From Dipteris shenzhenensis (taxonomy: Eukaryota), in the NCBI GenBank assembly GCA_047967505.1, contig CM106538.1: 64,000 nt of DNA; one strand, 5' to 3'. The position numbers were made by a program, and so were the translations under genes. How positions within the stretch are numbered: the stretch's first letter is position 1; the number at the start of each line of letters is the position of its first letter. Of this stretch, positions 1-64,000 are shown piece after piece. The notes under the pieces are model-generated. The model was given only the letters and a program-made list of their open reading frames with translations, was not told where the DNA came from and ran no database searches.

Positions 1-702
1 GATACTTATATCTCATGATATGTCATAAACAAGACTCACATGCCCTATAAATGTAGAGGTTGCAACCATTTGCAAGCATTGGCTATTGTCTTTTTGCTAT
101 CACTAAGTATAGGAGAAAGGAGACAATCCAACATATATACACGGTTCTATACTGATCTAGGAAACCTCAAGATACCTATACTACATCAATAAATAAATGA
201 ATATTAGCTTCCTAGATTCAATCAAAATATTGAGTTATCAATCCGAGAACAAGTTAGTATCAGGCCTAAGAATGGCCATCATAACATTGTCATTGACCTC
301 TTTTGAATGAACATAGAGGATTGAAACCTCCTCTCCACCAAATTTGACATATTGATGTTCATGTTGAACCACAACCCTAACATTAAAAGAGCTTTCCATT
401 TCTTTGAATGTAGCCTCATTTGTAGAATTAAGATCTTCTATCCTCTTTGTCTCTTTGACAGCATTTATTTCACACTCCTTTGAGCCATTATCTATTTGAT
501 TTGGGGGATGGTCTACAATAATGCCCATAATAAATGCTCAAATGGTACATATTAAAAATGCATGTAGATGTAAGTCCATATATGTTGTTAGTGTGGTCTC
601 ACTCTGCATCTCATAAATTTGACCAAGTACCAACAAGCAATTGTAACTGACCCTCCACCCACAATTGTGGCTATCTTTTTTATGTGGTACCTAACATGTT
701 AT

Positions 703-1062
703 TGGGAAGAGAGTGGGAGAGAAGTAAGGAGTCTCACTTGTAGCTTTCTCACATACACAATGGGGGAATACACACAAAGGTGGAGGTTGAAAACAATTTT
801 CCTCTTCTTAGTTGTGAAAGCCAAAAGAACTCTCTCTCTTAATACAAAAGAAATAGATGAACCCTATATGTGCGTCTCAAACCAAACTTAGCTAACCTAG
901 GTGGCATACTAACTAAGACACTAACTAGAGTACATAAAGATAGTTGTCATCCAGCTATTATTCATGGGCAGTGTACCAATCGCATCTGTAGCTAACAAGT
1001 CAGTGACATAAATGCACAACGGTCACCCTGGCATATCACGAGTGGAGCTCGATATCTCAACA
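703..1062 (-). repeat. 3' LTR of copia A copy 1
   Basis: Matches the other family-A LTRs; abuts the PPT. Confidence 0.92.
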
Positions 1063-4000
1063 CTCCCCCTCGAGCTCAATCCCAATTCCTACACACCAAG
1101 CATGTCTCTGAACTTGCACAGCTTCTCTACACCCAATGCCTTCATGAATATGTCAACTACCTGATCCTCTATGCTAACATAAACCAGATCAATAAAACCT
1201 ACCTGAACCTTCTCCTGCACATAGTGATAATGCATCTCAATGTGCTTTGTTCTAGCATGACAGACTAGGTTATTTGCCAAGTGTATACTGCTCATGTTGT
1301 CACAATAAATGACAATTGGCCCATCTATAGACTAATGCATATCATAAAGTAGCTTACACAACCAAGGTACCTCACATGCAGCCATTGCTGCACCCCTGTA
1401 CTCAGCCTCTGTGCTCGACAAGGCAACTATAGGCTATTTCTTACTACTCTAAGTGACTACAACACTCCCAAAAGAGAACACATATCCACTAGTAGATTGT
1501 CTATCAGACATACTACCAACCCAATCAGCATTAGTGTATCTATGCAACTGTATTTGAACCCCAGTCTCAAAAAATAGTCCATACTACAATGTGGACTTCA
1601 CATACCTCAGTATGCATCTAACCGCATCCAAACATGGTTTCCTTGGAACCTGCATAAACTGACTTATCAACCCAATAGCATACTAGCCTGGTAACAGTCA
1701 TATAAATCAAACTTCCTACTATGCGTCTGTACATACTAGGGTCTTCCAAAAGCTCACCTGCATCTATCCTCAACTTCACATTCTGCTCCAAAGGAACTGA
1801 AATAGGCTTACAGCTTGTCATCCCATGTTTGGATAGCATGTCCAATCCATGCTGCCTCTGCAAGAGCCATATCTGACTTGTGGATCTAATCACCTCAATT
1901 CCCAAGAAGTAACGTAGCTCTCCCAAATCCTTCATCTCAAACTTCTGCTTCAATAGCATTTTCACATGAAGGATATCTTCATCACTATCACTTGTGATGA
2001 TCAAATCATCAACATAAACGACAAGCAACATAATAGCTTTCTTTGTTTTTCTCACATAAAGTGAGAAATCTACCATGGAAATCTAAAAGCCAATAATGAC
2101 AAGATACTGTCCTATCTTGTCAGACCATGCTCTAGGTGCTTGCTTCAAGCCATACAAGGCTTTCTTCAACCTACAAACAAACTTAGGACGAACAGCATGC
2201 ACATAACTTGGTGGCCGCTCCATATAGACCTCTTCTTGCAAATCACCATGCAAGAAAGCATTCCTTACATCCATTTGATGTAAAGACCATCCCTTTGATG
2301 CAGTTATAACAATGACTGCTCTTCTGGTTGTCATCCTTGCAATCGGACTGAATGTTTCTTCATAATCAATGCCATATGTCTGTGCATAGCCCTTGACAAC
2401 TAATCTTGCCTTGTATTTGCTCACAGAACCATCTGCATTGTGCTTCACCTTATAGACCCACTTGCAGCCAATTGCATTCTTGTCTTTAGGCAAAGGCACC
2501 AATTCCCATGTAGCATTTGCTTCCAAGGCATATATTTCTTCATCCATGGCTTTCTCCCATTTTTCTTTTCCCATGGCTTGCTCAAAAGAAGTGGGTTCAG
2601 GTTCATGTATCACTTTGACCATATAGGCATAGTGAATGGCTGTAAATCCATCATATTTCAGCCTATCCATAGGATACTTAACTCTAGTAGACCTACGCAA
2701 AATAGGCTCACTACTAGGTGCTCTCAAAACATCCCTTGTCTTCCTTACTCCAGGTGTAACAATAGAAGGAATGCCCAACTCATCATCAAGGCTCTGTTTC
2801 TCGAGCCATTGGATTCACCATCCACATAAGAGTGACGTGCATTCACATCAACCATGGGCTGATCTACTTTCTCTTTTCCCTTTTGTGATACTTGCATACC
2901 AATATCTCCATTGCTTTGAGGAGATTCTCTTGATCTCAATCTGCTTGTCCATGGCAAAGTATTTGAACCACTGTTAGAGGATAGTACAGGTCCACTAATA
3001 TTTTATGAATGCTGCTATGAATTCTGTGCAGCATTACCATTTTGTGCATCTACATCATCAATCACATTTACTGGTTTATACCAGCTGCTCACCTCATAAA
3101 AAACAACATCTCTGCTCATTGTAAACTTACGAGTAGAAGGGTTATAGCATCTATACCCTTTCTGCTGCAGAGAATAACCAATAAAGATGCACTTCTTAGC
3201 TTTTGGATCCAACTTGGATCTCAACTCATCTGGCACATGAACATAGGCAATGCAACCAAAAACTTTCAAATGAGAAATATGTGGTTTCCTACCAGTATAC
3301 CTCTCCTCTAGCATCATGCCATGTATTGCTGCAGTGGGAGTCCTGTTCATTATGTAGACTGCTGTAGCAGCTACTTCAGCCCAATAATAATCTGGCAAGT
3401 CTTTTTCATTGAGCATGGCATGAGATACCTCTCTAATATGCCTGTTTTTCCTTTCTGCAAGTCCATTTTACTATGGGGTATGACTGCATGAATATTGCTA
3501 CTTTATGCCATGCTCCTACAGGAACCTTGCAAACTCATTTGAGAGGTACTCTCCCCCTCCATCTCTGACCTTAGACATTTTATTTGCAGGCTTGTTTCTT
3601 TCTCAACCATAGCTTTAAAAGCTTTGAAATGCCCAAACACTTCACTTTTCTTTTTCATAAAATATATCCAACCTTTTCTGCTGAGTCATCAATAAAAGTG
3701 GCAAAATAATGACAGCCTCCAACAAATGTAGATTTCATAGCCAAATTGGCAGGCTTCACATACCTTATGCATTTCTGCAACCTTGAACTTAGGCAATCCT
3801 ACAACAATATTTTGGGCTTGCATTAATTTAAGTCGTTGTACATTAACATGACCAATTGACCAATGCGTTTATGCCAGAACTCAATATCTGCAACTATAGC
3901 AGTCCCATGTGAAAACATTGCTGCACTCAATTCAGGCATGTCCGTATCCAACGTAAACATTATGCCCTTCTTCTTCCCTTTTGCTATCAAGCAACCTTTA

Positions 4001-5777
4001 TTTTTCATATCCTTAACAAAGCATCCATGACGATTAAATCTAACTTGCAAGCCTTGCTCAACCATTTGACCAACAAAAACTAGGTTCTTGGTGATATTCA
4101 GGACATGAAATACATCAGACAGTAATTTCTTTTTCCCATCTTGCATAGACAGAGGAATTTTACCAATCTGCACAATAGGATGTGCACTATCATCACCAGT
4201 CTCCACAAATCCTGGTCTTTCCATTTCCCTTGCATCTTGCATTCATTCTACATGACCTATCATGTGGTTTGATGCACTTGAGTCAACATACCACACATCA
4301 TTGCTTTCTTCTATACTTGTCACAGAATTGGTCATGTGCTACAGCATAAACAAATGCTCATTTCTGTCATCACCCTATCTACTAGAGGATGCATAATTGC
4401 CTTGCTACAATTTTCCATTCATGATGTCATTCTACTTTTTGTAGCAGTCTTTAACCATATGACCCATTTTACCATATAGTAGTTGCATTCAACATTGCTG
4501 TATTTTGGCCTCTTTGCCATCCAGCTCGACCTCTTTGGCTCCCCCTGCCTCTAAGGTTACCACGTCCTCCTCCATAGGACTAGTTTTCTTGAATTTGCTG
4601 CATATTCTGATTTTTACCATGGCCTCCAGATCAGCCTGCTCTTGCACCACCATTTCTCTGCTCTTCAAAAATTAGAAGAGCAATCAACTCCCCAAAATCA
4701 AGAAAATTCTCATGGACGGCAATGGATGTCCGAAACTGTGCATAATCCTTTCCTAGACCATTCAAGGTCACAGAAACTAAATCATCATCTTCCACTGGCA
4801 ACCCAATGGAAGCAAGTGCATCTGTAATCTTCTTCACCTTCATGTGGTAGTCATTGATGCTCATATTTTCTCTTTGAACATTATGCAACTCCTGCTTGAG
4901 CTACATTTTCTTGACTTGCGTATTTGTGCTATACATTTTTGTCAAAGTATCCCTTGCCTCCTTCGGCGTGCTTGCATCCTGAATATGCACAATCATAGAA
5001 TCTCAAATATTGATAGATAGTCAGTACATAACTTCTTGGCTCTCTCATGCCCCTCTTTAAATGCCTGCAACTCCTGTTGATTGGGAACATTAGGAATAAT
5101 TGGTTCTTGTTCAGCTCCAGTAATGAACCCCCAATAGCCTTTTCCCTTAAGGAAATTCGTCATTCTAAACTTCCATGCTGGGAAGTTGTTCTTGTCAAGC
5201 TTTTTAGTGACTATCTATGAAAGAGCATCAGACGCTATTATAGAAAAGTGAAAAAATATTCTGTCAGTGCAAAAACCACAACTTCTGCCTCACAAGGGCA
5301 AATCTGCAAAACTGATGAAAGTGGTATTTGACCACACAGTCACTTCCTAGTGATGATTTTGCATCAACAGGCAATAAGACTGATTCTGTCACTCCCAATA
5401 TCTCTGCGCATAGGCATACGATGCAATTTTTGTGGCAACTTTTCACCAACATGTAGTGGTTGCACAACAAAAGCAGGGCACCTTTCTGAGTGCATGCAGA
5501 ATCTTCTGCTAGCAAAACGAGCCCCAAAATGGCCTCGAATCAAAAAAATAATGTCACCAAGGGCTTTGCCTTGTCTTGCAACATATACTACCCTCTCGCC
5601 ACACCGTAAAGGGCATCCCGATCTGAGATAGTGCACTCTTGTACTTTCCAGTTGTGCTACCTATAGAGATTTGCTCCCAAAGTCGAAAAAGGAAAGCAAC
5701 ACTGATCCTCTTACCAAGACACCGCAAACTTTGTTTGCTTTCTTGAGCTCCTTACCATGAACTGAGCTCTGATACCA

Positions 5778-6128
5778 TGTGAAGAGAGTGGGAGAGAAGT
5801 AAGGAGTCTCACTTGAAGCTTTCTCACATACACAATGGGGGAATACACACAAATATGAAGGCTGAAAACAATTTTCCTCTTCTTAGTTGTGAAAGCCAAA
5901 AGAACTCTCTCTCTTAATACAAAAGGAATAGATGACCCTATATGTGGGTCTCAAACCAAACTCAGCTAACCCTAGGTGGCATACTAACTGAGCCACTAAC
6001 TAGAGTACATAAAGATAGCTGTCATCCACATGGGCGGTGTACTAATTGCATCTGTAGCTAACAAGTTGGTGACATAAATGCACAACGGTCACCCTGGCAT
6101 ATCATGAGTGGAGCTTAATATCTCAACA
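5778..6128 (-). repeat. 5' LTR of copia A copy 1
   Basis: TG...CA ends; abuts the PBS; ~10-bp internal deletion relative to the 3' LTR. Confidence 0.92.
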
Positions 6129-6189
6129 ATTATATACTCTATTTGCTGTATCAAGTCACTATACTCTATTTCCTGTGTCAAGTCACCTT

Positions 6190-8030
6190 GTCGAATTAAT
6201 GCATCGATGGCACCTACCAACTTTCAAGTTGACCTTCCCATTATAACATATAACAAGAGTAAATGTGTGCATTGCATATGATGCATAACATGGAATTAAA
6301 AACACATGTAGTCTATACATACTATGACACATTGCCATGGACAGATGTTGTAGTATTCTCCCAAGTCGGCACCAGTAGAAGGGGTAGGTGTTTTTCATGA
6401 CAATTTGATCCCCTGTCAGTATTTTGCTCATAACTTTTTGCTCGATGGTCCAATTTGGACAAAACTTATATTAATTGAAGCTCTCTTCAAAGAGCATCAT
6501 CCTATGTCTATAGTTATTATATTAGATATCAAACCAAAAATCTTTGACTCTCTATGTGTGACTAATTTTTTTTAAAGATAGTTTTTACCCCCATCAAGTA
6601 AACTACCCATATCTTTCAGATTGCTTCTTTGTTTCTTATGAAACTTATATTAGAGTGAAGCCCATTTCAAGATGCATCTCAATATGTGATTGAATATTTT
6701 ATATCATGTATCTGCTGAAAGTTATGGATCTCTGTGTCTTATGACAGTTTGGAGAGTGTTTTGAGCTAAGTGTAAAGGTGTCTACGAAGGAGGTGCAATG
6801 TTTCCTCAGAACCTACCCATCCGACCCAATCAGCCCCTTTTGACTCCTCGATATATATCAGTTCATGTCATGTTGAGCTGTAAGATCTTCTTTCAATAAT
6901 GTATCACTCTTCTCTTTAGCAGAGACCGGCTTGTTGAGATTATGGCCTCCTCTGATCCTTTCCTTCTCCCTATGCTTGAGTATAACATCACTTGGGATGT
7001 TACCATCTTCATTCTCATATAAGGGAGGATAGTATGGTGTGGTCTCTTAGTACAAAATTTTCTTTTTAATGTCCCTTTCCCAGTGATGAATATCCCTATC
7101 ACTTAGTTTAAAAGGAGTAGGAAGTGAAGAGGTGCGTGAAGTTTGTTACCCCCAACTTCATGTCACATCTTTTTGGTGGAGACGCCAAGTAAGTTTGGTA
7201 TTGAATTCATCCCACCTTACTAGAGATGATTCTGGTGTACTTGATTTCATGTTATGCCTAGTATGGGCATCTATTTTTTGATGTGATAAAGAAGATGCCT
7301 GGAAGAACTCCGTTAGAAGAGATTGCAGCCTGCATTTAAGAGAACTAGAAGATTGTGAAGGTTATGCTCAAGATATTCACAGGGTCATCATGATCATATC
7401 CTTTATGTTTGCACTCTTGAATATGTTGGTGAATCAAGAACACCGGTTGCAGACACAATGATAGATTGGGAATTGTTTCATGCACTGGCAGCCTGGTGTG
7501 AAGAAGAGTTGAGTCTTTGGGTAGTTTTTAACTATAACAGTGGAGTGGTGATTCTCAAAGCTTTCAACTTCTTTTGCTATGCAAATGATGAAGAGTACAA
7601 TATCTTGAAGCCATTATGTGCACTTCCAATTGTGATAAGGGTGATTCTTGAATACATGTATACACACTATTTTCATGGTGCTAGTTGGTCAAAGATTTTG
7701 TTGAGGATCACATTATGGAGGGTTTTCAACAAGTAGTTATGCATAATAAGTTGGTCTTGATATAGTAAGGCTCTGTGGGATCTTGTTTGTGATATTATTT
7801 GGATTTTGTTTCATCATGGTGAAGATTCCAATGTTTCGAGGGACCCAAGGGAAAGACCTAGAGTCTTATCTTTGGGATTTTGTTTGAAGATACCAGCTTT
7901 TTGGATGGTCCATGAAGGATCGGGCGGAGATTTTGCCTAATTTTCTTGAAGATGTAGCCTTGACATGGCATGAGGCCTTGCTGTACTCTACCAAAGAGGA
8001 CTGGGACTAAGTGGTGGCTACAATGAAGTT
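6190..8030 (+). mobile_element. Decayed Ty3/gypsy 5' remnant (LTR end, tRNA-Ala-type PBS, gag fragment)
   Basis: ...tgtcaca at 7167 followed by tggtggagacgcc (7174-7186), complementary to the tRNA-Ala 3' end. 7817-8030 reads MVKIPMFRGTQGKDLESYLWDF...LPNFLEDVALTWHEAL, retrotransposon gag-like, with stops. Left boundary uncertain. Confidence 0.55.
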
Positions 8031-9419
8031 TTGAAAACCATTCATGTGCACTATATTAGATACAATTGGGATGTTTGCCTATTCGAGGATGCTCATGTTT
8101 GCCTACTAGAGGATGTTTTCTTGTTGGAGGATGCTTATGGGATCTTAAGAAAAGGTTGGACTAAAATTAGGGCCTAGGCTCCATTCCCTATGCCCTTCCT
8201 TCCTCTCAACTTGCTATACCCATACCAAAATTTACTTTCCCATTTGCACCTCAATTTTTATGTTTTTTCTTCCTAAGTCCCATCATTCTATCAAGTAATC
8301 ATCATTCTATTGAGTATTTATCATGCAAGTTGAGGTTATGCTCATTATTGATCATTGTGCATGCTACGATTGTGTTCACTTGTAATCATCGTGCAAAATC
8401 AAAGCTAATGCACTTCAGTTTTGCAAGTTTGTTTTATTTGATGATGATCTTTACTCAAAAGTATATTTTCGTTGCTCTGCTTAGCTAACAAAAATCTATT
8501 ACTACATAGAAATCTATTTCATTGCACAAAATTTTATCAAACTATTGCTTTTTGGATTTCTAAAGGAAGTGAATGTGAAGGAGGGATACAATGTATCTGG
8601 GGGTGCTATAGTCCACATTGATAGAAATATGGTTGAGGAAGTGCTCAAAGTCCATGGAGGCAGTTTGCAGGTTGGATAGCTAGTGCCCAGCTAGTGTGTT
8701 TGCAAGCTACATGGTAGGATGAAGGCTCTTTTGTACTACATCGAGTAAGAGCCAAGCATCAAAGAGGATTCCTAGATGACCGTGATTTCATATTTGGATT
8801 CGAAAGTAAAGGACTTTGCATCCATGGAAGGTCGTCATACTGTGCATAGTAACTTGGGGACATTAAAGGATAAGGTGCATTGTACTCATGTAGATCAAGG
8901 ATTAGATCTAGTGGAGGATATGCAAGATCAATAGTGTGAGACCTACATGGACAAGGTTTGATCTCTCATTTTTTAAAGGTCCTTGAACTTGTCAAATAAG
9001 GAAATGTACAAGTTTTGGAAAGAAAAAGATAGTAGAGACAAAAATGAAACACACAATTGTGTGCAAATACACATGGATTATGTCAAACTTGAGCTGATTA
9101 ACCTTGCTAAAGGAGGAGTTTACTTGTTCTTTATGAAAATATTAACATGTTTTGATGTGCTAGTGAGGTTGCTTGAGTTTGAGTGTGATCTTCTAGCAAA
9201 TGCATACAATGTGAAATTCCTTGATGGAGGGTTTTTCTTACTATTTTGTGGTGTAAAAAGCTATGCAAAATATGTATCTTGACACATCGTCTATGCTTTC
9301 ATGAGCGATTGTGTCGGTGTTTCCATGGAACCCTACATTTGGTATCAACGAGTTTCTTTTCTTTGTGGTGAGGAAAAATGACCATATATTACATTATATC
9401 AAATAGATAAAAATATATA

Positions 9420-10130
9420 AGTGCACCTAGAACTCGGAATCTAGAATAATAAATTTGGAACCTAAAAAAAGTGAACTTGAAATGTATGAACCTAGAACTT
9501 AAAACGTGAACTTGGCAATAAGTGAATTTGCAATGAGCGTACTTGGACTAAGTGAACCCAAAACTTGGAACAAGTGAAGATCAAAATTTGAATAGATGAA
9601 CCTTGACCAAGTGAACGTAGAACACAAAATGATTGAATCTAGGACCTGGAACCTATGAACCCAAGCCAATTGGAGGCCAAAATCCAAAAGAATAAACATA
9701 AAACTTAGAATAAGTGAACTTAGTGAACACAAAACCCAAAACAATTGAATTTGGAAGTCAAAACAAAGAACATAGAACCCAAAACACGAGAACCAACATC
9801 CACAAAAAGTGAAGCAAACCCAAAATAAGAACTAAAATATCAATTCAAAACAACTGAATTTGGAAGTCAAAACAAATGAACCTAGAACCCAAAACATGAT
9901 AACCAACATCCACAAAAAGTGAAGCAAACCCAAAATAAGAACGAAAATATCAATTCAAAACTTTGGAACAAGCAAACCAGAATTCAAAACATTGAAGAAG
10001 TGAACTTGGAATGCGAGAACTTAGAATAAGGGCATTGAAGCAAATGAATCCAGACCCAAGAGAACCACAAAAACGTGACCCCAAATAATCTAGAACCTTG
10101 AAAAAGTATACCCAAAACCTAAAACCCTTG
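9420..10130. repeat. A/C-skewed degenerate tandem repeat (gaacc(t/c)a(g/a)aa motifs) with a ~110-bp direct duplication
   Basis: Repeated gaacctagaa/gaacccaaaa motifs; 9742-9850 is repeated at 9851-9960. Confidence 0.8.
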
Positions 10131-10267
10131 TGGTGATCCCCAAAAGTAGCCAACTTTACTTCCTCTCCTAAAGTCCTCAAACCCCATCAAGGGAGCAAAT
10201 AATTGAAACATTATGGGTTGAGAACCAAGTCTCTAAGAAACCTACCTTTTGAAATAGATATAGCTAT

Positions 10268-11847
10268 TTAGAGTTTTCTATGTATACCATGTCGTTGATA
10301 TGCAATAATTATCATTTTTGACAAACCAAGAGCATCAAAAAATTGAAGGGTTATCAATATCATTGTAGCCACCAGTGTTTGCATTACTTCCATAGCATTT
10401 GCCTGCACACTTGGGTCAACACCCAATGCAACTATACCCACAAGATTTTGCATTTGTGAAGCTGGCTGCCCCAATGCATCTACTTGAACATTGTGCCCTT
10501 CATGGGCTGCATTTTGCACTCTTATTCCGGGGTGTGCTCCCCTTATCTGTGGCTTTGGGTCAGATTCTGAGTCTACATCATAACCAAGCCTGATATTATC
10601 CATATCCAAAAGCAATGGATGGCTACACCAAAATCAGTAAAGGCTTTCTCTATCCAAGCTACCTAGGGACTCCTCTAGATGATTTGATGAGGATCCTGGC
10701 AATGGAACCACTGTAACCGGCCTTAGAACACTAAGGGTAGTGTATCATTCTCTACTATCTCACAAAGATGAAAATACAGCTAAATTAATTGATTGCCTTT
10801 GTTCACAAACAAAACTCAAAGCATAGAACTTCACTGCACTGCATCATGGAACCATTCAAGACAAGGGAGGCTAGAATGCCCCTACTCAGAAACATAGAGA
10901 GTGACACCTATTGGCCCCAACACTTGGCGCCCCTTGCAGTTTTTATTTAAATTGGTTAGCTCAAAGATACAAAGGGACTCCCTTCAAGGGCTCACCCGCA
11001 GGTGCAACCCAGTACAATGCCAACCCGTGGTTGTGCTAATGACCAACTCCCAGTGCTATTACCTTGGTTCCTTTTTGTAGACATGCATAATCACAAGTAG
11101 ACCAGTTTGACAGCACGCCAAGCAATGCATTACCCATTTCCAAGCCATTATGGAGCCCAAGGCCAGCCACTACACCCCTAGGAAGAGAGTATCACAATCA
11201 GTGCCCCAATCCTCTCCCGGGCCAATGGCAAGGCATCCAACATAGCAAGAACTCAGTAGAAATGGCTGTAGCAAAGAGTGTAGAAGGAAGATGAGAATTC
11301 AGCCAACAGAAAGAGCCTCTTTCAGACTGAAACAGCTCCACAAATAGGATCAGAAGCGGACAACAAACTCTGGTAGGAGAGAGCTACCTAGGAGTGTCTT
11401 CTAGCACCAGAAAAGATCAGAGAAAAGTGTGTCCAGCAAGCTGTAGCAGATCAGCCAAGAATGTGTCCACCAAAACAGCGTTTACAGCCCACAAACAGCT
11501 CCATTTTCAGTGTGCCTTGTGTTGGAAAGGTCACTCCTCATCTGTAAGACCCCATATGAGAAGAGCGTGGGAAAGGGAGACCTAGGGCAGGATGTGCCCA
11601 AGAGAAAAAGAGAGAGAGGGGGGGCTGCCACATGGGTAGCACCTCACAAGAGAAGAAGGCTGCAACAGATGGCGCGAATTATAGTGCAGATAGCAGGGCA
11701 TCCAAGTGATGGAGCGAGCCTGCAAAAGGACAGATCTAGAGCAATAGAAGCACCTAGGATGAGAAAGGCTATGAGCAGGTTAAAGGGCCTCCAAGAGGGC
11801 CTGGCAGCAACACAAGTGTTGCAGGAAAGAGAGGGGCTGTAGTGACA
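10268..11847 (-). mobile_element. Truncated LTR element: ~1.1-kb 5' LTR (10712-11847), tRNA-Glu-type PBS, short downstream ORF
   Basis: On the minus strand, tgtcac...ggttaca is followed by g + tggttccattgccagg (10695-10710), resembling the complement of the plant tRNA-Glu 3' end. ORF 10268-10615 lies just downstream and may be a gag N-terminus. Confidence 0.5.
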
Positions 11848-14800
11848 TCTATATCATCGACCCCTCAAAGTCTTGTAGGGATGGAGCACTTAAAGATGAG
11901 CAAATTCATTATGGCTTTTGAGCCTCGTCTTCACTCAAAAGTAATGAGTAAAGATCCAACAACGTACCTGGAGGCACTTCGCATTGTGACAAAGAAAGAA
12001 GCTTCTCTAAAGATTGAATCCTCTTTTGTGTCTTCAACAGCTTCAACTTCTAAGGTGGAGGTAATGGGCACTCCTCAGGTACCAAAGTCCTTTGAGTTAG
12101 ATCATAATATCTCCCAATTGATGGTAGAGTTTGCTGATTTGAAATTGCATTTGGTTAATGCACGACACCTGGAGCACCAAAGAGTGAGGATAGGCCTCGA
12201 GATAAGAGTGGGATCACTTGCTACTATGAATGTAATGAAAAAGGTCACTATCACCCTGAGTGTCCTAGATTGAGAAAGAAAGAAGAAAAACAAGTATCCT
12301 TGTTAGAAGCTTCTTCAGGGGATAAGGAAAGAGAGGTAATGATGTCTAAACGGGGGCGTGGTAAAGCAAAAGAAGAAGAAGAAAGCAAGGAAGATGTAGA
12401 TGAGGAACATTAGGAAGAGGAATGCCGTATTAAGAAAAAGGAGGCATCTAGAAGGAGAATTAGCCAGTCAGACTTTCCTTTAGGACAAGGAATTGGAAGC
12501 TATGACTTTTTATCCAACCTTAAAGAAAAGGAAGCTCATATCACCTTTGGTAAATTACTTGCTTTTTCTCCAGAACTATGGAAGGAATGGGGAAAGCTAG
12601 CAAGCACAAGAGTGTCAAAGAAGAAAAAGAAGAAAAGTGACATTCCTATTGTTCAAAAAGTAGATATAGATGTTGGTGGTGATGTACCTGTGGTTGATGT
12701 GATAATTGATGGTCAAGTGATTTCTAATGTGTACATTGATGGAGGTGCATCGATTAATGTCATGAGTGAGAAGACCATGATAGATGCCGATTAAAAGACT
12801 CTAGTACTACCTCTCCTTATCACATCAAATTGGCTAACAACACTAGGGTAAAGACCTTGGGAGTTGTGAAGAATCTAGAAGTGGATGTATGTGGAATTTC
12901 TGTGCTGACTACTTTTCAGCTGATCCCTACCAAGCCAGATGCACGTGCCTATCCATTGATTTTGGGAAGGCCCTGGCTATGCAAGGTGAAGGCTGTTCAA
13001 AAGTGGGATACTGGAGAATTGATTTTGCAAGGAAATGGTAAGAAGGTGCACTAGAACATTAGAAGCTACAAAAAGGAAGTTGTTAAGGAGAAGTCTTCAA
13101 CATCATAGAGATCAAGCTCTAGCTTAACTGATGAAGAAGAAGAGGTAGCTCAGAGGGTGAGGTGGAAGGAGTGGCCTTTGGTCTTTATCTTGGTGTTGAT
13201 CGAGATGAGTTAGTTGGGAACAAGGTGGTGGTACAAGAAGATCCTATAGAGACACTTCATGTGGAAGATGTGGAGCACACTACATGGCACCAATGCAATG
13301 AAGAGCTTCTTGGTGATTCTCTATCAGGTAGTGAGAAGCTCCAATACTTGGATATGTTAGATGATTTTCCATGTCTGTTTACAACAAGCTATTCACAAGT
13401 TCGGCTAGTCCCTCTTGTGGAGCACAAGATTGAGTTGAAGCAAGAAAGCAAGCCAGTTGTGCAACACTTAAGGCGATTTGGAGTGATCCAAGCTGAGGCA
13501 CTAAAGAAAGAGGTAACACAAATAATGCAGCTCAGTATAATGCTTTGATTCTTGGTCTGGAGGGTTGTCTTCAAAGTCAAGTTAAAGAATTGGAAATAAG
13601 ACGAGATTCTCATCTTATTATAAAGCAAATACAAGGGCATTACAAGACAAGAAGTTCATCAAAAGGCTATGGCACTATGTAGTCGATTTGATTTTTGCAA
13701 GTTTGTTCATATAAACAGAAAAGAAAATCAAAGGGTAGATGAGTTGGCCACTCAAGCCATTGTAGTACAAGACCGAGGGGTGGTTTCTTTGGTAGACATT
13801 GGATCGCTAGAACTGCAAGATGTTCAACAATATGTGAAAGAAGGCACAGGGTTAACTCCACAACAGAAGAAGAAATTGGTTACTTTTGGCCATACCTCCA
13901 TAAGGTTGTATATGAATGTTACCAATGGAACCTATCAACTTGAGGATGTTGACAGCATGGTGATACCCGAATGCACCAATGAGTATCGCCTTAAATTCTT
14001 CTATGCTCGACAACCTTGAGGGCCAACAAACCCTCTTTGTCACTAGAGAGGATCTGCTAGGGGGGGAAAGATGTGACGCCAAAAATTAATATTATTCATT
14101 TGGCATTGGTATTGTTTTTCTCTATGTTTGATAAGAGTTTGAGTATCAGGTGATAGCCTAGCGGCTCTCACTTATTTCTATTTTCTAAGATATTGTATGG
14201 GATTGAGAGAATGAGTGGAATGGATCATTGTAAATACCATGTGTATGAATGATAAATACCTTGGTATGGGGTGTGAGAGTTATTTGTGTATGGGATATTA
14301 TGAGGTTTTTAGAAAATAGGAAGAGTGAGTCATATAAAGAGGTGGGCTCATTTCCATGTGTTCCAATAATATAAGAGAGGCCACATGCCAAGTGTGTGGA
14401 AGGCATGTGGAGGAGCGTGGAGTCAAGAGGGATCCTTCTAGAATTCCTATGTGGAATAAGGAGGATGTGGGCATATGGAAAAGAGAGGGTCCCTATGGGC
14501 TCCATGTGGGGAGACTCTTGACTTTCTCAATATTTTAAAAGTCTTGAGCATCTTTTGATGGAACACATGGCAAGAGTACCCAAAAAGGACATGGATGGTG
14601 ACATACGGGCTTATGTGATTAATGGGGAAAGGAATCTACAAGTAGCAATTGTAAATGGGTGAAGGAGGGCGACAAAATCTCTATAAAAGGAGCCCTCCTC
14701 TCCCTTGTTCATCACCTCTTCCACCATTAGGCCTCATGTTGTTGTAGCTCTAGTCTCCTCAAGCCTCTTCCATAAACTTTCTCTCCCTCTTGTAGATATT

Positions 14801-14910
14801 CTCTTATGTAGACTCTTGAGTCCATCTCTCTCTAGTTCATTCTCTCTCTATGAGTAGTCTTGGAGCTACCACTTCCTAATTTGCTTCACAATATTAGTAT
14901 TAACTTCACA
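11848..14910 (+). mobile_element. Internally deleted Ty3/gypsy element (non-chromovirus, Tat-like) with 3' LTR
   Basis: Gag zinc knuckle (CYYECNEKGHYHPEC) near 12220, protease (VYIDGGAS; ILGRPWL) and RT start (EHKIELKQESKPV). Then an RNase H-like segment (FVHINRKENQRVDELA), PPT gggggggaaaga and an LTR starting tgtgac at 14072 with ctataaaaggag. Right end ~14890-14910. Confidence 0.8.
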
Positions 14911-14981
14911 TTGGCGATTAGAATGCCTTTTTCTATGAGAAAATATTTGATTGTGCTCTTCACTGCATCACGCTTCACATG

Positions 14982-17134
14982 CTAGATGATACGATATTCT
15001 ATGCAATGGTCTTTATCCTTTTTACCAAAAAACCATTGTTTATTCATTAATTTCTTTGCAGCCATGCTTGCATACTTATCTGGCAAGTTTCTCATAGGCC
15101 TCCACATCCTTCCATCATCTCCTTTTTCTTGACTTTCCTTGACTTTTGTATAATGAGGGAGATTCATATGTGATATATCCCTTCTCATATGCAACACACA
15201 CTTCTTTTATCTATTGGAACACTTCATGTAGATGGAAAATCATACTTGTGTAGTCCTAATACTTGTCCCTCACAATCTTAAGACTTGTCAGCACCTCTGT
15301 CCTTTCCTGATTTCCCCTTGGTACAATTGCACTCAAGCATGTGTAGAAATCAATAAGGTCCTCTCTTTTAGCTTTAGTAGTAATTCATTTTAAAGTGCTT
15401 ACATGAGAATGGAATGAACTCCATATGGTTCGTCCTTTCTCTAGCATCTCTGAAGTAAAAGTGATCTTTTGCAACGCGTGAATATCATGATTTAATTTAA
15501 GTATTTTTGACTCTATTAGATATTTTTTCTGATTCTTGACAATACATATGCATGCATCGTACCAATGGAATTGAGGAACTTGACTAAAGGCATCCAAAGA
15601 AACTCTTCGAGCATGCTTTTTGGCATTAGCATGCTCATTACAAGAAAATGCAAAGTGTTGCCCATCAACCAGCTCAAATGTGCAATGAGTTAAGAAATGA
15701 AACTCGGCATCCTTTATATGTCGGTTTGGACCTTTCACTGTACTTTGTCCTTCTTGTGCAAAGATGGAACCTATTGTCCGATGAAGTCAGTGAAATCGAT
15801 ACTATTCCTTTTGTCTTTGTCTGGCCAATATGCCATTGGACGGACAACCACATTTGACACTGTTGGCTTCTTTCCATCAACCAAAGCCTTGTAAAGCTAT
15901 TTAGCATAGACTAGGTCCAATGTATTGCTATTTGTGAAGATACGTGCTTTGAGCACCCTCTGTGCATTTACAACATATGTCTTTTGGCCCCAAATATAGC
16001 TTGGGCCATCATCTGTCCTCGGTGAGACAAAGATTTAGGTTCTTCATTGACATCATTTTGGCTCCTAAATCTGACCTATTTCATCACCTTCCTCTTATCT
16101 ATTCTAATTCTCTTCCTTTTTTCCTTTCTTTGTAGATGAATGAACTCTTTTTTAAGTACTTGTAGTGATACTAGGACTTCTATCACAACTCATGAAGTAC
16201 TCACCTTCAGTATTTGGCGTTGTGGTTTACTTTTTAGAGGCTCTATCAAAACTTCTTTAGACTGCCCTGCTTCTTTTTCTATTACCTGTTCTCAAGGTTT
16301 GTACTTGTTCTTGCATCCCATGACCTTCTTGAGTTACATCATCCAAGTGAGAATCCATGTGTGTGACACCCTCATCCAAGGCTACCGCATGTGTCTCAGC
16401 CACTCCACTTCCTCTCTCATATGTATGACCTTGAACCAAGGTTTCATGTCATATTTCTTCCCTTGCAGTTTCTTCCTCATATGTCTTAGCCACTCCACTT
16501 CCTCTCTCATTTGTATGACCTTGAACCAAGGTTGTATGTTGTGCCCCATCCTGTGCAGTTTCTACCTCATGTGTAGATCCTTTTACCTTATGCCTTTGTA
16601 TAATGGCACCTTGGAAGTATTCAAGTATTATCTTTAATTGTAGTCTCTTTGCTTCCACAATGGGGAATTGCTCCCATACAGGTTTGAGGATCTCCAATGT
16701 AGGCATCAATTCAAGAAATTGTTTTGTTTTTGGAGGTGGCATCACAAAGTGATTTGCATCTTTCTTGGATAGAATAATTTGTTGCCTATTGCCAGTTCTA
16801 AATGTGGTGTAAATTATTGTATCTAAAGTGTTGTCCTTCTTTATTGTGATTCTGAGTATAGTGCCTCCCTGAAGCATATTGCATTTTGCAAAAGTTGCAC
16901 CCAATGGCTGCTCATGTTCCTCAAAATCCCTCTTCGTCATCACTAAGAACAACTTTTTTTGTTTGGGACCAAGAACCAAGATCTCTTAGTGATCATGAGT
17001 ACAGTCCCTTGCAAGAAGTCCTTTGGGGCATAATCTTTTCCATTGTGCATCAAGGTCATAGCATTGACAAATACTGAAACATCAACATCCATGACAATCA
17101 TAGCATGCTCCATGATTCCTATATACAAAAACAA
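14982..17134 (-). pseudogene. Decayed unknown ORF(s), probably transposon-borne; ParB-like VDGQH motif and a 90-bp (30-aa) internal repeat
   Basis: Several minus-strand ORF fragments in series. FELVDGQH lies in 15385-15738. The 90-bp repeat is at 16399/16489. Confidence 0.4.
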
Positions 17135-17199
17135 TAAGGATAAGTCATTTTATATAGAACAATAAAATATTTTTTCACAAAAGAACAATGTGTGCCATT

Positions 17200-17308
17200 G
17201 ACAATCTATCCAATTATACAACTATCACAATCTGCCCAATGATCCCACTGTCATAGTCTGCCCAATGATACAACTGTCACAATCTACCCAATGATACAAC
17301 TATCTCCA
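17200..17308. repeat. ~26-bp minisatellite, ~4 copies
   Basis: acaatctgcccaatgatacaactgtc-like units. Confidence 0.75.
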
Positions 17309-18555
17309 TTTAAGAATAGCTTAGAAGACATAGCCTAGAAGGATTTACAAGGGTCAAATCTATACATAAATGATTTAAAAAATAATGGGTATAGCTTAGA
17401 AGGCTTTACAACATTTAATTATGTGCATAAACATATATTCAAAAAACCAATCATTGATACATTTTTAATTTGTCAGTGATAAAACTGTAATCTGCTCTAC
17501 GCAGTGATTTCAATTTGCACACTGATAAAATTGTAAACTACTCTGCGTAGTGATTTCAATTTGAACTGCCTTGCACATTGATACATACAGCTACCAATAT
17601 TGAACTATGCTCATCACTTGAGGGTTGTTGTGAGTGTGAAACTGCGTGTGAGCGAAGGGATAGATTCCGATTAGGAAGTATTTGGGAAATTTGGAGCATG
17701 GCTTCGATAGGCAACTTGGAGAGTTATGTCTCCCAAAGCGAGAAAAATATAACTTTAAATTTCAAAATTAATTTCATTTGGAAAAATAAATCTCTAAGTA
17801 ATTTACAATGCAAATAAAATCAAATTTAACAAATAAAAAATATATACAAAATTAAATTTAAATTCTAACTAACAAATTTTAAACTTAAATAAAATCGAAT
17901 TTACTAAACTTAAAATGTAAATAAAAATTAATTAAAAATTTTTCTAAAAGTACATGAAACTTAAAATTTTAAATTGTTACTAATTTAATAATTATCTAAC
18001 TACTAAATTCAAATTTTTAAATAAAATAAATTTTAACTAATCAAAAAAACTATTTCCAAATTTAAAATTTAAATTCTTTATGGGTAGGAATTCCCAGGCC
18101 CTTGAAATTTTCACTTAATGGGGTTCATTGACACTATCAAAATCTACTAGCATCATGAGGGCCGATCTCTTAAATAAGAACTCATTTATTGATCTTTGCA
18201 TCTTTACTTGTGCTAGAGAATTGCAAATGTCGCGACAACATTGCAACCTTAAATTCGTTCTTGGATTCTTGATATCTTTGAAAATATTATGGAGAAGAAG
18301 CTCTTCAAATACTACATTTGAGTGGAGTATATGTTTTCATTATCAATTGATCAATCATCAAAACAATGTGCCACTACAATAGAAATCTTACATTTTTTCA
18401 TGCTTGTGAATCTCAACATTGTCTTCAACCTGCATAGCTTGTTGTGCAAATTTTGACCTTTGTTCCAACGTTACATCAACTACGTTGGTGAATCTTTTGC
18501 CATACCCATGAGTTGAAGTTATGTGATGGAGACTAGCTCCTTGAGTTGGTAGGGT

Positions 18556-18672
<117 letters not shown>

Positions 18673-19110
18673 CAAAAAGAAGAATGAGACATTAGTAGAA
18701 GAGGCAAATAGCATGGCTTCTTGTCCTTATTCTCGAGTTTACAATTGGTTTTTCTTGGAGCCTTAATGTAGTATTATACACCCACACCTTTCTGTTGTAT
18801 TCTTCTTTAAGGCAAATGCATGGATGGAGAATCTACAGACCCATAAACACCATTACATATTGAGATCTTTGAATAATCTTTTCCTTGTTTTGTTAGCGTA
18901 TTGAGGTCTTTTTTGAAATAACATTATATTGAGTTCTTATTTTGTTAACATATTGAGGTCTTTGTCTTGGCCCTTATCTTGTAACAACAAAACATGAAAT
19001 GCCAAATGCACATTATGGATCCTTGTCCTTCTTCATAAGTATTTAGATATTTTTCCATAATCTTTATGCACCCACTCCTTTTTGTAGTATTTTTCTTCAA
19101 GACAAATCAA

Positions 19111-19253
<143 letters not shown>

Positions 19254-20099
19254 CCACCATCACCCCGTCATCCCATTCTTATGTAAAAGAAAAAGAAGAA
19301 ATATTTTTTTAAAAACAAGAATCTTGCATGGCATAGCACCAAATAGATTTCAAATTTAAAAATAGAAGCCACACAAGATAGATGCCACCATATATGTTCT
19401 TTATCAACAAAATTGGCCTTTTGTCTTCTACTCTAATTTTCAACTTTATTACACAATCCATCTTGCATACATAATTCAAAATCACCTTTCCACTCTAAAA
19501 ATGGTCTTATGCATCTAAATATGCTTGGAGTTTGATAGGACCTTTTAGCTCTAGTTTCTTGCTTGAAAAGACAAAGTAGTATTTCAAATCCAGGACAACA
19601 ATATTGTTTGAATCACCTTTTATATTTAATGTCATAATTAGTTTCTAAATTTCACAATCCTTTTTTTACTTTGATAGCATTTTTTATAAGTCTCGTAATA
19701 AGTTTTTCACTTCATCTCTATAATGATTTTTTCTCCAATTAGCAAAAAGAAGAAACCAAACAACTAAGATAGAATAGAGCCAAATGCCAAACCTTGTGCT
19801 AGACTATTAGTGAAAGCAAGAAAGCCTATCTAGGCCTAGACATTTGAAATAAACTTTTGATGAGGGTAAAAATTAAGACAGACACATGGTTATGGAAGTG
19901 TAGGTCATTGGGAGAATCTTTAAGGAACACACCTATAGAAGTATAAGTCATTGGACAAAACTTTTCCCAATATAAAGTTAAAAATAATAAATTGTAGAAC
20001 TATTTTCGGGGCCATTTTGGGGCTGCGACGCTCTCCTTGGTAAAATTTTGAATTTTGCATGGGCCTGTGCTCTTGCCAAAATTTTTCTCGACGTCATGA

Positions 20100-20580
20100 T
20101 GCCGTAGTAGCATGATAATGAGATGCAATCTATTCATTTTGAGCATTGCAATGCTCAACACATGACAATTTTGCACTACATCATGCATCTTTGCACTGCT
20201 TCACGTACCGTAGTCTCTAGCCTAACCACTTACCACCGTGTAGCCTTTTGCTGTACCTTTGCCACCTGTCATTGGGCACCGCACCCATGTAGATCATTAA
20301 AATTCAAGGTTATCTTAGAGAGACCACCGCACTGGCTCTTAGCATAATAATGAGACACAATCTATCATTCTAATACCACCGCAGCACAATCTCTGGCCTG
20401 ACCACCTATCATCGCGTAGCCTTTTGTAGCCACAGCTTTACCCATGTAGATCATAGGTTGGCTTGGAGAGATCACCATGTTTGTTTTTGGCATAATAATG
20501 AGATGCAATCTATCATTTTGAGCATCACCTCGGTGCACTCTCTGGCCTAACGACCTATCATCGCCCAAAATTCAAGCTTT
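20100..20580. repeat. Degenerate direct repeats (cataataatgagatgcaatctatcatt x3)
   Basis: Motif recurs at ~20111, 20344 and 20491 with similar flanks. Confidence 0.7.
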
Positions 20581-20769
20581 TGTCTAGAGCAACCACCGTG
20601 CTAGCTCTTGGAATTATAGCTCTGTTACCTATTTTTATGTATTATAGGAGGAGGTCTATGACAACCAGTGCACTGGCAAACAAAAGGAGATGTATGATAG
20701 TCATTGTGCAAGTTCTTGGAGTTATATATTTGTGTACCAAGGAAAATGTATTTCCTTGTGCAACCAAGC

Positions 20770-20935
20770 AAAATGCAGTTGACAATATGGCCCTTGAGGG
20801 GTCCCCTCTAGGGGCAAGGGCCATATCGACATGCCATATCTTTCTAGTGGCATCTTGGATATTCTATAATGCATGTCGATATGGCCCTTGCCCCTAGAGG
20901 GGACCCCTCAAGGGACATATTATCAATTGCATTTT
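20770..20935. repeat. Fold-back inverted repeat (65-bp arms, 36-bp spacer), MITE-like
   Basis: 20770-20834 is the reverse complement of 20871-20935 with 3 mismatches. Confidence 0.9.
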
Positions 20936-22249
20936 TTGAAAGTTTAATTATATTTTTCTAGATGTATCTCCATGCAACCACAATGATGGGTCATTGGAGC
21001 TATTTTAGTCCTAAACCAAGGAAATCGTAGTCCTACTTTATTGGTATTTTAGTCCTTGTTGCACTAAATATGAATGAGGGCAAAAGTATTCCAAGCCACT
21101 GTGGTGATTGGAGGCCTGGTGGTGCCATCCAAATAGATAAACAACTACAATTCATTGAGTGAAAATTGAGAAAAAGAGATTACAATGTACATCTACATCT
21201 AATAACAAGTTACATAAAGATTAACAACTTATACTAAGCAAAATCTGAATAGAGGATCTTACATTTATAAAAGCTCGACAATTGCTAAAAGCCTTAAAGG
21301 TCAAAAGATTACAGCTAGCAACCATAACCATTCAAATATAAAAGTTAACAATAGTGCATATTGAGAGCCTCAAATTGAAAAAAAAGAGATTACACAAATA
21401 TAATAAAAACTTAGTAATTGTTGAGAGCCTTGGAGACCAAAAATTACATCCAATGAGCCGAAAGATCACTGCGAGCCTTAGATGCCAAAAGATTACATCC
21501 AGCCATTTTGTAAAGTGGTTATGAGCCTCACCTAAGCAAGATGAAATTTGTACAACTCAGTATTTTTGCCAATGTAGCTCATTGAATTAAATTTTTTTAG
21601 GGAGCCAAAGGAGGAAACGATGGAGAGGCCAAAGACCATGCACATTTCTAGGACTTAGACTACATCCCCCCCAACAAGTTGAGAGTACTCTGCTATGAAA
21701 ATATTGAGGCCTTCATCAACGTCTAGCGGGAACCCATACAACACAATCATAAAGAGGCAAGAGGTGAGCATGTCATCTAAGGTGGTGACATGCAGATATG
21801 GGGGAATCAACTGTGGGAATGAAGGGTCTCCACTAGTGCCAACATTTTTACTCCAAGTGAGTGCAATGCAATCACCTTATATGAGAAGGTAGATATCATT
21901 GGGATCATAGTGCATTGAGGGGGGGTGGTAGTAGGCATGGTGAAGATGAGTGGGTGAGCAGCAAATGAGTAGGGGAGTAGATGAGTGATGAGAGTTGGAG
22001 GACAGAGTGTGGAGCAAAGTAGAGTAGGGGTAGAAAAGAGCTAGAGGAGGGGTGTGGTGCAAGTAGTAGAGTGTGTGGAGCAAAATAGCGGAGTAGCGAC
22101 TGTGGATGAGAGTAATGTAGTAAAATGCCAAATGCCATGGATCTTATATATTATAAAGTTTGAGCCACTGTGGTGGTTGGAGCCCGAGGTTCCATCCATA
22201 CTAATTGCAGGACACCACGATGGTATCTTAGGTGCCACCCCAGACAAGC

Positions 22250-23345
22250 TATTAATCATGAAGTAGATGCTCGATGGTGGGTGAGCAGGCCACAGCGATG
22301 GCTAGTAATTAACTGCCAACTTGGTGGAATCTTAGCCACAACAGACATGGCTGATGAGAGACACCACCACCGGGAATTAACTCCCACATAAGTAAATCAT
22401 GAAGCCTAATCACCTCTAATCACTCATTACCAGGCACTCTAGTACTCTATCGAGCATGAAAGCCTAGTGATTGGTAGTTGTTATTGCACTCATGGTGATC
22501 ATGCAAGCTTGATGGTGGGTGAGATGGCCACTGTGGTGGCTGGTAATTAATTGCCAGCCTAGTGGAATCATAACCCCATGATAGAGGTGGCTAATGAGAA
22601 CCACCACCACCAGGTAATGATTCCCACAAAATAAAATTATGAAGCCTAATCATCACCTCTAATCACTCATTACCATGCAATCTAGTACTCTACTAAGCAT
22701 GAAAGCCTAGTGACCTGGTAATTTTTACTACACTTGTAGTGATCATGCATGCTTCAGCCTGTGGGTGAGCAGGACACTGCGGTGGCTGGTAATTAACTAC
22801 CAGCCTGGTGGAATCTTAGCCATGACAGACATGGCTGATGAGAGCCACCACCATCGGACAATAATTACCACAAAAGTAAATCATGAATTCTAATCACCTC
22901 TAATCACTCATTATCATGCACTCTAGTACTCTATTAAGCATGCAAGCTCGGTGGTGGTAGCTGGTAGGTGAGTAAGTGCTCTCCACTAGGGTGGCTACTG
23001 GTAATTAACTTTCAGCCTGGTGGCCACAGATATGGCTGATGAGAGCCACCACCACTGGGCAAAAATTACCATAAATGTAAATTACGAAGCCTAATTACCT
23101 CTAATCACTCATTACCATGCACTCTAGAACTCTCTTGAGAATGCAAGCCCGGTGAGACTGGTAATTTACTACACTCATAGTAATCATGCATGTAAGCCAG
23201 ATGGTGGTAAATAGAAGGCGAGTAATTGCGGGCCACTACGGTTGCTGGTAATTAACCCACTTGGTGAATTTTATTTTGCCACCATAGACATGGCTGGGAA
23301 TCTTAGACACCACCCCCTCTAATCATTCATTACCATGCAAGGTAG
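22250..23345. repeat. Tandem repeat, ~200-243-bp unit, ~4.5 copies
   Basis: cctctaatca(c/t)tcatta recurs at ~22413, 22656, 22897, 23098 and 23316, together with ggtaattaac and gagccaccacc motifs. Confidence 0.88.
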
Positions 23346-23417
23346 TACTGCCTTCTTGAATTAATCAAAATTTGGGCCAGTCACTACGGTGGATCTAACC
23401 TTGACAGTGTAGTCAGC

Positions 23418-23588
23418 CTACAAACTTAAGCCTCCACTATTCCATTCCTTTAATTGTTTTGTCTTCTTTCCCTCTCGACCGTTTCTTTCTCCCTTGCACT
23501 CGGACTACAAACTCAAGCCGCCACTATTCCATCTCCTTGACTGTTTCATCTTGTATCCCTCTCGACCATTTCTATCTCCCTTGCACTC
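23418..23588. repeat. 87-bp direct duplication
   Basis: ctacaaact..ctcccttgcactc occurs at 23418 and 23505. Confidence 0.8.
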
Positions 23589-23611
23589 TTTCTGCTGTTG
23601 GAGTAGCTTGG

Positions 23612-23945
23612 TGACAAGATAGAGGCAACCAGATAAACAATGAAGCATGTTTATTCATTGAGAGAGTGCCATTATATAAACACTGGGTACATCCATAGAT
23701 TACCTCATATGTGAGCTCAACAGTGAGCATCTAGATCCACAATCATCTCCATGAATCTCTCAAGCACACACCACACTCCTAGATTCACTCATTCACACCT
23801 ACTAACTGACACATCATCAGTCACACCTAACTCAGGCTCACCTACACACACACACATGTTCACACACTCAATCACATGATCACTCGCAACCATAGACCTT
23901 GGTATGATCCATTGCATCAATTTGTCCTTCATACCCCCCACAAAT
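23612..23945 (-). mobile_element. Putative 3' LTR plus PPT of another LTR family
   Basis: On the minus strand, tgtggggggta (PPT-like) is followed by TGaagg... ending ...ttgtCA at 23612. No partner LTR seen. Confidence 0.4.
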
Positions 23946-24281
23946 TGATGACCTCAACCCTAGCAGTAGCTCATGGGAAACTTCATGGCTTGCCCACCTC
24001 TTGTGGCAACACACATGATCCACAACCTGGTACTCACTCTAGTTGCATCAATAGTAGACTCATTTGGGCATCCTCACCCCAACATGATCTCACTCTGACT
24101 TTGGTCTCTTGGTTTACAATTTGGAAGACTAGACAATGATTATGCATGGGAAGTCCCCATAGGTCTAGCAAGGTAAAACTCACATAAGGCTAACAGTCAT
24201 TTGACGGGGACATCCCAAGGCAGACAACCTTATTGACCACACACATACAAAAAATCTAATTTGAAGATGTGGGGAAATCCC

Positions 24282-27200
24282 TGTGAAGATTGTGGGAGAG
24301 AGGGAAGGAGTCTCACTTGCGGCTTTCTCACATGAACAATTGGGGGTATACACACAAAGGTGGAGGCTGAAAACAGTTTTCCTCTTCTTAGTTATGAAAG
24401 CCAAAAGAACTCTAGTACAAAGAAATAGAAGAACCCTATATGTGGGTCTCAAACCAAACTCAACTAACTAAGGTGGCATACTAATTGAGCCACGAACTAG
24501 TGTAGATAAGGATAGCTATCATCCAGCTATTATTCGTGGGTGGTGTACCAACCGCATCTCCAGCTAACAAGTCAGTGACATAAATGCACAACAGTCACCC
24601 TGGCATATCGCGAGTGGAGCTCAATATCTCAACACTCCCCCTCGAGCTCAATCCCAATTCCTGCAACCAAGCAGGTCTCTGAACTTGCGCAGCTTCTCTA
24701 CGCCCAATGCTTTTGTGAATATGTCAGCTACCTGATCCTCTGTGCTGACATAAACTAGATCAATAAGACCTAGTAAAACCTTCTCCCGCACATAGTGATA
24801 ATGCACCTCAATGTGCTTTGTTTTGGCATGAAAGACTGGGTTCTTTGCCAAATGTATACTACTCATGTTGTCATAATAAATGACAACCGGCCCACTGATG
24901 CATATCATAAAGTAGCTTATGCAACCAAGCTACCTCACATGCAGCCATTGCTGCACCTCTGTACTCAGCCTCTGTGCTTGACAAGGCAACTGTAGGCTGT
25001 TTCTTGCTGCTCCAAGTGACTGCAGCACTCCCAAAAGAGAACACATATCCACTGGTAGATCGCCTATCAGAAATACTACCAGCCCAATCAACATCAGTGT
25101 ATCCATGCAACTGTATCTGAACCCTAGCCTCATAAAATAGTCCATACTGCAATGTGGACTTCACATACCTGAGTATGTGTCTAGCCGCATCCAAATGCGG
25201 TTTCCTTAGAGCCTGCATAAACTGACTTACCAACCCAACAGCATAGATCAAATCTGGCCTGGTAATAGTCATGTAAATCAAACTTCCTACTATGCGTCTG
25301 TACATAGTAGGGTCTTCCAGAAGCTCACCTCTGCATCTGCGCTCAGCTTCACATTCTGCTCCAAAGGAACTGAAATAGGCTTACAGCCTGTCATCCCATA
25401 TTTGGACAGCATGTCCAGTCCATACTGCCTCTGCAAGAGCTGTATCCCACTTGGTGATCTAATCACCTCAATGCCCAAGAAATAACGCAGCTCTCCCAAA
25501 TCCTTCATCTCAAACTTCTGCCTCAATAGCATTTTCACATGAAGGATATCTTCATCACTATCACCTGGGATGATCAAATCATCAACATAAATGACCAGCA
25601 GCATAATCCCTTTCTCTGTTTTTCTCACATAGAGTGAGAAATCTGCCTTGGAAATCTGAAAGCCAATAGTGACAAGATACTGTCCTATCTTGTCAGACCA
25701 TGCTCTAGGTGCTTGCTTCAAGCCATACAAGGCTTTCTTCAACCTGCAAACAAACTCAGGATGAGTAGCATGAACATAACCTGCTGGCTGCTCCATAAAG
25801 ACCTCTTCTTGCAAATCACCATGCAAGAAGGCATTCTTTACATCCATCTGATGTAAAGACCATCCCCTTGATGCAGCCATAGCAATGGCTGCTCTTACGG
25901 TTGCCATCCTTGCAATCGGGCTGAAAGTTTCTTCATAATCAATGCCATATGTCTGTGCATACCCCTTGACAACTAATCTTGCCTTGTATCTATTCACAGA
26001 ACCATCTGCATTGTGCTTGATCTTATAAACCCACTTACAGCCAATTGCATTCTTGTCTTTAGGCAAAGGCACCAATTCCCATGTAGCATTTGCATGTAGC
26101 ATTTGCATCCAAGGCATCCATTTCTTCATCCATGGCTTTCTCCCATTTTTCATTTCCCATGGCTTGCTCAAAAGAAATGGATTCTGGTTCCTGTATCACT
26201 TTGACCATATAGGCATAGTTAATGGCTGTAAATCCATCATATTTCAGCCTATCCACAGGATACCTGACCCTGGTAGACTTGCGCAAAGTAGGCTCACTTC
26301 CAGGTGCTCTCAAAACATCCCTGGTCTTCCTTACTCCAGGCGTAACAACAGAAGGAATACCCAACTCATCATCAATGCTCTGTTCTGAGCCACTGGATTC
26401 ACCATCCACACAAGAGTGACCTGCATTCACATCAAACATGGGCTGATCTACCTTCTCTTTTCCTTTTTGTGATACCTACGTACCACTCTCTGCATTGCTT
26501 TGAGGGGATTCTCCTGATCTCAATCTGCCTGTCCATGGTGAAGTATGTGAACCACTGGTAGAGGACACTCTAGGTCCACTGATATTTTGTGATTGCTGCT
26601 GTGCATTCTGTGCAGCATTACCATTTTGTGCATCTACATCAATCATCAAATTTACTGGTTTATACCAGCTGCTCATCTCATCAAAAACAACATCTCTGCT
26701 CACTGTGAACTTACGTGTAGAAGGGTTATAGCATCTATACCCTTTTTGCTGCAAAGAATAACTAATAAAGATGCACTTCTCAGCCTTTGGATCCAACTTG
26801 GACCTCAACTCATCAAGCACATGGACATAGGCAATGCAACCAAAAATCTTCAGATGAGAAATATCTGGTTTCCTACCAGTATACATCTCCTCTGGTGTCA
26901 TGCCATGTATTGCTGTAGTGGGAGTCCTGTTCATTATATAGACTGTTGTAGCAACTGCTTCAGTCCAATAATAAAGTCCAATAATAATCTGGTAGATCTT
27001 TTTCATTTAGCATAGCCCGAGATACCTCTCCAGTATGCCTGTTTTTTCTTTCTACAATTCCATTTTGCTGTGGGGTATGGCTGCATGAATATTGCTGCTT
27101 TATACCATGCTCCTGCAAGAACCTTGCAAACTTATTTGAGAGGTACTCTCCCCCTCCATCTGACCCTAGGCATTTTATTTGCAGGCCTGTTTCTTTTTCA

Positions 27201-29811
27201 ACCATAGCTTTGAAAGCTTTGAAGTGCCCAAACACTTCACTTTTCTTTTTCATAAAATACACCCACAGTTTTCTGCTGAAGTCATCAATAAATGTGACAA
27301 AATAGTGACAGCCTCCAATAGATGTAGCTTTTGTAGTCCACACATCAGAGTGGATTAATTCCAATGGCTTTTTACTCTCTTGAACATGCCTAGGAAAAGG
27401 TTTCCTTACCTGTTTCCCAAATTGACAGGCTTCACAAACCTTGTGCATTTCTGCAACCTTGAATTTAGGCAATCCTGCAATAATATTTTGGGCTTGCATT
27501 GATTTAAGTCGCTGTATATTAACATGACCAATGCGTTTGTGCCAGATATCAATATCTGCAACTACACCGGTCCCATGTGCAAACATTGCTGCACTCAATT
27601 CAGGCATGTCCGCATCCAACGTAAACATCCTGTCCTTCTTCTTTCCTTTTGCTATCAAGCGACCATTATTTTTCATATCCTCCACAAAGCATCCATGAGG
27701 ATTAAATCTGACCTGCAAGCCCTGCTCAACCATCTGACCAACAAAAACCAGGTTCTTGGTGATGTTTGGGACATGAAATACATCAGACAAGTATTTCTTT
27801 TTCCCATTCTGCATAGACAAAGGAATTTTGCCAATCTGCACAATAGGATGTGCAGTATCATCACCAGTCTCCACAAATCCTGGTTTTTCCATTTTCCTTG
27901 CATCTTGCATCCATTCTGCATGACCTGTCATGTGGTTTGACGCACCTGAGTCAACATACCACACATCATTTTGTTCTTCTGCACTTGTCACAGAATTGGT
28001 CATATGCTGCACCATAAATAGATGCTCATTTCTGTCATCACCCTGCCTACTAGAAGATGCATAATTGCCTTGCTGCAATTTTCCAGTCATAATGTCATTC
28101 TGATTTTTATAGCAATCCTTAGCCATATGACCCATTTTGCCACAATAGTAGCATTCAACATTGCTGTTTGCATTTTGGCCTCTCTGCCATCCACCACGGC
28201 CTCTTTGGCTCCCCCTGCCTCTAGAGTTACCACGTCCTCCTGCATAGGACTGGTTTTCTTGCGTTTGTTACATATTCTGATTTCTACCACGGCGGCCTCC
28301 TCTACCTGTACCTCTACCTTTGCTAGCATTTGAGTAGAAGACAGTTTCTTTTGAAGTTCTTGCTGAAGAAGATGCACCCCCATTTCTCTGCTCTTCAGAA
28401 ATTAGAAGAGCAATCAACTCCTCAAAATCTGGAAATTTTTCACGGACGGCAATGGATTTCCGGAATTGTGCATAATTCTTTCCTAGACCATTCAAGGTCA
28501 CAGAAACCAAATCGTCATCATCCACTGGCGACCCAATGGAAGCAAGTGCATCTGCAATTTTCTTCACTTTCATGTGGTAGTCATTTATGCTCAAATTTTC
28601 TCTCTGCACATTGTGCAACTCCTGTTTGAGTTGCATTTTCCTGGCTTGCGTATTTGTGCATTTTTGCCAAAGTATCCCATGCCTCCTTTGGCGTATTTGC
28701 ATCTTGAATATGCACAATCATGGAGTCCGAAATACTGATAGTAGACAACTAGTACATAACTTTCCTGGCTCTCTCATGCCATCCTTTGAATGCCTGCATT
28801 TCCTGTTGACTGGGAACATTAGGAAGAACAGGTTCTTCTTCATTTCCTGTAATGAACTCCCAATAGCCTTTTCCCATCAAGAAATTTGTCATTCTAAACT
28901 TCCATGCCTGGAAGTTGTTCTTGTCAAGCTTTTCAGTGACAATCTGTGAAAGAGAATCAGATGCCATTACAGAACACTGCAAAATATTCTGTCACTGCAA
29001 AAAACACAGCTTTTGCCTCACACGGGTAGAACTGCAAAACTGACGAAAGTGGTATTTCACCACACAGTCACTTCCTAGTGACGATTTTGCATCAACAGGC
29101 AACAACCATGAATCTGCAACTCCCAATATCTCTGCACAAAGGCATACGATGCAATTTCTGCGGCAACTTTTCACTGACCCGTAGAACAGTGGTCGCATAG
29201 CAAAAACAGGGCCTTTTTTTGAGTGCCTGCAGAGAACTTTCGTCTCCAAAACGGGCCCCGAAATGACCTCGAATCAGAAAAATAACTGCGAAGGGTGTCT
29301 CAATCTGAAACAGTGCACTCTTGCACTTCTGGCTGTGCTACCTGCAGAGATTTGCTCCCAAACTTGAAATAGGAAAGCAACACTGGTCCTCTTACCAGGA
29401 CACCACGAACTTGGCTTGCTTTCTTGAGCTCCTTACCACGAACAAGGCTCTAATACCATGTGAAGATTGTGGGAGAGAGGGAAGGAGTCTCACTTGCGGC
29501 TTTCTCACATGAACAATTGGGGGAATACACACAAAGGTGGAGGCTGAAAACAATTTTCCTCTTCTTAGTTATGAAAGCCAAAAGAACTCTAGTACAAAGA
29601 AATAGAAGAACCCTATATGTGGGTCTCAAACCAAACTCAACTAACTAAGGTGGCATACTAATTGAGCCACGAACTAGTGTAGATAAGGATAGCTGTCATC
29701 CAGCTATTATTCGTGGGCGGTGTACCAACCGCATCTCCAGCTAACAAGTCAGTGACATAAATGCACAACAGTCACCCTGGCATATCGCGAGTGGAGCTCG
29801 ATATCTCAACA
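24282..29811 (-). mobile_element. Ty1/copia family A copy 2 (full length, young, frameshifted)
   Basis: 353-bp LTRs at 24282-24634 and 29459-29811 (~5 differences). Perfect TSD atccc. PBS at 29447-29458 and PPT present. Gag, CCHC knuckle, protease (WYVDSGAS), GAG-pre-integrase, integrase, RT (IYVDDL) and RNase H are all present. Confidence 0.97.
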
Positions 29812-30044
29812 ATCCCTCCCCTTGATGGTAGTCTTTTTCTGGCATCGTTTCCAAGCCACCATTGTATTAGACTCATAAACTTGCTTGTCCATTTCATTGT
29901 ACTTGGTGTCGATGAAACAAAGCTTTCCTTCTTATTGTCTCTGTGCCAACATGGACTTAGGTAGTATAGAATGTGTGTGTAGAGTAGCAGCAAAGCTCTG
30001 CTTGTACTTCCATAAGGCTAGAAATAATCCCTCTCAGAAATCCA

Positions 30045-30330
30045 ACTTGCATGTTCTACATATGATTCCGACATGCAACTTCTACATACGATTCCTACAT
30101 GCAACTCCTACATGTGAGTCCTACATACAACTCCTACATGTGAGTTCTACATGCAACTCCTACATGCGAGTTCTACTTGCAACTTCTACTTCCAACTCCT
30201 ACATGCAAGTTCTACATATTATTCCTACATGCAACTCCTACATGCGACTTCTACATGCGACTCCTATATGTGAGTTCTACTTGCAACATGCAACTTCTAC
30301 ATGCAATTTCTATATGCAAGTTCTACATGC
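30045..30330. repeat. 13-bp minisatellite (t(c/t)ctacatgcaac / ttctacatgcgag), ~20 copies
   Basis: Directly visible; accounts for the repetitive ORF 29885-30400. Confidence 0.9.
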
Positions 30331-30452
30331 AGAGAGAGAATGTCTTATAATTCCTACATATAGAGAGAGAAGCTATCCAATGTGTATAAATACCCCATAA
30401 TGGAATGAAGCCCACACTCTTTGGGGAATTGTGTTGAGTTCTACTTTGGTAT

Positions 30453-33400
30453 TGTTACCTAGAAAAGAAATCAGGACAGGAGGCTAGACACTAAGCATGG
30501 CGATGCTCAAGGGCCATAGAGGAAAGAAGAACATGAGGGCAAAACATTATCATGGGAGGGGAAAAGGGATTAGAAGGGGAGGGAATGAAGAGGGGGACTA
30601 TGGCACAAGGGGAAAGGGAGAGGGGAAAGAGAAGCATGTACATGATGGGAGGAGGAATGTAAAGATGGAGACATCAAGGGAAGAGGGCCATACTTTATTT
30701 GAAAGGAAGGGAAGGGGGAAATCAAAGTACTAGCTAGGTGGCTTTACAAAAATGAGCGTGTTCCATCAAGGAATAGCCGCCTCCTTTTATAGCCAAGAGA
30801 GGGGGTCTCTCCCAATAAATGCATCCTCCCACATGCATGGTGTGTGTGGAAAAGTCTCCCATGTGGGCTAGGTGGTTACGCACTCTTAATTGTGTGCGAC
30901 AACCCTTTGCCTCATTTTTCCACATAAATCAAGCCCCATATCTCAAGTCTATGATACTCCCTTGGTCTCTTCCCAATTTTATAATACGTTCAAACATCTA
31001 GGAGGACAAGTGGAGGGTTGGCACAAGGAATCTTGCCACCTCATCCTATTTTCCCCATTATTTAACTTGCATCCTTGGACTATCTATACCCCCCCCATAT
31101 GGGCCTATCCTACATGGAGGGAGTAATCCAATATAATATCCATCTCCACCTATTTTATATTACTTCTCTCATGGACTTTAGGCTATATCTCACTAAATGC
31201 AAGCGTGGGACCGCCTAGGTGGAGGGGTGGCATATGGAGGAACCATGCCACCTTACATTTTATAATATTACTACCATGTATTATGTACAACACACCTTAT
31301 GGGTCCTCTTACGTGGAAGGGTGGCACATGGTCATGCCCTGCCACCTCAACCCTGGGCCCTATGGACACCATATTTTATTATACTATTGCCACACATACA
31401 TACACACATATTTATGCCTTTTTCCTTGGACAAATTTATCCATAACAGTTCTCCCCCCTAGGCAGGGAATGCACAGTATTTCCATGCCTGGGTCCATCAC
31501 GCACAAAGAAGGGCTTGAGGTAACGCTTGTTGATCACCTTCTTGCCATATGGCTCATGCAGCTCCCAAACTTGTACAGACCCATTGCTATGTTCCTTGAT
31601 GACTTTGTATGGACCGGTCCACAATGGAAGGAACTTCTTATCCATTTGGTGGTCCAAAATCTATGATCAAAGCATAGCACAACATCCCCCTCAGCAAAGT
31701 GTCTTTCCCATCCCTTGTGAATCTTAGCATCCAAGCAGGCCTTTTGTCGATTCTTTTGAATCTCTGTTTGATGTAGGGCAAGGCATCAGGTTTCATCTAG
31801 CTTCTCAAGTTGCACCAACCGGGCCTCTACATGTTCATCTTCTGTCATCCTTTGTTCTTGTGCCAATCTCAAAGCCGGAATCTCTATCTCTAGTGGTAAA
31901 ACGGCCTCAGTACCATACACCAACTCAAAAGAAGTGTGACCTGTAGACATTTTATGACTGATGTTGTAAGCCCATATGGCTTCCGTGACCTTTTGATCTG
32001 GCTCCTATTCCTTGTACCCATTTTTCCCATGGTTTTACAAAGGAGGCCATTAGTCCACTCCATTTGACCCCCCATGGATGCTGGATAATAGATGCTAGAA
32101 GTGCGATGATCAATATCCATGTGATCCATGAGTAACTCCATTGCTTCATTTAAGAATGGACTCCCATTGTCAGATACTATTTCCATGGGTGTCCCAAACC
32201 TTGTGTAGATACATTCAAATATGAAATGTGAAATTGCCTTACCATTTGCCGCGGGGAGGGCAATAGCTTCAGCCCACTTAGTGACATACTGAGTGGCTAC
32301 CAAAAGATACTTCTTTGTGCGGGCAATCATGGGTAGGGGCCCAACAAAATCTATTCCCCACTTTTGAAACGGATGGATGGACATCACTGGGTGATGTTGC
32401 CCAGGACGCAAATCCTTCCTACCAAAGAATTCGCATGGTTCACAAGTTTTGCAATGCATAGTGACATCCTTGAACAAGGTCGGCCAATAGTACCTAGCAT
32501 GTAAAATCTTCTTAGCTGTATAGTCACTGGCATAGTGGCCTCCACAAAATCCATCATGATAATGCTTCAATACCTTAGGTACTCCATCTGAATCAATGGC
32601 CCGTCTTAGTACCCCATCCATGCCTTGATGGTACAACACCCCATCAAAGAGAGTGTAGTGCCTACTATCTCTGTGGATCTTCTTTCTCTCATAGCTAGTA
32701 CTTTCTGGAGGAAAGGAGGAAGCAGTCAAAAACCTATAGATACCACCATACCATGGATCCCCAACTTCTATGGCCACTACAAGGGTTACATCAAGGCACT
32801 CCTCTAAATCAATCAAAGCATTCTTCAAGTTGGAACAACCCCCTTTTACAATTTTGAAAAAAAAATCATATTCTTGTAGAACTACCAACCATTTGGCCAA
32901 CCGGCCCATGGGATTTGGTGATTGAAGAACCTGCTTTGCAAGACCAGTGCTAATGAGTATAACAAAGGACTTTCCAACCACATAATGCTTAAATTTCTCA
33001 ATGCAGAACACCAACGACAAGGCATGCTTGTTAGCCTTTGAGTAGCATCATTCGGTATCGAGCAATTGTCGAGAAGCAAATCGAACAGGATACATAAACT
33101 GACCCTCCCCTTGCTGGAGAAGAATACCTGCTAGAGTGTGCTCACCAAACCCAGGATTGATATAGAAAAAGGTTGCAATGCATGCTTTCCAATGCAAGTA
33201 TTTTTGGTGGTTTTTGGGCTAAGGCAATGAAGACTGCAGTGCATGTGATCAATAGATCACCTAGTAAGAGTTTGGATGGTGGTATTCCTGAAGAGGCATG
33301 GAGTGGCAAGAAGCCCTCTTACTCTCATTTGCATATATTTAGGTGTGAGGCATATACACATGTGCCAAAAGAGCTTCGAAAGAAGCTAGATCCTAAGTAG

Positions 33401-36400
33401 GAAATGCATCTTTTTGGGTTATGGTGAAAGTGGAGAGATGGGCTATCATCTCTGGGATCCAAAAGCAAAGAAGATCATATACAGCCATGATGTAGTCTTC
33501 AATGAGAAGAAGATGCATAAGGCCCCCCATGAGGGATTTGGAAATGAGGAGAATCACTTTCTAGGATGTGAATCCACCTGCATATGTTGATAGACAGCAA
33601 GCTATCCATGCACCAAATGTGCAAGAAATGGTACCACCAAGTACTCCCACAAGTATACAATCAAGGGTAGATGATGGATCATCTATTGGTGGAAATGATG
33701 AGCCAAATATGGCTGATATGAAGGTGGGATATGAAGCTAAAATGCCTTTAAGAAGATCATCTAGAGTGTCTAGACCGCCTGATAGGTTTGTTCTAAAGGT
33801 AGACTATGTGATGCTTACTGATTGCAGGGAGCCTTCTTGATACAGAGAGGCTATGATGCGCAAGGATCAACGCAAGTGGGAGTATGCTATGCAATCAAAA
33901 ATGAGTTCACTTATGAAGAATAAGACTTGGGACTTGGTTTCTTTGTCACATGGAAAGAAAGCATTGCCATGTAAATGGGTTTACAAAATGAAGGTGACAT
34001 GTGATGATGTGCCTAGGTACAAGGCCTGTTTGATCGTCGCCAAAGGGTTCAAGCAAGAGAAAGGTGTGGACTTTGATGAGATATTCTCTCCGGTTGTGAA
34101 GATGACCACATTAGATGCATGCTTGGACTAGTGGCAGCTAAAGATATGGAGCTTATGCAGATGGATGTCAAGACAGCTTTCTTGCATGGGGATTTGCATG
34201 AGGAAATTTACATGGTGCAGCCGGAAGGCTTTGAAGACAAGGGCAAAGAGCATTTAGTTTGCAAGCTAAAGAAGAGTCTCTATGGTCTTAAGCAAGGGCC
34301 TAGAGAATGGTATCAGAAGTTTGATGCTTTCATTCGGTCCCAGGGTTTTAGGAGTGAAATTGATCACTACCTCTACACTAAAAGGACTAAGGATAATAGC
34401 CTGATAATCCTGGCACTATATTTGGATGATATGCTATTGGCTAGCAAGAATACTTATGAGCTAGATGCATTAAAGGCCAAGTTGCATGAGGCCTTTGATA
34501 TGAAGGATTTGGGACTTGTAAGTCATATTCTTGGTATGTGCATCACGCATGATCAGAGTAGGAAACTCCTTTGGCTTTCACAAAAGGAGTATGTCACAAA
34601 AGTATTGCAACATTTCAATATGGAGGGGGGGAAGGAAATGAGTACTCCATTGCCTCCATATGTGAAACTGAGTTATACAGATATTCCCAAATCAAATGAG
34701 GAGAGGGCCATGATGGCCAAGGTTCCTTATGCATCATCGGTTGGGAGTCTTATGTATGCTATGATAGCTACTAGACAAAAAATTGCATTTGCAGTGGGAG
34801 TTGTTAGCCGGTGTATGGCTAATCTAGGAAAGAGGCATTGGGAGGCAGTTAAGTGCATCATGAGGTGCATGAAGGGTACCAAGGAGATGTGCATCTGATT
34901 TGGTAGAGGAGACACGCATGTACTTGGGTACACAGATTCAGACTATGCAGGGCATGTGGATAGTAGGAGATCCACTTTTGGTTATGTGTTCACCTTTGCA
35001 GGTGGTGCAGTGTCATGGATGTCTTGCACACAGAGGTGCATTGCTTTGTCTACCACAGAGGCTGAGTATGTTGCAACCATAGAGGGTTGCAAGGAGGCTA
35101 TATGGCTTGATCGGCTAGTGGGAGATTTAGGGATTTATACAAGTGTACTGACATTGCATAGTGATTCCATGGGTGCTATTCAGCTAGCACGGAATCCGGT
35201 CTTTCATGCAAAGACCAAACACATTAAAGTCAGGTACCATTTCATCAAGGAGGTACTTGAGGACAAGCACATAGATCTTGTCAAGGTTCATACAGATGAT
35301 AACCCTGCAGATATGCTGACAAAGCGTCTACCTAGTCATTTGAGTATTGTCGTGTATTGATGGGCATTGGATAGTATGCTCACTAGTTGTTCTCCCTTAA
35401 AGACACATTGTCCTTTAAGTGGGAGGTTGTGGGGGTTAAAGGTCACTGTGCCTTTACCCCGGTTATGTACAATACTCAAACACATATATAAATGAATGAA
35501 AAAAGAAGATTAGGGTGTTTTGCACCCACCAAAACTTGTGTGGCTCTCTGTTTCTCTCTCTCCCTTTCCATTCTTGCTTCTGTTGAGAGCACTCTCATCG
35601 GGGTCAAGCTTGACACCCTTGAATGAGACAATATGTCCTGGTAACCTCCCTTGAGTGGCTCTAATGGTGCATTTCTCAGGGTTGAGATTGCCATTTGCAT
35701 CATTGACCCTTTGGAAGGCCAACCTAACCTTCATGATGTGCTCCTTACGTGATGAGAATATACAGAAATCATCTAAAAACACCTCCAAGAAATTCCCCAA
35801 ATAAGGAACAAACACCATTTGCATAAATCTTTGAAAGGTAACAAGAGCATTGGTGAGGCCAAATGGCATTACTTTGAATGCAAATGTCCCCCAGGGTGTG
35901 GCAAATATGGTTTTAAGCACATCCTCCTCAACAATTCTGATTTGATAAAACCTGGAGTAACCATCACAAAAAGTATACATCTCATGACCACTTACCTTCT
36001 TAAGAATGAGGTCTTGAAAGGGAAGAGGATGATGGTCCCTCTTGGTGGCTGCATTGAGTTTCTTATGGTCAATGCAAACCTGCCACTTGTTGTTTTTCTT
36101 TGGGGTGACTACCACTGGTGAAACCCATTCAATATTGTGAACCGGAACAATAAACCCATCTTCTACAAGTTTCTACAACTCTGAGCGCAAAGCATCAGTC
36201 TGTAGGGGGCCTAATCTCCAATACTTCTGAGCCACAGGCTTTGCATCAGGGCTTTAGCTCTATCTTGTGCTCTATGACAGCCACATGGCGAAGGTGGTCG
36301 TAGCTAGTAGCGAATAGGTCAGGGAAATATTTGAACATTTCTAGGAACTCGTCTTTCTCACTTGGAGTGAGGTATGGGGAAAGCATAGATTCAAGCTATT

Positions 36401-37357
36401 GAGGACTAGTTGTTACCTTTTCTGTAAGTGGTGGGGTCGGAGACATCCCCATCATGTAAAATTCCTCCTCTGAGGACTCCTTCCCCTCGTCTTATTCTTC
36501 CATTGATTCAAACACCGAGGATGAGAGAGTATCATTGTCTTGCTCATCTTCTTCTTCTGGTTCAATGGCACCTGGTTGCACCGGGATCTTCTCCTTAGAA
36601 GCGCCAAAAGACATGTGTCATGTCTTCCAATAGCTGAATGCATTACTCTTTCTCAACCATGGTTTCCCTAGTATGGCTGTGTAACTCCGTCTTGTATCTT
36701 CAATGTCCACTACATAGAAATTGACAGTGGTGGTCAACCCATTGATAGTGATGGGCAAATCCTCAATGACTCCCAAGGTGGCAAGTCATTGACCATCTGC
36801 TACCTGGATTCAAGTGGAGGAATGCCTTGTGCATTTCAAATTCAATTTCTTCATGATTTGGGGCACCATGATATTACATGCAGCTCCCCCATCAACACAC
36901 ACACTTTTGACACAGCAATTATCTATGATGACATCTACTGTATGTGGGTGCCGATCAATTTCTTCAGAGATAGAAGAGACCTCTTGTACCTTTCCCTTTT
37001 TCTTGCTCTTCCTTGTTGAGAGCCCTTGCTGTAGCTCGCGTCTCACCTTAGGGCTTAATGCTATTAGTTGAGGGAGCGTGATGCTCAAAGACCGATGAGC
37101 AAGGTCCTAAACGATCGAATAGTCCTCTTGCCCTGAGCTGATAGGAAAATTCAAGGGCCACCATTTACTCCTGCAAGATCTTTTAGTCTTCTCTGTTGGT
37201 GGGTCTACCATCTCAGCATTTGAGGGCTCTAAAAGGGACACCTTCTTCCTGGGGCAGCTCGGTCCACAGTTTGGAGAGGGGTCCGAGGTGGAATGACTTC
37301 TTTTCCCAAGGTCACAAGGATCTCTACATCATAATCCTCAGTGCTTGATTCACTTAA
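30453..37357 (-). mobile_element. Decayed Ty3/gypsy element (gag-end, protease, RT, RNase H, integrase, 3' LTR), interrupted by copia insertions
   Basis: Protease VCVDGGAACN. RT (VCIDHKKLN, DGYSRFYQI, MPFGLTNA, VFLDDF) at 35600-36115. RNase H and integrase (HHCC, WGIDFVGP, IVSDNG) at 31890-33170, GPY motif near 31600. PPT ggggggagaac; LTR 30453-31447 with tgtta...taaca ends. 5' part cut by copia A copy 3. Confidence 0.9.
33172..35597 (+). mobile_element. 5'-truncated Ty1/copia element, family B (Tnt1-like), nested in the gypsy
   Basis: Integrase C-terminus (INRSPSK...SYSHL), RT (QMDVKTAFLHGDL, LYLDDML), RNase H (ALSTTEAEY, FHAKTKHI). PPT aagtgggaggt; short LTR from 35428. Sequence is distinct from family A. 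Confidence 0.9.
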
Positions 37358-38279
37358 TGTTGAGATATCGAGCTCCACTCATGATATGCCAGGGTGACCA
37401 TTGTGCATTTATGTCACCAACTTGTTAGCTACAAATGCGGTTGGTACATCGCCCATGAATAATAGCTAGATGATAGCTATCTTTATGTACTCTAGTTCGT
37501 GGCTCAGTTAGTATGCCACCTTAGTTAGCTAAGTTTGGTTTGAGACCCACATATAGGGTTCTTCTATTTCTTTGTACTAGAGCTCTTTTGGCTTTCACAA
37601 CTAAGAAGAGGAAAACTATTTTCAGCCTCCACCTTTGTGTGTATTCCCCCATTGTGTATGTGAGAAAGCCGCAAGTGAGACTCCTTTCTTCTCTCCCACT
37701 ATCTTCACATGGTATCAGAGCCTAGTTCATGGTAAGGAGCTCAAGAAAGCAAACCAAGTTCACAGTATCCTAGTAAGAGGACCAGTGTTGCTTTCCTTTT
37801 TCAAGTTTGGGAGCAAATCTCTACAGGTAGCACAGCCAAAAAGTGCAAGAGTGCATTGTCTTAGATTGAGATGCCCTTCATGGTGTGGTGAGAGGGCCAT
37901 TTTGGGGCCCGTTTTGGTGGTGGAAGATTTCTGTAGGCACTGAGAAAAAGGCCCCTTTTTGCTATGAAACCACTGCTCTGCAAGTCGATGAAAAGTTGCT
38001 GCAAAAATTGCATCATATGCCTATGCACAGAGATATTGGGAGTTAAAAAATCATCCTTATTGCCTATTGATGCAAAATCATCACTAGGAAGTGACAGTGT
38101 GGCCAAATACCACTTTCGTCAGTTTTGCAGATTTGCCCTTGTGAGGAAAAAGCTGTGTTTTTTGCAGTGATAGAATATTTTGCAGTGTTTTGTAATGGTG
38201 TCTGATTCTCTTTCATAGATTGTCACTAAAAAGCTTGACAAGAATAACTTCCAAGCATGGAAGTTTAGAATGGCGAATT

Positions 38280-41200
38280 TGTTGAGATATCGAGCTCCAC
38301 TCGAGATATGCCAGGGTGACCGTTGGGTACTTATGTCACCGACTTGTTAGCTGGAGATGCGGTTGCTACACCGCCCATGAATAATAGCTGGATGACAGTT
38401 ATCCTTATCTACACTAGTTCGTGGCTCAGTTAGTATGCCACCTTAGTTAGTTGAGTTTGGTTTGAGACCCACATATAGGGTTCTTCTATTTCTTTGTACT
38501 AGAGTTCTTTTGGCTTTCATAACTAAGAAGAGGAAAACTGTTTTCAGCCTCCACCTTTGTGTGTATTCCCCCATTTGTGCATGTGAGAAAGCCTCAAGTG
38601 AGACTCCTTCCCTCTCTCCCACTATCTTCACATGGTATCAGAGCCTTGTTCGTGGTAAGGAGCTCAAGAAAGCAAGCCAAGTTCGTGGTGTCCTGGTAAG
38701 AGGACTAGTGTTGCTTTCCTATTTCGAGTTTGGGAGCAAATCTCTGCAGGTAGCACAGCCAGAAGTGCAGGAGTGCATTGTTTCAGATTGAGACACCCTT
38801 CGCGGTGTATACTGCGCTCTCGCCACCCCGCAAAGGGCGTCTCAATAATCAAAAAAATAAAGTGTGGTGAGAGCGCAGTATACGCTACGAGAGTGACTTT
38901 ATTTTTCTGATTTGAGGCCGTTTCGGGGCCCGTTTTGAAGGCGGAAGTTCTTCGCGGGCACTCAGAAAAAGGCCCTGTTTTTTGCTGTGCGACCACTGCA
39001 CGGCTAGTTGGTGGAAAGGTGCTGCACAAATTGCCTCGTATGCCTATGTGCAGAGATATTGGGAGTTGCAGATTCATGCCTGTTGCCTGCTGATGCAAAA
39101 TTGTCACTAGGAAGTGACTGTGTGGTGAGATACCACTTTCGTCAGTTTTGCAGATCTGCCCGTGTGAGGCAAAAAGCTGTGTTTTTTTGCAATGACAGAA
39201 TATTTTGCAGTGTTCTGTAATGGCATCTGATTCTCTTTCACAGATTGTCACTGAAAAGCTTGACAAGAACAACTTCCAGGCATGGAAGTTTAGAATGACG
39301 AATTTCTTGATGGGAAAAGGCTATTGGGAATTCATTACAGGAAATGAAGAAGAACCTGTTCTTCCTAATGTTCCCAGTCAACAGGAAATGCAGGCATTCA
39401 AAGGATGGCATGAGAGAGCCAGGAAAGTTATGTACTGGCTGTCTATCAGTATTTCGGACTCCATGATTGTGCATATTCAGGATGCAAATACGCCAAAGGA
39501 GGCATGGGATACTTTGGCAGAAATGTATAGCACATCTACGCAAGCCAGGAAAATGCAACTCAAACAGGAGTTGCACAATGTGCAGAGAGAAAATTTGAGC
39601 ATAAATGACTACCACATGAAAGTGAAGAAAATTGCAGATGCACTTGCTTCCATTGGGTCGCCAGTGGATGATGACGATTTGGTTTCTGTGACCTTGAATG
39701 GTCTAGGAAAGGATTATGCACAGTTCCGGACATCCATTGCCGTCCGTGAAAACTTTCCTGATTTTGAGGAGTTGATTGCTCTTCTAATTTCTAAAGAGCA
39801 GAGAAATGGGGGTGCATCTTCTTCAGCAGGAACTTCAAAAGAAACTGTCTTCTACTCAAATGCTAGCAGAGGTAGAGGCAGAGGTAGAGGAGGCCGATCT
39901 GCAGGGTGTGGTAGAAATCAGAATATGCAGCAAATGCAAGAAAACCAGTCCTATGCAGGAGGACGTGGGAACTCTAGAGGCAGGGGGAGCCAAAGAGGCC
40001 GTGGTGGATGGCAGAGAGGCCAAAATGCAAACAACAATATTGAATGCTACTATTGTGGCAAAATGGGTCATATGGCTAAGGACTACTATAAAAAGCAAAA
40101 TGACATTATGAATGGAAAATTGCAGCAAGGCAATTATGCATCCTCTAGTAGACAGGGTGATGACAGAAATGAGCATTTGTTTATGGTGCAGCATATGACA
40201 AATTCTGTAACAAGTGCAGAAGAAAGCAATGATGTGTGGTATGTTGACTCATGTGCGTCAAACCACATGACAGGTCACGCTGAATGGATGCAGGATGCAA
40301 GAAAAATGGAAAAACCAGGATTTGTGGAGACTGGTGATGATACTGCACATCCTATTGTGCAGATTGGCAAAATTCCTTTGTCTATGCAGGATGGGAAAAA
40401 GAAATACTTGTCTGATGTATTTCATGTCCCGAACATCACCAAGAACCTGGTTTCTGTTGGTCAGATGGTTGAGCAGGGCTTGCAGGTCAGATTTAATCCT
40501 CATGGATGCTTTGTTGAGGATATGAAAAATAATGGTCGCTTGATAGCAAAAGGAAAGAACAAGGGCAGGATGTTTACATTGGATGCAGACATGCCTGAAT
40601 TGAGTGCAGCAATGTTTGCACATGGGACCGGTGTAGTTGCAGATATTGATATCTGGCACAAACGCATTGGTCATGTTAATATACAGCGACTTAAATCAAT
40701 GCAAGCCCAAAATATTGTTGCAAAATTGCCAAAATTCAAGGTTGCAGAAATGCAAAAGATTTGTGAAGCCTGTCAATTTGGGAAACAAGCAAGGAAACCT
40801 TTTCCTAGGCATGTTCAAGAGAGTAAAAAGCCATTGGAATTAATCCACTATGATGTGTGGACTACAAAAGCTGCATCTATTGGAGGCTGTCACTATTTTG
40901 TCACATTTATTGATGACTTCAGCAGAAAACTGTGGGTGTATTTTATGAAAAAGAAAAGTGAAGTGTTTGGGCACTTCAAAGCTTTCAAAGCTATGGTTGA
41001 AAAAGAAACAGGCCTGCAAATAAAATGCCTAAGGTCAGATGGAGGGGGAGAGTACCTCTCAAATGAGTTTGCAAGGTTCTTGCAGGAGCATGGTATAAAG
41101 CAGCAATATTCATGCAGTCATACCCCACAGCAAAATGGAATTGCAGAAAGAAAAAACAGGCATATTGGAGAGGTATCTCGGGCTATGCTAAATGAAAAAG

Positions 41201-43938
41201 ATCTACCAGATTATTATTGGGCTGAAGCAGTTGCTACAGCAGTCTATATAATGAACAGGACTCCCACTGTAGCAATACATGGCATGACGCCAGAGGAGAT
41301 GTATACTGGTAGGAAACCAGATATTTCTCATTTGAAGATTTTTGGTTGCATTGCTTATGTCCATGTGCCAAATGAGTTGAGGTCCAAGTTGGATCCAAAA
41401 GCTGAGAAGTGCATCTTTATTGGTTATTCTCTGCAGCAGAAAGGGTATAGATGCTATAACCCTTCTACACGTAAGTTCACAGTGAGCAGAGATGTTGTTT
41501 TTGATGAGATGAGCAGCTGGTATAAACCAGTAAATGTGATGATTGATGTAGATGCACAAAATGGTAATGCTGCACAAAATGCACAGCAGTAATCACAAAA
41601 TATCAATGGACCTGGAGTGTCCTCTACCAGTGGTTCACATACTTCGTCATGGACAGGCAGATTGAGATCAGGAGAATCCCCTCAAAGCAATGCAGATAGT
41701 GGTACGCAGGTATCACGAAAAGGAAAAGAGAAGGTAGATCAGCCCATGTTTGATGTGAATGTAGGTCACTCTTATGTGGATCGTGAATCCAGTGGCTCAG
41801 AACAGAGCATTGATGATGAATTGGGTATTCCTTTTGTTGTTACACCTAGAGTAAGGAAGACCAGGGATGTTTTGAGAGCACCTGGAAGTGAGCCTATTTT
41901 GCGCAGGTCTACCAGGGTTAGGTATCCTGTGGATAGGCTGAAATATGATGGATTTACAGCCATTCACTATGCCTATATGGTCAAAGTGATACAGGAACCA
42001 GAACCCACTTCTTTTGAGCAAGCCATGGGAAATGAAAAATGGGAGAAAGCCATGGATGAAGAAATGGATGCCTTGGATGCTAATGCTACATGGGAATTGG
42101 TGCCTTTGCCTAAAGGCAAGAATGCAATTGGTTGTAAGTGGGTTTATAAGATTAAGCACAATGCAGATGGTTCTGTGAATAGATACAAGGCAAGATTAGT
42201 TGTCAAGGGGTATGCACAGACATATGGCATTGATTATGAAGAAACTTTCAGCCCGGTTGCAAGGATGGAAACCGTAAGAGCAGCCATTGCTATGGCTGCA
42301 TCAAAGGGATGGTCTTTACATCAGATGGATGTAAAGAATGCCTTCTTGCATGGTCTTTACATCAGATGGATGTAAAGAATGCCTTCTTGCATGGTGATTT
42401 GCAAGAAGAGGTCTTTATGGAGCAGCCAGCAGGTTATGTTCATGCTACTCATCCTGAGTTTGTTTGCAGGTTGAAGAAAGCCTTGTATGGCTTGAAGCAA
42501 GCACCTAGAGCATGGTCTGACAAGATAGGACATTATCTTGTCACTATTGGCTTTCAGATTTCCAAGGCAGATTTCTCACTCTATGTGAGAAAAACAGAGA
42601 AAGGGATTATGCTGCTGGTCATTTATGTTGATGATTTGATCATCACAGGTGATAGTGATGAAGATATCCTTCATGTGAAAATGCTATTGAGGCAGAAGTT
42701 TGAGATGAAGGATTTGGGAGAGCTGCGTTATTTCTTGGGCATTGAGGTGATTAGATCACTAAGTGGGATACAGCTCTTACAGAGGCAGTATGGATTGGAC
42801 ATGCTGTCCAAATATGGGATGACAGGCTGTAAGCCTATTTCAGTTCCTTTGGAGCAGAATGTGAAGCTGAGCACAGATGCAGGTGAGCTTCTGGAAGACC
42901 CTACTATGTACAGACGTATAGTAGGAAGTTTGATTTACATGACTATTACCAGGCCAGATTTGAGCTATGCTGTTGGGTTGGTAAGTCAGTTTATGCAGGC
43001 TCCAAGGAAACCACATTTGGATGCGGCTAGACGCATACTCAGGTATGTGAAGTCCACATTGCAGTATGGACTATTTTATGAGGCTGGGGTTCACATACAG
43101 TTGCATGGATACACTGATGCTGATTGGGCTGGTAGTATTTCTAATAGACGATCTACCAGTGGATATGTGTTCTCTTTTGGGAGTGCTGCAGTCACTTGGA
43201 GCAGCAAGAAACAGCCTACAATTGCCTTGTCGAGCACATAGGCTGAGTACAGGGGTGCAGCAATGGCTGCATGTGAGGTAGCTTGGTTGCATAAGCTACT
43301 CTATGATATGCATCAGTCCACAGATGGGCCGGTTGTCATTTATTGTGACAACATGAGCAGTATACACTTGGCAAAGAACCTAGTCTTTCATGCTAGAACA
43401 AAGCACATTGAGGTGCATTATCACTATGTGCGGGAGAAGGTTTTACTAGGTCTTATTGATCTAGTTTATGTCAGCACAGAGGATCAGGTAGCTGACATAT
43501 TCACGAAAGCATTGGGCGCAGAGAAGCTGCGCAAGTTCAGAGACCTGCTTGTTGTGTAGGATTTGGGATTGAGCTCGAGGGGGAGTGTTGAGATATCGAG
43601 CTCCACTCGAGATATGCCAGGGTGACCGTTGGGTACTTATGTCACCGACTTGTTAGCTGGAGATGCGGTTGGTACACCGCCCATGAATAATAGTTGGATG
43701 ACAGCTATCCTTATCTACACTAGTTCGTGGCTCAGTTAATATGCCACCTTAGTTAGTTGAGTTTGGTTTGAGACCCACATATAGGGTTCTTCTATTTCTT
43801 TGTACTTGAGTTCTTTTGGCTTACACAACTAAGAAGAGGAAAACTGTTTTCAGCCTCCACCTTTGTGTGTATTCCCCCATTTGTGATTGTGAGAAAGCCG
43901 CAAGTGAGACTCCTTCCCTCTCTCCCACTATCTTCACA
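38280..43938 (+). mobile_element. Ty1/copia family A copy 4 (full length, nested in gag of copy 3)
   Basis: 353-bp LTRs at 38280-38632 and 43586-43938. Perfect TSD gaatt. PBS at 38633-38644; PPT gagggggag at 43577-43585. Confidence 0.97.
39220..43625 (+). pseudogene. gag-pol polyprotein of copia A copy 4, nearly intact
   Basis: Open from ATG 39220 to a stop at 41590-41592. A 41-bp duplication frameshifts RT at 42351; further stops at 43239 and 43557. The inferred natural stop lies inside the 3' LTR. Confidence 0.93.
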
Positions 43939-44597
43939 GAATTTACTTATGGGAAAAGGCTATTGGGAGTTCATTACAGGAAATGAAGAAGAACCAATTC
44001 TTCCTAATGTTCCCAATCAACAAGAAATGCAGGCATTTAAAGGATGGCATGAGAGAGCCAAAAAAGTTATGTACTGACTGTCTATTAGTATTTCAGATTC
44101 TATGATTGTGCATATTTAGGATGCAAGTACGCCAAAGCAGGCATGGGATACTTTGGCAAAAATGTACATCACAAATACACAAGCTAGGAAAATGTAGCTC
44201 AAGCAGGAGTTGCACAATGTGCAGAGAGAAAATATGAGCATCAATGACTACCACATGAAGGTGAAGAAAATTGCAGATGCACTTGCTTCCATTGGGTCGC
44301 CAGTGGAAGATGATGATTTAGTTTTTGTGACCTTGAATGGTCTAGGAAAGGATTATGCACAGTTTCGGACATCCATTGCCGTTCGTGAAAAATTTCCTGA
44401 TTTTGAGGAGTTGTTTGCTCTTTTAATTTCTGAAGAGCAGAGAAATGGTGGTCAATCTTCTTCAGGAGGAACTTCAAAAGAAATTGTCTTCTACTCAAAT
44501 GCTGAAAGAGGTAGAGGCAGAGGTAGAGCAGGCCGATCTGGAGGCCGTGGTAGAAATAAGAATACACAGGCTGATTTGATTCTCATCTTGTTTGCAG

Positions 44598-44920
44598 CAT
44601 ATTCTCTATGCACACGGTCCATGTTTTGTACAAAATTGGGGTCCTTTGTCAATTTGGAATACACAAGGCATGGAGAAGTTGCACTATAGAGCCATGGTAG
44701 CCTACTTCAAGAACTCAAGGCATGGTGGTGTGTCACTCATAGCAATGCATTGCATGAGATGTTCGACTAGTTTTTTAGATGTCTACTAGGAAGAACTTTG
44801 AAGTATGAAAAGGCAAAGGCATTAGAACTTGCAAAAGCAGTTCAAATTGTATCAAAGAATAGAAGGCATAGTGCTTGGAAAGCATCCATAGGGAGTCAAG
44901 GAGTCGCATATGGGTTGTAA
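44598..44920 (+). pseudogene. Putative C-terminal exon of a RAG1/Transib/CMC-like DDE transposase
   Basis: Preceded by ctgat...ttgtttgcag (branch point and acceptor). Reads HILYAHGPCFVQNWGPLSIWNTQGMEKLHYRAMVAYFKNSRHGG, with a frameshift and stop afterwards. Confidence 0.5.
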
Positions 44921-45296
44921 GCTAGAGTGAGAGAAGGGAGCAGATGGGTCCAACCACCAATAGAAGCTATGGTGTAATTGTATACAAATATTTATTTAAT
45001 ATATTGTTTATTTTGACCACAATTTGTGTACTCACTCTTTAATATCTTGCTTATTTTGACCACAATTTTTGTACTCACACGACGTTGGGGAAAGTGGGGA
45101 CATGGTGAAGGAGGGGGGGGCATGGGGCAGGGCAAGGGGAGGGGTGGAGTGGTAGCAAGGGTGGGGGGAGGGGGGGATGGGTGTATGGGGGAGGGCGACG
45201 GGTGTGGGCGAGGCAAGTAGGGGGAGGGCAAGCGGGCAGAGGGCAACGAGGGTGGGGGGGGTTGGAGGGGTTAGGGTGGGGGTAGGGGGCACGATG

Positions 45297-45368
45297 AAAC
45301 CCTAAATGTAATTAAAAGGGATGTTAAAACATGATGGGCCCTTATAAAAAATTAAAAAGAACCCTAAC
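45297..45368 (+). promoter_or_regulatory. Telo-box / site II / TATA promoter-like cluster
   Basis: AAACCCTAA at 45297, TGGGCC at 45335, TATAAAA at 45343 and AACCCTAA at 45360, just upstream of ATG 45381. Confidence 0.45.
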
Positions 45369-45380
45369 TCTCATTATTCA

Positions 45381-45557
45381 ATGGCAAGAGTGAAGAACAC
45401 TACTAGACCCACTGGACGCCACCTCCACCCTTCCTCCTCTAGCTCCACCACCTCCATGGCATCTGCGCACACAAACCTATTCAGGTCTGATGGCACCTCC
45501 CCTGACTCTTGTAAGCCCTCCCCCAACTCCCCCAAGTCCCATGAGCCCACTCCCTAG
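45381..45557 (+). pseudogene. 58-codon Ser/Pro-rich ORF with a histone H3/CENH3-like N-terminus, cut by a copia insertion
   Basis: MARVKNTTRPTGRHLHPSSSSSTTS...; below the ORF-track length cut-off. Copia copy 5 starts 20 bp after the stop. Confidence 0.35.
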
Positions 45558-45576
45558 TCTCCTGAGCCTTCCTCTC

Positions 45577-48500
45577 TGTTGAGATATTGAGCTCCACTCA
45601 TGATATGCTAGGGTGACCGTTGTGCATTTATGTCACTGACTTGTTAGCCGCAAACGTGATTGGTACACCACCCATGACTAAAAGCTAGATGACAGTTATC
45701 CTTATGTACTCTAGTTCATGGCTTAGTTAGTATGCCATCTTAGTTAGCTGAGTTTGGTTTGAGACCCACATATAGGGTTCTTCTATTTCTTTGTACAAGA
45801 GTTCTTTTGGCTTTTCACAACTAAGAAGAGAAAAACTGTTTTCAGCCTCCACTTCTATGTGTTTTCCCCCATTGTGTATGTGAGAAAGCCACAAGTGAGA
45901 CTCCTTCCTTCTCTCCCACTATCTTCACATGGTATTAGAGCCTGGTTCAGTGTAAGGAGCTCAAGAAAGCAAACCAAGTTCACGGTATTCTGGTAAGAGG
46001 ACCAGTGTTGCTTTCCTTTTTTGAGTTTGGGAGCAAATCTCTGCAAGTAGCATAGCCGAAAAGTGCAAGAGTGCATTGTCTCAGATTGAGATGCCCTTCA
46101 TGGTGTGGTAAGAGGGCATTATATGCTGCAGGCAAGGGCAAAGCCCTTGGTAACTTTATTTTTCTGATTCGAGGTCATTGCGGGGCCCATTTTGGAGGCA
46201 GAAGTTCTTCACAAGCACTGAGAAAAAGGCCCTGTTTTTGTTGTGTGACCACTACTCTGTAGGTCAGTGAAAAGTTGCCACAAAAATTTCATCCTTATTG
46301 GGAGTTGCAGAATCATCCTTATTGCCTGTTGATGCAAAATCGTCACTAGGAAATGACTGTGTGGTCAAATACCACTTTTGTCAGTTTTGCAGGTTTGCCC
46401 TTGTGAGGCAGAAGCTATGTTTTTTGCAGTGACAGAATGTTTTGTAGTGTTCTGTAATGGCGTCTGATTCTCTGTCATAGATTGTCACTGAAAAGCTTGA
46501 CAAGAACAACTTCAAGGCATGGAAGTTTAGAATGACGAATTTCCTTATGGGAAAAGGCTATTGGGAGTTCATTATAGGAAATGAAGAAAAACCAGTTCTT
46601 CCCAATGTTCCCAATCAACAGGAAATGCAGGCATTTAAAGGATGGCATGAGAGAGCTAGAAAAGTTATGTACTGGCTGTCTATCAGTATTTCAGATTCTA
46701 TGATTGTGCATATTCAGGATGAAAGTATGCCAAAAGATGCATGGGATACTTTGGCAAAAATGTATAGCACAAATACGCAAGCCAAGAAAATGCAGCTCAA
46801 GCAGGAGTTGCACAATGTGCAAAGAAAAAATATGAGCATCAACGACTACCACATGAAGGTGAAGAAAATTGCAGATGCACTTGCTTCCATTGGGTCGCCA
46901 GTGAAAGATGATGATTTAGTTTCTGTGACCTTGAATGGTCTAGGAAAGGACTGTGCATAGTTATGGACATCCATTGCCGTCCGTGAAAAATTTCCTGATT
47001 TTGAGGAGTTCTTTTCTCTTCTAATTCCTGAAGAGCAGAGAAATGGTGGTGCATCTTCTTCAAGAGGAACTTCAAAAGAAACTGTCTTCTACTCAAATGC
47101 TAGAAGAGGTAGAGGAAGAGGTAGAGGAGGCCGATCTGGAGGCCATGGTAGAAATCAGAATATGCAGCAAACTCAAGAAAACTAGTCCTATGGAGGAGGA
47201 CGTGGTAACTCCAGAGGCAGGGGGAGCCAAAGAGGTTGTGGTGGATGGCAAAGAGGCCAAAATGCAAACAGCAATGTTAAATGCTACTATTGTGGTAAAA
47301 TGGGTCATATGGCTAAAGACTGCTACAAAAAGCAGAATGACATTATGAATGGAAAATTGCAGCAAGGCAATTATGCATCCTCTAGTAGATATTGGGAGTT
47401 AAAAAATCATCCTTATTGCCTGTTGATGCAAAATCATCACTAGGAAGTGACAGTGTGGTTAAATACCACTTTCGTCAGTTTTGCAGATTTGCCCTTGTGA
47501 GGAAAAAGCTGTGTTTTTTGCAGTGATAGAATATTTTGCAGTGTTCTGTAATGGCGTCTGATTCTCTTTCACAGATTGTCACTGAAAAGCTTGACAAGAA
47601 TAACTTCCAAGCATGGAAGTTTAGAATGACGAATTTCCTTATGGGAAAAGGCTATTGGGAGTTCATTACAGGAAATGAAGAAGAACCAATTCTTCCTAAT
47701 GTTCCCAATCAACAGGAAATGCAGGCATTTAAAGGATGGCATGAGAGAGCCGGAAAAGTTATGTACTGACTGTCTATCAGTATTTCAGATTCTATGATTG
47801 TGCATATTCAGGATGCAAGTACGCCAAAGCAGGCATGGGATACTTTGGCAAAAATGTACATCACAAATACACAAGCTAGGAAAATGTAGCTCAAGCAGGA
47901 GTTGCACAATGTGCGGAGAGAAAATATGAGCATCAATGACTACCACATGAAGGTGAAGAAAATTGCAAATGCACGTGCTTCCATTGGGTCGCGAGTGGAA
48001 GACGATGATTTAGTCTTTGTGACCTTGAATGGTCTAGGAAAGGATTATGCACAGTTCGAGACATCCATTGCCATTCGTGAAAAATTTCCTGATTGTGAGG
48101 AGTTGTTTGCTCTCTTAATTTCCGAAGAGCAGAGAAATGGTGGTGCATCTTCTTCAGGAGGAACTTCAAAAGAAATTGTCTTCTACTCAAATGCTGAAAG
48201 AGGTAGAGGCAGAAGTAGAGTAGGCCGATCTGGACGCCATGGTAGAAATCAAAATACGCATCAAACTCAAGAAAACCAGTCTTATGGAGGAGGACGTGGT
48301 CACTATAGAGGTAGGGGAGCCAAAGAGGTCGTGGTGGATGGCAGAGAGGCCAAAATGCAAAAAGCAATGTTGAGTGCTACTACTGTGGTAAAATGGGTCA
48401 TATGGCTAAAGAGTGCTACAAAAAGGAGAATGACGTTATGAATGGAAAATTGCAGCAAGGCAATTATCCATCTTCTAGTAGACAGGGTGATGATAGAAAT

Positions 48501-51500
48501 GAGCATTTGTTTATGGTGCAGCACATGACCAATTCTGTGACAAGTGTAGAAGAAAGTAATGATGTGTGGTATGTTGACTCAGGTGCATCAAACAACATGA
48601 TAGGTCATGCAAAATGGATGCAGGATGCAAGGAAAATAGAAAGACCTGGATTTGTGGAGACTGGTGATGATACTGCACATCCCATTGTGCAAATTGGTAA
48701 AATTCCTTTGTCTATGCAGGATGGGAAAAAGAAATACCTGTTTGATGTATTTCATGTCCCGAATATCACCAAGAAAAATAATGGTCGCTTGATAGCAAAA
48801 GGAAAGAAGAAGGGCATGATGTTTACGTTGGATGTGGACATGCCTGAATTGAGTGTAGCAATGTTTGCACATGGGACCAGTGTAGTTGTAGATATTGATA
48901 TCTGGCATAAACGCATTGGTCATGTTAATGTACAGTGACTTAAATCAATGCAAGCCCAAAACATTGTTACAGGATTGCCTAAATTCAAGGTTGCAGAAAT
49001 GCATAAGGTATGTGAAGCCTGTCAATTTGGAAAATAGGCAAGGAAACCATTTCCTAGACATGTTCAAGAGAGTAAGAAGCCATTGGAATTAATCCAGTCT
49101 GATGTGTGAACTCCTAAAACTGCATCTATTGGAGGCTGTCATTATTTTATCACTTTTATTGATGACTATAGTAGAAAAGTTTGGGTGTATTTTATAAAAA
49201 AGAAAAGTGAAGTGTTTGGGCATTTCAAAGCTTTTAAACCTATGGTTGAAAAAGAAACAGGCCTGTAAATAAAATGCCTAAGGTCAGATGGAGGGGGAGA
49301 GTACCTCCCAAATGAGTTTGCAAGGCTCCTACAGAAGCATGGCATAAAGCAGCAATATTCATGCAGTCATACCCAACAGCAAAATGGACTTGCAGAAAGG
49401 AAAAACAAGCATATTGGAGAGGTATATTGGGCCATGGTAAATGAAAAAGACCTACCAGATTATTATTGGGCTGAAGCAATTGCTACAGTAGTTTACATAA
49501 TGAACAGGACTCCCACTATAGCAACACATGGCATGACGCCAGAGGAGATGTATATTGGTAGGAAACCGGATATTTCTCATTTGAAAATTTTTGGTTGCAT
49601 TGCCTATGTTCATGTGCCAGATGAGTTGAGGTCCAAGTTGGATCTAAAAGCTGAGAAGTGCATCTTTATTGGCTATTCTCTACAACAGAAAGGGTATAGA
49701 TGCTATAACCACTCTACTCGTAAGTTTACTTTGAGCAGAGATGCTATTTTTGATGAGATGAGCAGCTGGTATAAACCAGTAAATGTGATTGATGATATAG
49801 ATGCACAAAATGGTATTGCTGCATAGAACTCACAGCAGCAATTACAAAGTATTAGTGGACCTACAGTGTCCTCTAGCAGTGGTTCACATACTTCACCATG
49901 GACAGGCAGATTGAGATCATGAGAATCTCCTCAAAGCAATGTAGATAGTGGTATGCAGGTATCACAAAAAGGAAAAGAGAAGGTAGATCAACCCATGTTT
50001 GATGTGAATGCAGGTCACTCTTATGTGGATGGTGAATCAAGTGGCTCAGAATAGAGCATTGATGATGAGTTGGGTATTCCTTCTATTGTTACACCTAGAG
50101 TAAGGAAGACCAGGGATGTTTTGAGAGCACCTGGAAGTGAGCCTATTTTGCATAGGTCTACCAGAGCTAGGTATCCTGTGGATAGGCTAAAATATGATGG
50201 AATTACAACCATTCACTATGCATATATGGTCAAAGTAATACAGGAACCAAAACCCACTTCTTTTGAGCAAGCCATGGGAAAAGAAAAATGGGAGAAGCCA
50301 TGGATGAAGAAATGGATGCCTTGGAAGAAAATGCTACATGGGAATTGGTGCCTTTGCCTAAAGACAAGAATGGAATTGGCTATAAGTGGGTTTATAAGGT
50401 GAAGCACAATGTAGATGGTTTTGTGAGTAGATACAAGGCAAGATTAGTTGTCAAGGGGTATGCACAGACATATGGCATTGATTATGAAGAAACATTCAGT
50501 CCGGTTGCAAGGATGGCAACCGTAAGAGTAGTCATTGCTATGGCTGCATCAAAGGTCTTTGCATCAGATGGACGTAAAGAATGCCTTCTTGCATGGTGAT
50601 TTGCAAGAAGAGGTCTTTATGGAGCAGCCAGCAGGTTATGTTCATGCTGTTCATCCTGAGTTTGTTTGTCGGTTGAAGAAAGCCTTGTATGGCTTGAAGC
50701 AAGTAGCTAGAGCATGGTCTGACAAGATAGGACAATATCTTGTCACTATTGGCTTGAAGATTTCCAAGGCAGATTTCTCACTTTATGTGAGAAAAATAGA
50801 GAAAAGTATTATGTTGCTTGTCATTTATGTTGATGATTTGGTCATCACAGGTGATAGTGATGAAGATATCCTTCATGTGAAAATGCTATTGAAGCAGAAG
50901 TTTGAGATGAAGGATTTGGGAGAGTTGCGTTATTTCTTGGGCATTGAGGTGATTAGATCACCAAGTGGGATACAGCTCTTGTAGAGGCAGTATGGATTGG
51001 ACATGCTGTCCAAATATGGGATGATGGCTATAAGCCTATCTCAGTTCCTTTGGAGCAGAATGTGAAGCTGAGCGCAGATGCAGGTGAGCTTCTGGAAGAC
51101 CCTACTATGTACAGATGCATAGTAGGAAGTTTGATTTATATGACTATTACCAAGCCAGATTTGAGCTATGTTGTTGGATTGGTAAGTCAATTTATGTAGG
51201 CTCCAAGGAAACTGCATTTGGATGCGGCTAGACACATACTCAGGTATGTGAAGTCCACATTGCAGTATGGACTATTTTATGAGACTAGGGTTCAGACACA
51301 GTTGCATGGATACAATGATGCTGATTGGGCTAGTAGTATTTCTAATAGACGATCTACCAGTGGATATGTGCTCTTTTGGGAGTGCTGCAGTCACTTGGAA
51401 TAGCGAGAAATAGCCTACAGTTGCCTTGTGAAGCACAGAGGCTGAGTACAAGGGTGCAGCAATGGCTGCATGTGAGGTAGCTTGGTTGCATAAGCTACTT

Positions 51501-51715
51501 CATGATATGCATCAGTCTACAAATGGGCCAGTTGTTATTTATTGTGACAACATGAGCAGTATACACTTGGCAAATAACCCAGTCTATCATGCTAGAACAA
51601 AGCACATTGAGGTACATTATCACTGGAGAAGGTTTGACTAGGTGTTATTGATCTAGTTTATGTCAGCACAGAGGAACAGGTAGCTGACATATTCACGAAG
51701 GCATTGGGCGTAGAG
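45577..51715 (+). mobile_element. Ty1/copia family A copy 5 (chimeric: two gag regions, no 3' LTR)
   Basis: LTR 45577-45929, PBS 45930-45941, gag 46457-47389. The sequence jumps back to leader sequence at 47387, then a second gag-pol runs through RNase H and is truncated at ~51715. Confidence 0.92.
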
Positions 51716-51779
51716 TGGAGCCAGCATTTCTAGTCCTAAAGAGTGCAACACAATCACCTTATACGAGAAGGTAGACAAG

Positions 51780-52619
51780 ATTGGGATCACATTGCAGTGA
51801 GGGGTGATAGTAGAAATAGGCATGGTGAAAATGAGTGGAAGAGTAGTGGAGCGGATGAGCAAAGTAGAGCATGGGAGGAAGAGACCTGGAGGTTTGTGGC
51901 AAAATGCCAAATGCCAAATGCCACAGACCTTATATATTACAAAGTTTGACCCACCGTGGTGACTGGAGGCTTGGTATTTTATCCAAATAATCATGACTAC
52001 CACCAAGTTAATTAATCAAAATAAAAGGAGGGTGCCATCCAAATAATCATGAGACAATTTTAAGCAAAGTAGCCAAATGCCAAATGCCACAGACCTTATA
52101 TTAATCAAAGTTCGATCCACCAGGGATCATCTTCTTCTTCCCCCTTTTCACCAATAGGCCCGATGTGCCATCCAAATAACCATGAGCCATTTTAAACCAC
52201 CACCTTTATTAATCAAAATCTGAGGAGGGTTGGACATCCAAATTTAATCATGCTCCATATTAATTGTAGGCCACCGCAATGGCTGGTAATTGACTACTAG
52301 CTCAGTGGAATCTTAGGTTCCACCCTAGATGCCACCGCGCCACCAATGGTAGTGGTGGTAATTAATTACGATGTGGCTAGTAATCATGAAGGAGACTCCA
52401 CCATCTTGGTAATTAATCGATAATTAATTGTGGTAATTAATGGCACTCTATTCAGCATGCAAGCTTGGTGAGACTGGTAATTAACTGCATTCTACTAATC
52501 ATGAAGCTCGACGGTGGTAACTAACTTTAGATGCCACTGTCTTGGTAATTAACTGGTAATTAAGTGGTAATTAATGTGGTAATAAACTACACTCTATTGA
52601 GCATGCAAGCCCAAAGAGA
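51780..52619. repeat. Dispersed repeat homologous to 21.9-23.3 kb
   Basis: Shares aaaatgccaaatgcca..cttatatatta(c/t)aaagtttga..ccac(c/t)gtggtg and the ggtaattaac and gcatgcaagc motifs. Confidence 0.75.
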
Positions 52620-55600
52620 TGTTGAGATATCGAGCTCCACTCGTGATATGCCAAGGTGACCATTGTGCATTTATGTCACCGACTTGTTAGCTGCAGATGC
52701 CGTTGGTACACCACCCATGAATAATAGCTGGATGATAGCTATCCTTATCTACTCTAGTTCGTGGCTCAGTTAGTATGCCACCTTAGTTAGCTGAGTTTGG
52801 TTTGAGACCCACATATAGGGTTCTTCTATTTCTTTGTACTAGAGTTCTTTTGGCTTTCACAACTAAGAAGAGAAAAACTATTTTCAGCCTCCACCCTTGT
52901 GTGTATTCCCCCATTGTGTATGTGAGAAAGCCACAAGTGAGATTCCTTCCCTCTCTCCCACTATCTTCACATGGTATCAAAGCCTTGTTCGTGGTAAGGA
53001 GCTCAAGAAAGAAAACCAAGTTCACGGTATCATGGTAAGAGGACTAGTGTTGCTTTCCTTTTTTGAGTTTGGGAGCAAATCTCTACAGGTAGCATAACTG
53101 GAAGTGCAAGAGTGCACTATCTCAAATTGAGATGCCCTTCGACTTTTTCTGATTCGAGGCCATTTCAGGGCCCGTTTTGAAGGTGGAAGTTCTTCGCAGG
53201 CACTCAGAAAAAGGCCCTGTTTTTGCTGTGCAGGCCACTGCTCTGTAGGTCGGTGAAAAGTTGCCGTAGACATTGCATCGTATTCCTATGCACAAAGATA
53301 TTGGGAGTTGTAGAATCATCCTTGTTGCCTGTTGATGCGAAATCGTCACTAGGAAGTGACTGTGTGGTCAAATACCACTTTCATCAGTTTTGCAGATCTG
53401 ACCATGTGAGGCAAAAGCTGTGTTTTTTGCAGTGACAGAATATTTTGCAGTGTTTTGTAATGGCATCTAATTCTCTTTCATAGATTGTCACTGAAAAGTT
53501 TAAGCATGGAAGTTTAGAATGACGAATTTCCTTATGGGAAAAGGCTATTGGGAGTTCATTACAGGAAATGAAGAAGAACCAATTCTTCCTAATGTTCCCA
53601 ATCAACAGGAAATGCAGGCATTTAAAAGATGGCATGAGAGAGCCAGAAAAGTTATGTACTATTAGTATTTCAGATTCTATGATTGTGCATATTCAGGATG
53701 CAAGTATGCCAAAGCAGGCATGGGATACTTTGGCAAAAATGTTCAGCACAAATACACAAGCTAGGAAAATGTAGCTCAAGCAAGAGTTGCACAATGTGCA
53801 AAGAGAAAATATGAGCATCAATGACTACCACATGAAGGTGAAGAAAATTGCAGATGCACTTGCTTCCATTGGGTCGCTAGTGGAAGATGATGATTTAGTT
53901 TTTGTGACCTTGAATGGTCTAGGAAAGGATTATGCACAGTTCTGGACATCCATTGCCGTTCGTGAAAAATTTCCTGATTTTGAGGAGTTGTTTGCTCTTT
54001 TAATTTCTGAAGAGCAGAGAATGGTGGTGCATCTTCTTCAGGAGGAACTTCAAAAGAAACTGTCTTCTACTCAAATGCTGGAAGAGGTAGAGGCAGATGT
54101 AGAGGAGGTTGATCTAGAGGCCATGGTAGAAATTAGAATATGCAGCAAACTCAAGAAAACCAGTCCTTTAGAGGAGGACGTGGTAACTCTAGACGCAGGG
54201 GGAGCCAAAGAGGTCATGGTGGATGGCAAAGAGGCCAAAATGAAAACAGCAATGTTGAATGCTACTATTGTGGTAAAATGGGTCATATGGCTAAAGGCTG
54301 CTACAAAAATCAGAATGACATTATGACTGGAAAATTGCAGCAAGGCAATTATGCATCTTCTAGTAGACAGGGTGATGACAGAATGAGCATCCTTTTATGG
54401 TGCAACACATGACCAATTCTATGACAAGTGCAGAAGAAAGCAATGATGTGTGGTATGTTGACTCAGATGCATCAAACCACATGACAGGTCATGCAGAATG
54501 GATTGCAAGGAAAATGGAAAGACCAAGATTTGTGGAGACTGGTGATGATAGTGCACATCTTATTGTGCAGATTGGTAAAATTCCTTTGTCTATGTAGGAT
54601 GGGAAAAAGAAATACCTGTCTGATGTATTTCATGTCCCGAACATCACCAAGAACCTGGTTTCTATTGGTCAAATGGTTGAGCAGGGCTTGCAGGTCAGAT
54701 TTAATCCTCATGGATGCTTTGTTGAGGATATGAAAAATAATGGTTGCTTGATAGCAAAAGCAAAGAAGAAGGGCAGGATGTTTATGTTGGATGCAGACAT
54801 GCCTGAATTGAGTGCAGCAATGTTTGCACATGGGACTAGTGTAGTTGCAGATATTGATATCTGGCATAAACGCATTGGTCATGTTAATGTACAGTGACTT
54901 AAATCAATGTAGGCCCAAAATATTGTTGCAGGATAGCCTAAATTCAAGGTTGCAGAAATGCATAAGGTATGTGAAGCCTGTCAATTTGGAAAATAGGCAA
55001 GGAAACCATTTCCTAGGCATGTTCAAGAGAGTAAGAAGCCGAAAGTTTGGGTGTATTTTATGAAAAAGAAAAGTGAAGTGTTTGGGCACTTCAAAGCTTT
55101 TAAAGCTATGGTTGAAAAAGAAAAAGGATTGCAAATAAAATGCCTAAGGTCAAATGGAGGGGGAGAGTACCTCTCGAATGAGTTTGCAAGGTTCCTACAG
55201 GAGCATGGCATAAAGCAGCAATATTCATGCAATCATACCCCACAATAAAATGGACTTGCAGAAAGGAAAAACAGGCATATTGGAGAGGTATCTTAGGCCA
55301 TGCTAAATGAAAAAGACCTTCCAGATTATTATTGGGCTGAAGTAGTTGCTACAGTAGTTTACATAATGAACAGGACTCCCACTGCAGTGATACATGGCAT
55401 GACGCCAGAGGAGATGTATATTGGCAGGAAACCAGATATTTCTCATTTGAAAATTTGTGGTTGCATTGCCTATGTTCATGTGCCAGATGAGTTGAGGTCC
55501 AAGTTGGATCCAAAAGCTGAGAAGTGCATCTTTATTGGTTATTCTCTGCAGCAGAAAGAGTATAGATGCTATAACCCTTCTATTCATAAGTTTAAAGTGA

Positions 55601-57960
55601 GCAGAGATGTTGTTTTTGATGAGATGAGCAGCTAGTATAAACTAGTAAATGTGATGATTGATGTAGATGCAAAAAATGGTAATCTTGCACAGAATTCACA
55701 ACAGCAATCACAAAATATTAGTGGACCTGTAGTGTCCTCTAGCAGTGGTTCACATACTTCGCCATGGACAGGCATATTGAGATCAGGAGAATCTCCTCAA
55801 AGCAATCCAGATAGTGGTATGCAAGTATCACAAAAAGGAAAAGAGAAGGTAGATCAGCCCATGTTTGATGTGAATGCTAGTCACTCTTATGTGGATGGTG
55901 AATCCAGTGGCTCAAAACAGAGCATTGATGATGAGTTGGGTATTCCTTCTATTGTTACACCTGGAGTAAGGATGACCAGGGATGTTTTGAGAGCACCTAG
56001 AAGTGAGCCTATTTTGCATAGGTCTACCGGAGCTAGATATCCTATGGATAGGTTGAAATATGATGGATTTACAGCCATTCACTATGCCTATATGGTCAAA
56101 GTGATACAGGAACCAGAACCCACTTCTTTTGAGCAAGCCATGGGAAAAGAAAAATGGGAGAAAGCCATGGATGAAGAAATGGATGCCTTGGAAGCAAATG
56201 CTACATGGGAATTGGTGCCTTTGCCTAAAGACAAGAATGCAATTGGCTATAAGTGGGTTTATAAGGTGAAGCACAATGCAGATGGTTTTGTGAATAGATA
56301 CAAGGCAAGGTTAGTTGTCAAGGGGTATGCACAGACATATGGCATTGATTATGAGGAAACATTCAGTCCGGTTGCAAGGATGGCAACCGTAAGAGCAGTC
56401 ATTGCTATGGTTGCATCAAAGGGATGGTCTTTACATCATATGGATGTAAAGAATGCCTTCTTGCATGGTGATTTGCAAGAAGAGGTCTTTATGGAGTAGC
56501 CACCAGGTTATGTTCATGCTGTTCATCCTGAGTTTGTTTGCAGGTTGAAGAAAGCCTTGTATGGCTTGAAGCAAGCGCCTAGAGCATGGTCTGACAAGAT
56601 AGGATAGTATCTTGTCACTATTGGCTTTCAGATTTCCAAGGCAGATTTCTCACTTTATGTGAGAAAAACAGAGAAAGGTATTATGCTGCTTGTCATATAT
56701 GTTGATGATTTGATCATCACAGGTGATAGTGATGAAGATATCCTTCATGTGAAAATGCTATTGAAGCAGAAGTTTGAGATGAAGGATTTGGGAGAGCTGC
56801 ATTATTTCTTGGGCATTGAGGCGATTAGATCACCAAGTGGGATACGGCTCTTGCAGAGGCAGTATGGATTGGACATGCTGTCCAAATATGGGATAACAGG
56901 CTGTAAGCCTATTTCAATTCCTTTGGAGCAGAATGTGAAGCTGAGCGCAGATGCAGGTGAGCTTCTGGAAGACCCTACTATGTACAGACGCATAGTAGGA
57001 ATTTTGATTTATATGACTATTACCAAGCCAGATTTGAGCTATGCTATTGGATTGGTAAGTCAGTTTATGCAGGCTCCAAGGAAACCACATTTGGATGCAG
57101 CTAGATGCATACTCAGGTATGTAAAGTCCACATTGCAGTATGGACTATTTTATGAGGCTGGGGTTCAGATACAGTTGCATGGATACACTGATGCTGATTG
57201 GGGGCTGGTAATATTTTTTATAGACAATCTACCAGTGGATATGTGTTCTCTTTTAGGAGTGCTGCAATCACTTGGAGCAGCAAGAAACAGCCTATAGTTG
57301 CCTTGTCAAGCACAGAGGCTGAGTACAGGGGTGCAGCAATGGTTGCATGTGAGGTAGCTTGGTTGCATAAGCTACTCTATGATATGCATGAGTCTACAGA
57401 TGGGCCACTTGTCATTTATTGTGACAACATGAGTAGTATACACTTGGCAAATAACCTAGTCTATCATGCTAGAACAAAGCACATTGAGGTGCATTATCAC
57501 TATGTGCGGGAGAAGGTTTTACTACGTCTTATTAATCTAGTTTATGTCAGCACAGAGGATCAGGTAGCTGACATATTCACAAAGGCATTGGGCATAGAGA
57601 AACTGCGTAAGTTCAGAGACCTGCTTGGTGTGCAGGAATTGGGATTTAGCTCGAGGGGGAGTGTTGAGATATCGAGTTCCACTCATGATATGCCAGGGTG
57701 ACCATTGTGCATTTATGTCACCGACTTGTTAGCTGCAGATGCGGTTGGTACACCGCCCATGAATAATAGCTGGATGATAGCTATCCTTATCTACTCTAGT
57801 TCGTGGCTCAGTTAGTATGCCAACTTCGTTAGCTGAGTTTGGTTTGAGACCCACATATAGGGTTCTTCTATTTCTTTGTACTAGAGTTCTTTTGGCTTGC
57901 ACAACTAAGAAGAGGAAAACTGTTTTCATCAGCCTCCACCCTTGTGTGTATTCCCCCATT
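52620..57960 (+). mobile_element. Ty1/copia family A copy 6 (3' LTR truncated)
   Basis: 5' LTR 52620-52971, PBS tggtatcaaagc, degenerate gag-pol and PPT. The 3' LTR runs 57662-57960 and lacks ~60 terminal bases. Confidence 0.94.
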
Positions 57961-60900
57961 AGTATTCCCCAACAAAATCAATTTCCATCTAGCCCGAATA
58001 TAGAATTGAAGCATCAAACCTGTATTCCTCACTGTAGCTTTTATCTTGAACCACACTTCCCTCACCTCAATACAAGAAAAAACAAGTGTTTAACAAATTC
58101 TATCATCCGCCCACAAAATGGGCACAATGGATTCATGGCAATTCATCTGGCCAATTTGACCAGTAGCAATACTTGCATTGACTTTTATAGAAGAAAACTC
58201 GCCCACCCAATCTTGCATTATTTCCACAACCCTTTCATCTTGGCAAACCATCACTTACCTCCCCTCCTTAATCTTAAGGTCCATAATGCTAGGTTAGGCA
58301 CACTCAATAGCCTCTTATACACTATTTTTGTAGTAAACTTATTGAGCGGGGTATGCCCCAGTACCCATTGATATGTCAGCCAGCTTTTAGAACTAACTAC
58401 ATTAGATGGCCTCTCCTCAGGGATCAAGCTAGACACCCTTTCTAATAGCTATACTTCTGGGGAATTTAAAGCAAACCTTACTTTGATTTCATGCAACGGG
58501 GTCTAGCCAACTCTCCTAGCATCTCAGAGATAACTCCATGATTGAATCCCATTGCATTGCAGCCCTCTGGCTCTTTGGATATCAAAAAAATGCAAGCTGA
58601 CAATTTTATCCTTCACTACCAACCCCCACCAAATGTTTTCAACAAGACTACCATGCCCCCTCAAGCCTTTTCTTCCTTTCCATGACACAAAAAGACAACA
58701 ATGTTTCCAAGCCACTACCAAGCCTACAATTAAATCAGACCCATGAATTTCTAGAGGACAAAAGGATACGGCCGTTTCATACCAAGACATATAGCTCCAC
58801 ATACCCACCACCTTGCCAGTACCTTGCCGAAGAACCATCTGGTGAGATCTACCCAGGGTATTTCAACCGCAAATAGCTTTGGGAGCCACTTACAAATCAA
58901 TGCCATATTTCTTAGCACCGTGTCTAGCAATCCTAGACCCCATGTAGCTTGGGAGCCTTTAGAACATCCTATGGAATATAATGGATTATTCTCCTTCCTC
59001 CTTCCTTGGCCCATAGAAATGCTCTAAGAAAACACTCAGTTTCAAGCCAATGTGACTTTTTGAAATTCCATACAGAAGCAATCTAAGTTGTGGTGTGGCT
59101 AATAGAACATGTTGCACTATTAGAAACCTTGCATTCCACCCAAGACATAGCCCCACTGCCCACTGCTTGAGTTTTTGTTCCATTTTCTCCACCCAATTAA
59201 ACCTCTGCCTCAATGAGACCCCCAAGCCAAGAGGAGACCCAAGATATTTGCTGAACTCACCCCTCCTTACCCATTGAATAGGTAAATCGTCCTCCCAATG
59301 AAACCAAGGAAAGGCTTCTACCATCCTGCAAAATGCATCACCAAAACCCAAGCGACTCAACACAACAGCATAAAATCCCATGTTACTCTATCATACGCCT
59401 TGTCTAGATCAATTCCAAACAGAACACATCTTTGACCCACTAAGCAAGCATAATCCAAAGCACTTGAAACGTAAAAATATTCTCGAAAATGTCTCTTGAT
59501 CTAATGAAGTCATTCTACTCTTTGTCGACTACTTGTGTACAAACATCTTGAATTATGAGACCCAACACCTTAGCTAACACTTTATAAGATGTGTTTAGCA
59601 TAGTTATAGGTCTCCAATCTCCCACCCACAAGCATTCTTGGCATTTTGGAAAGAGCTTAACTAACCCAACATTTACATCATTGGAGAGAAAACCCCTTTT
59701 CATAGCAAAGTTTGCCATGTCTACCAGATCACCTTTGAGTTCATCCCAAAATGCAACAAAGAACCCATCATGACCAGGAGATTTCTCCTTTTCCATAGCA
59801 GAAATAGCCTCCCAAAGTTCCTCCTCTGTGAACGGTCTTGGCCATGTATAGACCTCTAATACTCGGACACTCGCACCTGAACATCCTCCATCAACTCTCT
59901 TCCCACTAGAAATCACATAACCCTGTGTCACCCACAATGGCACTAAGGTCTGCCCAAAAAACTTCGGCTATGTGCCAAATTTTAGTACTTAACCAATCTA
60001 CTTTATTTATCAAGCACTCGATCCACTCTCTCCCTGATGTGCTTGTTCCTAACTGATTGAAAGAACACATTAGCAGTGTAATCACCCAGTGGTAGCTAGA
60101 GCTGTCTACTCTTTACTCGAGCGTCTTTACTCGAGCGGTCTTAGTCGCCTCCATCTCCCTAGCCTTCAACTCAACTTTAGTTTCTACCAATAACATCTCC
60201 AACACCTGATCCAGAGGACTTACACCTAAAGCATCCTTCAAAGCTAACCTGCCATGCTGTATCACCTCCTCCTCTATGTATTTGTGTATCTTTAGCTCCT
60301 TTGACCAATCTCTGGACACTTGCAAAAGTGCCCTGATAACTTTGTCTCACCTCGCACATGGTCTTCTACACCAGCCACAACTTCCCTCGAGGCACTATGT
60401 ATTTTCCTATAGAATGACTTAGACTTTAGCAAAGCATTATCAAATTTATATGGCACATCCAATTATCTATGCAAGTCAACTGGCAGAGAAAAGCACCAAT
60501 AGATAGGTAGATGATCTAACAATCCAGAAGATGAAACATAATTCCCACTGAAAGGTGCACAAAGCCACCACCCATCTTCAAAAACATAAAATCTATCTAT
60601 TCTACCCACTCTAAATTCATCACCATGACGACAATTGTTCCAAGAGAAACCTCCCAAACCTTTCTCATCCAACTTAGAACAGTCAATTAGACCCCAAGCA
60701 AGCACTAAATCCTGCCAAGCTTCTTTGTCTGCCCCAAAAATTCTTCTCCCATTATGTGATCTATCCCCAACAAGCTTTGTCATGTTCCAATGCCCCCGAA
60801 ACATCATTCTGACTCTACCAAAGCATCATTAATCTCCTTCCAACACTCAACACGCTCATACACACTTAGTCTTAGAACTCTAAAGACAAAAGACTCCACT

Positions 60901-61170
60901 GAGACTTCGACACCGACAAAACACTCATGACTCTAATGACAGACCTCCAAGGCTTTAACCATAACAGCAAAACCACCCCTTCCCCGACTCGGGCAATTGG
61001 CAAAGACAGAGCACCCAATCTGTTTACAAGTGAACCAAAGGCTGTTGCTTTCAGACATCCTACTTGTTTGACCTTGTCGCAGCATCCCCTTAGCTTCCAG
61101 GACATCACTAGTAACACATCTCGGACTCTACCTGTCTTGTGCAATGGATCGATATGCGTCCTTGAGAAAT
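57961..61170 (-). mobile_element. Decayed L1-clade LINE ORF2
   Basis: APE endonuclease (RIDRFYV, LDHLPI). RT (FTEEELWEAI...KSPGHDG, DWRPITMLNTSYKVLAKVL, IDLDKAYDRV), KYLGSPLG and GLGL motifs. Many stops and deletions. Confidence 0.88.
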
Positions 61171-61860
61171 GGAAATGATTTTCCTTTCCCAAACAACAAA
61201 ACAACTCTTGGAACTAAAACAATTCATGGTTAACCAAGACATGACACACGAACTCATTCTCCCACAATAATTCATGAGTCAATGCTAGACCAGATTTGGA
61301 TTAACAATCATTTAGAAAATTGTCTTTGTGGGACCAACTTTGCTGATTGGACCGACCATTCCCTTATTTACACATCGGTTGGCATACATTAACTTAGGGC
61401 AAGCCTAGTGAATGACATTCACCTTGTTTTCTTTTTCAGAAAAGGTTAACACGAGTATTCATGAAAAAACCTACGTTTAGGTGACGTGAAGGAAAAATAT
61501 TTGGAGGTCTCAAAATCCTGAACTTTTTTCGCAAATATAGTTATAACTTGTGTGGAAACCTGTGATTTCTATCTCCAATTTTATGAGTTTGGAAGTTTTC
61601 CAAATTTTCCACAAAATTAAAAATCAATGTGAAGAGTCCTGATATATTCAGGCCCCAGCATCTCGACCTCGGGAATCCCGGACGATACAATACTTCGAGT
61701 TGTCATTATCTTGAAAGGAACCTCCGCAGGCCAATTCGATCAAATACGATGCTAATTCGAAGGCTGTTGGCATTAACTAGTAAAGAATCAGAACAGCATT
61801 TCTCTGCACAGACTCTCCCTTATATAATCCACAGCATATGTGCTGCGATTTATCGTGGAT

Positions 61861-63846
61861 ATGGAGACCTTTGGAACAATGAATCTTGCAGTTACATGGC
61901 TGCCAGATTGGGTTTTGTATTGCCTCATCGGAGGAGCCTTTGTTGTGGGTTTGCTGGTCGTTTACGTCTGTTACCCCATCTGGGCAGTGAAGCACATCCC
62001 TTGCCCTCCCTATGCTCTCCCCGGGTTGGGTCATCTTCTTCTTTTCTATAAGCTCAAGGAGGAGCTCTTTGTGAAGCTCGCCCGGGCCTACGGAGCCGTC
62101 TACAGGTCTGTCTCCCAAACTTTGTTGTAGGCGGGTCTGTCAACGGCCTTGCTCCGAGATTTTGTTGTGGAGTATCTATTGCCGGTTTTTGCTCCACTGA
62201 CCCGAGCTTTTCCCTGGAGTACAGATTGCACATCGGACGGCAGCCCTATGTTATCATTGCCGATGCGGAACTGTGCAAGGAACTGTGCATCAAGCAGTTC
62301 AAATCTGCCACGGACCGTAATCCTCCGCCTTACATCGAGACTGTCCCGGTTCTTAACCGTGGTCTCTTTTTCACCAGGTAATTGAAACCTCATCGTCTGC
62401 CAAGATTTCTGTACACTCGCCTTCGGGTGTGATTCTGCTTTTTGCTTATCCTTACTCGGCTCGTCGCACAGAGGCAACAAATGGTCATCTTTGCGCAACA
62501 TCCAGCTCCCTTTCTACCATTCTGATCAGATGCGCAAATACGTACCATTGATGAGCCGTATCATCGACAACCTGTTGACTGAGCTGGCTACTAAGACAGA
62601 GAGCGAAGACGTGGAAGTTTGCGACTATCTGATGAGGATGACGGTAGACGTCATTGGAGAGGCTGCATTCGGCACACAATTCGGATGTCTCAAGGGACAG
62701 AAATCGGGAGACCCTGAAAGTTTGGAATCAAAATTAATTCTTTGTGCACAGAGATTTATCGCTGCACTCCGGTTGGACGAAAAAGCTCCATTAAGCACAA
62801 TCGTTGGAGTCTTCTTGCCTGTCTTACAGCAACCAGTACGAAAGTTTCTGGCTATGTTCCCCTCGACAGGTGATGGGGATCAAGAAATGTGCGCTCTCAA
62901 TCTGCAAAACGTGTTGAGTCAAATCGTTTCACAGAGAAAGCGGCAGGTTGGAAACGAGAACCGGATCGATGGATTGTCCTTGCTACTAAACGCAAAGAAG
63001 GACGCACCACAACTCCTTACAGACGATTACGTAGGTGGGCTGACTTTCGAGATGCTTCTGACCGGGTCGGAGACCACCTCAACAACGCTCTCTTTTGCCC
63101 TGTATCTAATCTCTGGCCATCCGGAGGTTGAACGCAAGCTGGTGAAAGAAATAGATGCTTTTGGGCCACACGATCGCAAACCCACCTATGAGGATCTCGA
63201 CCGGTTTCCCTACGTGGAACAGGTATGGCGCGGAGCTCTAGATCGTAAGACTCTTCCATGGAATTCCTATCCGAAACTGATTTACTGCACAATTGGAAGC
63301 GTAGGTAATAAAAGAAGCGCTACGATACTACACCCCGTCACCGATAATTGCTCGTGAGATATTGAAAGACATGGAGCTAGGCGGTTACCGTCTTAAGAAG
63401 GTACGAGATGCAGCAAAGCTGGCAAACACAGTCGGATTTCTAAGATCAGATCAGCCATGTTTTGGTATAGGTATCTTTGTGATCCGCTCAATCATGCTTG
63501 TTATGTGGTGCTATGACAGGGCACTGCGGTGTGGCTGGCGATGAACGCCGTGTTGTGGGATCCGAAACATTTTCCAGAGCCAGATAAGTTCAGGCCAGAG
63601 AGATTCGATCCGAACTGCGAGGAAAACAAGGCGAGGCACCCATATGCATTCAGCCCTTTTGGGATGGGGCCTCGGATCTGCATAGGCTATAAGTTCTCGA
63701 TGCAGGAAGCCAAGATGGCATTGATAATGCTGTACCAAAGGTTCACGTTCGAGCATTCTCCTGCAATGGAGAAGCCTCTAGCCATGCACTTCGGCATTAT
63801 TCGTCGCCCTAAGTTTGGTGTGAGGTTGCGAGTTCATCCACGTTGA
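61861..63846 (+). CDS. CYP711A: Cytochrome P450, CYP711 family (MAX1-like); exons 61861-62105, 62225-62377, 62472-63222, 63305-63400, 63520-63846 (523 aa)
   Basis: All four introns are GT-AG and splice into one open frame of 1572 nt. N-terminal membrane anchor. MAX1-like segment [25 protein letters not shown]...GLFFTR. I-helix TGSETT, ExxR (KEALR), PERF and heme motif FGMGPRICIG. Confidence 0.92.
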
Positions 63847-63980
63847 TGTAAACATTGGCACTTAATGAAACAGGCCTAACAAACGCGTGTGTGTGTGTCT
63901 TTGTTAGGTTTGTGTGCCTTGTTTCCTTGTGATTGAATTTTCAATATAGCATTCTACGGCCTGGTTTTACTAAGGGAAAA

Positions 63981-64000
63981 CTCTCTCTCTCTCTCTCTCT
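63981..64000. repeat. (CT)n microsatellite, runs off the window end
   Basis: Directly visible. Confidence 0.95.

Follow-up and report, generated by a model that had tools for sequence, protein, structure and literature searches.

A probable dead transposon fragment in Dipteris shenzhenensis points to a predicted RAG1-fold transposase family with no Pfam annotation and a possible histone H3-like second gene

The window analyzed here is a 64-kb stretch (64,000 nucleotides) of the Dipteris shenzhenensis assembly GCA_047967505.1, contig CM106538.1. Positions 44569 to 45576 of the window form a unique 1008-bp relic with copia sequence on both sides (Table 1). On the left, blastn against the other copia copies in the window showed that copia homology stops at 44568. 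On the right, the LTR start at 45577 has 9 further copies in the window at 89 to 96% identity by blastn, and a repeat search returned a direct repeat (43586-43822 and 45577-45813) that is 88% identical. The copy sits amid a heap of retrotransposons. A tblastn search with 13 relatives and the histone H3-like protein of locus L022 recovered nothing more of the element from the rest of the window. There was no RNA run among the sequencing runs listed, and nine rows carried 4 to 12% of the sampled words.

Table 1. Features of the relic and of the sequence that borders it (window positions).
Feature	Position	Strand	Basis
Left flank, outside the element: truncated Ty1/copia gag fragment	44198..44568	+	Pfam Retrotran_gag_2, E 1.7e-10
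Phase-0 intron, final 29 nt: pyrimidine-rich tract, acceptor TGCAG at its end	44569..44597	+	sequence, related loci
Last exon, part 1, in frame: HILYAH (H-x4-H), GPLSIW, QGME, to KNSRHGG	44598..44729	+	translation, homologues
Frameshift site: two bases in place of the relatives' Gly codon	44730..44731	+	translations, tblastn segments
Last exon, part 2: from THSNALHEMFD-stop-FFR to EGSRWVQPP	44732..44977	+	tblastn, translation
Spacer, transposase stop to ORF2	44978..45380	+	repeats, composition, sequence
Two 41-nt direct repeats within the spacer	44995-45035, 45038-45078	+	repeat search
G-rich tract within the spacer	about 45080-45290	+	composition
AAACCCTAA within the spacer	45297-45305	+	sequence
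ORF2, 58 codons, start MARVKNTTRP	45381..45557	+	likeness to the H3 N-terminal tail
Right flank, outside the element: next copia LTR begins	45577..45650	+	blastn, direct repeat

The relic contains a decayed exon (44598-44977, plus strand) that carries one frameshift and two premature stop codons. Its first part lies in a stop-to-stop ORF at 44580-44789 (plus strand) that reads FSSCLQ and then HILYAHGPCFVQNWGPLSIWNTQGMEKLHYRAMVAYFKNSRHGG..., with the acceptor gtttgcag at 44590-44597. At the frameshift, homology resumes in a different frame because only two bases are left of the Gly codon. The first premature stop, a TAG at 44768-44770, stands where the relatives have a W, the second is a TAA at 44918-44920, and the original stop codon lies at 44975-44977. 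Searches by tblastn with the homologues P0002, P0010, P0012, P0025, and P0036 reached 44950-44962, and a C-terminal motif, R.GS.W, is conserved among the relatives of the exon. The preliminary description, written from the letters alone, had reported a peptide following a splice acceptor, and the ORF reads exactly as noted there. It had also set the span at 44570..44920 with about 45 informative residues. We confirmed the exon from 44598 onward, but the coding remnant continues to 44977, and about 126 residues can be aligned rather than 45.

A phmmer search of 1.84 billion proteins found 57 homologues of the exon at an E value of ≤1e-3, of which 13 were at ≤1e-10, and the best of them (E 1.2e-19) shared 73% identity. 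These E values led us to reject a chance ORF. The window peptide alone had no match in Pfam and none in the PDB. The splice site is also shared with the relatives, as 22 of 27 have an insert of 65 to 107 nt at exactly this codon boundary. GT and AG bound 19 of the 22 inserts, most of which end in GCAG, while the other five loci fuse THYM straight to HIL. This conserved acceptor point bears out the earlier reading of the exon as a transposase remnant with an intron.

The exon belongs to a large family. Our family profile finds 220 proteins, and none of the 220 has a precomputed Pfam family. One member is named, and it comes from the streptophyte alga Klebsormidium nitens. Colinear relatives are encoded by 31 metagenome loci, 18 of which were supplied by a single assembly (contig names JAEIGA...) and are mutually divergent; two pairs of loci share 82 to 86% DNA identity. 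Many relatives have long intact ORFs. Stop codons interrupt the window copy, L003, and, at L026, the H3 gene. For one member, P0018, no longer relatives were found at an E value of ≤1e-3. The transposase of intact relatives is about 900 residues long, and in the full-length model of P0060 it has an extra N-terminal region of about 240 residues with a conserved block and a long coiled coil.

Alignment A2 of the family shows a full set of catalytic and metal-binding positions. The acidic residues are D43 (11 of 11 sequences), D140 (22 of 22), and E418 (32 of 33), and the Cys2/His2 residues are C160 (23 of 23), C163 (25 of 26), H394 (34 of 36), and H399 (32 of 35). Along the protein, the order is D, D, C-x2-C, H-x4-H, E. 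The second His is followed 19 residues later by the Glu, in a motif that reads W[SN]TQGMEKSH. From the homologue alignment, QGME in the window exon is the catalytic Glu position. Of the DDE triad the window copy retains only this Glu, as both Asp residues were in upstream exons that have been lost.

We used structure prediction to compare intact relatives with solved transposases. The AF2 model of the L022 ORF (L022:3-1583; pLDDT 86.3, pTM 0.81) gave 48 Foldseek matches at an E value of ≤1e-3. Those listed were RAG1, BbRAGL, or HzTransib, with a best E value of 1e-9, and the next folds were the P element (6e-3) and Hermes (2.5e-2). By VIA-align, the same model matched RAG1 (4wwx_B) with a Z of 18.0 over 398 aligned residues (rmsd 4.4), HzTransib (6pqx_A) with a Z of 17.3, and BbRAGL with a Z of 17.0, followed by the P element at 9.9. 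The full-length P0060 model (pLDDT 82.0) matched residues 459-1008 of RAG1 at a Z of 19 to 20 and residues 21-478 of HzTransib, nearly the whole chain, at a Z of 18.5 with 408 residues aligned. Across both predicted models, Z ranged from 18.0 to 20.1 for RAG1, from 17.3 to 18.5 for HzTransib, and from 17.0 to 18.3 for BbRAGL, compared to 9.8 to 9.9 for the next fold. The RAG1-type architecture, in which an RNase H fold with an inserted ZnC2/ZnH2 module is joined to a C-terminal domain, is present in the predicted models.

Similarity at the level of sequence was far more limited. With phmmer, P0042 had 15 matches in the PDB, all of them RAG1, and the best (E 0.0041) is a gapless 38-residue HMMER alignment to RAG1 928-965, a segment in which RAG1 has its zinc ligands, H937 and H942, and its catalytic E962. 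This single-sequence match is the sole one that ties the family to Transib/RAG1 by sequence similarity. The Pfam RAG1 family was matched at an E value of ≤1 by 5 of 56 short A1 members, and the three listed score 14.7 to 16.1 bits against a cutoff of 25. There was no Pfam RAG1 match in 4 locus transposase ORFs, nor in 12 long proteins. The family profiles A1, A2, and A3 reached no RAG1 or Transib chain among PDB sequences at an E value of ≤10. Two of the three profiles returned one unrelated weak PDB row each, and the third returned none. The protein-language-model neighbors of the family include RAG1/Transib-type clusters at 0.95 to 0.96, some of them from arthropods and cnidarians and in part with RAG1 domains. 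The neighbors listed include no CACTA cluster.

Compared to RAG1 and Transib (PDB 4wwx, 6dbo, and 6pqx) and amphioxus RAGL (6b40), the family is alike in the predicted fold of the whole core and in the order of its D, D, C-x2-C, H-x4-H, and E residues. It differs in sequence, with just 12 to 17% identity to these chains, and in its N-terminal block and long coiled coil. It differs as well in its accessory genes, as no RAG2-like gene was seen and either an H3-like gene or convergent ORFs without Pfam families are found instead. Since the models match the whole core, the residues are conserved, and the motif aligns without gaps, the RAG1/Transib-like reading of the preliminary description holds at the level of fold and motif, and the comparison with RAG1 and Transib structures that it called for gave matches to both. 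The gapless RAG1 alignment it described was reproduced through the homologue P0042 but not with the window peptide itself.

Downstream of the exon, ORF2 begins 404 nt past the transposase stop. The pattern M[AGVSTP]R[TVIAS]K has a single match on both strands of the 64-kb window, and this match is the start of ORF2; when 44978-45576 was shuffled, 82 of 20,000 shuffles gave a match. H3-like ORFs occupy the same relative place and strand at L004, L005, L022, and L026. Those of L022 and L026 match Pfam Histone (PF00125) with E values of 7.3e-34 and 5.6e-26, and the histone fold of L005 was found by tblastn (E 2e-20). Judged on its position and its tail-like start, ORF2 is probably exon 1 of an H3-like second gene that the element carried. 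Ahead of the LTR, the window retains no histone fold, only the start MARVK. The type of accessory gene tracks the transposase tree. Convergent accessory ORFs in other relatives gave nothing beyond noise against Pfam at an E value of ≤0.5. We found no paper that describes a DNA transposon with an H3 gene in it; since the literature covered was without Repbase Reports and most journals behind subscription, this is only a weak sign that none exists.

We then considered the ends of the element. Both have been lost from the window copy. Terminal inverted repeats around the gene were not found in seven contigs of relatives (L006, L008, L009, L010, L016, L019, and L021), which at 3.3 to 6.1 kb are probably shorter than the element, and no target-site duplication was seen in the relatives' contigs. 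The inverted repeats and 5-bp duplications that the preliminary description proposed to look for were therefore not recovered. Since no target-site duplication was seen, the mobility of the family is something that we infer. For the clade termed CMCT, which comprises EnSpm/CACTA, Mirage, Chapaev, Transib, Plavaka, ESTA, Lanisha, and RAG1, Kojima (2025) describes termini of 5'-CA..TG-3' and target-site duplications of 2 to 5 bp.

Taken together, we believe, with a probability of roughly 85%, that 44569-45576 is what remains of a cut-and-paste DNA transposon, now dead and truncated at both ends, from a CMCT family whose best matches among solved structures are RAG1 and Transib but which is not canonical Transib. 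The relic would open with the tail of the last intron, continue through the last transposase exon and a spacer, and break off after the beginning of an H3-like second gene. An intact transposase would have the N-terminal conserved block and long coiled coil ahead of a core of RAG1/Transib architecture. In the models, this core is predicted to be an RNase-H-type DDE domain with a Cys2/His2 zinc module inserted, followed by a C-terminal helical domain. The window exon would supply the C-terminal domain together with the two zinc-binding His residues of H-x4-H and the third catalytic acid (the E of QGME). By analogy with RAG1 and HzTransib, the intact enzyme would dimerize on the element ends and nick them, and it would then free the element by forming hairpins on the flanking DNA. 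The window copy is incapable of these steps because the catalytic Asp pair and C-x2-C were lost upstream and what is left is broken by a frameshift and two premature stops.

The family itself may be the Lanisha lineage or a sister of it. Lanisha was named in 2020 from the moss Ceratodon purpureus and is a green-plant cut-and-paste lineage (Maumus, McDaniel and Carey, Repbase Reports 2020; Carey et al. 2021, PMC8245031; GenBank MT647524), presented as a previously undescribed cut-and-paste superfamily of moss (PMC8245031). It has been grouped with EnSpm, Mirage, Chapaev, Transib, and RAG1, a clade with C(2)C and H(3-4)H motifs (PMC12730594). Our family has C-x2-C and H-x4-H, which the window copy itself reads as HILYAH, it includes a streptophyte alga, and, like Lanisha, it is missing from Pfam-type classifications. 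The link is by elimination only. We put the odds that the window holds a dead Lanisha copy at a little short of even. This would refine our preferred reading of a dead CMCT transposon rather than replace it, and the family would then already have a name.

We next weighed Transib proper, in which case the relic would derive from an element with terminal inverted repeats, CAC ends resembling RSSs, and 5-bp target duplications, and would nest within the Transib transposases. The near-complete match of the P0060 model to HzTransib, the H-x4-H spacing with the Glu 19 residues after the second His, the RAG1 matches of P0042, and the arthropod and cnidarian neighbors would all fit. However, the canonical Transib Glu motif reads PIGxLSEEAQExRNK (PMC9435367 supplement) and not W[SN]TQGMEKSH, the family profiles reach neither Transib nor RAG1 chains, and the N-terminal region with its coiled coil and the accessory genes are additions. 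The preliminary description took the His spacing to favor Transib. The spacing is present, but it cannot single out Transib on its own because C(2)C and H(3-4)H are common to the whole CMCT clade (PMC12730594). With weak Pfam RAG1 scores, three profiles that reach no RAG1 or Transib chain, and no inverted repeats or target-site duplications recovered, membership in the Transib superfamily was not borne out, and we regard it as improbable.

The same description had called such a group one not normally listed for land plants, a claim now weakened. Transib-like proteins of canonical type have been reported in plant assemblies (Tao et al. 2022, PMC9435367), and moss has Lanisha (PMC8245031). Apart from mentions of the RepeatMasker type, the literature on Transib in plants yielded only the work of Tao et al. 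2022 and the papers on Lanisha. After Tao et al. 2022 (PMC9435367), finding a RAG1 relative in a plant assembly is no novelty by itself. Those sequences are likewise RAG1-related transposases from plant assemblies, but they are on short contigs of 2.8 to 4.5 kb with the canonical Transib Glu motif, whereas the window's family has another conserved motif and extra domains.

A domesticated RAG1-like host gene with a cellular role, of which the window would hold a pseudogene copy, is very unlikely in our view. The many long intact ORFs, the conserved intron, and the seven contigs without inverted repeats are what one would see of such a gene, and the accessory genes could be mere host neighbors. 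Against this, the 18 loci of one assembly are widely different, two locus pairs are near relatives in DNA, and there are copies with stop codons. The accessory type follows the transposase tree, as expected of units that move together, and the window copy lies among retrotransposons.

A divergent remnant of CACTA/EnSpm, the ordinary plant CMC group, is the least credible of all. Plant CACTA elements belong to the same CMCT clade, have DDE and C2/H2 motifs, and are multigene elements with introns. For plant CACTA the preliminary description gives H-x3-H spacing. The family has H-x4-H, no Transposase_21, DUF4218, or other CACTA Pfam family was matched at an E value of ≤1 in 56 A1 members and 12 long proteins, such families were likewise unmatched at ≤0.1 in further scanned relatives including locus ORFs, and the language-model neighbors listed contain no CACTA cluster. 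These data agree with the preliminary description, which had set the peptide apart from plant CACTA. The C(2)C and H(3-4)H motifs are held in common by CACTA and RAG1/Transib (PMC12730594). We know of no solved structure for CACTA, Chapaev, Mirage, or Lanisha, and their folds might match RAG1 about equally well. Since no CACTA structure is solved, the fold matches do not discriminate against CACTA.

A bolder proposal, which we hold only tentatively and consider unlikely, is that the dead transposon belongs to an undescribed RAG1-fold lineage of streptophytes, perhaps much older, in which each sublineage has its own accessory gene and the window's branch has a private histone H3 variant. This variant might be placed on the element itself, or the transposase might use it to read or mask chromatin. 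RAG2 reads the H3 tail for RAG1. If the proposal is true, the pairing of H3 variant and transposase would mirror the way RAG2 serves RAG1.

RAG1, which assembles antibody genes, has its origin in Transib-like transposons. How widespread and varied its known relatives are shapes ideas on where the enzyme came from. The window copy is functionless, and it matters only as a sign of earlier activity in this genome. Beyond that, the relic points to a large RAG1-fold transposase family without family annotation (220 proteins, no Pfam), with many members in environmental eukaryotic DNA, a full D-D-E and Cys2/His2 set, and varied accessory genes that include an H3 variant. If distinct from Lanisha, this family would be a new green-lineage branch of the RAG1/Transib/CACTA clade and a natural test case for the use of chromatin by such transposases.

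The feature in the window is the dead last exon of a transposase with the RAG1/Transib fold. The preliminary description had reported a RAG1-like peptide following a splice acceptor, and the stop-to-stop ORF, whose translation starts FSSCLQHILYAHGPCFVQNWGPLSIWNTQGMEKLHYRAMVAYFKNSRHGG..., reads as described. The acceptor translates as LQ, and the His codon at 44598 opens the exon proper. The frame is lost past ...RHGG (44729), and homology resumes at 44732 in a different frame, which reads ..THSNALHEMFD*FFRCLLGRTL.. to ..EGSRWVQPP.. before ending at a TAA. With homology continuing past the frameshift, the remnant comes to about 126 codons and carries three disabling changes; the earlier figure of only about 45 informative residues was too low. 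Because the exons with both Asp residues and the C-x2-C motif are missing and the remaining part is broken, the window copy is inert.

A phmmer search of 1.84 billion proteins with the 69-residue ORF gave 57 matches at E≤1e-3; 13 of them passed E≤1e-10, and the strongest had E 1.2e-19 with 73% identity. Two proteins with repetitive multi-stretch matches (P0043 and P0044) were left out of the 57, and alignment A1 comprised 55 relatives plus the window. Its consensus, QHILxxHGPWFxxxYGSLxxWSTQGMEKSHY...HGGG...WYR, also confirmed the frame-shifted continuation in the window. N-terminal halves (P0058 and P0059) were reached via the relative P0018, and a scan of metagenome contigs found colinear relatives encoded at 31 loci. 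Profile A2, made from 52 of these sequences, matched 220 proteins at E≤1e-3; the listing covers 120 of them. None had a precomputed Pfam family. Among the matches listed, the only entry naming an organism was a hypothetical protein of the streptophyte alga Klebsormidium nitens, and nine others were named just "hypothetical protein." Full-length members (P0060 and P0061) have about 900 residues.

Conserved residues were counted in A2 using the numbering of locus L022, with the rows having a residue in the column as denominator. The acidic residues were D43 (11/11), D140 (22/22), and E418 (32/33), and the Cys and His residues were C160 (23/23), C163 (25/26), H219 (27/27), C221 (29/29), H224 (28/28), H394 (34/36), and H399 (32/35). 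The order and spacing (Asp, C-x2-C at +20 and +23, then H-x4-H, with Glu 19 residues on) agree with those of RAG1, in RAG1 numbering, to within one residue. At 27 loci, ..THYM and HIL.. were both identifiable. An insert of 65 to 107 nt separated them in 22, starting with GT and ending with AG in 19 of the 22 (mostly ..GCAG), while they were joined directly in five (L013, L022, L025, L026, and L030). TGCAG/CAT in the window is thus the phase-0 acceptor with which the last intron ends, and it is conserved; this agrees with the intron-containing transposon first proposed.

Coordinates of features in the window and in the metagenome loci named (L0xx)
Feature	Location	Strand	Remarks
Stop-to-stop ORF	44580-44789	+	69 residues
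Splice acceptor ttgcag	44592-44597		
Premature TAG	44768-44770	+	Trp at same position in relatives
Premature TAA	44918-44920	+	Inside frame-shifted continuation
Final TAA	44975-44977		End of remnant
Tandem 41-nt repeats	44995-45078		Two, 93% alike; immediately 3' of transposase stop
G-rich tract	45080-45305		Repeated AGGGTGGGGG-like units; range includes AAACCCTAA after the tract
AAACCCTAA	45297-45305		
MARVKNTTRP.. ORF	Start 45381	Same as transposase	404 nt past transposase stop
Ty1/copia array	39196-43559, 45577-50000, other places		Nested and truncated
Gypsy-type pieces	31893-33047, 35513-36172	-	
Cytochrome P450 domain ORF	62386-63354	+	Pfam p450, E 8.7e-35
Second H3-tail-like start, L022	2713-2856	+	MVRVKKTPTR..; downstream of complete H3-like gene, reaches contig end
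Type A ORF, L009	3290-3814, 3822-5120	-	Two exons
Type B ORF, L023	693-1886	-	
Type B ORF, L028	845-1798	-	
Type B ORF, L025	1373-2650	-	

The sequence link to RAG1 is specific but weak. On its own, the window peptide matched nothing in Pfam or PDB. Pfam RAG1 was touched at E≤1 by five of the 56 A1 members, with 0.0032 as the best E, and any other Pfam family was touched by at most one; the three members listed scored 14.7 to 16.1 bits at profile positions 553 to 593, against a cut-off of 25. Pfam RAG1 had no matches among the four transposase ORFs and 12 long proteins scanned, and profiles A1, A2, and A3 found no RAG1/Transib chains among PDB sequences at E≤10. A single relative, P0042, matched 15 distinct PDB sequences with phmmer, all RAG1. 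Its best match placed GEGHVTHYMHILYAHGPWLIKEHGSLGVWQCQGMEKSH onto RAG1 928-965 without gaps over 38 residues, reproducing at modest significance (E 0.0041) the gapless alignment drawn in the preliminary description. The two His of the family fall on RAG1 937 and 942 and the Glu on 962; in RAG1, the two His bind zinc and the Glu is the third residue of the catalytic triad.

Judged from predicted models, the link to RAG1/Transib by fold is strong. We modeled the uninterrupted 527-residue ORF at L022:3-1583 by AlphaFold2 with A2 (mean pLDDT 86.3, pTM 0.81). The Foldseek comparison suggested earlier gave 48 PDB matches at E≤1e-3, and all among the matches listed were RAG1, amphioxus RAGL, or HzTransib (best E 1e-9, TM 0.53, ~530 columns); the next folds were P element transposase (6e-3) and Hermes (2.5e-2). 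VIA-align superposed model residues 1-477 on RAG1 533-1008 (4wwx_B; Z 18.0, 398 residues, rmsd 4.4), with HzTransib at Z 17.3, amphioxus BbRAGL at 17.0, and P element (9.9), ISCth4 (7.6), and Hermes (7.0) as runners-up. The full 898-residue model of P0060, from the 103-row alignment A3 (pLDDT 82.0, pTM 0.69), matched RAG1 459-1008 (Z 19-20, ~460 residues, rmsd 4.3-4.7) and HzTransib 21-478, nearly its whole chain (Z 18.5, 408 residues). Its first ~240 residues fall outside both matches; within residues 1-240, a block reading ..DLW.DGS.YP.DP.. is conserved, and one helix of ~65 residues is predicted at 94-158. In a language-model comparison, P0059 and P0061 373-900 had RAG1 and Transib-type clusters as neighbours (0.95-0.96), with no CACTA clusters among those listed.

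The CACTA-Mirage-Chapaev-Transib (CMCT) clade of DDE transposases comprises, according to Kojima 2025 (PMC12730594), EnSpm/CACTA, Mirage, Chapaev, Transib, Plavaka, ESTA, Lanisha, and RAG1, and the same paper notes that HHpred connects ESTA with RAG1. The motifs shared within this clade, C(2)C and H(3-4)H, are present in the family of the window. In 2020, Lanisha was put forward as a superfamily of the moss Ceratodon purpureus (PMC8245031); our family may be Lanisha, with, we estimate, a little under an even chance. Tao et al. 2022 reported 39 Transib-like proteins from plant assemblies; those printed are canonical Transibs on contigs of 2.8 to 4.5 kb, their motif around the Glu differs from ours, and they do not belong to our family (PMC9435367). 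The earlier reading as a Transib-like remnant is partly supported: the RAG1/Transib-fold last exon stands, but we regard the family as a divergent CMCT lineage rather than an established Transib, and a name for it (Lanisha) may exist already.

The remnant lies between retrotransposons. On its left, copia gag homology (Pfam Retrotran_gag_2) stops at 44568, a break within the intron 29 nt ahead of the acceptor, and on its right the next copia LTR follows. The 1008 bases between are unique within the 64-kb window, where tblastn with 13 relatives found no further pieces of the gene. Elsewhere the window holds copies of copia, pieces of gypsy type, and a single cytochrome P450 ORF, the sole clearly non-transposon coding sequence seen. 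One copia copy keeps a 798-codon open gag-integrase frame, and the same copia LTR start is present at least 10 times.

We weighed whether the family could instead be a host gene. The terminal inverted repeats and target duplications that the preliminary description proposed to look for were not found (seven contigs of 3.3 to 6.1 kb were covered for the former), as a host gene would have it, and mobility is for this reason something we infer. Against a host gene, a single assembly accounts for 18 of the 31 loci, which are very diverse there, and two pairs are 82 to 86% identical; broken copies exist (the window copy, L003, and, in L026, the H3 gene); branches differ in their gene content; and the window copy lies amid a heap of retrotransposons. 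On balance, a mobile element is favoured.

At four loci (L004, L005, L022, and L026), a same-strand ORF with an H3-tail-like start begins 111 to 285 nt past the transposase stop, running on into a histone fold in the last three (Pfam Histone, E 7.3e-34 in L022 and 5.6e-26 in L026). Between L022 and L026, a single alignment block at 67% DNA identity spans both genes. In the window, the MARVK start is the sole match to the tail pattern on either strand, and the pattern arose in 82 of 20,000 shuffles of the downstream 599 nt. Because this ORF ends after 58 codons and an LTR comes next, at 45577, no histone fold is left. Each 41-nt repeat holds a near-palindrome (CACAATTTGTG or CACAATTTTTG). Just upstream of the MARVK ORF stand the G-rich tract and AAACCCTAA, the latter a telomere-repeat-like motif that occurs in plant promoters; window 45080-45305 may be the promoter region of this second gene.

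Other branches have convergent ORFs without Pfam matches. Type A (L002, L006, L009, L010, L016/L018, L019/L024, and L020/L021), in the branch without the H3-like gene, is a conserved two-exon ORF of ~550 to 600 residues lying tail-to-tail with the transposase. Convergent RAG1L and RAG2L genes are known from RAGL transposons; the likeness to type A is one of placement and implies no likeness to RAG2. Type B, conserved at ~320 to 430 residues, comes after the transposase in members of the QHV[IV]V[KR]H branch. In a last-exon tree (43 rows, 130 columns), the window grouped with P0001 and P0002 (support 89/71), adjoining the clade of L004, L005, and L011, which carries the H3-like gene (83/80). 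On this tree, only three changes are needed for the three accessory types, a number as low as this being reached by 0 of 200 label shuffles; since kin share labels, this pattern is clustering only, not co-evolution.

Reasoning from RAG1 and HzTransib, we expect that an intact member would bind its element ends as a dimer and nick the element boundary through its D-D-E metal site; the opposite strand would then be attacked, leaving hairpins on the flanking DNA, and the excised element would be integrated. In full-text literature other than Repbase Reports, we found no DNA transposon described as carrying a histone H3 gene. The reading we favour is that the H3-like protein would mark or shield the chromatin of the element, or serve as a private chromatin handle for the transposase.
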